Both the position numbers and the translations under genes were made by a program. A stretch of 52,928 bases of DNA from Bacteroidota bacterium (GTDB lineage: Bacteria; Bacteroidota; Bacteroidia; Bacteroidales; M50B96), in NCBI GenBank assembly GCA_024762835.1, contig JANTGP010000001.1, forward strand, positions 1 through 52,928. Reading direction: 5' to 3'. The number at the start of each line of letters is the position of its first letter. Position 1 is the stretch's first letter. Under the pieces are notes generated by a model, which did not search any database, was not told the origin of the DNA, and worked only from the letters and a program-made list of their open reading frames with translations. Below, one piece after another: positions 1-52,928 of this stretch.

Positions 1-300
1 TAGAATGAATAAGATGTAAGGCATAAATTTTTCTGAATAGCCTTAGCTATTGAGAAAAATTTTAACGCAACCAGATTGTTTATTATATCTGTTCCCAAAG
101 GATTTGCATAGTTTTTCATATACTTCTTCAAATTTCCTAAAATTATCGAGATAGTTCTTCATAAATTTTTATTGTCTATAAAAAACTATACAAATCTTGA
201 TGCAAATGAATTATTAGAATCCTCCTTAAATAACAAACAAACTTAATTTTAGTTTTAGGGAAATGAATTTATTAGGGTTTATTTAAAAAAAACAATTGGT

Positions 301-1629
301 TTAGTAAGCAAAATCATCCCAAAGCTTCATACGATAATTTTCTCTGTCAACAGGAAGGCAATCCTCAACAGAATTAATTTCCTCTGTTGTATAAATCATA
401 TCATTAATAAAGTCGGGGGCACGGTTCATGCTTTCGCCAATATTAACTAAAACAGATTCGCCATTCTTTAAGAGTCCTTGTTTTGCAGCTTCAAACAAGC
501 CGCCTAATGCGATTGCTGCTGCCGGTCCAATCTTAACAGCCTTCTCAAAACTTATTATTCTGGCAAGCTTTACAGCTTCTGTTTCTTTAAAGGAAATGAT
601 CTCCCCTTTGCTCTTTTTTACCAAACTGGCAATTATAGGAAAAGTTGCCGGGTTACCTGTTGCCAAAGTTGGAATCAAAGTAACAGGGTTCTCATAAACA
701 GGGTAGTCATTTTCCCAACCTTGTGGGAAATTATTCTTTTTTGCATCATTCCAACCGGCAGTCATGGGATCACAACCATCAGGCTGAATCATAATAAAAC
801 GTGAGAGTTTCTCAGTAATACCAAGCTCACTTATATCTTTCAGTCCCTTTTCAATTGCGATTGGTCCTGTCCCACCGCTTAAGGCTTGAATATACACATC
901 AGGCAAATCGCCTGTTTGGCGAAGCCATTCCCAAACCATGGTTTTTTTTGCCTCAACTCTTAATGGGTCGATGTTTCCACCTGAAATTAAAATATTATTT
1001 TTTTGAGAGAATTCAGCCGCAATTTTTTTCGCTTTGGCATAATCACCATTCACCCTGAACACTTTTTGCCCGTATGCACTTATCTCTGCTTCGTTTGCTT
1101 TTAAAGCATCCGAAGGAATAAAAACATATAATGATATTCCGGCTTTAGCCAAATAATATGCAAATGCCGATGCAATATTTCCAGTACTTGCAACCACATA
1201 CTTTTTTATTCCGTTTTCCTTAAGAACGCTGGCTGCAAGAGCTGCTGCAACATCTTTAAATGTGCCTGTTCCGGTGCTTAGATCATTTCTGTAAACGCTA
1301 ATCTTTAAATCAAGATTATAATGTTTCTTAAAATAATCGTTAAGAAAAGTCCAATTCTCAACCGGTATTCTTCCTTCACCTGCTGATATAATATTCTGCT
1401 TATCGTTTAAAGGCAAAAAATCAAAATAATGAAAAATGCTTGTTACCTCATCGTCACTTTTAGAGATAAGCTCTTTAACTTTATTATAATCGGCACTATA
1501 TTCAACATCAACCCATTTATTCCCACAATTGGGACAAGCTTGAAAGACATCAAACCATTCATTAAAATCACTAATGATATGATTACATTTCCTACACTTT
1601 AAATGGTATTTATTCTTAGGTTTTATCAT
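301..1629 (-). CDS. PLP-dependent threonine-synthase-superfamily enzyme, putative cysteate synthase (sulfonolipid precursor)
   Basis: 442-aa ORF. N-terminal Zn-ribbon (CRKC...CPNC). PLP-lysine motif GTGTFKD followed by ASTGNIASA, typical of the threonine synthase / cysteate synthase fold. Sits directly downstream of cysH and an alpha-oxoamine synthase on the same strand (gaps of 44 and 11 nt). Confidence 0.65.
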   Translation of the reverse strand: MIKPKNKYHLKCRKCNHIISDFNEWFDVFQACPNCGNKWVDVEYSADYNKVKELISKSDDEVTSIFHYFDFLPLNDKQNIISAGEGRIPVENWTFLNDYFKKHYNLDLKISVYRNDLSTGTGTFKDVAAALAASVLKENGIKKYVVASTGNIASAFAYYLAKAGISLYVFIPSDALKANEAEISAYGQKVFRVNGDYAKAKKIAAEFSQKNNILISGGNIDPLRVEAKKTMVWEWLRQTGDLPDVYIQALSGGTGPIAIEKGLKDISELGITEKLSRFIMIQPDGCDPMTAGWNDAKKNNFPQGWENDYPVYENPVTLIPTLATGNPATFPIIASLVKKSKGEIISFKETEAVKLARIISFEKAVKIGPAAAIALGGLFEAAKQGLLKNGESVLVNIGESMNRAPDFINDMIYTTEEINSVEDCLPVDRENYRMKLWDDFAY

Positions 1630-1673
1630 GTTTCTTTTTAAACTAAAATGATTTTTACGATTAAAGGAATAAA

Positions 1674-2402
1674 CTACTTATTACCGTTTTTGTCTGCAGA
1701 TAATTTATAATGAAGCCCACATTCTGTTTTAGAAAAATTAACCCAGCGTCCGCTTCTATCGCCATGAGCCCAATTGCCAGGGGCTGTACAAGCAGGTGGA
1801 GAACATCCAATTGAAGCATAACCAAACTGATATAGGCTATTATATGGTAAATTATTATCCTTAATATATTTCCATACGTCGTCCCATTTCCAGTTAATCA
1901 ATGGGTGAACTCTGATATTATCATGAGCATCAATCATAAATACAGACATCTCAGCTCTACTTTTGCTCTGATCTTTTCTTATTCCTGTCAACCAATTGGA
2001 GTATCCTGATGTTTTCATAATTCTTTCCTGAGGCTCAACTTTATTTATCGAGCAACAAGTTTCGGGATCGGAGTTATATAATTCCTTCCCATACTTTTGC
2101 TCAAATACATCTCTCGAGAGTTTTGGCTTTACAGATATCACATTTAGATTGAATTTTTTGATTATTTCATCTCTAAATTGTAATGTCTCAGGAAAATGAT
2201 AACCCGTATCAATAAAATATACCGGTATGTCTTTCCCCATTTGTCTGATTAAATCAAGAATAACAACACCAGAGATTTGAAAGGAAGTTAGAATAGCCAA
2301 GTCAGGGAATAATTTTTTTATACTCCATTTCAGAATGCTAAGTGGATCTGCATCTTTGAATTGCACATTCAGTTGTCTCAAATCTCCTTGTTGTATTCTC
2401 AT
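1674..2402 (-). CDS. cysH: Sulfonucleotide (APS/PAPS) reductase, CysH family
   Basis: 242 aa. C-terminal catalytic ECGLH motif (SKTECGLHY). Cys pair ETCCSINK plus GCSPPAC, which resembles the Fe-S cluster ligands of APS-type reductases. PAPS_reduct-like core (VYFIDTGYHFPET). Confidence 0.8.
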   Translation of the reverse strand: MRIQQGDLRQLNVQFKDADPLSILKWSIKKLFPDLAILTSFQISGVVILDLIRQMGKDIPVYFIDTGYHFPETLQFRDEIIKKFNLNVISVKPKLSRDVFEQKYGKELYNSDPETCCSINKVEPQERIMKTSGYSNWLTGIRKDQSKSRAEMSVFMIDAHDNIRVHPLINWKWDDVWKYIKDNNLPYNSLYQFGYASIGCSPPACTAPGNWAHGDRSGRWVNFSKTECGLHYKLSADKNGNK

Positions 2403-2413
2403 AACATCATATA

Positions 2414-3718
2414 TTATTTTACAACCATTTTAGTAACAGTATCAGAATCATATTTTCCTGAGAGCAATTTCTCATGTACTTCAGCAAAGGAATTTATTGT
2501 ATATTCAACATCTTCAAGGCTGTGTGCCGCAGTTGGTATTAACCTAAGCATAATAACTCCCTTAGGAACAACCGGATAAACAACTATTGAACAAAATATT
2601 GCATAATTCTCACGTAAGTCAAGAAGTACATTGGTCGCTTGTGCAATATTTCCTGAAAAGAAAACCGGAGTAACAGGTGAGTTTGTATTACCCAAATTAA
2701 AGCCTTTTTCTTTAAGACCATTTTGTAAGGCATTTACAATCTTCCATAAGTTTTCGCGTAGATAATCAGCATTTTTCAATAGCTCAAGCCTTTTCAAAGC
2801 ACCAACTACCATAGGCATAGGAAGTGATTTGGCAAATATTTGCGAACGCATGTTATATCTCAAGACATCTATTATTTCTTTTTTTGAGGCAACAAAAGCA
2901 CCTATACCTGCCATAGCCTTTGCAAATGTTCCAAAATATATATCAACTTCATCCTGACAACCAAGAAATTCGCCTGTACCGGCACCAGTTTTTCCCATAG
3001 TTCCAAAACCATGAGCATCATCAACAAGCAGTCTAAAACTAACCCTCTTTTTAAGTGCTGTAATCTCATCTAATTTACCTAGGTCTCCGGACATTCCAAA
3101 AACACCCTCAGTAATAACCAGGATTCCACCACCTGATTTTTTTGCAACTTTTTCTGCATGTTTGAGTTGTGTTTCAAGACTCTCCATATCATTATGAGCA
3201 TACACAAAGCGTTTGCCCATATGTAATCTCAATCCATCCAATATACAAGCATGAGACTCGGAGTCATATACTACAACATCCTTTCTGTCAACAGATGAGT
3301 CAATAATTGAAACCATTCCCTGATAGCCATAGTTTAATAAATAAGCAGATTCCTTACCTACAAACTCAGCAAGTCCCTCTTCAAGTTCCTGATGTTTGGC
3401 AGTTTGACCTGACATAATCCTTGCACCCATAGGATAAGCTAATCCCCATTCTTTTGAGGCTTCAGCATCAATCTTTCTAACTTCGGGGTGATTTGCCAGA
3501 CCAATATAATTATTAAGACTCCATGTCAACACCTCTTTTCCTTGAAATTTCATATGGGAATCTATCTCACCTTCTAAAATTGGGAAAGTATAATATCCAT
3601 CGGCAGAGTCCATATATTGTCCCAAATCCGTTTTCTTAGACTCTAATTTTTTGAAAATATCAACCATTATTATTAATTTATTTTTGTTTATTTTTCCTTC
3701 AATTACAAAAGTCGACAT
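2414..3718 (-). CDS. Alpha-oxoamine synthase family acyltransferase (KBL/AONS/SPT-like), putative cysteate-C-fatty-acyltransferase
   Basis: 434-aa ORF. The real start may be the second ATG at 3667 (MVDIFKKLESKK). Motifs DDAHGFG and the PLP-lysine motif GTFAKAMAGIG. The specific substrate is inferred only from the adjacent cysteate-synthase-like and cysH genes. Confidence 0.7.
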   Translation of the reverse strand: MSTFVIEGKINKNKLIIMVDIFKKLESKKTDLGQYMDSADGYYTFPILEGEIDSHMKFQGKEVLTWSLNNYIGLANHPEVRKIDAEASKEWGLAYPMGARIMSGQTAKHQELEEGLAEFVGKESAYLLNYGYQGMVSIIDSSVDRKDVVVYDSESHACILDGLRLHMGKRFVYAHNDMESLETQLKHAEKVAKKSGGGILVITEGVFGMSGDLGKLDEITALKKRVSFRLLVDDAHGFGTMGKTGAGTGEFLGCQDEVDIYFGTFAKAMAGIGAFVASKKEIIDVLRYNMRSQIFAKSLPMPMVVGALKRLELLKNADYLRENLWKIVNALQNGLKEKGFNLGNTNSPVTPVFFSGNIAQATNVLLDLRENYAIFCSIVVYPVVPKGVIMLRLIPTAAHSLEDVEYTINSFAEVHEKLLSGKYDSDTVTKMVVK

Positions 3719-3918
3719 TTATACAGTGTAAATAGTCCAAGCTAAGAAACACGGACCAATTAAAACAATCTAAGAGCAGATAATAAGCACAACAAGCCCT
3801 CTGCAAGATTTTGATAACATGAATCTTACGCTAAAAACACTCAAAAACATTTTAAATTGGAAGTTATTTCTCTTTGGAAAGAAAACTACAAATAATATGG
3901 TTTAGATTGATTCTTATT

Positions 3919-5070
3919 CTAATCAAAAGACTTAAAACTTTGCTCATATTTGATATCCCGCTTCTCAAATTCATCAAATAAAAAGTTAACACAATCCTCA
4001 CGTTTGCCAATGTGCTCAGGAAGGATTAAGCCCTTATTATTAATCATACCATTTATAAGCATACGAAGTGTAATAGTTGCTGTATATCCTGTTGTTCTTG
4101 CCATGGAATGAATACCTGATTTCAAATCCTTTTCATCGTAAAGAAAGAATGATATTTCCATATTCTTTCCGTCTTTAATTCCCTTTGCTTTAACCTGCAT
4201 GATTGTAAAATCTATCTCATCATGTTCAAGTTTCCATTTTGGGAAAAGAAGCTTTGCAGTTAAGTCGACCGGGCTTACTTTATTACCATTTATATCAATC
4301 TCTTCTGTATCAAATAAGCCTATCTCTCGCAATAAAGTCATTTTCTCAATATGTCCGGGGTAACGTAAAGTTTTCTCTTTTAAGAAAGGGGCATCTATGG
4401 TTTTGGCCAAAGTCCTTAGTCCATCGCTATTAAAAGCTTCAAGAGTGCCAACTTTTGGGAAATTTATTAATTCAGCTTCGCTGAGGGCAGGTCTTACAAC
4501 AAGCTTTCCATGCTCAATTATTCTTGCTGGTCTTGTGTATTCCTCAATCACATCAATAGGCGAAAAGACTGCTTTGTATTCAAAAGGTAATTCTCTCTTT
4601 TGTGGAAGTCCGCCAACATAAATCACTCCTTCCTTAATTTTATCCAGCAAAAATCCGGCATATCCCATAAGAACATTACTCATTCCAGGAGCAACTCAGC
4701 TATCGACTATACAGCTCACATTATTTTCAAGGGCAAGTTCATCCAAATCATAAGGTTCTTCGGGGAAGAAGGCAATATCAACAACATCTTTACCTGAACG
4801 AATAATAGTTTTTACAGTTTCGTATCCCATAAACCCCGGGACTGCATTTATAACATAATCAAAATTGCTTAATAACTTTCTCAACTCAAGCTTATTAGAT
4901 AAATCAATATTAACTTTAGTAATTCCGGTACTTTCAGGAATTAAATCAAGCGATTTAATATTTATATCGGCAATTGTAACAGCAAAGTTCCCATCTTTTA
5001 TTAAATCTAATGCCATTGGCCGACCTACCAAACCTGCACCTAAAACAATAATCCTAACTTTATCACTCAT
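3919..5070 (-). pseudogene. Saccharopine dehydrogenase-family NAD(P) oxidoreductase interrupted by a single in-frame TGA (4696-4698)
   Basis: ORFs 4696..5070 (Rossmann N-terminus, IIVLGAGLVGRPMA) and 3919..4683 (C-terminal domain) are in the same frame. The minus strand reads ...VSCIVDS-TGA-VAPGMSNVLMGY.... There is no frameshift, only the one stop. Confidence 0.6.
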
Positions 5071-5091
5071 AATATCAATAAAATAAGATAA

Positions 5092-5904
5092 TTACTTCCA
5101 TAAATCAATCATCTCTAATTTAACTTCATCCTCAAAAAACATCTCAGAGATATTCTCAAAAAGAACGGTATAGTCTGACACACAGAACCTGTATTTGGGA
5201 TGGTTATCATAGTTCAATAATTTATTCCTGTTTAAATAATCTTTAATCAATACCGCTACTAAATGTCCGCTATCTATAACCTTAACATTAAAATCAAAAA
5301 ATTTTCTGATTTGGTTTCTGATAATCGGATAGTGAGTACAACCAAGAATTAATGGGTTAACAGCTTTCAGTTTCGGGTTTGAAAGATAAGTTCTGATAAT
5401 TGCATTGCTAATATCATCAAAGATAAAGCCCTCTTCAATCATTGGGGCAAGCAAAGGGGTTGCAAGGCATGAGACATCAACATCCGGCATTTTCTCTTTA
5501 AGTTTTCTCGAATACGTTCCACTTGCAATTGTTCCTTTGGTTCCGATTACTCCGACATTTGTAAGATTCGTCAAGTTTGAGATATAATCAATTACAGGAT
5601 CGATAACATTAAAAACCTTCACCTTATCTCCAAGGTATTTTTTCACCTCTTCGTAGGCATGGGCAGATGCAGTGTTACAAGCAATAAGAACAACTTTGCA
5701 ATTCTGTTCGATTAAGAAATCTGCTATCTTTTTTGAATAATACTTTATTGAATCGCTTGATTTATCGCCGTAAGGTAAATGAGCCGTATCGCCAAAATAG
5801 ATAATATTTTCGTGAGGGAGAATATTTCTTATAGCACCCGCCACAGTTAAACCTCCAACACCCGAATCAAAAATACCAATTGCCTGTTCTTTATTAAAAG
5901 TCAT
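5092..5904 (-). CDS. murI: Glutamate racemase
   Basis: 270 aa. Motifs IGIFDSGVGGLTV, the ACNTASA catalytic Cys motif, and the second catalytic Cys in LGCTHYP. Confidence 0.95.
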   Translation of the reverse strand: MTFNKEQAIGIFDSGVGGLTVAGAIRNILPHENIIYFGDTAHLPYGDKSSDSIKYYSKKIADFLIEQNCKVVLIACNTASAHAYEEVKKYLGDKVKVFNVIDPVIDYISNLTNLTNVGVIGTKGTIASGTYSRKLKEKMPDVDVSCLATPLLAPMIEEGFIFDDISNAIIRTYLSNPKLKAVNPLILGCTHYPIIRNQIRKFFDFNVKVIDSGHLVAVLIKDYLNRNKLLNYDNHPKYRFCVSDYTVLFENISEMFFEDEVKLEMIDLWK

Positions 5905-5974
5905 CTCTATATTATTAATTATTCAATGGTAAAAATCTTTGTTATAAAACTAAGCAAATTTCCTAAAATAAAAA

Positions 5975-5995
5975 AACCACCCTGTCAGGATGGTT
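5975..5995 (-). terminator. Putative intrinsic terminator after the distal ompH gene
   Basis: AACCACCC-TGTCA-GGATGGTT hairpin (7 of 8 pairs). Preceded by an A-run on the + strand, which is a T-run after the hairpin on the - strand. Lies 26 nt past the stop at 6021. Confidence 0.45.
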
Positions 5996-6020
5996 TTCTT
6001 ATTTTTTCTTTGTTTGTAAA

Positions 6021-6542
6021 CTATTCTGTAATACCCAGCTTAGCCTTTACCAGCGAAAGAATATCTATAGTATCGTCAGCAAAGTATACCACAGCACCGG
6101 CACTTACATCGAATATATAAGTAAAGCCGTTTTCTTTACCAACTTCTTGGATAGCATTATTTGCTTTATCAATAATCGGCTGAATCAATTCAGATTCCTT
6201 TTTCGAATAATTATCCTGAGCAGAGCCTTGAAACTCCTGAATTCTTGTTTGTAAATCCTGAAGTTCTTTTTGCTTTGTCTCTTTAACAATATCATTATAC
6301 GTTGATTCTTGTTTTAAGTAATCATTATACTTGTTCTCCAGTTCTGTTTGCATAGCTGTCAATTGATCTTCAAGCTGACTTGCATACTCCTGAAGTTTTG
6401 TTTGTGCTGCATTTCGTTCGGGCATTAAAGAAATTAATTCGTTTGAATTAATATGACCAAACTTAAGTTTTGCTTGTGAATAACCAAAGTTTACAGAAAA
6501 CAATAAGGCAATAATAGCAATAGCTTTAAAAGTACTTTTCAT
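6021..6542 (-). CDS. OmpH/Skp-family periplasmic chaperone
   Basis: 173 aa. Signal peptide, then a long Q/E/K-rich coiled-coil. Second of a tandem pair immediately downstream of bamA, the canonical Bacteroidota arrangement. Confidence 0.8.
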   Translation of the reverse strand: MKSTFKAIAIIALLFSVNFGYSQAKLKFGHINSNELISLMPERNAAQTKLQEYASQLEDQLTAMQTELENKYNDYLKQESTYNDIVKETKQKELQDLQTRIQEFQGSAQDNYSKKESELIQPIIDKANNAIQEVGKENGFTYIFDVSAGAVVYFADDTIDILSLVKAKLGITE

Positions 6543-6592
6543 TAGTTTTTGTTTTATTTTACAGATTCCAATATTAATTAATTATTTTTTTG

Positions 6593-6600
6593 CAAAGATA
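6593..6600 (-). promoter_or_regulatory. Bacteroidota -7 box (TATCTTTG on the minus strand) upstream of the distal ompH
   Basis: Perfect TAnnTTTG, 50 nt upstream of the ATG at 6542. Confidence 0.4.
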
Positions 6601-6663
6601 TAATTATTTATAAGTTGCCAAAAAGTGAATAGCCCATCAATAGATGAAGCCTTTCAATAGCTT

Positions 6664-7182
6664 TTAGTTTTTATAGCCGAGTTTTTCAAGAACCTCATCA
6701 CTTTTATCGTACTTTGGGTCGGTATAAAGCATGCTCATTCCACCGGCAGCAGTATCGAAAATCACAGCATAATTTCTCTCTTCTGCGATTTCTTTAACTG
6801 CATTAAAGATATCGTCTTGTATTGGCTTAATCAACTCTTGTCTTTTCTTATATAAGTCACCATCCTTACCGAAATACTTTTTTTGCAGGTCCTTTACTTC
6901 CTTTTCCTTTTTAATGATATCATTTTCACGTTTTGTTTTCATTTCATCAGAAAGTAAAACGCGTTCGGCCTGAAAATCTTTATACATTTTATCAATTTCT
7001 GCATAAAGTGCTTCAATTTCCTTTTGCCAATTTACTGAAAACTGATCAAGCTGATCCTGTGCGGATTCATAAGTAGGAATATTATTCAAAATATACTCTG
7101 TATCAACAAAAGCATACTTTTGGGCAAAGCTAAAACTTAAAGCAATTACCATTACAACTAATGTGGCTGTTAATTTCTTCAT
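6664..7182 (-). CDS. OmpH/Skp-family periplasmic chaperone
   Basis: 172 aa. Signal peptide plus coiled-coil. Lies 25 nt downstream of bamA. Confidence 0.8.
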   Translation of the reverse strand: MKKLTATLVVMVIALSFSFAQKYAFVDTEYILNNIPTYESAQDQLDQFSVNWQKEIEALYAEIDKMYKDFQAERVLLSDEMKTKRENDIIKKEKEVKDLQKKYFGKDGDLYKKRQELIKPIQDDIFNAVKEIAEERNYAVIFDTAAGGMSMLYTDPKYDKSDEVLEKLGYKN

Positions 7183-7207
7183 TTTAAAAAAATTTAAAGA
7201 TTAATAA

Positions 7208-9682
7208 TTAAAATTGTTGTCCGATGACGAAGTGGAACTGACTTTTATTTGCTGATGGTTGATTTGGTATTTCATCAAAACCATAACCCCAGTCAACACC
7301 AAGCATACCAAACATTGGAAGAAAGATTCTCAAACCTACTCCGGCTGATCTTTTAATTTGAAATGGATTAAAATCTCTAAAGTCATACCAGGCATTTCCT
7401 CCCTCGAGAAATGCTAAAGCATATAATGTAGCCTGAGGGTTTAATGAAATAGGATAACGCAGTTCGAGGGTATATTTGTTATAGATATTACCATTTCCTC
7501 CAATCGAATTAGTCAAAGAACCATTATCGTAACCTCTAAGTGCAATGGTTTCTCTTCCGTATAAATTATAACCCGACAAACCGTCACCACCTACATAAAA
7601 TCCTTCAAAAGGTGATCGGGCATCTTTATTATAGTAACCAAGGAAACCAAAATTCACTTTCGTGTTTAACACCAAATCTCCTGCCAATTTTGTAAACCAC
7701 GATGCTTTAAATGTCCATTTATGATACTCAACCCACTTATATTTCTCAATATCAGACATGTGCGAATAATCCTTCCCATTAATTAATGAGTAGGGAGGAG
7801 TAATCTGAAGACCGATAGAAAAATTTGAACCTCTCCTTGGGTAAATTGGCTGGTCGACAGAATTTCTCATAAAAACAGTTTTAAAGCTAAAGTTATTTGC
7901 CTGGCCATCCTCAAAAATAAATGAAGTCCATTTATTTAGGTTATAAGCCTGAAAACTCAATTCATTATATAATGAAAAGAAATCGTCGGGTAGCTTTAAT
8001 CGTTTACCTAAACCAACAGATGCTCCTGTAATAGATATTGACCGACGGTCGGGGTTGTCTTTACTTGTACCGTCGGACTGAACGGTGTGATATAATGATA
8101 CTGTAAGAGAATTTGGTTTCTTTCCGCCTAGCCAAGGTTCTACAAACGACATATTATATGCCTGATAAAACATACCGTTTGATTGAGCTCTTACACTCAA
8201 ACGCTGTCCATCGCCTGAAGGTAAAGGCAGCCATGCATCTTTATTAAAGAAATTACGGGCAGAAAAATTATTAAATGACAGTCCCAATGTTCCAACCAAC
8301 ATACCACCACCCCATCCGCCGGATAATTCAATTTGGTCCGATGGTTTTTCTTCGAGAGTGTATTCAATATCAACAGTTCCGTCAACAGGGTTGGGAATAG
8401 GATTTACACCAATATTCTCAGGATTAAAATAGCCTAAAGTTGCCAATTCTCTATGTGTTCTTATAATATCCGAACGATTATACAGTTGTCCGGGTTTTGT
8501 ACGAATCTCGCGCCTGATAACATGTTCGTTGGTTTTTGTATTTCCTTTTATTATGATATTATTGATTGTTGCTTGTTTTCCTTCATAAACCTGAAGTTCG
8601 ATATCAATACTATCGTTCTCAACCAATACTTCAACCGGATTTATTGATGAGAAAAGAAAACCATCGTCTTGATAAAGAGAGAAAACACCTTGCTCATCAA
8701 TATAAATCTTTTCTTCGAGTAAGCTTTGATTGTAAATATCACCCTTTTTAATTCCAAGAACCATTGACAATTGCTTATCGGTATATTTTGAGTTACCAAC
8801 CCATGTGATATTTCTAAAGAAAAAACGCTTTCCTTCTTCAATGGTAAGATATAGATTTATTGTTTTGTCATCATTCATTGAGATTGAATCGGACACTATC
8901 TTTGCATCTCTAAATCCCATTTCATTATATTTACTAAGAACAGCGTTTTTGTCCTCTTCAAATTTTTCGTCAATATATTTTGAAGCCTTAAAGATATTAT
9001 ACCAGGTCTTGCGTTTTGTTTCTTTCATTGCACGCCTAAGCTTGCCATCACTCAATACTTTATTACCCTTAAAATATATTTCTTGTATTTTTATTCGTTC
9101 ATTCTTATTAACATTAATATTTAGAATTACGTTATTAACCATTGTGGTATCATCTTTCTGAATAATTTTCACTTCGGTATTCAGATAGCCTTTGTCAACA
9201 TAGTAATTGGTAATCGTATTTTTTGTGTTGTTAATAATGTTGTCAGTAACCTGACTTCCTCTGACAAGTTGCACCAAGTCGCGTAAATCATCAGCTTCGT
9301 GTTTTTTAATGCCAATAAAATTAAATTTTGACAGCCTAGGCCTTTCGGCGAGATAAAAATCGAGAAATATTTTGCTGCCAATTACTTTTGTTGCACTAAG
9401 CTTTATATCAGAAAAAAGACCTTGAGCCCAAAGTTTCTCTATTGCTTTGGTTAATTTCTCACCCGGAACAAGAAGTTTGTCGCCAACACTCAGACCCGTT
9501 AAGTCGATTAATACCGAGTGGTCTAAATATTTTACTCCGGATATTGTAATGCCTCCGATTTCAAATTCTTTAGGTTTATCATATCTTATTCCCGAAAGGC
9601 CGGTATTAATAATACCTTGAGAATAAGATCCAATACTTGAAAGTATAAAAAGAATAACTAGAATCTTTATTTTATTGAGCAT
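7208..9682 (-). CDS. bamA: Outer membrane protein assembly factor BamA
   Basis: 824 aa. Signal peptide, POTRA-like repeats, a C-terminal beta-barrel ending in aromatic ...VIGQQF. Position between uppS and ompH. Confidence 0.9.
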   Translation of the reverse strand: MLNKIKILVILFILSSIGSYSQGIINTGLSGIRYDKPKEFEIGGITISGVKYLDHSVLIDLTGLSVGDKLLVPGEKLTKAIEKLWAQGLFSDIKLSATKVIGSKIFLDFYLAERPRLSKFNFIGIKKHEADDLRDLVQLVRGSQVTDNIINNTKNTITNYYVDKGYLNTEVKIIQKDDTTMVNNVILNINVNKNERIKIQEIYFKGNKVLSDGKLRRAMKETKRKTWYNIFKASKYIDEKFEEDKNAVLSKYNEMGFRDAKIVSDSISMNDDKTINLYLTIEEGKRFFFRNITWVGNSKYTDKQLSMVLGIKKGDIYNQSLLEEKIYIDEQGVFSLYQDDGFLFSSINPVEVLVENDSIDIELQVYEGKQATINNIIIKGNTKTNEHVIRREIRTKPGQLYNRSDIIRTHRELATLGYFNPENIGVNPIPNPVDGTVDIEYTLEEKPSDQIELSGGWGGGMLVGTLGLSFNNFSARNFFNKDAWLPLPSGDGQRLSVRAQSNGMFYQAYNMSFVEPWLGGKKPNSLTVSLYHTVQSDGTSKDNPDRRSISITGASVGLGKRLKLPDDFFSLYNELSFQAYNLNKWTSFIFEDGQANNFSFKTVFMRNSVDQPIYPRRGSNFSIGLQITPPYSLINGKDYSHMSDIEKYKWVEYHKWTFKASWFTKLAGDLVLNTKVNFGFLGYYNKDARSPFEGFYVGGDGLSGYNLYGRETIALRGYDNGSLTNSIGGNGNIYNKYTLELRYPISLNPQATLYALAFLEGGNAWYDFRDFNPFQIKRSAGVGLRIFLPMFGMLGVDWGYGFDEIPNQPSANKSQFHFVIGQQF

Positions 9683-10436
9683 GCTTTGATTGTGTAATTA
9701 ATTGTTCACTTGTTTTTCCAAATCTTCGTTCTCTTTGCTGATAATCATAAATAGCCTCATAAAAATCTTCTTTAAAGAAATCAGGCCAGAATTTGTCAGT
9801 AAAGTATAACTCACTATAAGCGATTTGCCATAGCAAAAAGTTACTAATCCTATTTTCACCACTTGTCCTTATTAACAATTCAGGATCGGGAAACTCCGAT
9901 GTACAAAGGTGTTTACCAAATAATTCATCATTAATATCGTCAATATTAATTTCTTTATTTTTCACCTTTGAGCTTATCTCTTTAACAGCTTTTACTATTT
10001 CCCATCTTGCTCCGTAACTTAAAGCCAAAACTAAAGTTAGACCTGTATTTTTTGATGTAACTTCAATTGCATCAAGCAGCCTGTTTCGTGTGTTATCCGG
10101 AAGATTATCAATATCGCCAATAGCAAGTAACTTAACATTATTTTTCATTAATGTTTTGGTTTCCTGATTTATTGTTGTGAGCAAAAGATTCATCAAAGAA
10201 TTAACTTCATTTTCAGATCTATTCCAGTTTTCTTTTGAAAATGTAAATAAGGTAAGATATCCAATACCCAGTTCGGCGGAAGCTTCAACTACCCTTTTAA
10301 CAGAATCAGCTCCTTTTTTATGACCAAATACACGAGGCTTTTTTTGCTTTTTAGCCCAACGTCCATTACCATCCATAATAATGGCAATATGCTCGGGCAA
10401 TGAGCTAATATCAATTAAATCCTTATAACTTTCCAT
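9672..10436 (-). CDS. uppS: Isoprenyl transferase (undecaprenyl diphosphate synthase)
   Basis: Motif IIMDGNGRWAK, and RTSGE..SNFLLWQ. The track ORF starts at a TTG (10445). The ATG at 10436 (MESYK...) lies 1 nt after the upstream gene's TAA. The 3' end overlaps the bamA start by 11 nt. Confidence 0.9.
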   Translation of the reverse strand: MESYKDLIDISSLPEHIAIIMDGNGRWAKKQKKPRVFGHKKGADSVKRVVEASAELGIGYLTLFTFSKENWNRSENEVNSLMNLLLTTINQETKTLMKNNVKLLAIGDIDNLPDNTRNRLLDAIEVTSKNTGLTLVLALSYGARWEIVKAVKEISSKVKNKEINIDDINDELFGKHLCTSEFPDPELLIRTSGENRISNFLLWQIAYSELYFTDKFWPDFFKEDFYEAIYDYQQRERRFGKTSEQLITQSKHAQ

Positions 10437-10437
10437 A

Positions 10438-11154
10438 TTATTCAATCATATCTAATTCGCCATAAGCAGGACATTTATATCTCTTGTAGGCAATTTTATA
10501 ACTTATAAATAAGCCTGCAAAAGTATAAAAATCATTCCTGTAATAAAGTGATTTTTGACGATATTTTTCAGCAACTTTATCAGTTAGGTATTCTTCTTTA
10601 ATAGGATCAGATTTATTTTTACCCAAACCGTCCAATTCATCAGAAAAAGTATTACGCCAAGTCAGCTCAACACCTGTACTTAATCTCTCGGTGAGATTAA
10701 GTTTATAACCTATTCCAAACGGAATTGATATTGTGCTTGGCACATTTTTGTCAAGAGATACCATATATGATAAACCGGCAGTAACATAAGGAGCATGATT
10801 ATATTTCATACTTGTTGACACATAAGGCAAGAAGTTAAATTCAAGCATACTTGATATGTCAATAAATTTTAACAAAAAACTGTGATTTCTTTGAATATTG
10901 AAGTCGTATTTCGAATTTGAATCATGTGCAGTAATTTGAGCGTATGTCAAACTACTTTTAATTGAGTATCTAAGGTCAAAAATCTGACGGTAAAACATTC
11001 CGTAGGCAGGTAAAACCTCTTTAAACTGGTATGTTGTATTAATCTCTCCCAAATAATATGACATGCCTCCAAAAGCTCCCAAGTCACCCTTTGGTTGTGC
11101 AAACAGCTTTATCGACACAAGTAAAACAGATATTATTATTAAGATTTTCTTCAT
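10438..11154 (-). CDS. Outer-membrane beta-barrel protein (DUF6089-like)
   Basis: 238 aa. Signal peptide MKKILIIISVLLVSIKLFAQ and alternating beta-strand pattern. Conserved position between nadK and uppS. Confidence 0.5.
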   Translation of the reverse strand: MKKILIIISVLLVSIKLFAQPKGDLGAFGGMSYYLGEINTTYQFKEVLPAYGMFYRQIFDLRYSIKSSLTYAQITAHDSNSKYDFNIQRNHSFLLKFIDISSMLEFNFLPYVSTSMKYNHAPYVTAGLSYMVSLDKNVPSTISIPFGIGYKLNLTERLSTGVELTWRNTFSDELDGLGKNKSDPIKEEYLTDKVAEKYRQKSLYYRNDFYTFAGLFISYKIAYKRYKCPAYGELDMIE

Positions 11155-11219
11155 AAAGAATTATTCAGATTAAGTCTAACAATTGTGTAAAAATAACAAT
11201 TTTAAATAATATATTACTA

Positions 11220-12101
11220 CTAATTTCTTTTGTCGAGTCCCCACATGAGCTTATTTCTTAAAGTACTAAAGAAACTCTGATTTTGCAGCTTTAGTATTTG
11301 AACTTTGAAATTTGCCCTACGCACTGTAAATGACATAGATGAATCAAATGACTCTGAACGGTAATCCAATGATGCAAGAAATGAACCTCCTCTTCCTTCA
11401 ACACTGAAAGTAATAGAGTTACTATCCGGTAAAACTATCGGACGAACCGTTAAATTATGTGGCGAAATAGGTGATAAAATTAGATTCTCGGAATTGGGTA
11501 TAACTATCGGACCACCTACGCTTAAAGAATAGGCCGTAGAACCTGTTGGCGTTGAAACAATAATACCATCTCCCCAATACGAATTAAGATATTCATCATT
11601 CATATATGTGTGTATGGTAATCATTGAACCCGAATCTTTTTTATGAATAGTAAACTCATTAAGTGCATAATTAAAATCAGTAAAAAGCTTACCTCCCGTA
11701 TCTAAACTAATAAGTACACGTTCTTCAATTCTGTATCTGCGGTTAAAGATATCATCAAAAGCGGCACATATCTCATCCCGCGAAATATCAGCCAAAAACC
11801 CTAAACGCCCACTATTTATTCCAATAACAGGGATATTTAAATCTTTAACAAAAGGTATTGTTTCCAGAAAAGTTCCATCACCACCAATTGAGATAAAGAA
11901 ATCAATATCGGAGGATATTTCGTGAGGAAAAGAAAAAGATGAATAAATAGAAATAGGAACATTCCCTTTTTCTTTAATAAATTCCAGAAACGGTTTATAA
12001 ATAATTACCTCAACTTTATTATTATCAAATATTTCAAAGACTTTTCTTATTGAATCTTCAAATGATTCATCAAAATTACGCCCATAAATTGCAAACTTCA
12101 T
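11220..12101 (-). CDS. nadK: NAD kinase
   Basis: 293 aa. GGDGT motif (ISIGGDGTFL) and the NAD-kinase C-terminal beta-sandwich region (STPTGSTAYSLS). Confidence 0.9.
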   Translation of the reverse strand: MKFAIYGRNFDESFEDSIRKVFEIFDNNKVEVIIYKPFLEFIKEKGNVPISIYSSFSFPHEISSDIDFFISIGGDGTFLETIPFVKDLNIPVIGINSGRLGFLADISRDEICAAFDDIFNRRYRIEERVLISLDTGGKLFTDFNYALNEFTIHKKDSGSMITIHTYMNDEYLNSYWGDGIIVSTPTGSTAYSLSVGGPIVIPNSENLILSPISPHNLTVRPIVLPDSNSITFSVEGRGGSFLASLDYRSESFDSSMSFTVRRANFKVQILKLQNQSFFSTLRNKLMWGLDKRN

Positions 12102-12184
12102 TATCCTTATTTTTTTTCAGCGTAAAACTAATATTATTTCTATAAAATATTATATAATTATCTACTGCCGCAATATTGTTTAAG

Positions 12185-12850
12185 CTACATATTCAGATAC
12201 CTCATAAACTCATTATATCTGTCCTCAAGCAAGCTGTCAAATTTACCCTCTTCCGAGAAGGTATTTTTAATTGTATAGCCGTACCTCTCAAATGTTTGCA
12301 AAACTGATGTTAAATCATTAAGATTGAGTTTAATTGTTAAATCAAGCTTTGTTGAATCTGTTTTTGTATTAACATATAAGTTTAAAATCTTAGCATCATT
12401 CCCTTCAACTATTTGTGAAATTTCTGTCAGCGAGTAATCGTTTTGGTTTAGCTCAAGAATAATAACACCTCCTGCTTGTCCAACACCCGAAAATTCAGCA
12501 AATTGATAAATCAGATTACTTAAACGAATTGCACCAATATATTTTTTGTCTCTTTGAAGAACCGGGATTACTGATAGTTTTAGTTTTGTCATCAAAGAAA
12601 TAAGCTCATAAAAATGTTGGTCGCTAAATATGAAAGGGCTATACAAAGAAAGCTTATGATTGCCTATTGGCTCATCAAGTTTGTTCAAACTGTAAATATC
12701 ATTGTCGGAAATTAAGCCCAAAAAGTAAATATTATTTACTACCGGTAAATGCGACACTCTGAATGTATCCATTAAATCTAATGCAGCCTGTCCTGTATCG
12801 GAAGTTCTTAATGTTGGAATGTCTTTAGAAATAAGTTCAATAGCTGTCAT
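12185..12850 (-). CDS. CBS-domain protein
   Basis: 221 aa. Two CBS-like repeats (HLPVV..., SVIPVL...) plus a small C-terminal domain. Divergent from pdxJ. Confidence 0.65.
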   Translation of the reverse strand: MTAIELISKDIPTLRTSDTGQAALDLMDTFRVSHLPVVNNIYFLGLISDNDIYSLNKLDEPIGNHKLSLYSPFIFSDQHFYELISLMTKLKLSVIPVLQRDKKYIGAIRLSNLIYQFAEFSGVGQAGGVIILELNQNDYSLTEISQIVEGNDAKILNLYVNTKTDSTKLDLTIKLNLNDLTSVLQTFERYGYTIKNTFSEEGKFDSLLEDRYNEFMRYLNM

Positions 12851-12938
12851 AAAGCATTATTATTTTAGTAGTATAAATTATTTACTTTTTTATAAAAATA
12901 TTGAGCATCAATATACAAAATTCACAAAAGCTTTTTAG

Positions 12939-12946
12939 TATCTTTG
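12939..12946 (+). promoter_or_regulatory. Bacteroidota -7 box TATCTTTG upstream of pdxJ
   Basis: Perfect TAnnTTTG, 19 nt before the ATG at 12966. Confidence 0.45.
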
Positions 12947-12965
12947 CTAACAAAAATACATTATT

Positions 12966-13679
12966 ATGACAAGACTTAGTGTAAATATTAATAAAATTGC
13001 AACAATAAGGAATGCAAGAGGTGGAAATACACCTGATATTTTAGTAGCAGCAAAAAGAATTGAGAGTTATGGTGCCCAAGGTATCACAGTTCACCCACGC
13101 CCCGACGAGAGACATATCCGCTACGATGATGTTCTAAACCTAAAACCTTTGGTATCAACAGAATTCAACATTGAAGGTTATCCAAGCAATAAATTTATAG
13201 AGCTTGTTTTAAAAGTAAAACCCGACCAGGTAACACTAGTACCTGATCCGCCCGATGCCATAACCTCTAATGCAGGTTGGAATACAAAAACAAACATGAT
13301 ATTTTTACAAAATGTTATTTCGAGGTTTAAAGAAAAAGGCATACGTACTTCTATATTTGTTGACACGCATCATGAAAACATAAAATATGCAGTTGATACC
13401 GGAACAGACCGTATAGAATTATATACAGAACCATATGCTGATATGTTTCCTCAAAACAAGGAAGAGGCAATTTTACCTTTTGTTGAAGCTGCAAAACTTG
13501 CAAATAAATTAGGTTTGGGAATAAATGCCGGCCACGATTTGAACTTAGATAACTTGCTGTATTTTCAACAAAATATTCTGGGACTGAAAGAAGTTTCAAT
13601 CGGTCATGCCCTAATATCTGATGCCTTATATTTTGGCTTAGAAAAAACAGTAAAGATGTATCTTGATTTGCTTAAGTAG
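12966..13679 (+). CDS. pdxJ: Pyridoxine 5'-phosphate synthase
   Basis: 237 aa. [29 protein letters not shown] and NAGHDLN motifs. Confidence 0.9.
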
Positions 13680-13698
13680 GGTTCTAAACCTATAAATA

Positions 13699-13739
13699 AA
13701 AAGAAACGAGTCTTACATTATGCAAGACTCGTTTCTTTT
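13699..13739. terminator. Bidirectional intrinsic terminator between convergent pdxJ and the beta-eliminating lyase gene
   Basis: Perfect 16-bp stem (AAAAGAAACGAGTCTT / AAGACTCGTTTCTTTT) with a 9-nt loop. A-run on the left and T-run on the right. Confidence 0.75.
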
Positions 13740-13759
13740 ATTTTTCACATGAGTATTTT

Positions 13760-15136
13760 TTATATCTTCTCAAGTTCAACTGTAAAATGTCTCATTATTG
13801 GTGCTTCGCTAAGAATACGATAACCACTTGTAATAGAATTACGTCTGTCAAAAACATTTATTAAACCGGCAGCTACAACATCCATATGGTTATTTGTGTA
13901 TGTACGACGCGGAATTGCCAATCGCAACAACTCTAAATCAGGATAACGGTTTTTTCGCGTCACAGGGTCTCGGTCGGCAAGTAATGTACCTATTTCAACT
14001 CCTCGCACTCCGGCTTCCTTATAAAGCTCAATACCTAATGTTTGTGCTGCAAACTCCTCCTTCGGAACTTTCGGTAGAAACTTCTTTGCATCGACAAAAA
14101 TAGCATGACCACCAAAAGGGTGTTGAATGGGGATACCATAATCAACAAGTTTTTGACCTAAATAAGCAACTTGTTTTATCCTTGTTTCGAGATAATCAAA
14201 CTCTGTCCCTTCATGAAGTCCTTGAGCTAAAGCAGCCATATCACGTCCTGCCATACCTCCATAAGTGATAAAACCTTCGTAGATAATGTTAAAAACACTA
14301 GCTTGTTTAAACAAGTTTTCATCTTTCATTGCAATAAAACCACCAATATTAACAATGGCATCTTTTTTACTGCTCATGGTCATTGCATCAGCATATTGAT
14401 ACATCTCTTTCACTATTTCCTTAATGCTCTTATCCTTATAACCCTCTTCGCGGAGCTTAATAAAATATGCATTTTCGGCAAATCTGGCTGAATCAAAAAT
14501 CACCATTTTATTATATTTCTGAGCAAGTGAATAAACAGCCCTCAGATTAGCCATTGAAACAGGTTGACCGCCTGAAGAGTTGCATGTAACAGTCATTATT
14601 ATAAAAGGGATTTTCTCTGCCGGATTTTCTTTCATGACTTTTTCAAGCTTATTTAAATCCACATCTCCTTTAAAAGGATTTAGGTTCGTAGTTTCAAAAG
14701 CCTCGTCAATTGTACAATCACATGATGATGCTTTACGAAACTCAATATGACCTTTTGTAGTATCAAACTGAGAGTTTCCGGGAATAAGATTTCCTTCTTT
14801 AACTAAAACCGAAAATAAAACATTCTCAGCAGCTCTTCCTTGATGAGTAGGTAGAAAATGGTCAAAGCCAAGAATTTCTTTAATAGCATCCTTAAGTTTA
14901 TAATAAGAACTTGCACCTGCATAACTTTCGTCACCCATCATAATTTCAGCCCATTGATTCTGGCTCATAGCACCTGTTCCCGAATCAGTAAGCAGATCGA
15001 TAAAAACTTGCTCGCTTCGCAAATTAAACAAGTTATATTTTGCGTCCTTAATCCATCCAAGACGTTGTTCTTGTGTACTTCTTTTAATTGATTCTACTAC
15101 CTTTATTTTATATGATTCTGCAAATGGTAAATTCAT
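13760..15136 (-). CDS. Beta-eliminating lyase (tryptophanase / tyrosine phenol-lyase family)
   Basis: 458 aa. IDLLTDSGTGAMS, PTHQGRAAE, and PLP-lysine motif SSKKDAIVNIGG. I cannot tell tryptophanase from TPL by eye. Confidence 0.8.
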   Translation of the reverse strand: MNLPFAESYKIKVVESIKRSTQEQRLGWIKDAKYNLFNLRSEQVFIDLLTDSGTGAMSQNQWAEIMMGDESYAGASSYYKLKDAIKEILGFDHFLPTHQGRAAENVLFSVLVKEGNLIPGNSQFDTTKGHIEFRKASSCDCTIDEAFETTNLNPFKGDVDLNKLEKVMKENPAEKIPFIIMTVTCNSSGGQPVSMANLRAVYSLAQKYNKMVIFDSARFAENAYFIKLREEGYKDKSIKEIVKEMYQYADAMTMSSKKDAIVNIGGFIAMKDENLFKQASVFNIIYEGFITYGGMAGRDMAALAQGLHEGTEFDYLETRIKQVAYLGQKLVDYGIPIQHPFGGHAIFVDAKKFLPKVPKEEFAAQTLGIELYKEAGVRGVEIGTLLADRDPVTRKNRYPDLELLRLAIPRRTYTNNHMDVVAAGLINVFDRRNSITSGYRILSEAPIMRHFTVELEKI

Positions 15137-15433
15137 AGTTATTAATATTTAGTAATAAGTTGGGATTGGGTAATAATCTATACGAAAAATAGAATTCATT
15201 CTTAACGAGGAATAAACTTGCAGAATTCATCGCGGGATTTAATATTAATATAAAGTCTCTTACAGCAGATTATATGTCTTATACAATTTCTCACAGTGGC
15301 AAAGGTATAAAAATATGATTATAAAAACAAAGTTGCATTTACTAGTTAAATCTACTGGTAGTCCTTATTTTAAGCAGCTATTCGCAAAAAAATTATTTAA
15401 TTGCTATTTTTACCGGCTAATTGAAATAAAGCT

Positions 15434-16309
15434 ATGGCTAAAAACAACAAATTGGACAAAGCAGATTTTATTGATGTTGAAAAGGTTTTTAAAGATAAAA
15501 ATCCGGGGTTAGCTAAATGGATTCCGGGCTTTGTATTTTCCTTAATAAAAAGAATAGTGCATCAAAAAGAGATTAACAACTTCCTTAAAGAAAACAGAAA
15601 TTTGGAAGGAATTGATTTTTTAAATGCAATTATTAGCTTTTTTAATATCAAGATTGACATTAAAGGTTCTGAAAATTTGGTGGATGATAAGCGATTTGAA
15701 TTTGTATCGAATCACCCCCTTGGTGGCATGGAAGGCATTGTATTAATGAAAGTTATTGCACAAAGGTATGGTGATGTGTTTGTACCGGCAAATGACATCT
15801 TAATGAAAATTGAAAATATATCATGTTTTTTTATCCCCATTAATTCATACGGGTCAAAAAGCAGAGATGGCGTGGTTGGGTTTGAAAAAAGTTATGCATC
15901 CGACAGACAAGTGATGATTTTTCCTGCCGGTTTTGTTTCACGAAAAATTGACGGAAAGATTCAGGATATCGAATGGAGAAAAACTTTTATCGCTAAAGCA
16001 ATCCAACACAAGAGAGATATTATTCCTGTTTATATTGAAGGAAGAAACTCAAGATTATTTTATAACATAGGAAGTTTTAGAAAGATATTCGGGATAAAGG
16101 CGAATCTGGAAACCTTTCTCTTACCCGATGAAATGTTTAAGCAAAGAAACAAGACAATAGGTATAATTTTTGGCAAAGCTGTTTCTCATACAGTTTTTGA
16201 CAAGCGGTTTAAGACTAAAGAATGGGCTGCTTTATTCAGGGAATATGTTTACAAATTGCCGGATAACAAAGACTTAGAGTTTGAGCAGTTTTTAAAATCT
16301 AAATTATAA
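15434..16309 (+). CDS. Lysophospholipid/lyso-aminolipid O-acyltransferase (PlsC superfamily, GlsA/OlsA-like)
   Basis: 291 aa. Acyltransferase motif SNHPLGGMEG and FPAGFVSR. Directly upstream of an OlsB/GlsB-like N-acyltransferase gene. Confidence 0.6.
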   Translation: MAKNNKLDKADFIDVEKVFKDKNPGLAKWIPGFVFSLIKRIVHQKEINNFLKENRNLEGIDFLNAIISFFNIKIDIKGSENLVDDKRFEFVSNHPLGGMEGIVLMKVIAQRYGDVFVPANDILMKIENISCFFIPINSYGSKSRDGVVGFEKSYASDRQVMIFPAGFVSRKIDGKIQDIEWRKTFIAKAIQHKRDIIPVYIEGRNSRLFYNIGSFRKIFGIKANLETFLLPDEMFKQRNKTIGIIFGKAVSHTVFDKRFKTKEWAALFREYVYKLPDNKDLEFEQFLKSKL

Positions 16310-16373
16310 AAACTTATTACTAAAATAATAAAACAGAATATTATAATCTTTATCAAAATATATAGAAAGATAT

Positions 16374-16381
16374 TAATTTTG
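16374..16381 (+). promoter_or_regulatory. Bacteroidota -7 box TAATTTTG upstream of the GNAT N-acyltransferase gene
   Basis: Perfect TAnnTTTG, 64 nt before the ATG at 16446. Confidence 0.35.
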
Positions 16382-16445
16382 CAATGAAAAATTATTAAGT
16401 GTCAAAGCGATATGTAAATATCTAACTATTTTAAACAGCACAGAG

Positions 16446-17390
16446 ATGAAAAAAATAATTGATGCTATACCACGTGAAATCATTGAGTCGGAATTAACAG
16501 CCGAAAGATTTATAAGAAAAACCAACAATACATCAAACGAGATATATTCAATATCTCACCACGATTCACCAAATGTAATGAAAGAAATAGGCAGACTTCG
16601 CGAGATAAGTTTTCGTGCTGCTGGAGGTGGAACAGGTGAAGAAATTGATATTGACCACTATGACACAAAAGAAAATCCTTACAGGCAATTAATTGTCTGG
16701 GACCCGGAAGAAAAAGAGATAGTTGGCGGCTACAGGTATTTCAACTGCAACGAGTTTTCCTGTGTAAGCAATAAGCATGTTGATTTATCTACAGCTCATC
16801 TTTTTAATTTTACCGATAAATTCTTAAAAGAGTATATGCCATATACCATAGAACTTGGGCGTTCATTTGTTCAGCCTATTTATCAGAGTGGACAGATGGG
16901 ACGAAATGGAATTTTTGCTCTGGATAATCTTTGGGACGGTTTGGGCTCACTCATTGTCGACAATCCGGATATTAAATATTTCTTTGGCAAGATTACCATG
17001 TATCCTTCCTTTAATCACGAAGCAAGAGATTTAATCCTTCATTTCTTATATAAATATTTCGGTGATAAAGAGAAACTGGTAACACCTATCAAAGCTCTTG
17101 ATTTTCATGGCGACCTGAATAGCATTGAAAAAGTACTATCAGCACATAATTATAAGGATGATTATAAATTACTTGCACAAAAAGTACGATCACTTGGTGT
17201 AAATATTCCACCACTGTTTAATGCCTATATGAATTTATCGCCAACAATGCTTGATTTTGGGACAGCCTTAAACACAGAGTTTGGCGATGTTGAGGAAACA
17301 GGTATAATGATTACCATTGAAGATGTTTATGAAGCCAAAAGCAAGAGACATGTTGAGTCGTACTATAAGTATAAGTTTGGCTTAGATTAA
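16446..17390 (+). CDS. GNAT-family amino-acid N-acyltransferase (GlsB/OlsB/ChoA-like)
   Basis: 314 aa. EIGRLREISFRAAGGGTGEEID motif, characteristic of OlsB-type 'hemolysin-like' N-acyltransferases. Confidence 0.65.
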   Translation: MKKIIDAIPREIIESELTAERFIRKTNNTSNEIYSISHHDSPNVMKEIGRLREISFRAAGGGTGEEIDIDHYDTKENPYRQLIVWDPEEKEIVGGYRYFNCNEFSCVSNKHVDLSTAHLFNFTDKFLKEYMPYTIELGRSFVQPIYQSGQMGRNGIFALDNLWDGLGSLIVDNPDIKYFFGKITMYPSFNHEARDLILHFLYKYFGDKEKLVTPIKALDFHGDLNSIEKVLSAHNYKDDYKLLAQKVRSLGVNIPPLFNAYMNLSPTMLDFGTALNTEFGDVEETGIMITIEDVYEAKSKRHVESYYKYKFGLD

Positions 17391-17423
17391 TTGTAATCTA
17401 CCGAAAAAGGATTATACATCAGT

Positions 17424-19325
17424 CTAATACGCCCTACCCTTTTTTCCTTCAACATAATTTATAAATGAAGTGTTAACTACTTTGTTTCCACCCGGCGTAG
17501 GATAATCTCCCGTAAAATACCAGTCGCCCTTATCATTTGGGCAGGCAATATGCAGGTTATCTACTGTTTGGTATACTACTTCAACTTTTGTATTAATCTC
17601 AGGGGAGGTAAGAATACTTGCAATCTTATTTGAGATCTCATCTGTAGTAAAAGGAGCATAAATTTCCTTCACGTAGTTAATAATTTCTTCTTTTGGTTTA
17701 TCTTTCTGAGCCTTTGACTTATTATAAACATCATTTATTATTGATTCCTGTCCGGTATCTTTTAGTAATTCTATTGCAGCATTAAATGCAACAAAATCAC
17801 TAAGCTTGGCCATGTCGATGCCATAGCAATCAGGATATCGGATCTGAGGTGCTGATGAAACAATAATAATCTTTTTGGGCTCTAAGCGGTCTAATATTTT
17901 TAATATACTTTTCTTTAAAGTTGTTCCTCTGACAATCGAGTCATCAATTATAACCAATGTATCCTTATGCTTATTCACTGTTCCATAAGTGATATCATAA
18001 ACATGCTCAACCAAATGGTCACGTCCTTCATCCTGACTAATAAAAGTTCGTAGCTTAACATCTTTAATGGCAATCTTCTCAACTCTCGGTCTGTCGCAAA
18101 TAAGTTTTTCAAGCTCTTCCTGAGTCAAATTATTTTTCTTGTCAAGAATAGTTTTCTTTTTTTCGTTAAAAACAATCTTTTCAATTCCTTTAATCATTCC
18201 GTAAAATGCTGTTTCGGAAGTATTTGGAATAAATGAGAAGACCGTATTCTTTAAATCATTATTTATTGAAGATAAAATTTTTGGTGCCAGCAATTCGCCA
18301 AGCATCTTTCTTTCGCTGTATATGTCAATATCAGAGCCTCTCGAAAAATAAATTCTTTCAAAAGAACATGATTTTCTTTCTTGGGGTTCACGAATCATTT
18401 GATGTTTAATCTGGCCATTTGTTTTTATTATAAAAGCATAGCCGGGCTTTATTTCATTAATAGCATCAACAGGCAGATTAAATGTAGTTTGAATAACCGG
18501 ACGTTCAGATGCAACAACGGCAACTTCATCATCATAATAATAAAAAGCAGGACGAATTCCCCATGGGTCGCGGGTAACAAAAGCATCACCATGTCCTATC
18601 AGTCCGCCCATTGCATAACCACCATCCCAGTCTTTACTCGCCTCAGACAAGATATTTCCGATACTTATTCTTTCGGCAATAATTTCTGATATTTCTTTAT
18701 TCTTATGTCCTCTGTATTTAAACTCATCAAAGAGTCTTTGATTTTCAACATCAAGGAAGTGCCCAACTTTTTCAAGAATGGTAACAGTATCGGAAAAATC
18801 ACTCGGATGCTGACCAAGACTAATCAATACATTAAACAACTCGTCAACGTTAGTAAGGTTAAAGTTTCCTGCTAAAACAATACTTCTCGAACGCCAATTA
18901 TTTGACCTGATTACAGGATGTACATTCTCAATATTATTTTTCCCAAAAGTACCATATCTGACATGGCCAAGAAACAATTCTCCGGCATAAGGTAAGTTTT
19001 CGCGAACCCATTTCGGGTCACGCAACAAATCGGGATTATGCTCTTTTATTTTTGTGAAATGCGAATTAATTCCCTCAAAGACCTGCTGTATTGGTTCTCT
19101 TTGATTTGACCTTTCGCGAAAGAAGTAGGGTTTTCCGGGTTTGGTATCAATCTTTAGATTAACCACACCTGCGCCGTCCTGTCCGCGGTTGTGTTGTTTT
19201 TCCATCAAGAGATAAAGTTTGTTCAAACCCCACATCCATGTACCATATTTCATTTTGTAATACTCAAGAGGTTTCAACAACCGTATTACAGCAATACCAC
19301 ATTCATGTTTTATTGAGTCGCTCAT
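17424..19325 (-). CDS. purF: Amidophosphoribosyltransferase (long Bacteroidota type)
   Basis: 633 aa. N-terminal propeptide then the nucleophile Cys (MSDSIKHE-CGIAV). PRTase motif LVIIDDSIVRGTT. Confidence 0.9.
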   Translation of the reverse strand: MSDSIKHECGIAVIRLLKPLEYYKMKYGTWMWGLNKLYLLMEKQHNRGQDGAGVVNLKIDTKPGKPYFFRERSNQREPIQQVFEGINSHFTKIKEHNPDLLRDPKWVRENLPYAGELFLGHVRYGTFGKNNIENVHPVIRSNNWRSRSIVLAGNFNLTNVDELFNVLISLGQHPSDFSDTVTILEKVGHFLDVENQRLFDEFKYRGHKNKEISEIIAERISIGNILSEASKDWDGGYAMGGLIGHGDAFVTRDPWGIRPAFYYYDDEVAVVASERPVIQTTFNLPVDAINEIKPGYAFIIKTNGQIKHQMIREPQERKSCSFERIYFSRGSDIDIYSERKMLGELLAPKILSSINNDLKNTVFSFIPNTSETAFYGMIKGIEKIVFNEKKKTILDKKNNLTQEELEKLICDRPRVEKIAIKDVKLRTFISQDEGRDHLVEHVYDITYGTVNKHKDTLVIIDDSIVRGTTLKKSILKILDRLEPKKIIIVSSAPQIRYPDCYGIDMAKLSDFVAFNAAIELLKDTGQESIINDVYNKSKAQKDKPKEEIINYVKEIYAPFTTDEISNKIASILTSPEINTKVEVVYQTVDNLHIACPNDKGDWYFTGDYPTPGGNKVVNTSFINYVEGKKGRAY

Positions 19326-20287
19326 TATAATTTAATATTTTTTCTTGCAATTACCTTTTTACATGCTTCAACAATATGTTGCGATTTCATATTATATTTA
19401 TTCATTAATTCATCTGCTTTCCCGGATTCGCCAAATGAATCCCTTACTCCGATATACTCAACAGGTACAGGCTTATACTGAGCTAAGACTTCGCTTACAG
19501 CACTACCCATTCCACCTGCAATTTGATGTTCTTCGGCTGTAACAATAGCTCCTGTTTCTTCAGCACATCTAATAATCATCTCCTTGTCTATTGGCTTTAT
19601 TGTGTGCATATTAACAATCACTACACTAATATTTTGCTTACTAAGTTCCGTAGCAGCTTCCATAGCTTCCCAAACCAAATGCCCGGTAGCAATAATAGTA
19701 CAATCTATTCCATGTTTAATAATCTGAGCTTTCCCAACCTTAAAGTCCAAATCTTTAGAGGTAAAATCGGGAACAGCTTCGCGTCCGTACCTAATATATA
19801 CAGGTCCATCAACTTGCTCAACAGCTGCAATAACTGCTTTTCTTGTTTGTGTAGAATCACAAGGCGAAAGAACAGTCATATTTGGCAAAGCCCTCATAAC
19901 GGCAATGTCCTCAAGAGCCTGATGAGTTGCACCATCAGGCCCAACAGAAAGACCTGCATGAGCACCTCCTATTTTTACAGGTACATTATTATAACAAACA
20001 GAAATTCTTATTTGGTCTGTTGCTCTTAAAGCCGCAAAAACTCCGTAAGTGGCTACAAAAGGAATTTTCCCTGTCAGTGCCAGTCCGCTTGCAACAGCCA
20101 TAATATTTTGTTCAGCTATTCCAAAAGAGAAAAATCTATAGGGAAATTCGTTTTTAAAATAATCCATACTAACAGAGCCGGTGATGTCAGCACCAAGAGC
20201 AACAACATTAGGATTCGAGTATCCTAAATCGCGAAGGCCCTCACCAAACCCAAATCTTGTAGGCTTATAAACAATCTTTTCCGACAT
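19325..20287 (-). CDS. Transketolase, C-terminal (pyrimidine-binding + C-terminal domain) subunit
   Basis: The track ORF starts at a TTG (20326). The ATG at 20287 gives MSEKIVYKPTRFGFGEGL.... GIAEQN motif. Its stop overlaps the purF ATG (TAATG). Confidence 0.85.
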   Translation of the reverse strand: MSEKIVYKPTRFGFGEGLRDLGYSNPNVVALGADITGSVSMDYFKNEFPYRFFSFGIAEQNIMAVASGLALTGKIPFVATYGVFAALRATDQIRISVCYNNVPVKIGGAHAGLSVGPDGATHQALEDIAVMRALPNMTVLSPCDSTQTRKAVIAAVEQVDGPVYIRYGREAVPDFTSKDLDFKVGKAQIIKHGIDCTIIATGHLVWEAMEAATELSKQNISVVIVNMHTIKPIDKEMIIRCAEETGAIVTAEEHQIAGGMGSAVSEVLAQYKPVPVEYIGVRDSFGESGKADELMNKYNMKSQHIVEACKKVIARKNIKL

Positions 20288-20342
20288 TTTAATACTGCTG
20301 TTTTTGTATTTCCGAATCTTCCCCAAAATAAAAAAATAATAC

Positions 20343-21137
20343 TTAAATTAAATTAGAAATATGAAACAATTTTGCTGAAAATAAAATTAATACAATTATT
20401 AGTATCCACCGAATAAATTTTGCACCCCAAATTACAGCATATTGAGATGCCACTATCCCACCAATTAAGTTGCCAATTGCAGCAATTAACCCCATTCCGT
20501 AATTTAGCTGTCCGCTTATGATAAATATTACTAGAACAAATGGGCTATAGAAAAAAACGATTAAAACTTTCAAAGCATTTGCTTTTACCAAATCATAACC
20601 CGAAATAAGGACAAGAGCACTTAGTAAAAATATTCCTACCCCTATGTGAATAAAACCCCCATAAATTCCGATAATAAAGAAAATCCCTGTTTCAACAATT
20701 GTTGATTTTCTATTTGTATTAGGGCTTTTACCTTTTATCCAAACTTCCGGTTTGTAAAATAGCAAAAACAACATAAGTAACATAACGAAGCCGACAATCT
20801 TCTCTAAAACCAACTCGTTTATTGAAATGGCAATTATGGCTCCCAATATTGTTCCTGCTATTGTTGAAATTGTAATAAGCCATATTCCTTTTAATGGAAG
20901 AGTATTTTGCCTTTTGAAGTTTAAAGATGCGGCAAGTGTTTGCATTATTACACCAATACGAATTGTACCATTTGCGGAACTTGCCGGCAGCCCCATTAAC
21001 ATAAACAATGAATAAGATATTGCGGTTCCGCTTCCTGCAAAGGTATTAACAACACCTACCAGAAAACCTGCAAATATCAATAATGCAATCCCTGAAAACG
21101 AATAAACATCTATCTCTGAAATAAAGCTAAGATCCAT
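20343..21137 (-). CDS. TSUP (TauE/SafE) family anion permease
   Basis: 264 aa. About 8 hydrophobic helices and internally duplicated Gly-rich helices (AGSGTAISY..., GGFIHIGVG...). Confidence 0.75.
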   Translation of the reverse strand: MDLSFISEIDVYSFSGIALLIFAGFLVGVVNTFAGSGTAISYSLFMLMGLPASSANGTIRIGVIMQTLAASLNFKRQNTLPLKGIWLITISTIAGTILGAIIAISINELVLEKIVGFVMLLMLFLLFYKPEVWIKGKSPNTNRKSTIVETGIFFIIGIYGGFIHIGVGIFLLSALVLISGYDLVKANALKVLIVFFYSPFVLVIFIISGQLNYGMGLIAAIGNLIGGIVASQYAVIWGAKFIRWILIIVLILFSAKLFHISNLI

Positions 21138-21141
21138 AAAT

Positions 21142-21453
21142 TTAATGAGATACTTTCCCTATCTTTTGTTCTATTGATTGTATCTTTCCTGCTAATCTGT
21201 TATCCTTTTTTTTCTGTATATCGAAAGTTATTGTTGAGTAAACTCTATTTGAGAAAGGTTCAAGAATATTATAAGAATTTTGAATAATCTCTAATGATTC
21301 GGCAAGAGTATCAGTCTCTACAATTGTGCCCATTGCTGTAAGCTTATAATTGAAATTATTGTCTCTAATCATTTCAATTATCTTGCTTACATATTTGCTC
21401 ACACTATCACCTTTATCTGTTGGAAACATTGCAAATTCTAAAAGTACTGACAT
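21142..21453 (-). CDS. MTH1187/YkoF-family (UPF0045) small thiamine-binding-type protein
   Basis: 103 aa. N-terminus MSVLLEFAMFPTDKGDSVSKYVSKII...MGTIVE is typical of this family. Confidence 0.55.
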   Translation of the reverse strand: MSVLLEFAMFPTDKGDSVSKYVSKIIEMIRDNNFNYKLTAMGTIVETDTLAESLEIIQNSYNILEPFSNRVYSTITFDIQKKKDNRLAGKIQSIEQKIGKVSH

Positions 21454-21463
21454 AATAGTTTAT

Positions 21464-24187
21464 TTATTTTATAATAATTAATTTATTAGTAAAGCTAAGA
21501 TTACCGGTAGTCCATTTGGCATGGTAAGTACCTTGGCTTAAAAAAGACAAATCTAATTCTAATTTGTATTCAAATTTATTTAACATGATATTATTCTCTG
21601 AAAAAACCATGTTTCCGGCATCATCATATACAACAAGCGAAAAATAATTTGAATTCAACACAGGGAAATTAATCATAAATTTTCCATTCCCCGGATTTGG
21701 GTAATAAACAGGCAAATAGAAATCTCTTCCATCTTCAATGTTATATATACTTACAGTATCGAAATATGAGTTTGTACCACAATAGTTACTTGCTTCTAGA
21801 GTAACGATATAATTGGCTCTATCACTATACTGATGTATGGGTTCAAATAAATTTGAGTAACTGTTGTCACCAAAATCCCATTTATATGTTTCTGATATAT
21901 CGGAGTTGTTTTTAAAACTAACTGTATTGAATGAGGTGGAATACTCAAATGAAACATCAGGTCTGGAAAAGAACTGAATATTAATCTCTTTTGAGGAGAT
22001 ACATGAATTTTTCGATACAGTAACGGAATAATCACCTGACTGCGAAACTGTATATGTAGGATCTGTAGAATTATCAGACCAAAGATACGAATCGGCATAG
22101 CAAGGAAATAAATCAAAACTATCACCTTCGCATAAGCGAGGGATATTACCAAAGTCAATTAGCGGTTTACTAAAAAAGGTAACTTCAAAACTATCTATTG
22201 AACTGCAATTAAATTCGTTAACAACCATCACCCAATAGTTTCCGCTAAAAAATACCGGATAACTTGGTGTGTTTATGTAACTTCCCGACCATACATAATA
22301 TGAAAATCCCGTATCAACCATAAGAGTCACCATATCCCCTTCACAGGCTGTATCTTGTCCTGTAATTTCTATTTCGGGTCTGGGATTAAATGAGACAGAA
22401 AAACTATCAGTAGCATTGCATGAGTTATAACTAACCGTACAAGAATATGTACCGCTTTCGCTAACCTGAAGAAACTGAGAATAGACAATATTTGTATCGC
22501 CCCACTGGTAGAAATCATAAGCTTCACCTGCATCTAACTCAACAGTATCACCATCGCATGCAGTAGGCGAACCATAAATTTGAAAATATGGAACTGTGTT
22601 AAACGTAATATTCACACTATCGCTTGCTGTACACAAATTAATATTTAAAACCGTAACACTATAAATGCCTGATGAAACAACTTCAACAGAACTTGTTTGC
22701 GTAGCCCCTGTTGACCATGCGTAATTAACAAAACCTGCAGGAACTTCGAGCAAAACTGTATCGCCGGAACAAGCTGTTATATCATCACCTAAGTCTATCT
22801 GTGGCGACTCAAGTACATTTACCTGCTGAGTAATTTGATTAGTACAGCCGGTAATCTGGTCGGTATAGTTATACTCAACAATTGATATTCCCAAACTAAC
22901 AGGGAAAAACTCATTTCCTATAATATTTGTACCGAAAAAATATCCATTTGCAGGACTTGCCTCCAAAATAATAGAATGGGATGTACTAAAGCATTGTATC
23001 GAATCTAGACCAGTAAAGTTTAACTGAGGTAATTGAAAAATATCTATAATTGTTGATAAAGAATCATTTTCATAATTAAAATCATTTACCAAACTTGCTA
23101 CCACTTGAAGACTATAACTGCCCGCAAGAGAAAAATCATAATAAATGAGATTTGACAGCAATAAAGAATCGCCGGGTTGGGTATTTACAGAGCTTACAGA
23201 TACTATTGTGTCCCAGCCGTTTATTGTTAACTGAACATCGAAACCGGTGATATTTTCATCTCCACTATTAATAAGCAATACATCAATTCCTTCGTTTGTA
23301 CTCAACTGCCCACATGAATTAAGTGGATTAAGTATTTCAAGTACACTAATGTCGGGACCTGTAGTTGCACTAAGCTGAGCTAATCCACTCAAACCGTTAT
23401 CTACAAAAAATGATGAATCTGGGAATGATTGAGTATTATAACTAACATCAGCAATAGATTCACTTTGGTCGTTTGCACGCCATACTTTCCATGTAAATAC
23501 TTCGCTATCGATAAAACCGTTTTGCCCTGATGAATCGCCATAAGCAATTAGAGTATCGCTTTCAGCCTGCCTTTGAATATATCCACCACAAGATAAAACT
23601 CCGGCTGAATCGAAAAATACGCCAATATAATCGCCGGTGGTAATTGTTGTATTATTAAAAGTGAGAGGTACTGAGTCGGCAATAACTATTTTATGAATAA
23701 AAGCTGACGTGGTAAAGTTCCATTGTGGATGGGGGCTAACAGGGCTAATCGCAACAAGAGAAGTTAAGCCACTCATGCCGTTTGTTGTGTAATTACCCTG
23801 ATTAGGAAACATGGTAGAATTATAGTTTGCAACTGCTTCATATTCCTGTTGATTAGCAGCAGACCATATCCTCCATTGGAATTCTTCTCCATTGGTAAAA
23901 CCGTCATTTAATCCGGGCTGGCTACCCCAGGCCGCCAGGGCAGTTGAGTTACCCTGCCAAACTATATAACCACCACATGCACTTGTCCCCAGTGAGTCAA
24001 AAAACACCCCAATATAATCACCAACAGATATTTGCACTCCGTCAATAGAAATTTCAATCGAGTTTTGAATAAGAATAGTATGATTTGTACTTGTTATGGT
24101 ATAGCTCCAATTTGGTTGCGAATATGAATATAAACTCGTTAAGAACAAGAACAGTAATAATCCGTATTTTTTCTTTTTTCTTCCCAT
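21464..24187 (-). CDS. Secreted multi-domain T9SS cargo protein (duplicated N-terminal domain, CARDB-like region, 4 Cys-repeats, PKD, T9SS C-terminal domain)
   Basis: Signal peptide MGRKKKKYGLLLFLFLTSLYSYSQ (an alternative ATG lies at 24211). PKD-like WDFGDNS. C-terminal YYPNPGNGKFMINF...LIIIK sorting domain. Confidence 0.75.
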   Translation of the reverse strand: MGRKKKKYGLLLFLFLTSLYSYSQPNWSYTITSTNHTILIQNSIEISIDGVQISVGDYIGVFFDSLGTSACGGYIVWQGNSTALAAWGSQPGLNDGFTNGEEFQWRIWSAANQQEYEAVANYNSTMFPNQGNYTTNGMSGLTSLVAISPVSPHPQWNFTTSAFIHKIVIADSVPLTFNNTTITTGDYIGVFFDSAGVLSCGGYIQRQAESDTLIAYGDSSGQNGFIDSEVFTWKVWRANDQSESIADVSYNTQSFPDSSFFVDNGLSGLAQLSATTGPDISVLEILNPLNSCGQLSTNEGIDVLLINSGDENITGFDVQLTINGWDTIVSVSSVNTQPGDSLLLSNLIYYDFSLAGSYSLQVVASLVNDFNYENDSLSTIIDIFQLPQLNFTGLDSIQCFSTSHSIILEASPANGYFFGTNIIGNEFFPVSLGISIVEYNYTDQITGCTNQITQQVNVLESPQIDLGDDITACSGDTVLLEVPAGFVNYAWSTGATQTSSVEVVSSGIYSVTVLNINLCTASDSVNITFNTVPYFQIYGSPTACDGDTVELDAGEAYDFYQWGDTNIVYSQFLQVSESGTYSCTVSYNSCNATDSFSVSFNPRPEIEITGQDTACEGDMVTLMVDTGFSYYVWSGSYINTPSYPVFFSGNYWVMVVNEFNCSSIDSFEVTFFSKPLIDFGNIPRLCEGDSFDLFPCYADSYLWSDNSTDPTYTVSQSGDYSVTVSKNSCISSKEINIQFFSRPDVSFEYSTSFNTVSFKNNSDISETYKWDFGDNSYSNLFEPIHQYSDRANYIVTLEASNYCGTNSYFDTVSIYNIEDGRDFYLPVYYPNPGNGKFMINFPVLNSNYFSLVVYDDAGNMVFSENNIMLNKFEYKLELDLSFLSQGTYHAKWTTGNLSFTNKLIIIK
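21959..22801 (-). repeat. Four tandem 71-aa (213-nt) Cys-containing modules inside the T9SS cargo gene
   Basis: Landmark Cys in ACSGD / ACDGD / ACEGD / LCEGD at residues 481, 552, 623 and 694 of the 915-aa ORF, an exact 71-aa period. Each module ends ...C..(D/K)...(V/I).F...P. Confidence 0.7.
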
Positions 24188-24266
24188 AATCACATCTACA
24201 AAAGTAGGCATTTATTAGTTTTAATTTTATAGCACATTTTTATTATTATTTAAGATGCTTGTTTCA

Positions 24267-24274
24267 TATCTTTG
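24267..24274 (+). promoter_or_regulatory. Bacteroidota -7 box TATCTTTG upstream of the FtsB-like gene
   Basis: Perfect TAnnTTTG, 16 nt before the ATG at 24291. Confidence 0.45.
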
Positions 24275-24290
24275 CACAAAATAATCCTAA

Positions 24291-24596
24291 ATGATTAAAG
24301 AGAAGTTAATAAAGATATTATCCCCAATTACAAGAAATAAGTATCTGTTTACAATTGCTTTATTTCTTATTTGGATAACTTTTCTCGATAGAGACAGCTT
24401 GATTGACCGCTATGATGGGATTAAACAACTAAACAAAATAGAACAGGAAAAGAAAAAATATCAAGAACAAATTGACAGAGACTCTGAAAACTTACAGAAA
24501 CTTCATAATCCTGAATTCCTCGAAAAATACGCTCGTGAAGAGTACCTTATGAAAAAAGATAATGAGGACCTTTACATCATATTTGATGACGACTAG
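24291..24596 (+). CDS. Septum formation initiator family protein (FtsB/DivIC-like)
   Basis: 101 aa. Single N-terminal TM helix (YLFTIALFLIWITFL) followed by a short coiled-coil (LNKIEQEKKKYQEQI). Confidence 0.55.
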   Translation: MIKEKLIKILSPITRNKYLFTIALFLIWITFLDRDSLIDRYDGIKQLNKIEQEKKKYQEQIDRDSENLQKLHNPEFLEKYAREEYLMKKDNEDLYIIFDDD

Positions 24597-24762
24597 TTGT
24601 TATTAATTTTTGGTTATTGTTGATTGAATAATAATTTTCTGGTGATAATCACAGTGTGAGTTATTAAATACAACAATATATTTTTTGACTTTAGGATTAC
24701 ATATCTGCAACATAGAATATATTTACCACATTTTATTAGAATAATAATGCAATACTGAAAAA

Positions 24763-25593
24763 CTATCCCTTTTTATTTTCTCCCCAAGGTTTTTCCGGAT
24801 TATACACAAACTTCTTACTGCTCCCCATCCCGCTAAGTTGCCATGAATGTTTCTCAACAGTTTCAAATTCAGGCTCTAGCCTTTCACCCACCGGCAAAAT
24901 TAAGTCTTTTCCTTCAGCCCTTGGGTTCTTTATGTCAGGACTAATAGGGAATGCATTCATAAGTTCAGCAGGATAAGGTTTTAACATTCGTGTTACATCG
25001 GCAAGTGGCAATTTTGGATTAAGCCATCGTCTCTCGAGTTGTGGGCTTAATATTACGGGAGATCGGGGGTGGGGTATCTTTTGCAATAGAGAATTTGCCA
25101 CAGTAGTAATAATGGCAAAAGATTGAATAGTCTCGTTATTTACCGGATTAAGCCATCCGTCCCAAATTCCCGCAAAAGCAAATGGTCGCTTTTTGTTTCT
25201 AAGATAAACAAGGTAAGGTTTAGATAATTTCTCTTTAGTTGTACCTTCGATAAATGCATCGGCAATAATAAGGCAACGCTGAGAACGTATTGCTTTACGA
25301 AAAGCCGGTTTAGTTATAATTCCTTTAGTAGCATTGTATCTAATATCATTAGTTTTGTTAAAATCCCCTTCGGCTCTTGCATTAATAAAGAGCATATTCT
25401 TTTTTGCCCAAAAAGGTGTCAAACCAAATCTAAACAACTGAACTTTATCCGGTTGATTATCTGTTATTACTAATGATTTTTTACCCGGTGAAATATTATA
25501 AGACGGATGAAATTCTTCATTAATATCAAAGCTAACATTAAATCGTTTCTCAATTACCTCTTGCTTTTGAACTAAAACATATCGTCCACACAT
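24763..25593 (-). CDS. SOS-response-associated peptidase (SRAP/YedK family, abasic-site DNA-protein crosslinking)
   Basis: The family needs Cys2 as the N-terminal nucleophile. The ATG at 25593 gives MCGRY.... The track's TTG start at 25602 would bury the Cys. Confidence 0.85.
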   Translation of the reverse strand: MCGRYVLVQKQEVIEKRFNVSFDINEEFHPSYNISPGKKSLVITDNQPDKVQLFRFGLTPFWAKKNMLFINARAEGDFNKTNDIRYNATKGIITKPAFRKAIRSQRCLIIADAFIEGTTKEKLSKPYLVYLRNKKRPFAFAGIWDGWLNPVNNETIQSFAIITTVANSLLQKIPHPRSPVILSPQLERRWLNPKLPLADVTRMLKPYPAELMNAFPISPDIKNPRAEGKDLILPVGERLEPEFETVEKHSWQLSGMGSSKKFVYNPEKPWGENKKG

Positions 25594-25625
25594 AACATAC
25601 AAATACTTAGCTTACTGATTCATCC

Positions 25626-26012
25626 TTAATCCATAAAATCATTAATCTCATCAATCATTCTCCTCTCCTTTTTGGTAGGGCGACCGCTTCCTTTATCGCG
25701 GTAGTAAAACCCTCCTCTGATATTCAGGTCTCGCTTATCTAATTCCTCTTTTGGTGTAATATCAAGAATATAATCAGTCACTAACTTAGCCGAAACTCTA
25801 TTTTTTAAAATATTTAATACTTTATATGAATATTCTATTTGATTCTTCCTAACAACAATAGTTTTGTCGGGAGTGATATGCATTGAAGCTTTAACCTGAA
25901 CACCATCAATTGTGACCTTGCCCTTTTTACATGCATCCGTGGCCTGACTGCGTGTTTTATATATTCTCACAGCCCATAAAAACTTATCAATTCTAATGTT
26001 TGACTCTGCCAT
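25626..26012 (-). CDS. S4-domain RNA-binding protein (Hsp15/HslR-like)
   Basis: 128 aa. IRIDKFLWAVRIYKTRSQATDACKKGKVTIDG is a typical S4 alpha-L motif. Confidence 0.75.
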   Translation of the reverse strand: MAESNIRIDKFLWAVRIYKTRSQATDACKKGKVTIDGVQVKASMHITPDKTIVVRKNQIEYSYKVLNILKNRVSAKLVTDYILDITPKEELDKRDLNIRGGFYYRDKGSGRPTKKERRMIDEINDFMD

Positions 26013-26030
26013 TTTATTTTTACAAAAGAA

Positions 26031-26747
26031 TTACAATTCCGAATTATCTTCGAGCTTAAAACCTCTGCCATGGATATTTACTATTTTGATATTCTCATCT
26101 CTTTTTAGATGCTTCCTGAGCTTAGTTATATACACATCCATGCTCCTACCCATAAAATAATCGTCACTACCCCATATACTTATTAAAATATCTTCGCGGC
26201 GTAATAACTTGTTTTTATTAACACAAAGTAATTTTAAAAGCTCTGCCTCTTTTCTTGTAAGCGAATGCTTCTCGCCTTCAAACTCAAGATTTTGATTTGA
26301 GTAAACAAAGGTAAACTTGCCAATCTTAAAAGTATCCTGAATTAGATTTAAATTATCCTGAAAGTTAAACCTACGTAATATTGCTTCTATTCTAAGACTT
26401 AATTCCTCAGAACTAAAAGGTTTTGTAATAAAATCATCAGCCCCTATTTTGAAGCCTTTAATTTTATCTTCTTTAAGTGTTTTGGCTGTAAGAAAAATAA
26501 TAGGGATACTGCTATGTATTTTACGAATATCTTCAGCCAGACTAAAACCATCTTTTAATGGCATCATGATATCCAAAATGCAAATATCGAAATCATCTTC
26601 TTTAAAAGCCTCTAAGCCTGCAATACCATTGCGTTGCAGATTTACAAAGTAATCTGATATCTCGAGATAGTCTTTTAATATATATCCTAAATTCTCGTCA
26701 TCTTCAACGAGCAATATCCTGGCTTTATTTTTATTTCTTTCTTTCAT
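26031..26747 (-). CDS. OmpR/PhoB-family response regulator
   Basis: 238 aa. Receiver domain (ILLVEDD, DICILDIMMP, LTAK) plus a winged-helix C-terminus (LTRKEAELLKLL...YITKLRKHL). Confidence 0.9.
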   Translation of the reverse strand: MKERNKNKARILLVEDDENLGYILKDYLEISDYFVNLQRNGIAGLEAFKEDDFDICILDIMMPLKDGFSLAEDIRKIHSSIPIIFLTAKTLKEDKIKGFKIGADDFITKPFSSEELSLRIEAILRRFNFQDNLNLIQDTFKIGKFTFVYSNQNLEFEGEKHSLTRKEAELLKLLCVNKNKLLRREDILISIWGSDDYFMGRSMDVYITKLRKHLKRDENIKIVNIHGRGFKLEDNSEL

Positions 26748-26771
26748 TTTTATTAATAGCTAAACCCTTTT

Positions 26772-26779
26772 CAAATATA
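26772..26779 (-). promoter_or_regulatory. Bacteroidota -7 box (TATATTTG on the minus strand) upstream of the response regulator
   Basis: Perfect TAnnTTTG, 24 nt upstream of the ATG at 26747. May be an internal promoter in the HK-RR string. Confidence 0.3.
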
Positions 26780-26805
26780 CCAATATTTTTTGGATTTATA
26801 TACAA

Positions 26806-28062
26806 CTAAGTCTTTGGTATATATACAAGAAACTTACTGCCTTTGTTCAATTCACTTTTAACCTTTATTTTTCCTCCATGAGCCTCTACAATATTCTTCA
26901 CATAATACAAACCAAGCCCAAATCCCTTAATGTCGTGTATATTACCTGTATGATGCCTGAAAAACTTATTAAAAATCTGCTTTAAAGTTTCAGAGCTCAT
27001 CCCAATTCCATTATCTTCAACTGTTATTAATATACCTTTTTGATGATTCTCTGTTGAAATGATAATTACTTTATTCTTAGTAGAATATTTATACGCATTT
27101 TCAATCAAATTACTTAGCAGATTCTTAAAATGCATAACATCAACCTTTAAAACAGGTGAATCATGTTTCAGATTATAACTTATTGTAGTATCCGGTTCAC
27201 AATGATTAAGACAAATTTTATCGGCAACGTCTTTAATTAAAGTATGAATATCAACCTCTTGAAGATTTAGTTTATAACCTTCTTTATCAAGAACAGAAAT
27301 ATCTAATACTCTATCAACCTGATTTCTTAACCTTTGGTTTTCTTCGTAAATAATCTCGTAATATCTTTTGTTCTTGGAATTCTCTGCTGCCGATTTTAAT
27401 AAAATTTCACTTGTAATTGAGATTGTAGCAATAGGAGTCTTAAATTCATGAGTCATGTTATTAACAAAATCATTTTTCATTTCAGAAAGTTTTTTCTGGC
27501 GAAAAATTGTAGAAACGATATACACGAAACTGAAAATAACCACAATAATAAAGATAAAGGAAACGCCTAACCAAACAGTCATATCAAGCATAACAAATTG
27601 TCGTTTCATCGGAAATGAGACCTCAAGATTATAACATTCTTTATCCCAAATACATGAGAGACAAGCCTTATGAGTTAAAGTCAGAATATTCTCGCTTTTT
27701 ATTTTTCCATTATTCTTATTTCCTGCTTGTTTCTCACACTTAGTAATCTCGTAATTAAAGACAGTATCAACAGAATTATATTCAAAGCTTGTTTTCAGCA
27801 GTGAATCAATATTCATATTGCCAATCAGCTCATAAATAGATTTCATATGTAAGCTACATGTAGTAGCTTCACAGTCTTTATCTTTGCCTAATTTTTGCTT
27901 TATCTCGCCAACAACACTTGTCAATGCAATTGTAACCCGGTGGTCAAATTGCTGCTCTGATAATTCAATAGCATTTTTAATCCAAAATAACTGTGTAAAT
28001 ATTATGCCAACTAACGAAATTGAACTTAATAATATGATTAACTTAATGGCATTCTTTTTCAT
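26806..28062 (-). CDS. Sensor histidine kinase with a Cys-rich extracytoplasmic domain
   Basis: HisKA H-box NNMTHEFKTPIA. HATPase N and G boxes (NLIENAYKY, EDNGIGM, GFGLGL). Two TM helices flank a segment of about 130 aa with 6 Cys. The track start at 28113 is a TTG, and the ATG at 28062 gives MKKNAIKLIILL.... Confidence 0.85.
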   Translation of the reverse strand: MKKNAIKLIILLSSISLVGIIFTQLFWIKNAIELSEQQFDHRVTIALTSVVGEIKQKLGKDKDCEATTCSLHMKSIYELIGNMNIDSLLKTSFEYNSVDTVFNYEITKCEKQAGNKNNGKIKSENILTLTHKACLSCIWDKECYNLEVSFPMKRQFVMLDMTVWLGVSFIFIIVVIFSFVYIVSTIFRQKKLSEMKNDFVNNMTHEFKTPIATISITSEILLKSAAENSKNKRYYEIIYEENQRLRNQVDRVLDISVLDKEGYKLNLQEVDIHTLIKDVADKICLNHCEPDTTISYNLKHDSPVLKVDVMHFKNLLSNLIENAYKYSTKNKVIIISTENHQKGILITVEDNGIGMSSETLKQIFNKFFRHHTGNIHDIKGFGLGLYYVKNIVEAHGGKIKVKSELNKGSKFLVYIPKT

Positions 28063-28076
28063 TCTATAATTTTTTC

Positions 28077-28084
28077 CAAATCTA
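28077..28084 (-). promoter_or_regulatory. Bacteroidota -7 box (TAGATTTG on the minus strand) upstream of the histidine kinase
   Basis: Perfect TAnnTTTG, 14 nt upstream of the ATG at 28062. A second match (TAACTTTG) lies at 28111-28118. Confidence 0.3.
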
Positions 28085-28344
28085 AATAGTGTCTCCTTTG
28101 AAATATTTAACAAAGTTATTGGTTGAGACTAAATAACTTGCAAAGATTAACAAATGTTTAACAATTCGTATATTACTTTAAAAACAAACTCTCTTTCATA
28201 ATTGTTTCAAAACTTTTTTTTTAAATCCTCAATTATTACTAAATTGTGACAGTTTTTCAAATAGGTAATATATTGCTATTTCTGATTTTAATATTGAAAT
28301 ACTTTTAAAGTAATACTATATAGTTAAAATAATTAATTGACAGA

Positions 28345-28352
28345 TAAATTTG
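28345..28352 (+). promoter_or_regulatory. Bacteroidota -7 box TAAATTTG upstream of the 805-aa gene
   Basis: Perfect TAnnTTTG, 13 nt before the ATG at 28366. Confidence 0.4.
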
Positions 28353-28365
28353 CAAATCATATACT

Positions 28366-30783
28366 ATGGCTATGAACAGATCAGCTTATAAAATAATAAT
28401 TTTTATTCTTCCGCTTTTTATGCTGTTATCTTTGGCAGGATATACACAAAAAACTATTTCATACAATCAGGAAGATGCTAAGAATCTAGACCAAATAATC
28501 AGCATTGATGAGTTTAATCCTGTTTTAATGCAAAATGTAGTTTTGATAGAGCTTAATAAATTACGTCGTCAAAACGGATTAGATGAGTTTACACCTGAAC
28601 AGATACTTACACTATCTGCAAAAGATTTAGCTGGTGATATGGCTGATAAGGATTATTATAAAATCGAAGAACCGGCTAAAGTTGTTAAGATTGTCAGAGA
28701 AAACGGAGGTACTCGAAACATCAATCAGGTTGTTACAAAAGCATCGGTAAAAAAGAATTTGGAATATTTAAGTTATTCAACTCTTGCAGAAGATATTGTG
28801 GCAAAATGGAATACCGGCAAGAAAAATTCAATAATATTAAACAATAATAAATATATATTTATCGGTATTGGTGCTTCGTTAAACGAAACAGGGAAAAAGC
28901 TATATGTAGCTGCAATATTGGGAAACTATTACACTTATAACAATGGAGCAGAACTTCTTGATGGTTTTGAATATGAGTTAACTGATAAGTCTATGGGCTT
29001 AAGCCACCGGAATGAGAAAACTTGTAAGAAGATAGATAAATACGATTTAATTGATTTACAAGACGGCCTAAGCATAGAAGAGAACTCTATTTATTTTAAA
29101 ACAAACGATCTGAAAGCTTTTAAGAAAATAATAAAAAAAGACAGTAGAGATGGGCTTGCTGTTGACATTGTGCTGAAAGATCAATATCCATGTGATGGCG
29201 AAAACATTATTAACTTTGAGCAAAACAGCAGAGGAATAATGACAAAACCAATGTATGCCAATAAGATATATAGTAAAAATGAATATGAGCCTCCTGAATC
29301 AAAAAGAAAATTAATTGTAAAACTAGGTGAGTTACCTCCCGAAATAGGCAAAGATTTTGAACTGAACCTTGTTCTAATTAAAGACAAATCGTTTTGTAAA
29401 TCTATTCCTCAGTCTTTTCTTTTAGATGGCGGGTTCAAACCCTTTAAAGAGATTAAGCTTTTGGCTGATACTGTAACAATTAATTCCGACAAGTCTTTTA
29501 TCCCCGAAGCAGCAAATGACGAATTTATATTTAGAATTCCTCTCGAAAAAGGAAAATCAACATACAGCTACGAAGAAATTAAACCTTTTCTCGACGACCT
29601 AAATGCTCCTCCTTTTATTATTAATGAGGTTAATATTGCGGCTTTCTCATCATTAGAGGAATCGAGCAACAAAAGCATGATTCAGTACCATAAAAAGGCT
29701 GAAAGTATTGTTAAGGCTTTGGGCAAACATCAGGAAGAAAAATTTAAGTCGGATATTATTACTTCAAACAGTTGGAGTATATTCCGTAACGAAGTAATAG
29801 GAACCGAATATGAAAATCTGGCATTTATGGGATTTAAAGATGCTCTAAAGTATATCAAACAAAATAATATGATTGATGACTTAGAGCCTATCTTTAAAAA
29901 TGACCGTTTTGCACAGGTTCAACTAAGTGTATTATACGACTTACGAGGAGAACACGAACAAGAATATGTTTTGTTTTTATTCAATAAAGCAATTAATAAC
30001 AATAAACTTCCATTAGCTCTGTCTATTCAAAAGTATATTTCAAAAATGATTATTAAAGGTAAATATGATAATAACTCAATAATTGAACAAAGTATTCCTT
30101 TAGAAGCAAAATTTGCAGGCTTGTTAATGAACAAACTTTGGCTACAGAACAGAGCAGGCTTAATTGACAATGAATTGCTTTACAAGTCGCTGATAGAGCT
30201 AAACAAACTATCACCGGGCAATGCCTATATAAAATACAACCTACTTGCCAACGAGTTAAAATACAAAGAGTTGGGTGATGATTATCAGATTTACAAAGTT
30301 CAAAGCGATATAAACAAACTTTATAGCTCGACTATCGGACATAAAACAATGGATGCTCTAAACCTTGAATATCAGTTTAAAGTAATATCTGTATTAGACA
30401 CATTAAGCAAGCCATCGCCTCATATTATTGAGAGTCTGGATAATATAAAATCCATATTTAATCTGAACTCTGCATCATGGAAAAATTCTTTAGAGCTGGC
30501 TTACTTGTTTATAAATCATAAAGATTACGATTTTGCTGCCAGATTGCTCGATGTATTTGTTGAAGATACAAATGTTGACGAAGAACTGCTGTTTACTTAT
30601 CTGTCTTTGTGCTCGGTTATTGATAATAAATACTACTCGAAAAAATTTGAATCAGCATTAAAAAAGGCTCAAAGCATCAATAAAAATAGATACTGTGAAC
30701 TTTTCGATGGAAATCATTTTTCATTAAGGGTTTTTGAGAATCCAAATGTTAAAGAACAATACTGTAAAACTTGCGGAAAGTAA
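28366..30783 (+). CDS. Secreted protein of unknown function with an N-terminal CAP/SCP (YkwD-like) domain
   Basis: 805 aa. Signal peptide (IIIFILPLFMLLSLAGYTQ). CAP-like region (ELNKLRRQNGL...LSAKDLAGDMA...YIFIGIGAS...LYVAAILGN). The remaining ~600 aa match nothing I recognise, and the C-terminal half looks helical. Confidence 0.5.
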   Translation: MAMNRSAYKIIIFILPLFMLLSLAGYTQKTISYNQEDAKNLDQIISIDEFNPVLMQNVVLIELNKLRRQNGLDEFTPEQILTLSAKDLAGDMADKDYYKIEEPAKVVKIVRENGGTRNINQVVTKASVKKNLEYLSYSTLAEDIVAKWNTGKKNSIILNNNKYIFIGIGASLNETGKKLYVAAILGNYYTYNNGAELLDGFEYELTDKSMGLSHRNEKTCKKIDKYDLIDLQDGLSIEENSIYFKTNDLKAFKKIIKKDSRDGLAVDIVLKDQYPCDGENIINFEQNSRGIMTKPMYANKIYSKNEYEPPESKRKLIVKLGELPPEIGKDFELNLVLIKDKSFCKSIPQSFLLDGGFKPFKEIKLLADTVTINSDKSFIPEAANDEFIFRIPLEKGKSTYSYEEIKPFLDDLNAPPFIINEVNIAAFSSLEESSNKSMIQYHKKAESIVKALGKHQEEKFKSDIITSNSWSIFRNEVIGTEYENLAFMGFKDALKYIKQNNMIDDLEPIFKNDRFAQVQLSVLYDLRGEHEQEYVLFLFNKAINNNKLPLALSIQKYISKMIIKGKYDNNSIIEQSIPLEAKFAGLLMNKLWLQNRAGLIDNELLYKSLIELNKLSPGNAYIKYNLLANELKYKELGDDYQIYKVQSDINKLYSSTIGHKTMDALNLEYQFKVISVLDTLSKPSPHIIESLDNIKSIFNLNSASWKNSLELAYLFINHKDYDFAARLLDVFVEDTNVDEELLFTYLSLCSVIDNKYYSKKFESALKKAQSINKNRYCELFDGNHFSLRVFENPNVKEQYCKTCGK

Positions 30784-30902
30784 AGCATTAAAGCATAATA
30801 CACTATTATTCGCTTTTTCAGGCTCTGCGAGAAACACTTGTATTTACCAAGGATTGAATCATCTATTCTCAAGATGTGTTCTCATCGATTTTCAAAAGAC
30901 TA

Positions 30903-32963
30903 CTATTTGGCAGTAATTACAAATTCTGTTCTCCTGTTTAAAGCACGACCCTCTTCGGTCTTATTACTTGCTACGGGCATCGACTCACCAAAACCTTTTG
31001 CTATCATTCTGCTGTCATCAATTCCATGATTAGTCAAATAGTCTTTAACTGCTTTTGCCCGCCTTTTTGAAAGCAAAAGATTATCGGCAGCCGAACCAAC
31101 ATCGTCAGTATGGCCTTGAATAGCAATCTTTATTGTAGGGTTATCTTTTAAGAAATCAACAAAATTATCTAATACTATTCGGCTTGCATTATCAAACTCC
31201 GCCGAATTGGTTTCAAACAGTATATTGTGCAACCTGACAGTTATTCCAAGCTCAACAGGATCAACTTCAATTTCCAAACTATCAAAAAGTTCAACATCAT
31301 CTTCAAATTCAGGTTTTAAATATCTCGAAGTAAAAGCATATCCACTTTTCTTTATTAACATGATAAACTCTTCATCTTCTTCGTAGCTCACTGCCACAGC
31401 ATAATGGCCGGTAATTTTATCAACCATACCGGATGTTGAACGACCGGTATTTGCACTTCTCAACTCTACCTTAGCATCGGTAACTGCCTCACCCGTATCA
31501 TCTTTAAGTTTTCCTCTAACAAACATAACTTTTTCGGGGCGAGCTTCTTTGTACAGATCAAATGAATAAATATCCCAACCGCCAACACCTTTCATATTAT
31601 TTGAAGAGAAATAGGCTGTTTTACCATCTGTACTAACAATAAAGCCTAACTCATCTTTCTCAGTATTTATCGGATAACCAATATTTTTTGGTTCCGACCA
31701 ATTTATAGAATCGAGCTTTTTTGAATAAAATATATCATAACCCCCAACACCACCATGACCATTTGAAGCAAAATACAATGTCTTGCTATCCGAATGAAGA
31801 AAAGGTGATTTATCATCGCCGGGTGAATTGATAACAGAGCCTAAATTTACCGCCTTTTGCCAATTTCCATTAGCATCACGCTGAGACATGTAAATATCAG
31901 AGGTTTGATTATAATAATCAAAAGCAATATTCTCTTTCCTTATGCTGGCAAAATACAAAGTATTTCCATCAGCTGATATACTGGGTTGACTTTCCCATGT
32001 ATTATCATTGTTTATGTTTGGCCCTAAGTTCTTAAATTCAGTCCAATAACCATCTTCATAATCAGATGAATAAATATCGCAATTATTATAAGCCCCATTA
32101 GTAGCAGAAGTAAAAGTACAAATGGTCATAAAAATATGGTTATTGTCAATTGTAACAGCTGCTGCACCCTGATTTTCTCCTTGATTAAATGGTTCAGGCA
32201 TTTTTTGTCCACCCGAATAAACCTGATAACCATCTTTATCTTCCAGCTTTCTGCTTATGGTAAATATCTCTTGTTGTTTCTGAATGGTTGTATATTTGTC
32301 GTAATCCTGAAAACGATGTACAAAGAACAATAAACTACCATCTGGACTTATTAGCGGTAGGTATTCATCTTCCTTAGTTGAGACGCCTTTTAAAGGTTTA
32401 GGATTAAACGGAACGGGTGTATGTATTAATTCGAGATAAGCCCTCATCTTATCAAGCATATTGTTTGCTTCAGCAATATCCTGTGTGCTTCTTTTATTAT
32501 TACTGATAAACTTATTTAGATAATTCTGTGCTTTTTCGTATTCCTTACGTTGGTAATGATATTTTCCAAGAAAAAAGTATGAATAATAATAATCAAAGGC
32601 CGGACAGGTTTCTGTTACTTTTTCGTAATAATTATATGCACGCTTCAAATACTTTTGCTTTGAGTTGGCTATATCATTAGTTGAATTCTCGGCTCTGTTT
32701 TTATTAATATCAGCCAATATATACCATGCTTCGGCAAATTCAGGCTCAATCTTTACAACTTCGAGCAACAAATCATAAGATTCTTTTGCCTTATATTTTG
32801 GAAGAGACATTGCCTTATCAAATTTCTTCCGAGCTTTTCTGCTGCTCAATTCATCACAACCAAAATCATCTTGTCCAAATGCACTTATCGTTATAAAAGA
32901 AAAAACAAATACTAATATGAAAGTAACTTGCAGATAATTAATATGTTTTTTTGATTTATTCAT
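30903..32963 (-). CDS. OmpA-family protein with TPR, TolB-like beta-propeller and CarboxypepD_reg-like domains
   Basis: C-terminal OmpA_C motif (NILFETNSAEF...GHTDDVGS...NLLLSKRRAKAV...NRRTEFVI). PD40-type repeats (SPDGSLLFF, SADGNTLYFAS, SDSKTLYFASN, STDGKTAYFSSN). N-terminal TPR region. The ATG at 32963 (MNKSKKHINYLQ...) is preferred over the upstream extension to 33059. Confidence 0.75.
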   Translation of the reverse strand: MNKSKKHINYLQVTFILVFVFSFITISAFGQDDFGCDELSSRKARKKFDKAMSLPKYKAKESYDLLLEVVKIEPEFAEAWYILADINKNRAENSTNDIANSKQKYLKRAYNYYEKVTETCPAFDYYYSYFFLGKYHYQRKEYEKAQNYLNKFISNNKRSTQDIAEANNMLDKMRAYLELIHTPVPFNPKPLKGVSTKEDEYLPLISPDGSLLFFVHRFQDYDKYTTIQKQQEIFTISRKLEDKDGYQVYSGGQKMPEPFNQGENQGAAAVTIDNNHIFMTICTFTSATNGAYNNCDIYSSDYEDGYWTEFKNLGPNINNDNTWESQPSISADGNTLYFASIRKENIAFDYYNQTSDIYMSQRDANGNWQKAVNLGSVINSPGDDKSPFLHSDSKTLYFASNGHGGVGGYDIFYSKKLDSINWSEPKNIGYPINTEKDELGFIVSTDGKTAYFSSNNMKGVGGWDIYSFDLYKEARPEKVMFVRGKLKDDTGEAVTDAKVELRSANTGRSTSGMVDKITGHYAVAVSYEEDEEFIMLIKKSGYAFTSRYLKPEFEDDVELFDSLEIEVDPVELGITVRLHNILFETNSAEFDNASRIVLDNFVDFLKDNPTIKIAIQGHTDDVGSAADNLLLSKRRAKAVKDYLTNHGIDDSRMIAKGFGESMPVASNKTEEGRALNRRTEFVITAK

Positions 32964-33080
32964 TGAACTTACAAAAGTATAATAAAAACGCTTCGGATGT
33001 ACTACTTTTGCAGCATTATTGAGAATAAAATGAATTAGCTGATTTGATACCGGAAACAATAGACAATATGACTAAAAAGT

Positions 33081-35834
33081 CTAAATCTTACCGGCTTCAG
33101 CCTTTGCCTTATTCATTATTTCATCTGCTTTATTGTCTGCAGTTTTAATAACATCAGCGGCTTTTTTCTCTCCTTCAGCTTTTATCTTATTTGCTGCCTT
33201 TCGTGCCAGATTCTTTTTTATTATCGATTTGTTTTTTGCAGCATCAATTACTTCCCCGGCTTTTTTATCAGCTTCTGATTTTATCTTCTCAGCCGCTTTT
33301 CTGGCATTTGCCTTTACCATATCAGCCTGCTTTTGGGCATTTTGCAAGATTTGTTCTGCCTGCTTATCGGCTTCCTCTTTCAGTCTATCTTTTCCATCAT
33401 TAACTTTATCATTAGCAATACTTTTAATATTGCTAACTGCATTATCAGTAATACTTCCGGTACCAAATGAAATCTCAGGTTTATCCAAACTACCCCTAAC
33501 AAATATATCAACATTAATATTTTCGCCAGCAAATCTGTCAACTGTTCCTGGAATCAAACTATTAAGATTAGTGCCCAGAGCAGAGCGGGGAATATTCATT
33601 GCCAAAGTATAATCAATACTTCCATCAATATTTTGTTTGCCGGAAATCTCAGTTTCGTAACCTGCAATTTTTGTTTTGAAAGGCTCAATATCGATTGTAC
33701 CGTCCTTCATCTCATAATTTATATTAACATCTTGTAAAGTCGGGTTCGCTATGGCTGAAGACTTTAGCTTGTCAGCAATATTATTAAATATGAATGTATT
33801 TACAATCTTTATTTCTTTAGATTTAAATTTACCACTGCTATTGACAGTATTTAATACAGGTTTCATTTCTTTATTCAAGATACTGTTTAGTGTTAAGCCT
33901 CCCGATAGTTTTCCGTTTGAATATTTTGCAAGAGGTGCAAGTTTTTGAACAGATATGAAACTTTCATAAGTTTTTGGAATATCAATATTTAATATATCAA
34001 TAGAAAAATCCACAGCCGGTCTGCTAATATCTCTCGAATCGTAATAACCATTTAAAAGCATTGAGCCGCCAAGCATATCCATACTCACCTTATCTAAATC
34101 AAGCTTTCCGTCTTCAATCTTTATTAAGCCGTATAAATTATCAATAACAAGTTTATCGTAATAAACTTTTTTTAATGATGAGGTAAAACTAAAGTTGATA
34201 TTGCGAGGTAATTCAATGGCGGAAATACTTGTTGTATCTTCCGGCAAACTGTTATCGGCTTGCTCTTCGTCGCTTTGCATCAGCTGATTGAGATTTATAA
34301 GTTCCGATTTCATTTCAAGTGAACCCAGCAGATTCTCATCTTTGAAAAACCAAAGAAGATAATTGTTAATTACACCTTTAAAGCTAAAATCGCTTTCGCC
34401 CATAAAAGCATCACATTGTTCTAATATAATTCTTTCAGGAGAGAAACTCATAGCAAGATTATTAATAGCTAAATCTGCCGGTAAGTCATAGCTTTTATAT
34501 TCAAAACCTTTTAAAGAAAGTAGCCCATTGGCAGCAAATTTATAATAGTCTTCTTTTTCAATGTCTGAAATTGCACCCATTAGTTTTATGGTAGAGTTCA
34601 TTTTACCTTTCATAGAGAAATCTTCAAGTGGAATTACATCACTTAGACTTTCAAAAAGTATATTAGCAGATATTTCTCCGTTTATTTTTGGGTCATTCAC
34701 CGGATTATCAATCAACATTTGCATATCAAAAGTATTCTGTCCCAAGTCAATATGAAATTTATTAATATCAAGCTTAGTATAATCAATATTTCCCCCGGGG
34801 TTATTTAAATCCATATCTACATTAATATTTTCAGCAGATCGGGGCAAGCCGGGATATTTAAAAAGGGCATTATTAATTTTAAAATTCACGTCAAAAGCCG
34901 GAATGCTATTATCGCTATATCTTCCCTTTAATAAAGCATTAAAAGAAAATTGCCCTATTGTTTCAAGCTCTTTATAATCGTTGTAATAAATTGCCGGGAT
35001 AAGAGAAAGGATATGCTTAAACTTGGTATCAGGTGTTGTGCATTTGATATCCATATTAATATCGTCTTCAGGCATGCTAATATCACCTTCGAAAACTATT
35101 GGGAATTGATTTAGCATAAGTTTGTTGCTAAGAAAAGTAAAAGCAAAGTTGTCGAGGTCGGCTTTAATATTACCGGTAAAATTCACATTTGTTGAGTTAA
35201 AGTATCCTAAGCCTTCATAAACCAAATCAAAGCTATTAATCATGGTGGCAATTTGCAGATTTGTTGTGCTCTCACTCAAATCGCCAGCCAAATGTGCATT
35301 TATATCTTTCATTCTTACAAGCATATCCATTTCTTTATCATCGTAAACAATGCTTGAATTATTGATATTAAAATCTTTCAATGAAATAACAAAAGCTGTT
35401 GAATTAGCACTTGAATCTACTGGCACATCTTCATCACTTTCTTTTGTAATATCCCAATTTGCAGTACCATCACCAAGGACATGAACAAATAAGTCCATAT
35501 TATCTATTTCAATTTTCTTTATTGAGATATTATCACCCGAAATAACCGTAAACAAATCCAGTTTTAATAACAATGAAGAAAAAGTGACCAAAGTATCACC
35601 ATCAAATGGTTGATTACAAACAACTGTCAAATCATTAAGCTCTAATGAAAAATCAGGAAAATGCTTTATTAAGGATAAGCTTAAATCACTAAATTCAACT
35701 TTAGCATTCAGATTATTATTAATCTCTGTCTTTACGGCATCCACAATTTTACTTTGAAACAAAATTGGAAGTCCAAATAGAATAATTAAGATTGATAAAA
35801 CTACAATAAGTGAGATATACAGGATTCTTTTCAT
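33081..35834 (-). CDS. AsmA-family outer-membrane biogenesis protein with a K/A-rich repeat tail
   Basis: About 917 aa from the ATG at 35834 (MKRILYISLIVVLSILIILFGL, an N-terminal anchor). Long beta-rich body, as in AsmA/TamB-like proteins. The track start at 35918 is a GTG and contains the -7 box. Confidence 0.55.
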   Translation of the reverse strand: MKRILYISLIVVLSILIILFGLPILFQSKIVDAVKTEINNNLNAKVEFSDLSLSLIKHFPDFSLELNDLTVVCNQPFDGDTLVTFSSLLLKLDLFTVISGDNISIKKIEIDNMDLFVHVLGDGTANWDITKESDEDVPVDSSANSTAFVISLKDFNINNSSIVYDDKEMDMLVRMKDINAHLAGDLSESTTNLQIATMINSFDLVYEGLGYFNSTNVNFTGNIKADLDNFAFTFLSNKLMLNQFPIVFEGDISMPEDDINMDIKCTTPDTKFKHILSLIPAIYYNDYKELETIGQFSFNALLKGRYSDNSIPAFDVNFKINNALFKYPGLPRSAENINVDMDLNNPGGNIDYTKLDINKFHIDLGQNTFDMQMLIDNPVNDPKINGEISANILFESLSDVIPLEDFSMKGKMNSTIKLMGAISDIEKEDYYKFAANGLLSLKGFEYKSYDLPADLAINNLAMSFSPERIILEQCDAFMGESDFSFKGVINNYLLWFFKDENLLGSLEMKSELINLNQLMQSDEEQADNSLPEDTTSISAIELPRNINFSFTSSLKKVYYDKLVIDNLYGLIKIEDGKLDLDKVSMDMLGGSMLLNGYYDSRDISRPAVDFSIDILNIDIPKTYESFISVQKLAPLAKYSNGKLSGGLTLNSILNKEMKPVLNTVNSSGKFKSKEIKIVNTFIFNNIADKLKSSAIANPTLQDVNINYEMKDGTIDIEPFKTKIAGYETEISGKQNIDGSIDYTLAMNIPRSALGTNLNSLIPGTVDRFAGENINVDIFVRGSLDKPEISFGTGSITDNAVSNIKSIANDKVNDGKDRLKEEADKQAEQILQNAQKQADMVKANARKAAEKIKSEADKKAGEVIDAAKNKSIIKKNLARKAANKIKAEGEKKAADVIKTADNKADEIMNKAKAEAGKI
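33084..33395 (-). repeat. Lys/Ala-rich amphipathic repeat tail (about 3 x 33 aa) at the C-terminus of the AsmA-like protein
   Basis: KAAEKIKSEADKKAGEVIDAAKNKSIIKKNLAR versus KAANKIKAEGEKKAADVIKTADNKADEIMNKAK are about 60% identical. They are preceded by a more diverged copy (DKQAEQILQNAQKQADMVKANAR). Confidence 0.6.
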
Positions 35835-35872
35835 GTCGAATGTTAGATTAGCAATGAACAATATTAAGAATA

Positions 35873-35880
35873 CAAAGATA
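35873..35880 (-). promoter_or_regulatory. Bacteroidota -7 box (TATCTTTG on the minus strand) upstream of the AsmA-like gene
   Basis: Perfect TAnnTTTG, 38 nt upstream of the ATG at 35834. Confidence 0.4.
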
Positions 35881-36047
35881 ATACTTCTTTCAAGTTTTCT
35901 TATATAATGGTTTTGCACTGTACGGATAGGATGAAGAGCTGACGTTCTATCAGATTAAATCAGAAGATTGTCTATAAAGCTAATTACCAATTTATGTAAC
36001 AGAATTAAAAATTTAGCGTTAAATTCTTTAAACAAGTTTAACATTGC

Positions 36048-36055
36048 TAATTTTG
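36048..36055 (+). promoter_or_regulatory. Bacteroidota -7 box TAATTTTG upstream of murF-alr
   Basis: Perfect TAnnTTTG, 24 nt before the ATG at 36080. It lies inside the track's longer ORF from 36044, which argues for the ATG at 36080. Confidence 0.45.
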
Positions 36056-36079
36056 CAGAATCATTATATATTTAACTAT

Positions 36080-38542
36080 ATGCCGGAATATAAAATAAAA
36101 GAAATAGCAAAGATTCTCGACTCACCCTATTCAGGAAGACTAAATCCCGCTATCAGGACACTTGTAACGGATAGCCGAACATTTATCACCCCCGAAGATT
36201 CGCTTTTTTTTGCTTTGATTGGCGTACATCACGATGGACATAACTATATAAGCGAGTTATATGACAAAGGTGTGAGATATTTTGTGGTAAGTACAATGCC
36301 GGCAAATATTGATGAATACAAGAATGCAGGTTTTATTCATGTTAAAGATACACTGGCCGCCTTACAAAAGCTTGCAGCATATCACAGACATCAATTTGAG
36401 ATTCCGGTTATAGGTATTACAGGAAGTAACGGAAAAACAATAGTGAAAGAGTGGCTTTTCCAGCTGATGGGTAAAGACAAAAAGATAATTCGCAGTCCGA
36501 AGAGTTATAACTCACAGATTGGTGTACCTTTATCTGTTTGGCAAATGGAAAAAGAACATGAACTTGCAATATTTGAAGCAGGTATTTCCAGTGTAAACGA
36601 GATGCAAAATCTAGAGAAAATCATTTCACCTACTATTGGTATTTTTACAAATATAGGTGATGCCCATCAACAAAATTTTATTGATTATCGCCATAAGATC
36701 TCCGAAAAGCTAAAACTCTTTTCAAACACCGAGATATTAATTTACTGTAGAGATTATTCGCTTATCGAAAGCCAGATAAAATCAAGTAATCAGTTCGAGG
36801 ACACTCAATTATTTACATGGTCTCAGAAATTTCCTGCTGATTTATTTATCCTGAATATTGAAAATAAAAGAAGCAATACATATATTCAAGGAAAATTTAA
36901 CAATGAAGTTATTGAGATTAAGATACCATTTATTGATGATGCTTCAATTGAGAACGCTATTCATTGTTGGGCATTGATGCTTCTTGCATATGATAATGAT
37001 TCGATAAAGAAAAGGATGTCGCAATTACAAGCTGTTGCAATGCGACTTGAGCTAAAAGAAGGAATAAATAATTGCACTATAATAAATGACAGCTACAACT
37101 CTGATTTGGGTTCTCTTTCAATTGCTCTCGATTTTCTTAACCAGCAAAACCAGCACAAAAATAAAACTCTTATTATTTCAGATATTCTGCAAAGCGGAAA
37201 AGATGAGACAGGTTTATATAAAGAGATTGCCGACCTAGCCGGCCATAAAAAAGTTAGCCGTTTAATTGGAATTGGTGAAGCCATATCGAGAAATAGTAAT
37301 TTCTTTAAATTACCTTCATCCTTTTACAAAGACACCGACAGTTTTCTTAATAAAATAAGCAAGGAAGACTTTAAGGATGAGACTATTCTACTTAAAGGCT
37401 CACGTATGTTTGAGTTTGAAAAAATCTCAAATTATATTCAACAAAAAGCACATAGAACAGTTCTTGAGATTGATTTAAATGCCATGATAAGCAATCTTAA
37501 TTATTTTAGGTCAAAGCTAAAATCAGGAACAAAAATAATGGCTATGGTAAAAGCCTTTTCCTATGGCAGCGGAACTTTCGAAATAGCCAATATTCTTCAA
37601 TATCATAAGATTGATTACCTTGGTGTAGCTTTCGCTGACGAAGGTGTTGCTCTACGAAAATCAGGAATCTCGGTACCAATAATTGTCATGAATCCCGAAG
37701 AGCAGAGCTTTGAATCGATAATAGAATATAATCTTGAACCCGAGATTTACAGTCTGAAAGTACTGAAAAGCTTTGCAATTGCTGCCACAAGATATAGTGT
37801 AAACTCATATCCCATTCATATTAAATTAGAAACAGGAATGAACAGAACAGGTTTTACTGATGCTGAACTTCCTGATTTAATCACAACTTTAAAAGAGCAC
37901 TCTCATCTGTTACTTGTATCGGTTTTCTCTCATCTGGCAGCAAGTGAACAAGAAATACATGATGATTTTACAAAATCTCAGGTTGATAGATTTCTTCAAA
38001 TGAGCGATAAACTTATAAGTATTTTCCCGCATCGTATTTCAAAACATATTCTTAATTCGGCTGGTATAGAAAGGTTTCCCGAATATCAGTTCGACATGGT
38101 TCGTTTAGGAATTGGGCTTTATGGAGTAAGTACTGTCGAAGGAAATAAACTCACTAATGTTAGCACTTTAAAAAGCAGAATATCTCAAATTAAAAATGTA
38201 TCCGCAGGCGAAACCGTAGGCTATGGTTTAAAAGGTCTGGTTAATAGAAATTCTAAAATAGGCATTATCCCTGTTGGATATTCCGATGGATTAAGACGGA
38301 GTTTAAGCAATGGTGTTGGTACAGTTTGCATTAACAAAACCAAAGTGCCGATTATTGGAAATATTTGTATGGATATGTGTATGGTTGATATTACTGATAT
38401 TGAAGCTGAAGAAGGTGATGAGGTTATTATTTTTGGGGGAAATGCACCAATATATGAAATGGCCAAGACATTAAATACAATTCCTTACGAGATTATGACC
38501 GGAATATCATCACGTGTAAAGAGAATATATATATATGAGTAA
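36080..38542 (+). CDS. Bifunctional UDP-N-acetylmuramoyl-tripeptide--D-Ala-D-Ala ligase (MurF) / alanine racemase (Alr) fusion
   Basis: N-terminal half is a Mur ligase (GITGSNGKTIVKEW P-loop). C-terminal half is an alanine racemase (PLP-lysine AMVKAFSYGSG, and ...MVRLGIGLYG). This fusion is common in Bacteroidota. Confidence 0.9.
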   Translation: MPEYKIKEIAKILDSPYSGRLNPAIRTLVTDSRTFITPEDSLFFALIGVHHDGHNYISELYDKGVRYFVVSTMPANIDEYKNAGFIHVKDTLAALQKLAAYHRHQFEIPVIGITGSNGKTIVKEWLFQLMGKDKKIIRSPKSYNSQIGVPLSVWQMEKEHELAIFEAGISSVNEMQNLEKIISPTIGIFTNIGDAHQQNFIDYRHKISEKLKLFSNTEILIYCRDYSLIESQIKSSNQFEDTQLFTWSQKFPADLFILNIENKRSNTYIQGKFNNEVIEIKIPFIDDASIENAIHCWALMLLAYDNDSIKKRMSQLQAVAMRLELKEGINNCTIINDSYNSDLGSLSIALDFLNQQNQHKNKTLIISDILQSGKDETGLYKEIADLAGHKKVSRLIGIGEAISRNSNFFKLPSSFYKDTDSFLNKISKEDFKDETILLKGSRMFEFEKISNYIQQKAHRTVLEIDLNAMISNLNYFRSKLKSGTKIMAMVKAFSYGSGTFEIANILQYHKIDYLGVAFADEGVALRKSGISVPIIVMNPEEQSFESIIEYNLEPEIYSLKVLKSFAIAATRYSVNSYPIHIKLETGMNRTGFTDAELPDLITTLKEHSHLLLVSVFSHLAASEQEIHDDFTKSQVDRFLQMSDKLISIFPHRISKHILNSAGIERFPEYQFDMVRLGIGLYGVSTVEGNKLTNVSTLKSRISQIKNVSAGETVGYGLKGLVNRNSKIGIIPVGYSDGLRRSLSNGVGTVCINKTKVPIIGNICMDMCMVDITDIEAEEGDEVIIFGGNAPIYEMAKTLNTIPYEIMTGISSRVKRIYIYE

Positions 38543-39317
38543 TCATTCAAATAAGAATAAAATCTCAGCTGTAGTAATTTCTTACAACGAAGAAAGGAAT
38601 ATGGCCCGTTGTATTGAATCGCTTATTGACGTAGTTGATGAAATAATTGTAGTTGACTCTTTCTCGACAGACCAAACCAAAGAGATTTGCGAAAAATACA
38701 ATGTTCGGTTTTATCAACATGATTGGTTAGGATACTCAAAAACAAAAAACTACGCTAATTCATTAGCCAAATACGATTGGATTCTATCTTTAGATTCCGA
38801 CGAAGCATTATCTGATGAGTTAGCTCAGTCATTAATTCATGAGAAGCAAAATCTAAACGGGAATTCGTACATATTTAACAGGAAAGCAAATTATTGTGGA
38901 CAATGGATAAATCATTGCGGCTGGTATCCCGATAAAAAAATACGCCTTTGGAAAAAAGACATTGCAGCCTGGGAAGGAAATATTCATGAAGAATTAATTT
39001 TTAAAACAAAAGAAGAAACAAATAGCTTAAACGGTGATATATTACACTACTCGTATTACTCAATATCAGAGCATATTTCTCAAACAAACAAGTTTACTGA
39101 TATTGCTGCTGAGCAAATGTTATCACAAAATAAAAAAGTAAGTCTCTTAAAACTTTTTTTTAGTCCGATTGCAAAATTTACCTCTTCATATTTTTTTCGT
39201 CTTGGCTTTTTAGATGGTTTTTACGGTTTTGTGATATGTGTATTATCCGCCAATGCAAGCTTCCTTAAATATTCAAAACTCAGACAGTTAACAAGAACAA
39301 GGAATAAGAGTGAGTAA
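38535..39317 (+). CDS. Family 2 glycosyltransferase (WaaE/KdtX-like LPS core type)
   Basis: 260 aa. ISAVVISYNEE..., VVDSFSTD and SLDSDE (DxD) motifs. Overlaps the murF-alr stop by 8 nt. Confidence 0.75.
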   Translation: MSNHSNKNKISAVVISYNEERNMARCIESLIDVVDEIIVVDSFSTDQTKEICEKYNVRFYQHDWLGYSKTKNYANSLAKYDWILSLDSDEALSDELAQSLIHEKQNLNGNSYIFNRKANYCGQWINHCGWYPDKKIRLWKKDIAAWEGNIHEELIFKTKEETNSLNGDILHYSYYSISEHISQTNKFTDIAAEQMLSQNKKVSLLKLFFSPIAKFTSSYFFRLGFLDGFYGFVICVLSANASFLKYSKLRQLTRTRNKSE

Positions 39318-40386
39318 ATTAAAGATACTTATCGACCTTACAAAGGTGAAAAATCCTTATTGCGGATTAGGACAATTCTCTATTAATTTTGGCAATGAAT
39401 TAATAAGGCAAAATCCGGATACGTTCGATTTTTCATTTTTACTACATCCTAAATCTTCCAATGTGTTTGAAGAAGATATAAAAATTGAAACGCCATCACT
39501 AATAAAGCATCTTTATAAAGCCAAATTCAAGAAATATTCACTTTGGCATTCAACACATCAAGATTCAAGATTTCATTCATTATTAAATAATATTCCTTAC
39601 ATTCTTACAATTCATGACCTTAACTTTTTAGAAGAAAAAAGTCTGAGAAAAAGAAAGCAGCGATTAAAACTTTTACAAAAGAAGATTGACAAAGCCAGTG
39701 CAATTACTACAATATCGGAATATACAAAACAAGAGCTAATTAAGAATTTTACCATTCCTGATATCCCTTTTAGGGTTATTTATAATGGCGTTGAAGACCT
39801 GAGTATGAAGGATGATAAGAAAACTGAACTGGATTTCGAAGGTGATTTCTTATTCACTATAGGAGTAGTAACAGCTAAGAAAAATATTCATGTACTAATC
39901 GATTTTATCAGTAAAATACCAAAGTTGAATTTAATTATTGCAGGAGATGATTCAGGAGAATATGCAATTAAGATAAGAGAACTTATCAAAGATAAAGACT
40001 TGCAAAACAGAATCTTCTTGACAGGAAAAATAAGTGAGAATGAGAAAATATGGTATTACAAGAACTGTAAAGCATTCGTATTCCCTTCATTACTTGAAGG
40101 ATTTGGATTACCACTAATTGAAGCTATGCAATTTGGCAAAGCCGTATTTGCATCAAATAGATGTAGTTTGCCTGAAATAGCAAAAGACAAAGCATATTAC
40201 TGGGATAACTTCGACCCTGATTACATGGCTGGTGTTTATACTAAAATGATTAAGGAATATAACTCGGACATCAAAACAGCAAATAGTATTAAAAAGCATG
40301 CATTCACTTTTAGCATGGACAGATCTATTTCTGAATATATAAATTTATATAATGAGATATTATTTAAGAAAGACTCCGGTTTATAA
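39310..40386 (+). CDS. Family 4 (GT-B) glycosyltransferase
   Basis: 358 aa. GTG start overlapping the GT2 stop by 8 nt. EX7E-type region FVFPSLLEGFGLPLIEAM. Confidence 0.75.
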   Translation: MSKLKILIDLTKVKNPYCGLGQFSINFGNELIRQNPDTFDFSFLLHPKSSNVFEEDIKIETPSLIKHLYKAKFKKYSLWHSTHQDSRFHSLLNNIPYILTIHDLNFLEEKSLRKRKQRLKLLQKKIDKASAITTISEYTKQELIKNFTIPDIPFRVIYNGVEDLSMKDDKKTELDFEGDFLFTIGVVTAKKNIHVLIDFISKIPKLNLIIAGDDSGEYAIKIRELIKDKDLQNRIFLTGKISENEKIWYYKNCKAFVFPSLLEGFGLPLIEAMQFGKAVFASNRCSLPEIAKDKAYYWDNFDPDYMAGVYTKMIKEYNSDIKTANSIKKHAFTFSMDRSISEYINLYNEILFKKDSGL

Positions 40387-40428
40387 TTAAAAGCGTTTAT
40401 TCGATAACATTAAGCAAAAAACAAACAA

Positions 40429-41487
40429 ATGAAAATATTAGTTACAGGTTCTGCAGGATTTATTGGATTTCACCTAACAAACAGACTATTAGCTGATGGC
40501 CATCAAGTTGTTGGCCTTGATAATATTAATGACTACTATCCCATTGATTTAAAATTAAGCAGACTGAAAGAACAAGGGATAATGCTTGAAGATATTTCCT
40601 ACAATCATATAGTTATCAGCAAAAATATCAGATCATATAAATATATAAAGCTTAATCTCGAAGATTCGGAGAACATCAATAAGCTATTTGAAAACGAAAA
40701 GTTTGATACGGTAATAAATATGGCAGCTCAGGTTGGTGTACGTTACAGCATTGATAATCCTATGGCCTATGTTCACAGTAATATTATAGGCTTCACCAAC
40801 CTGCTTGAATCATGCAGACATAACAATATCAAGCATTTGATTTATGCAAGTAGCTCGAGCGTTTATGGATTAAATGAGTCTCTCCCATTTTCTGTTCACG
40901 ATAATGTTGACCACCCTGTAAGTTTTTACGCAGCAAGTAAAAAAAGCAATGAGCTGATGGCTCATTCCTATAGCTATCTTTACAATCTGCCAACAACAGC
41001 TTTACGTTTCTTTACAGTTTATGGCCCATGGGGCAGACCCGACATGGCATTATTCAAATTTACTGAAAACATTATTGAAGGTAAACCAATTGATGTTTAC
41101 AATAATGGTGAAATGGAACGCGACTTTACCTATATTGATGATATTGTTGAAGGAATTGTGAGAGTAATGAAAAATATTCCCAAAGGAAATACCAATTGGT
41201 CGGGACTAAAACCTGACCCGGCAAGCTCTGTAGCACCATACAAGATTTATAACATTGGTGCAAACAAACAGGTAAATTTACTTGATTTTGTTAAAGAAAT
41301 AGAAAAAGCATTAGGGAAAAAAGCAATATTTAATATGATGGAGATGCAAGCGGGTGATGTATTAAAAACTCATGCTGATGTTGAAGATTTAAAGTCTGAT
41401 TTTAATTATTCACCTAAAACAGAAATAGCAGAAGGTGTCAGGCATTTTATAGATTGGTATCTTAAGTATTACGATATTGACAAATAA
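40429..41487 (+). CDS. NAD-dependent epimerase/dehydratase (UDP-glucuronate 4-epimerase-like)
   Basis: 352 aa. ILVTGSAGFIGFHL Rossmann motif. YAASK catalytic YxxxK. Confidence 0.8.
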   Translation: MKILVTGSAGFIGFHLTNRLLADGHQVVGLDNINDYYPIDLKLSRLKEQGIMLEDISYNHIVISKNIRSYKYIKLNLEDSENINKLFENEKFDTVINMAAQVGVRYSIDNPMAYVHSNIIGFTNLLESCRHNNIKHLIYASSSSVYGLNESLPFSVHDNVDHPVSFYAASKKSNELMAHSYSYLYNLPTTALRFFTVYGPWGRPDMALFKFTENIIEGKPIDVYNNGEMERDFTYIDDIVEGIVRVMKNIPKGNTNWSGLKPDPASSVAPYKIYNIGANKQVNLLDFVKEIEKALGKKAIFNMMEMQAGDVLKTHADVEDLKSDFNYSPKTEIAEGVRHFIDWYLKYYDIDK

Positions 41488-41547
41488 TTTTCCCTGCTAT
41501 TTTTTTTATTGCCTTCTTTGCAAAAGCAAAAAACAAACTTGAACATT

Positions 41548-42873
41548 ATGACTTTTAATGAATTAAATCTGAATACCCCTTTACTTAACGCACTTGATGA
41601 TTTAGGTATTTCAAAGCCAACAACCATACAGGCAAAGGCTTATTCAGTTATTTTATCAGGTAAAGATGTTGTTGGAATAGCACAAACAGGAACAGGAAAA
41701 ACATTTGCCTACATTCTTCCAATACTGAAACAACTTAAATTTTCAAATCAAAAACACCCGAGAGTTTTAGTCCTTGTGCCAACCAGAGAGCTTGTTATTC
41801 AGGTAAGAGATGAGTTTAAAAAATTAGCATCGTATATGAATATTAGGGTCGAAGGCATATACGGTGGAACAAATATTAACACACAGAAACAGCTGGTTTA
41901 TAATGGACTTGATGTGCTTATTGCTACACCGGGCAGATTAATGGATATTACACTTACAGGCACACTAAGACTCAAGAATATTCAAAAATTAGTAATTGAC
42001 GAGATTGATGAAATGCTTGATCTTGGTTTCTTACCTCAATTGGAAAAGGTAGTGGATTTGCTTCCGGCTAAAAGGCAGAACCTTATGTTCTCTGCCACTT
42101 TAACACAAGAAGTTGAGAAAGTTGTAAATAAATATTTTGAAAATGCCCAAAAGATAGAAGCTGCTCCCCATGGTACTCCTGTTGACAATATCAGTCAATC
42201 AGCATATTTTGTCCCAAATTTTTATACAAAAGCAAACCTGCTCGAGTATCTTTTAACTAATGATGACTCCTTAATAAAAGTGCTGGTATTTGTTAGCAAC
42301 AAAAAAATTGCAGATCGTTTATTTGAAATACTTAATGAGATATTTCCTGATAAAATAGGCGTAATGCACTCAAACAAATCGCAGAATTACAGAATACGAA
42401 CAGTCGGAAACTTTCAGAACGGCAGTTGTCCTGTTCTTATTGCAACCGACCTGATTGCACGTGGTTTAGACATTTCTGAAGTCAGCCATGTTATAAACTT
42501 CGACACTCCGGCAATTCCCGAAACATATATACATAGGATTGGACGGACAGGCCGTGCCGACAAAGAAGGAATTTCAATCACATTTATCAATGAAGCCGAG
42601 AAAGCTTATCAGGCAGAGATTGAAACGCTAATGAATAGGGAAATTCCAATTCTTGACCTACCCGAAGAAATAGAAATCTCCGATATCTTAACAGATGATG
42701 AAAAACCGAAGATTCCTGAAAAGAACTATTTAAAACCTGTAAGTAAAAAGAAAATTGCAGGACAAGCTTTTCACGAGAAGAAAGAAAAAAACAAAAAGAA
42801 AAATTCGGGTAGCCCTTCGCGAAAAAGAGACCTTGCCAAGATTAGAAAGTACGGCAACAAAGGACGAAAATAG
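41548..42873 (+). CDS. DEAD-box ATP-dependent RNA helicase
   Basis: Motifs: Q-motif (PTTIQAKA), AQTGTGKT, PTRELV, DEID (motif II variant), SAT, ARGLD, HRIGRTGR, plus a basic C-terminal tail. The ATG at 41548 (MTFNELNLN) is preferred over the track's TTG at 41509. Confidence 0.9.
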   Translation: MTFNELNLNTPLLNALDDLGISKPTTIQAKAYSVILSGKDVVGIAQTGTGKTFAYILPILKQLKFSNQKHPRVLVLVPTRELVIQVRDEFKKLASYMNIRVEGIYGGTNINTQKQLVYNGLDVLIATPGRLMDITLTGTLRLKNIQKLVIDEIDEMLDLGFLPQLEKVVDLLPAKRQNLMFSATLTQEVEKVVNKYFENAQKIEAAPHGTPVDNISQSAYFVPNFYTKANLLEYLLTNDDSLIKVLVFVSNKKIADRLFEILNEIFPDKIGVMHSNKSQNYRIRTVGNFQNGSCPVLIATDLIARGLDISEVSHVINFDTPAIPETYIHRIGRTGRADKEGISITFINEAEKAYQAEIETLMNREIPILDLPEEIEISDILTDDEKPKIPEKNYLKPVSKKKIAGQAFHEKKEKNKKKNSGSPSRKRDLAKIRKYGNKGRK

Positions 42874-42955
42874 TGCTATAATACACTCCCTCTTTTTTTA
42901 AGAAAAATTTATTTGCTTATTAAAATAATTAGTCGTAACATTGCATTATTATTTT

Positions 42956-42972
42956 ATGAGAATTATTCTTAT
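42956..42972. promoter_or_regulatory. Candidate Fur/PerR-type operator (7-1-7 inverted repeat)
   Basis: ATGAGAAT-T-ATTCTTAT. The core AGAAT-T-ATTCT is a perfect 5-1-5 palindrome. It lies 28-44 nt upstream of the Fur-family gene's ATG. Confidence 0.4.
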
Positions 42973-42999
42973 TTACGAATACTTCAACTTTAAGAATTT

Positions 43000-43407
43000 A
43001 TGGACGAAATAAAAAATAAACTTTTTGAAAAGGGGCTTAAAATAACCCCACAACGATTGATTATACTGGAAGCAATTTATAATATAAGCCATCCCACCGC
43101 TGATGATTTAATTAAATATATCAGAAAAAAACATTCAAATATAGCAATAGGAACAGTATACAAAGTTCTTGAAAAATTTATTGAGGTTGGACTTATTAAG
43201 AAAATCACAACTGAAAAGGACATTGTCAGATACGATGGATATATGAATAATCATCACCATTTTTATAGTTCTGACTCGACTGTAATTAAAGATTACATAG
43301 ATGAAGACCTTGATAAAATTCTGGAAGAATATTTTAAGAATAAGAGAATAAATAATTTTAACATTGAGGAAATTACACTTCAAATAAAAGGTAAATTTAA
43401 AAAATAA
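43000..43407 (+). CDS. Fur-family transcriptional regulator (PerR-like by context), cysteine-free
   Basis: 135 aa. Winged-helix region (KITPQRLIILEAI...TVYKVLEKF). His cluster NNHHHF. No Cys residues, so it lacks the structural CxxC Zn site. Confidence 0.75.
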   Translation: MDEIKNKLFEKGLKITPQRLIILEAIYNISHPTADDLIKYIRKKHSNIAIGTVYKVLEKFIEVGLIKKITTEKDIVRYDGYMNNHHHFYSSDSTVIKDYIDEDLDKILEEYFKNKRINNFNIEEITLQIKGKFKK

Positions 43408-43421
43408 AAAAAAGTAATATT

Positions 43422-44000
43422 ATGGAAAAAACATTAAAAGGCTCAATAACAGAGCAAAATTTATTAAAATCATTTGCAGGTGAAAGTCAGGCAAAGAACA
43501 GGTATGAATTTTTTTCAAAAGTAGCGAAGAAGGAAGGATACGAACAAATTTCAAGAATATTTCAAGAAACTGCATTGCAAGAAAAGGAACATGCCAAACG
43601 TTTTTTTAAATTTTTAGAAGGTGGAAACGTTGAAATTACTGCTACTTATCCTGCAGGAGTAATTGGAACTACAAAAGACAATTTAAAAGCAGCCGCAGAA
43701 GGCGAAAATGAAGAATGGACAGATTTATATCCTGAATTTGCAAAAATTGCAAAAGAAGAAGGGTTTCCTGAAATAGCCACTGCTTTTAAAATGATTGCAA
43801 AAGTAGAAGCAGAACACGAAAGGATTTATTTGAAATTACTTCAAAATATATCTGAAGACAAAGTATTTATGAAAGACGGAAAAGTATGGTGGAAATGCCT
43901 AAACTGCGGATATGTGTATGAAAGTGAAAATGCACTTGAAACTTGTCCCGCATGTTTACACCCAAAATCATATATGCAAATCAGAGAAGACAATATATAA
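43422..44000 (+). CDS. rbr: Rubrerythrin
   Basis: 192 aa. Diiron four-helix-bundle motifs (E..ESQA..RY, EKEHAKRF, EAEHERIY). C-terminal rubredoxin-like CLNCGY...CPAC. Starts 14 nt after the Fur-family gene. Confidence 0.9.
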   Translation: MEKTLKGSITEQNLLKSFAGESQAKNRYEFFSKVAKKEGYEQISRIFQETALQEKEHAKRFFKFLEGGNVEITATYPAGVIGTTKDNLKAAAEGENEEWTDLYPEFAKIAKEEGFPEIATAFKMIAKVEAEHERIYLKLLQNISEDKVFMKDGKVWWKCLNCGYVYESENALETCPACLHPKSYMQIREDNI

Positions 44001-44063
44001 AAATGATTACAGATTAAACTTGTAATTGAAATTCAAATTAATAATAACTAATAAATAAGAAAA

Positions 44064-44735
44064 ATGGAATATGTAAATGAAAAAAGAGGAATGCCTCTAT
44101 TAGGCGATGATTTTCCTGAAATGACAGTTCAAACAACACGTGGAGTATTGGAATTACCTTCACATTTTAATGGAAAATGGTTTGTTTTATTTAGCCATCC
44201 TGCCGATTTTACACCGGTATGCACAACTGAATTCATTGCTTTTCAGCAACGATATGATAAGTTTAAATCCTTAAATTGTGAATTAATTGGTTTAAGTGTT
44301 GACCAGGTATTTTCTCATATCAAATGGGAAGAGTGGATTAAGGAAAATATGAATATTGAAATTGAGTTTCCAATAATTGCTGATACAGGTAAAGTAGCAG
44401 AAACACTTGGAATAATTCATCCCGGGAAAGGGACTAATACTGTAAGGGCTGTATTTATTGTAGACGAGAATGCAAAACTTAGAATAATTCTTTATTATCC
44501 ACAAGAATTAGGTAGGAATATTGACGAGATATTGCGAGTAGTGGAAGCAATGCAGATTTCTGACAAAAATAAAGTTGCAATGCCTGCAAACTGGCCAAAT
44601 AATGAAATTCTAAAAGATCACGTAATTATTCCTCCTGCAACTGATATAAAAACATCAAAAGAACGTATAGAGGATGCTAAAAAAGGTGAATTTGAGTGTT
44701 ATGATTGGTGGCTTTGCCATAAAAAACTGAAATAA
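44064..44735 (+). CDS. Peroxiredoxin (Prx6-subfamily-like, with an extra C-terminal Cys pair)
   Basis: 223 aa. Peroxidatic Cys motif [12 protein letters not shown]-terminal [11 protein letters not shown] (C-x5-C). Confidence 0.9.
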
Positions 44736-44759
44736 ACAAATACACCATAATCAAATAGA

Positions 44760-44787
44760 AGACCGGTAGTCATTCGACTGCCGGTCT
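44760..44787 (+). terminator. Intrinsic terminator after the Fur-rbr-prx operon
   Basis: AGACCGGTAGTC-ATTC-GACTGCCGGTCT. 12-bp stem (one G-U pair), 4-nt loop, followed by ATACTTTT. Lies 25 nt past the stop. Confidence 0.7.
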
Positions 44788-45003
44788 ATACTTTTACAAA
44801 CGCTGTAAGCTACTTCGACAAGCTTAACAACTTAGCTCGACATATAAGGAAACAAGCTCTACCTTCTGACTAAATCCATACCTTGCCTTCAGTGTTTAGA
44901 GTTATATATTATCAGCCCACAAGCTTATTGCTTAAAAAATCTTATCTTTAGCAAAAATATATAACCAAGGAGCTTATAATACATTAACTTAATTGACAAT
45001 GTA

Positions 45004-45882
45004 ATGATGGAACAAATTTTAAAAATATCCGATTATTTACTTGAGCCGACAATTGTATTGCTGATTTTAATAATCTTGTTAATTTTAAATTCGTGGATTT
45101 TTAAAAGGATTAAAACAACATCATCAATTGGAAATATTACTAAAGGAGCTATTTCAATGTTTATTGTCCTTATTGGTGTATTGGTATTTATTCTTGTCTT
45201 GCCAATTGATAAATCACTTAAAGGACAAATATTAGGCTTTTTAGGAATAATTATTAGTGCAGGAATTGCTTTAAGCTCGACTACTGTATTAGGTAATCTC
45301 ATTGCAGGAATTGTAAACAATTCTATGAAAAGATTTAGAAATGGTGATCTGATAAAAATTGACGATATCCACGGCAGGGTGATAAAAAAGAGCATTTTTC
45401 ATACTGAGATACAACTCGAAGACAGCAACTTTATTTCCATTCCTAATCTCTATATAACCAATAATCCTGTTAAGTTAATACGCAAAACAAATACAGTAAT
45501 TTCAGCTTCTGTTTCGCTAGGTTATGACATACCACGTGATAAAATTGAGAAAGCTTTATTAGATGCAGCTATTTCAACAGGCTTGTCTAATCCTTATGTG
45601 TATATTAAACGTCTTGGTGATTTCTCGGTTGTTTATAAAATTCATGGTTTTTTAGAGGATAGTAGTAAATATTTTAGCACAAACTCGCTGCTTAATGCAA
45701 ATGTTATGGATAAGCTTCATAATGAAAAGATTGAAATTGTATCACCAAATTTCATGAATCAACGAGCTGTTGACAAACAGGAATTCATACCGGAACATTT
45801 TATTAAAGAACCGGAAACAATTGAAGAAGAATCTCCTGAAGATTTAATCTTTGATGAAGCTATTAAATCGGAAAAAATATAG
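45004..45882 (+). CDS. Mechanosensitive ion channel (MscS-like)
   Basis: 292 aa. Three N-terminal TM helices, then the MscS beta-domain signature (GNLIAGIVNNSMKRFRNGDLIKIDDIHGRVIKKSIFHTEIQ). Ends at a TAG. Confidence 0.8.
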   Translation: MMEQILKISDYLLEPTIVLLILIILLILNSWIFKRIKTTSSIGNITKGAISMFIVLIGVLVFILVLPIDKSLKGQILGFLGIIISAGIALSSTTVLGNLIAGIVNNSMKRFRNGDLIKIDDIHGRVIKKSIFHTEIQLEDSNFISIPNLYITNNPVKLIRKTNTVISASVSLGYDIPRDKIEKALLDAAISTGLSNPYVYIKRLGDFSVVYKIHGFLEDSSKYFSTNSLLNANVMDKLHNEKIEIVSPNFMNQRAVDKQEFIPEHFIKEPETIEEESPEDLIFDEAIKSEKI

Positions 45883-46071
45883 CTTAAAAAAGACTACCTT
45901 AAAGAGATTGACAAAAAACAGGAAGTCCTAAAAGATAAGCTGAAAGATTTGAAAGATGATAAAGAAATAGACAAAATAAAATCTGAAATAAAAAGAACTG
46001 ATGAACTAAAAGAGCGAATAGAGAAAAATATTAAAGAGCAAATTGAAAAGGAAAACGACACTGAGAACTAA
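45883..46071 (+). other. 62-codon stop-free extension in frame with the MscS-like gene, directly after its TAG
   Basis: It reads LKKDYLKEIDKKQEVLKDKLKDLKDDKEIDKIKSEIKRTDELKERIEKNIKEQIEKENDTEN then TAA. It contains no ATG. The sequence is charged and coiled-coil-like. Confidence 0.35.
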
Positions 46072-46189
46072 GAATACTGTATTTCAAAGCCGATAGTTAT
46101 AGCCTTAATTGGCCCCAATCCAAATAATTGAGCGTACCAAGAAGGCAAGCTAAGAACCCTAAATATAAAACCCGTACAAAGCTTTCACT

Positions 46190-49100
46190 CTACTCAATAA
46201 CAACAAGTTTTCGAGTAACTGATTTTCCATTCTTAAAGAAAATCTGCAATACATTTATGCCGGCTGATATATCTTTAAGCTCAATCATTTCTGTAATACC
46301 ATCATTAGCAAATGTAGTAATTAACTTACCCGAAGAATCAAGTACTTTAATCAATTCAACTTCATTTGAATTTATTTCAGATAAATTAATAAAGAATTGT
46401 CCTGTTTTATTTGGATTAGGATAAATGCTTATTACTTCATTATTTCCTAATTCGTCAATACCAACTGTTGTGTCAAGTATTCTTATTGTATCTTGCGATG
46501 TACAATTATGCGAATCGCTGACAATTACCTGATAAAGACCCGGGCAAAGCGACATTACGTTATATGTAGCTGTGGCTGCATTATCATCCCATAAGTAACT
46601 ATATGGAGCTGTTCCTCCTAAAACATCCACAGCAGAGGCAAAACCATTACAATCTTGTCCATGCGAATCTTGACTGATAAACCCGAATGTTATTGAATCA
46701 GGTTCAATTACAGTGAACTCTTTAACGATATTACAAAGAGCTAAGTCGCTAACAGTAACATGGTAAACGCCGGCACAAAGATTATCCAAATAACTATCAG
46801 TTGAAGAACTAACCCCGGGAACATCCCACTCGTATGAATACGGTGTAATTCCGCCAATGGCTGTAACATCAACCTCTCCGGTACATGAGTTATAACAATC
46901 AGTACTATCGACAACAAGCTGAGCCCCCGAGAAATTTGAGACACTAATTATGATAGTATCACGATATGTATTTCCGCAGTTATCAGTAAAATCAACCCAA
47001 TAAATATTAGCTCCCGTTACCGGGTTAAATGTAAGTGTTTCAGTTGTAATTCCGGTATTCCACGAGTAGCTTACTTCTGTATTTACCTCTGTCTCAAGTG
47101 TAATTGAGGCAGGTGCATTTACGCCGCAAAACATCGTTGCCTGATTTGTAATATTACATTGACTTAGGCTGTCAGGTCCGCCAATAACAAAATCGCTTTG
47201 ATATAAACAACCACCATCGTCAGATATTGTAATTGAGTAATTTCCTTTACATAAAGTAGAAATCTCATTTGATGAAGCTGATCCGATTCCATTTGACCAA
47301 TTATAAGTATATGGAACTATTCCTCCAATAGGGTTAACTTGTACAAAGCCATCGCAAGAGTTAAAACAAGTACATGTATCGGTAATAATATTAACCCCTG
47401 ACATATTGGAAACTATAACATGAACGCTATCAACTTTTGAATTACCGCAATTATCTGATATTGTTACCCAATACATCGAATTGCCCTGAGCAGGACTAAA
47501 AAATATTCCTTGAGTTGTTTCGCCTGTTGACCATAAATAATTCACATCCTGAATATTTGAAGATGCTTCCAAGCCTATTGTAGGAGGTGGTGTTGTCCCG
47601 CACCACATAGTATCTGTAGAAACAATACCTGAAAGTTCAGCATTAAAAGAATCCGGCTGTTCAATTATCATATCTGCAATATAAAGACAATTGATAGCAT
47701 CAATTACATTCAGGTTAAAAGTATCAGCACAAAGCGAGTCAAGTGTACTTTCAGATGTTGTAAATGAACCTGAATTGTTTGAGCCCCATTGATATATAAA
47801 CGGCGGTATACCAGATGGTGTTAGAACAGAGACAGAACCGTCACAAACACCATAGCATGATGTATTCTCGTAATTTAGAAATGAATTCTGTACCTGAGAA
47901 ACATAAATATTGACAGTATCGATGATAGTATAACCACAGAAGTCGGATATAGCTACAGTATAAGCATTTATACCCACTGAAGGAACGACATCAAGAGTAT
48001 TTGTTGTAACAGCCGCCCCGTTCCATGCATAAGTTACATCAGGAATATTTGCCGATGCTTCAAGTGTAATCTGCCCTGGCATATCACAAAAGGCAGTATC
48101 CACTGTAATAATTCCCGACGAAGGGTCAAGTGCCGCTGAGGGTTCATCAATAAAGAAATCATCAGAAAACTCGCAATAAGAATCATCTGTAACAGTAACA
48201 GAATAATAACCTGCACATAAGTTATTGAGTACTCCGGTATAAGTTGTCCCTATGCTCGGCTCTGACCAAATAAAATCTATGTTTGAGCTTGTTCCTAAAG
48301 GTGTTGCATTTACTGTTCCGTTGCAAGCACCAAAACACAGTGCATCTGTTGCAGTTATTGAAACCCCCGACAACTCTGAAACACCGATTGTTATACTGTC
48401 AATGATTGTATTTCCGCAAAGGTCTGATATTGCAACCCAGTATATATCATGATGTCCGGGCAATGGAGGAACAACTGTAATAATACTATCAGTAGATCCG
48501 GTATTCCATAAGTAAGTGATAAACCATGCAGGATGGCTTACACATGTTGAAACAATATCGTAAGTTGCAGGAGGTGTAATACCACAAAACATTGAATCTG
48601 TATTAATTATTCCGGCTTTAAACTCAATATAATCATAAATGGTAATTGTGTCGCTGGCAGGTGTCGGGTCACAAGGACATCCGGCAAGGATCTCAATAAT
48701 AAAAGTCTCGGTGCTTTCCTGAATACCATCCATAAATGCTGTATAATAAACTGTGTCGGAAATAGCTCCAATTGGAATTGTCACTACACTGGGGAAGCTT
48801 GTAATATCCGAACCAAGAGTAGCTGTCCCACTGAATGCTAATTGAATATCAACAGGGAAAGAAACATCATTCGTATCGTTACGTGTAAAGACATAATAGC
48901 TCTCACAACCCTCATACAAGTCATTCATTGTTCCGGCAGGATTTACATTATTTATTGTAACAGATGTACCATCGGTAAAAGAACCCGATTCGATAAAAAC
49001 ACCTGAGTCTAATACCGAGTCTCCTGCATCGGCAACAGCAAGTTTAATATGATATGTCTCACATGCAATTACCGAGGCGGCTGCATACATGCCTATAGTA

Positions 49101-49765
49101 TAGCCGTCGTACTCCAATGCCTCGCCATTTGGAGAACTACCTGTTCCATTGTTGATATAATATTGAGAATAAGAACCTGTGTTTACATTATTAATAGATA
49201 CCGGTGTAGTTGTTCCGGGAACTATGGCAATATTCTGATTAACATAAGCTCCGCCTAAGGGATTAGGACCGGAAAGGAAAAAGGCAAATATATCGTTAAA
49301 CGATGAGTTTACATATTCGAGATATTCATCTGAGCCAAAACTATACTTAAATTGAAGAGTATCTGAAGATGGTATAAAATCAAATTCAAGAACAGCTGCA
49401 TCATGAGTTGACTGAGGGATAAGTGCATCTAAATCAGCATCTCCCGGCATACTCATTGAGCCGGTAATACCACTTGAGGTATTCGGACCGATTGCATTTG
49501 TTACTTGTCCGGATGCCATAACAATACCCGAATGCATGATGGTATCAAAACTACAACTATCAGGACAATAGAAATATCCAATCTGTGTACTTGCACCTGC
49601 AAAAGTTATATTTGATGCTGTTACACAGCCGGATATCAATGTGTCTGCAACCAATTCCTGCGGTGTAAGCGTATCAATAATAACGATAGGATTAACATAT
49701 TGCTGAGCAGATGCAGAAAGAACAAAAGTTGTAAAAACGAATAATAGTATAGACTTAATTCTCAT
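46190..49765 (-). CDS. Large T9SS cargo/adhesin-like protein: choice-of-anchor-L-like N-domain, Calx-beta-like domain, 4 x 160-aa modules with SprB-type repeats, T9SS C-terminal domain
   Basis: 1191 aa. Signal peptide MRIKSILLFVFTTFVLSASAQ. FGSDEYLEYVNSSFNDIFAFFL (choice-of-anchor L signature as I recall it). FSGTATLGSD...ESTETFIIEIL (Calx-beta-like). CxxxCxG...PYxYxW SprB-type repeats. C-terminal ISIYPNPNKTGQFFINL sorting domain. Confidence 0.75.
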   Translation of the reverse strand: MRIKSILLFVFTTFVLSASAQQYVNPIVIIDTLTPQELVADTLISGCVTASNITFAGASTQIGYFYCPDSCSFDTIMHSGIVMASGQVTNAIGPNTSSGITGSMSMPGDADLDALIPQSTHDAAVLEFDFIPSSDTLQFKYSFGSDEYLEYVNSSFNDIFAFFLSGPNPLGGAYVNQNIAIVPGTTTPVSINNVNTGSYSQYYINNGTGSSPNGEALEYDGYTIGMYAAASVIACETYHIKLAVADAGDSVLDSGVFIESGSFTDGTSVTINNVNPAGTMNDLYEGCESYYVFTRNDTNDVSFPVDIQLAFSGTATLGSDITSFPSVVTIPIGAISDTVYYTAFMDGIQESTETFIIEILAGCPCDPTPASDTITIYDYIEFKAGIINTDSMFCGITPPATYDIVSTCVSHPAWFITYLWNTGSTDSIITVVPPLPGHHDIYWVAISDLCGNTIIDSITIGVSELSGVSITATDALCFGACNGTVNATPLGTSSNIDFIWSEPSIGTTYTGVLNNLCAGYYSVTVTDDSYCEFSDDFFIDEPSAALDPSSGIITVDTAFCDMPGQITLEASANIPDVTYAWNGAAVTTNTLDVVPSVGINAYTVAISDFCGYTIIDTVNIYVSQVQNSFLNYENTSCYGVCDGSVSVLTPSGIPPFIYQWGSNNSGSFTTSESTLDSLCADTFNLNVIDAINCLYIADMIIEQPDSFNAELSGIVSTDTMWCGTTPPPTIGLEASSNIQDVNYLWSTGETTQGIFFSPAQGNSMYWVTISDNCGNSKVDSVHVIVSNMSGVNIITDTCTCFNSCDGFVQVNPIGGIVPYTYNWSNGIGSASSNEISTLCKGNYSITISDDGGCLYQSDFVIGGPDSLSQCNITNQATMFCGVNAPASITLETEVNTEVSYSWNTGITTETLTFNPVTGANIYWVDFTDNCGNTYRDTIIISVSNFSGAQLVVDSTDCYNSCTGEVDVTAIGGITPYSYEWDVPGVSSSTDSYLDNLCAGVYHVTVSDLALCNIVKEFTVIEPDSITFGFISQDSHGQDCNGFASAVDVLGGTAPYSYLWDDNAATATYNVMSLCPGLYQVIVSDSHNCTSQDTIRILDTTVGIDELGNNEVISIYPNPNKTGQFFINLSEINSNEVELIKVLDSSGKLITTFANDGITEMIELKDISAGINVLQIFFKNGKSVTRKLVVIE
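46475..48613 (-). repeat. Four tandem ~160-aa (~480-nt) bipartite modules plus one extra SprB-type repeat
   Basis: Landmark Cys of the 'A' half (FCG/FCD/WCG/FCG) at residues 394, 560, 722 and 880. Landmark of the SprB-like half (C..xC.G) at 481, 641, 804 and 961, with a final SprB-like unit near 1039. Confidence 0.7.
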
Positions 49766-49936
49766 AATTATAATTTCTTAAGATACTAAATACAGACATA
49801 CATGAACTAATAAAGGTTGCATAAAATATACTTGAGAGATGCAATATCTCATTTTTGGTATTTACAAAAATACAAAATTTTACTAATATTTCATATATTG
49901 CATGATATAAGAACATCCTATTTATTAACACATTAT

Positions 49937-50890
49937 TTAAATCTCATTCCAAACGAGTGCAGCAGCACCAAGAATAGCAGCACTATTTTCATTTAGTTGA
50001 GATGGAATAATTTTTACCTTATTTCGATAAATATGCAGTAAATTTTCCTCCATATTTTTAATAGTAGGTTTAAAAATCAAATCTCCGGCTAAGGACAAAC
50101 CACCAAAAAGAAAGATAGCTTCAGGACTTGAGAAGGCAACAAAGTTCGCAAGGGCTTTACCTAAAATTTCACCTGTTAATTCAAATGCCTTAAGAGCAAG
50201 CTCGTCCCCCATCTTAGCTGCCCATGAAATATCCTTTCCACTCAAAGAGTCAAATCCCTCTGTATTTAAACTACTATTATACTTATTCTCTGCCAAAAGC
50301 TCTTTAACAGTTTGTTTGATTCCTGTTGCCGAGCAATATGTTTCTAAACAACCTCTGCGACCACATCCGCAAACACGGCCATTATCCTTTACAATCACAT
50401 GTCCTAATTCACCGGCAAAACCATCGTGACCATATACAAGATTTCCGTTTACCACAATACCACTACCCAATCCGGTGCCAAGTGTTATCATTATAAAGTC
50501 TTTCAGTTCTTTTGCTCCACCGTAAATCATCTCACCAATTGCAGCAGCATTTGCATCATTAGTAAGATAAACAGGAATATCATAATACTCTTTAATTAGT
50601 TTGACTAAAGGAATTACTCCTTCCCATTTTAGATTCGGAGCATATTCAATTGTTCCATTATAGAAATTTCCATTTGGAGCACCTATACCTATCCCCACTA
50701 AGTCAAAGTCTTTACTGATATTATTTCTTGATATTTCTATCTGCCTGACAAGCTCTTTTACAAATTCTTCTGAATCTTTATACTCTTGGGTTCTAAAAGT
50801 TCCTCCGGTTATTTCATTTCCATCTTTGTCGATAAAACCAAAGACTGTATTTGTTCCCCCTATGTCAATTCCAATTGCAAATTTATCCAT
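49937..50890 (-). CDS. ROK-family glucokinase
   Basis: 317 aa. GIDIGGTN ATP-binding motif. ROK zinc motif GHVIV...CGCGRRGCLETY. Confidence 0.8.
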   Translation of the reverse strand: MDKFAIGIDIGGTNTVFGFIDKDGNEITGGTFRTQEYKDSEEFVKELVRQIEISRNNISKDFDLVGIGIGAPNGNFYNGTIEYAPNLKWEGVIPLVKLIKEYYDIPVYLTNDANAAAIGEMIYGGAKELKDFIMITLGTGLGSGIVVNGNLVYGHDGFAGELGHVIVKDNGRVCGCGRRGCLETYCSATGIKQTVKELLAENKYNSSLNTEGFDSLSGKDISWAAKMGDELALKAFELTGEILGKALANFVAFSSPEAIFLFGGLSLAGDLIFKPTIKNMEENLLHIYRNKVKIIPSQLNENSAAILGAAALVWNEI

Positions 50891-50898
50891 AACTGATA

Positions 50899-52353
50899 TT
50901 AGTTTTTTGATATTGGATTCTCAATATTTCCAAATTTTCCGGTTTTAAACCCTTTATATCCATACCACGAAATGTAAATATACGAAACTAATGGCACCAC
51001 AAATGCAAATTGATAGCCACCGAAGATATCACCCAACATTCCCATTCCCAAAGGTAAAATAGCTCCACCAACTATCATCATTATTAACAAAGATGAGCCT
51101 TGACTTGTATCCTTCCCCAGGTCTTTAATAGCTAAGGTAAAAATATTCGACCACATGATAGAATTAAATAATCCGATTGCCAAAATACACCACATAGCAA
51201 TAGCTCCATTATTAAACATCGCTAAAATAAGCAATATAATAATTACCAAAGAGAATATCATTAATGTGTTTGATGCTTTTGACCTGCCTAAACGAAAGGC
51301 TATTAAATTTAATACTATAAATCCAACAAAAGGTAGTATCTCTTTTAATGACATTCCCGATTCAATATTTATTGTAAAGAATATTACTAGAAAAGCTATT
51401 ATAGAGGTAAGGATTAAAGCAAGGTCTTTTTTTATTCCGGTAAGTTTATCTGATAAAGAAATAGCACCCAAAAAGCGGCCAATCATTAAACCACCCCAAT
51501 ACAAAGCTAGAAATGATTTGGCTCTCATTTCGGTAAAACCGAGTAACTCGTTTAAATAATTTATTAGAGAACTTCCTATGCTTACTTCGGCACCAACATA
51601 AAAGAAAATTGCAATCATACCAAATACCAGCTGTTTGTGTGCCAGAGCACCCGAGCCTTTTACAATCTCATTATTTTCAATTAATCGTGGCAATTTTGTA
51701 AAAGCAAATATTAAGGCCATTATGATGAATATTGCAGCAAAAATTAAATATGGTAACTGAACACCCAAAGCCGAAAGAGTCTGACCTGCATCTGTTGTAA
51801 TCTGTAAGCCCGATTGATTTAGCAAAGGCTTACCAAGTTTAGCAAAATAATGGAATACGAAATATCCACCTACGATAGGAGCTATTGTTGTTCCAAATGA
51901 GTTAAAGCCTTGCGAAAGATTAAGACGAGAGCCTGCTGTTTCTGCCTTCCCAAGTACTGCCACATAAGGGTTTGCAGCAATTTGCAACAAGGTGAATCCT
52001 ATACCGAGCACAAACAAAGCAGTAAGAAATAATCCGTAAACAGCTACTGAGGCTGCAGGATAAAAGATTATGCAGCCAATTGCCGATACAACTAAACCTG
52101 CAATAATTCCTTTTTTGTAACCTATTTTAACAATAGGGTCGCCATAGGCAGATGAAATAATAAAATAAACAAGCGAGCCTGTGAAATATGCCCCGAAAAA
52201 CGAAAACTGAACTAACATCGATTGAGCCCTGCTTAGCTCAAACATCTTTTTCAAAAAGGGAATTAATATATCATTCATGCAAGTAATAAAACCCCATAAA
52301 AAGAACAGAACGGTAATTAGTATAAAAGTTGGGCGATAATTCTTTTCATTCAT
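50899..52353 (-). CDS. MFS sugar transporter (glucose/galactose-fucose permease family)
   Basis: 484 aa, about 12 TM helices. N-terminal region FILITVLFFLWGFITCMNDILIPFLK is typical of the GluP/FucP family. Lies 8 nt upstream of the glucokinase gene. Confidence 0.8.
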   Translation of the reverse strand: MNEKNYRPTFILITVLFFLWGFITCMNDILIPFLKKMFELSRAQSMLVQFSFFGAYFTGSLVYFIISSAYGDPIVKIGYKKGIIAGLVVSAIGCIIFYPAASVAVYGLFLTALFVLGIGFTLLQIAANPYVAVLGKAETAGSRLNLSQGFNSFGTTIAPIVGGYFVFHYFAKLGKPLLNQSGLQITTDAGQTLSALGVQLPYLIFAAIFIIMALIFAFTKLPRLIENNEIVKGSGALAHKQLVFGMIAIFFYVGAEVSIGSSLINYLNELLGFTEMRAKSFLALYWGGLMIGRFLGAISLSDKLTGIKKDLALILTSIIAFLVIFFTINIESGMSLKEILPFVGFIVLNLIAFRLGRSKASNTLMIFSLVIIILLILAMFNNGAIAMWCILAIGLFNSIMWSNIFTLAIKDLGKDTSQGSSLLIMMIVGGAILPLGMGMLGDIFGGYQFAFVVPLVSYIYISWYGYKGFKTGKFGNIENPISKN

Positions 52354-52371
52354 AGCAATGATATATTTTTA

Positions 52372-52928
52372 TTAGAACTTTATTCCAAAGTTCACATTTA
52401 TCTGGGGAATGCTTGAATTATAATTTTCTGTTTTAAACATTCTGTAATTTATTGAAGTAATAAAGTTCTTCTCAGGACTGTATTCAAAGCCGGCAATAGC
52501 ATAAAATGACTTATCGCTTGTTGCAAAGTTTCCGTAATCTAACCGTCCAAGAAATTTTATTTTCTTCATTAGTGCATAAGATGCATATACCGAGTATCCT
52601 TCAAAATCATTATCCTTAATGTAACTCCTGTTTTTAATAAAATTAGACTCACATCCCAACATAATCTTATCATTCTTATATCCTATAAAACCCGACATTA
52701 CATATTTGTTTTCAGACTCTCCCGATTCAACGGATTCAGGCTCTCTGTCAACATATAACTTCAACAAAAGATTCTTAATTGGGTAATATTCTATATTTGT
52801 TGAAACTAAAAACTTTGAGTTGTTATCCTGATGCCTGAAAGGGCCTTCACCATTAACGGCAGTCAAGCTGATATGTAGATTTTCCATTGCCTGATATGTA
52901 AAACGGGCACCAAAAAAGGCAGGCATAC
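52372..52928 (-). CDS. Outer-membrane beta-barrel porin, partial (N-terminus lies beyond the window end)
   Basis: Alternating amphipathic beta-strand pattern and the terminal ...NVNFGIKF aromatic residue. Lies 18 nt upstream of the MFS gene. The open frame runs off the window. Confidence 0.5.
   Translation of the reverse strand, partial: MPAFFGARFTYQAMENLHISLTAVNGEGPFRHQDNNSKFLVSTNIEYYPIKNLLLKLYVDREPESVESGESENKYVMSGFIGYKNDKIMLGCESNFIKNRSYIKDNDFEGYSVYASYALMKKIKFLGRLDYGNFATSDKSFYAIAGFEYSPEKNFITSINYRMFKTENYNSSIPQINVNFGIKF

Follow-up and report, generated by a model that had tools for sequence, protein, structure and literature searches.

A likely sulfonolipid head-group cassette of uncultured Bacteroidales with its own predicted sulfite-generating step and a candidate third type of cysteate synthase

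The window analyzed here comprises 52,928 nucleotides of contig C1 from a hydrothermal-vent Bacteroidota MAG of 317 contigs. The cassette under study, in which an alpha-oxoamine synthase (AOS) gene is followed by cysH and a threonine synthase (ThrC)-like gene, all co-oriented on the minus strand, lies 300 nt from the start of this contig (Table 1). The open reading frames match exactly the three same-strand genes, separated by 11 and 44 nt, of the original prediction; all the motifs quoted there are present in the three translations, and the domain families to which the proteins had been assigned (AOS, CysH and a ThrC-fold PLP enzyme) were confirmed by Pfam and NCBIfam (Aminotran_1_2/AOS, PAPS_reduct and PALP/ThrC-like, respectively). 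Given these short spacers and the absence of a minus-strand terminator-like site within the cassette in a scan of positions 1-4200, the gene arrangement is consistent with a single transcript. The exact Bacteroidota TAnnTTTG box is absent upstream of the cassette, where only a near match was found (around position 3897); sigma-70 promoter scans are not meaningful for Bacteroidota. The cassette is accessory: genomes of the same family lack CapB, CysH and the ThrC-like gene but retain the synteny of the flanks.

Table 1. Features of the cassette locus (positions in the window)
Feature	Positions	Strand	Basis
P0003, Zn-ribbon threonine-synthase-fold PLP enzyme of clade T3 (gene 3)	301-1629	-	Tree and gene context
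CysH-T3 spacer, 44 nt	1630-1673	-	ORF coordinates
P0002, CysH sulfonucleotide (APS/PAPS) reductase (gene 2)	1674-2402	-	Pfam and NCBIfam
CapB-CysH spacer, 11 nt	2403-2413	-	ORF coordinates
P0001, CapB/SulA/CFAT orthologue (gene 1)	2414-3718	-	Family match and pocket residues
Intergenic region upstream of the cassette, 200 nt, presumed promoter site	3719-3918	-	Only long non-coding gap on the strand

Judged by its sequence, the product of the first gene, P0001, is clearly a CapB/SulA-type cysteate-C-fatty-acyltransferase (CFAT), with the predicted activity of converting cysteate and acyl-CoA or acyl-ACP to 3-ketocapnine. As had been proposed, it clusters with CapB/SulA/CFAT and not with SPT, KBL or BioF: PDB 7u7h and 28eh are matched with 613.6 and 594.5 bits, respectively, whereas SPT reaches 234.6, KBL 217 and BioF 143. 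The alignment with 28eh is full-length and free of gaps, and the identity to CapB orthologues across the order is 69-76%. The PLP lysine is K267 in YFGTFAKAMAGIG. The published cysteate/PLP pocket comprises 17 COCFAT positions (N52, G81, A82, F113-G114-Y115, H139, C141, E187, D216, F245, T247, A249, K250, M277, F278 and K280); 15 of these residues are identical in P0001, including N69, G98, A99, H156, K267 and K297, and the two changes, Y130 for F113 and I294 for M277, are both conservative. The true start of P0001 is probably M18 (ATG at 3667), the residue at which the alignments with its homologues and with the sequences of both crystal structures begin. For the enzymes that P0001 matches at about 600 bits, the initiation of capnine and sulfobacin synthesis has been demonstrated (PMC9304779, PMC13692747).

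The second gene product, P0002, belongs to the CysH family (232.7 bits to NF002537, cut-off 154; PF01507, 1.6e-50) and would generate sulfite from APS or PAPS. The catalytic cysteine is located in KTECGLHYK (ECGLH at residues 227-231; C228), and the four putative Fe-S-type cysteines consist of CC116/117 and C200-x4-C205, the second pair thus being CX4C rather than CXXC; the score to TIGR02055 is 184 against a cut-off of 235. The CX4C spacing is common to the cassette-linked CysH proteins of L004, L008 and L061, whereas the other CysH proteins have CXXC. The same genome encodes CysD and a CysN/CysC fusion outside the cassette, and no sulfite reductase (NIR_SIR, PF01077) was found in this MAG, which is 90% complete; both observations bear out the originally suggested link between CysH and sulfite supply.

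The third protein, P0003, contains the PLP lysine K125 within GTGTFKDVAA (the TFKD motif) and an N-terminal CxxC...CxxC ribbon (C12, C15, C32, C35). It misses all NCBIfam cut-offs, among them those of PRK08197 (172.9 bits, cut-off 303), TIGR03844 (128.3, cut-off 324.9) and TIGR00260 (97.5, cut-off 167.1), with a higher profile score for ThrC than for cysteate synthase, and the CapA profile NF053679 was not among its matches. In the phylogenetic tree, P0003 and its orthologues form their own clade (hereinafter T3; support 100/100), the nearest relatives of which are PRK08197-like 'threonine synthases'; the CapA2-type clade is likewise separate (100/100), the two share only 22-27% identity, and joining them is rejected by the AU test (p=0.008). 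The AF2 model of P0003 (pLDDT 93.7) gave TM-scores of 0.87-0.89 to ThrC structures, which are also the best PDB sequence matches, and of 0.66-0.68 to CapA2, in a fold search that could not discriminate function. Invariant T3-specific substitutions are found at ThrC-conserved positions (K114R, E116D, N221D, G227A and E368G). No residue signature limited to T3 and CapA2 was detected in the alignment; Y197, Y246, Q248, A249 and G255 are common to both but occur also in the neighbouring ThrC-like group.

On the strength of these profile scores and the separate clade, P0003 was rejected both as a bona fide threonine synthase, as the check suggested in the original prediction had been meant to decide, and as a TIGR03844-type (archaeal/CapA2) cysteate synthase (128 bits versus 325); the lack of a match to NF053679 also removed CapA from consideration. 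Moreover, T3 is not the housekeeping ThrC because two other ThrC genes in the genome pass TIGR00260 (178.9 and 263.2 bits). Thus, of the earlier view of this protein, the cysteate synthase role is supported by context and the TIGR03844 type is not. Likewise, the premise that cysteate synthases are ThrC homologues holds for the archaeal/CapA2 type only and not for CapA, which is CysK/CBS-like (NF053679).

The distribution of these genes was traced in 200 genomes of the order; because related genomes do not count as independent observations, the Fisher and hypergeometric p-values make the case look stronger than it is. CapB is present in 151 genomes. T3 was identified in 37, of which 36 have CapB, and the CapA2/TIGR03844 type in 39, of which 37 have CapB; not a single genome encodes both, and even within one genus one genome (G402) has T3 and another (G545) has CapA2. 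Another 78 of the 200 genomes possess CapB without T3 or CapA2, and CapA (NF053679, cut-off 600 bits) passes in none of 201 genomes of the order, the best CysK-like protein of the present genome reaching 210 bits; therefore, at least one further source of cysteate must exist in the order. T3 is common in uncultured Bacteroidales MAGs, and a homologue search for the short T3 type returned MAG proteins only, with no cultured sulfonolipid producer among them; none of the 400 genomes of a phylum-wide sample yielded T3, which points to a restricted distribution. Sulfite reductase (PF01077) was found in 17 of the 200 genomes, with none among the 37 T3 genomes or the 39 CapA2 genomes. CysH unaccompanied by sulfite reductase is present in 93 of the 200, and 86 of these 93 encode CapB; at E<=1e-30, CysH had no match in 13 of the 37 T3 genomes.

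In the order sample, T3 often shares an operon with the genes for CapB, CysH, CysDN, CysQ and a sulfate transporter. It directly adjoins CapB in three genomes (G530, G487, G441), and the other arrangements include CapB-CysH-T3 (G468, L004), CapB-CysH-x-YeiH-T3 (G498, L008), CysH-CysD-CysN-T3 (G417, G554) and CapB <-> VOC-CysH-CysD-CysN-anion symporter-CysQ-T3 (G591, G462, G525). Altogether, linkage of T3 to CapB and/or CysH was observed in at least 10 sampled genomes from at least 8 families, so the physical linkage of the sulfite-generating step noticed in the original prediction recurs in other families. In some genomes, T3 is located away from CapB, beside a TPR protein, and the deep T3 branches (37-41% identity) have no adjoining AOS or CysH gene, their contexts being uninformative. 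The CapB neighbourhoods of 20 genomes without T3 or CapA2 contained no PLP enzyme, only a housekeeping BamD-CoaBC-DUF4835-RecN block. A CysH gene near CapB in G495 was considered coincidental. A conserved two-domain VOC protein travels with CapB. In the present genome, an SDR/VOC gene pair lies on contig C108 (5392-7249); its SDR is of the type found in linkage with CapB in other genomes.

Taken together, these observations suggest a pathway in which sulfate would be activated by CysD and the CysN/CysC fusion encoded outside the cassette, and the putatively Fe-S-type CysH of the cassette would convert APS or PAPS to free sulfite. Sulfite would then replace the phosphate of O-phospho-L-serine in a PLP-dependent reaction of the T3 enzyme to yield L-cysteate, which the CapB/SulA-type AOS would condense with a fatty acyl-CoA or acyl-ACP to 3-ketocapnine, with loss of CO2; the SDR encoded on C108 could reduce 3-ketocapnine to capnine. 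We infer the cysteate synthase role of T3 from its gene context, from a distribution that complements that of CapA2 and from the logic of the pathway. In our assessment, the cassette is likely to be a self-contained head-group module for capnine/sulfobacin-type sulfonolipids, with T3 as a third cysteate synthase that has a dedicated sulfite supply; the overall reading of the original prediction is thus supported, with one correction that concerns the type of the PLP enzyme. Several observations weigh against this view of T3: its low identity to CapA2-type enzymes, its higher profile score for ThrC, the PRK08197-like proteins as its nearest relatives, the closeness of its model to ThrC structures, the lack of a residue signature limited to T3 and CapA2, the deep T3 branches apart from AOS and CysH genes, and the 13 T3 genomes that gave no CysH match. 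The broader scenario, which we favor with somewhat less confidence, is that T3 was independently recruited from Zn-ribbon ThrC, after CapA and CapA2, and together with its dedicated CysH forms a mobile sulfate-to-cysteate-to-ketocapnine module, and that assimilatory sulfate reduction in the order stops at sulfite and mainly feeds sulfonolipid synthesis.

Several other interpretations have to be weighed against this one. The cassette could be real and its product not a membrane capnine-type lipid, with cysteate and ketocapnine feeding another sulfonated metabolite, for instance a secondary metabolite or a lipid used in signalling. Although the later pathway genes (reductase and N-acyltransferase) lie outside the cassette and the conserved VOC protein accompanies CapB, this appears rather improbable given that P0001 is so similar to the CapB orthologues of the order (69-76% identity) and scores about 600 bits to enzymes that start capnine and sulfobacin synthesis (PMC9304779, PMC13692747), and that an SDR of the CapB-linked kind is present on C108. 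Alternatively, the ThrC-fold enzyme might make a different sulfur amino acid, with CapB drawing its cysteate from another source. The candidate products are homocysteate (from O-phosphohomoserine and sulfite), S-sulfocysteine (from thiosulfate) and cysteine (as an O-phosphoserine sulfhydrylase). Such a possibility is compatible with the descent of T3 from Zn-ribbon ThrC-like proteins, the native substrate of which is O-phosphohomoserine, with the need of the 78 CapB genomes that lack T3 and CapA2 for some other cysteate source, and with the fact that the last gene of sulfate-assimilation operons is often a cysteine synthase. We nevertheless deem it unlikely: this pathway would not supply sulfide because the search for a sulfite reductase came up empty in every T3 genome, one CysK/M of the present genome already exceeds the TIGR01136 cut-off, the adjoining CFAT keeps the cysteate pocket residues, and the strict complementarity of T3 and CapA2 is hard to explain if their products differ.

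Finally, T3 could be an ordinary diverged ThrC paralogue, CysH a component of housekeeping sulfate assimilation and the CFAT neighbourhood a coincidence. The linkage to CapB and/or CysH across at least 8 families, the presence of CapB in all T3 genomes but one, and the absence of T3 from the 400 genomes sampled across the phylum, a distribution not expected of a housekeeping gene, make this highly improbable, as do the ThrC cut-offs, all of which T3 misses and which two other genes pass, and the invariant replacements at ThrC-conserved positions. What speaks for it is that T3 homologues carry the JGI name 'threonine synthase', that ThrC structures are the top fold and PDB sequence matches, and that in some genomes T3 is found apart from CapB, next to the TPR protein gene.

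Bacteroidota sulfonolipids influence gliding motility, inflammation in the host (via TLR4) and choanoflagellate development, and surveys of sulfonolipid producers depend on spotting the cysteate synthase step. Screens seeded with CapA or CapA2 probably miss T3, given its low identity to CapA2 and its score below the TIGR03844 cut-off. If our preferred reading, namely cysteate synthesis by T3, is correct, T3 represents the third case in which a fold-type II PLP enzyme was recruited for this reaction, and sulfonolipid supply would provide a physiological reason for the 'orphan' cysH/cysDN genes of anaerobic Bacteroidales without sulfite reductase. Our literature search returned no paper that connects sulfonolipids with cysH or with an enzyme resembling threonine synthase, nor any paper on 'CapA2'; Radka 2022 (PMC9304779) mentions no cysteate synthase.

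Compared with known systems, P0002 resembles the assimilatory APS/PAPS reductase CysH in its domain, the ECGLH motif and the four putative Fe-S-type cysteines, and differs in the CX4C pair, in having no sulfite reductase partner found and in the location of its gene between two sulfonolipid genes. P0001 shares with the CFATs (7u7h from Alistipes finegoldii; 28eh/28fa, 'Cysteate-C-fatty acyltransferase') the PLP lysine, the PMGAR loop and the Asn, His and Lys where contacts with the sulfonate have been reported (PMC13692747); in contrast to the known CFATs, its gene comes first in a probable operon, ahead of those for CysH and a ThrC-fold enzyme. The closest relatives of T3 in sequence and fold are the Zn-ribbon ThrC proteins (PRK08197/NF006050; 2zsj, 1v7c, 2d1f), with which P0003 shares the Cys4 ribbon, the FKD PLP-lysine motif and the S-T-G-N loop; it is distinguished from them by a 16-residue insertion near residues 290-310, by the invariant clade-specific replacements and by a genomic context of sulfur metabolism, not thrA/thrB. 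For Capnocytophaga CapA, the proposed T3 reaction (O-phosphoserine and sulfite to cysteate) and the role in the pathway would be the same (PMC10191378), whereas CapA belongs to another fold-type II subfamily, with a CysK-like profile of 329 positions (NF053679). In Alistipes and Odoribacter, an archaeal-type enzyme takes the place of CapA (PMC10191378). Like this CapA2/archaeal type (TIGR03844; PDB 9k3c, CapA2 of Alistipes finegoldii, and the further CapA2 entry 9k3o), T3 has the ThrC fold of fold-type II PLP enzymes, occurs in CapB-bearing Bacteroidales and would catalyze the same reaction. The Methanosarcina coenzyme M enzyme also belongs to the CapA2/archaeal type. Unlike the CapA2-type proteins of Bacteroidales, T3 keeps the Cys4 ribbon, and whereas CapA2-type genes never adjoin CapB in our sample, T3 often does.

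The three genes of the cassette lie on the minus strand, separated by 11 nt (P0001-P0002) and 44 nt (P0002-P0003), which is the layout of the original prediction; every motif cited there is present in the translated cassette proteins, and the proposed AOS, CysH and ThrC-like domain families were matched as alpha-oxoamine synthase, PAPS_reduct/CysH and PALP/ThrC-like, respectively. No terminator-like sites were detected on the minus strand within the cassette, and no Bacteroidota-type promoter was located in the stretch 5' of P0001. The MAG (3.28 Mb, 317 contigs, 90% complete, 1.9% contaminated), the DNA of which comes from hydrothermal-vent metagenomes, carries the cassette on contig C1, the first 52.9 kb of which are covered by the window. 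The upstream neighbors, namely a saccharopine dehydrogenase family gene, MurI, two OmpH genes, BamA and UppS, are housekeeping genes typical of Bacteroidota. Two genomes of the same family were sampled. In both, the CBS-NADK-DUF6089-UppS-BamA-OmpH-OmpH-MurI-saccharopine dehydrogenase synteny is conserved and followed by unrelated genes; these genomes lack CapB, CysH, the VOC gene (see below) and T3, the P0003-type clade of Zn-ribbon PLP enzymes with the threonine synthase fold. The cassette is a real, accessory feature that behaves as a unit gained or lost. The saccharopine dehydrogenase family gene of the window (3919-5070) is interrupted by one in-frame TGA (4696-4698) that leaves ORFs of 124 and 254 aa, and is a single 380-aa ORF in both same-family genomes; a pseudogene, a sequencing error and recoding are the candidate explanations of the split.

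Location of the cassette genes and of SDR/VOC gene pairs
Feature	Location	Strand	Description
P0001, alpha-oxoamine synthase	2414-3718	minus	ORF, 434 aa
P0002, PAPS_reduct/CysH	1674-2402	minus	ORF, 242 aa
P0003, PALP/ThrC-like	301-1629	minus	ORF, 442 aa
Non-coding stretch	5' of first cassette gene		200 nt
SDR/VOC pair	G000:C108:5392-7249		own genome, outside the window
SDR/VOC pair	L004:3502-5505
SDR/VOC pair	L065:1169-3256
SDR/VOC pair	L071:5318-6397

Judging from sequence comparison, P0001 is almost certainly an orthologue of cysteate-C-fatty acyltransferase (CapB/SulA/CFAT), as originally proposed. It scores 613.6 bits with 7u7h and 594.5 bits with 28eh ('Cysteate-C-fatty acyltransferase') versus 234.6 with serine palmitoyltransferase, 217 with KBL and ~143 with BioF, and passes none of the NCBIfam equivalogs for SPT, KBL and BioF. 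The alignment with 28eh is gapless, with a fixed offset of 17 residues. Among the 17 residues that touch PLP-cysteate or form the cysteate pocket (PMC13692747), 15 are identical in P0001, and the other two are conservative replacements (F113->Y130, M277->I294). Because the alignments start at M18, translation probably begins with the ATG at 3667.

P0002 contains the ECGLH motif, scores 232.7 bits against NF002537 (cut-off 154) and has four Fe-S-type cysteines, the second pair of which shows the CX4C spacing shared with the cassette-linked CysH of loci L004, L008 and L061. Contig C66 of the same genome carries genes for CysD and a CysN/CysC fusion, and therefore APS and PAPS can be made. These genes belong to a polysaccharide locus (L060, C66:3000-14980) with an UpxY antiterminator, a UDP-sugar dehydrogenase, a Wzm/Wzt exporter and glycosyltransferases, so that PAPS may also serve polysaccharide sulfation. 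A NIR_SIR (PF01077) sulfite reductase was not found in this 90% complete MAG, in a search that was positive in 11 of 14 control genomes. The CysK/M of the genome passes TIGR01136 and therefore cysteine can be made from sulfide, which, given the vent origin of the DNA, is presumably available from the environment. The simplest reading is that the desired product of P0002 is sulfite rather than sulfide. Both the missing reductase and the linkage, which recurs in relatives, lend good support to the role of P0002 as the sulfite source physically linked to both other enzymes, the less familiar part of the original prediction.

By sequence, P0003 falls into none of the named families. As anticipated, it is not a true threonine synthase (172.9 bits against PRK08197, cut-off 303; 97.5 against TIGR00260, cut-off 167.1, which two other ThrC genes of the genome exceed); the suggested TIGR03844-type cysteate synthase did not hold either (128.3 bits, cut-off 324.9). 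The best PDB matches are ThrC structures (~99 bits), with just 40 bits for the 'Cysteate synthase' 9k3c ('CapA2 from Alistipes finegoldii'), which is of the TIGR03844 type and scores 607 bits with such a protein from G243, one of the genomes sampled in the order. No CapA-type enzyme was found elsewhere in the genome (best NF053679 score 210 bits, cut-off 600). Homologues with 57-72% identity to P0003 are numerous in MAGs of uncultured Bacteroidales, Marinilabiliales and Salinivirgaceae, labeled only 'pyridoxal-phosphate dependent enzyme' or 'threonine synthase'. In a tree (62 rows, LG+C20+F+G4), the P0003-type and CapA2-type proteins of 200 Bacteroidales genomes were combined with their nearest representatives in a set of 1.8 billion proteins clustered at 50% identity. 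Here, T3 and the CapA2-type clade are each supported at 100/100 and separated by three well-supported splits, with T3 nested among Zn-ribbon PRK08197-like ThrC homologues, beside P0139 and P0150; a single T3 + CapA2 clan was rejected by the AU test (delta lnL 37.5, p=0.008). Identity between the two groups is 22-27%, and no residue signature exclusive to them was found in the sequence comparison. The AF2 model of P0003 (pLDDT 93.7) yields TM 0.87-0.89 to ThrC versus 0.66-0.68 to CapA2. T3 is marked by invariant replacements at ThrC-conserved positions (R114, D116, D221, A227, G368) and an insertion near residues 290-310. The deep branches P0129, P0131 and P0137 (35-40% identical to P0003; loci L078, L080, L081) neighbor glycosyltransferase, CTP-transferase, polysaccharide pyruvyl transferase or WXG100/FtsK genes, with no AOS/CysH nearby, and roles may differ in the deeper clade.

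In relatives, the gene order of the window, CapB-CysH-T3, recurs in G468 and L004, with variants CapB-CysH-small ORF-YeiH family transporter-T3 (G498, L008), CapB-CysH-anion symporter-T3 (G421), CysH-CysD-CysN-T3 (G417, G554) and CapB divergent from VOC-CysH-CysD-CysN-DASS/CitMHS anion symporter-CysQ-T3 (G591, G462, G525); a shorter T3 (~406 aa) is directly beside CapB in G530, G487 and G441. Thus, T3 repeatedly closes an operon for taking up sulfate, activating it and reducing it no further than sulfite, and often adjoins the cysteate-consuming enzyme. CapA2-type genes were never found beside CapB in the 200 genomes. In other genomes, T3 is located apart from the cassette genes, behind a TPR protein (~466-470 aa), which in several cases is tightly 5' of T3 in place of CapB/CysH (L005:6571-9332; L067:7140-9908). 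Directly downstream of two short-form T3-CapB pairs are HdrC-like and 4Fe-4S ferredoxin-like genes (L064:168-3391, L065:229-1166), in genomes with no CysH match, possibly a sign of another redox route to sulfite.

In at least 8 loci, CapB and/or T3 have as neighbors a gene pair for an SDR (~265 aa) and a two-domain VOC/glyoxalase superfamily protein (~359 aa) without NCBIfam match. Of the 200 genomes, 66 contain the VOC protein, 64 of them with CapB. By group, it occurs in 29/37 T3 genomes, 8/39 CapA2 genomes and 28/78 CapB-positive genomes with neither. The VOC protein is a candidate addition to the sulfonolipid pathway; the C108 SDR shares 59% identity with SDRs that are linked to CapB and T3 in other genomes.

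Across the same 200 genomes, searched with each query, CapB was detected in 151, T3 in 37 (36 with CapB), CapA2-type proteins above the cut-off in 39 (37 with CapB) and CapA above the cut-off in none. T3 and CapA2 never co-occur, with ~9 genomes expected under independence (hypergeometric P=5e-6, related genomes not being independent); the two genomes of genus g183 differ, with T3 in one and CapA2 in the other. T3 was absent from all 400 genomes of a phylum-wide sample. Sulfite reductase (PF01077) was found in 17 genomes, none with T3 or CapA2. CysH (E<=1e-30; 107 genomes) is present in 96/151 CapB-positive versus 11/49 CapB-negative genomes, and 86 of the 93 genomes with CysH and no reductase have CapB; of the remaining 7, 4 carry another sulfonolipid-associated gene. 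Neither T3 nor CapA2 is present in 78 of the 151 CapB-positive genomes, 54 of them with CysH; in the 20 of these genomes whose CapB neighborhoods were covered, CapB adjoins a BamD-CoaBC-DUF4835-RecN block, with no PLP enzyme. Probably, another, unrecognized cysteate source exists in the order.

The best-supported mechanism is that sulfate would be converted to APS/PAPS by CysD and CysN/C, then to sulfite by P0002; P0003 would combine sulfite with O-phosphoserine into L-cysteate, and P0001 would convert it to 3-ketocapnine, which would be reduced to capnine, probably by the C108 SDR. The reaction of T3, cysteate synthesis, is only what we infer, and the true substrate or product could be another: the ancestry of T3 lies among threonine synthases, and the 78 CapB genomes do without T3 or CapA2. 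The head-group pathway of the original prediction is supported, with the single correction that P0003 is not of the TIGR03844 type.

The pathway from CapA or CapA2 through CapB/SulA/CFAT to CapC/KCR is published (PMC10191378, PMC9304779, PMC11211663, PMC13692747), and an archaeal-type cysteate synthase in Alistipes and Odoribacter is stated in a review (PMC10191378). In the literature covered, which is incomplete, notably for CapA2, no T3-type cysteate synthase or cassette-integrated CysH was found. Compared with these systems, two features appear to be new: a third candidate lineage of cysteate synthases, neither CapA nor CapA2, and the integration with T3 of a dedicated sulfite-making CysH or, in relatives, of a whole sulfate-to-sulfite operon.
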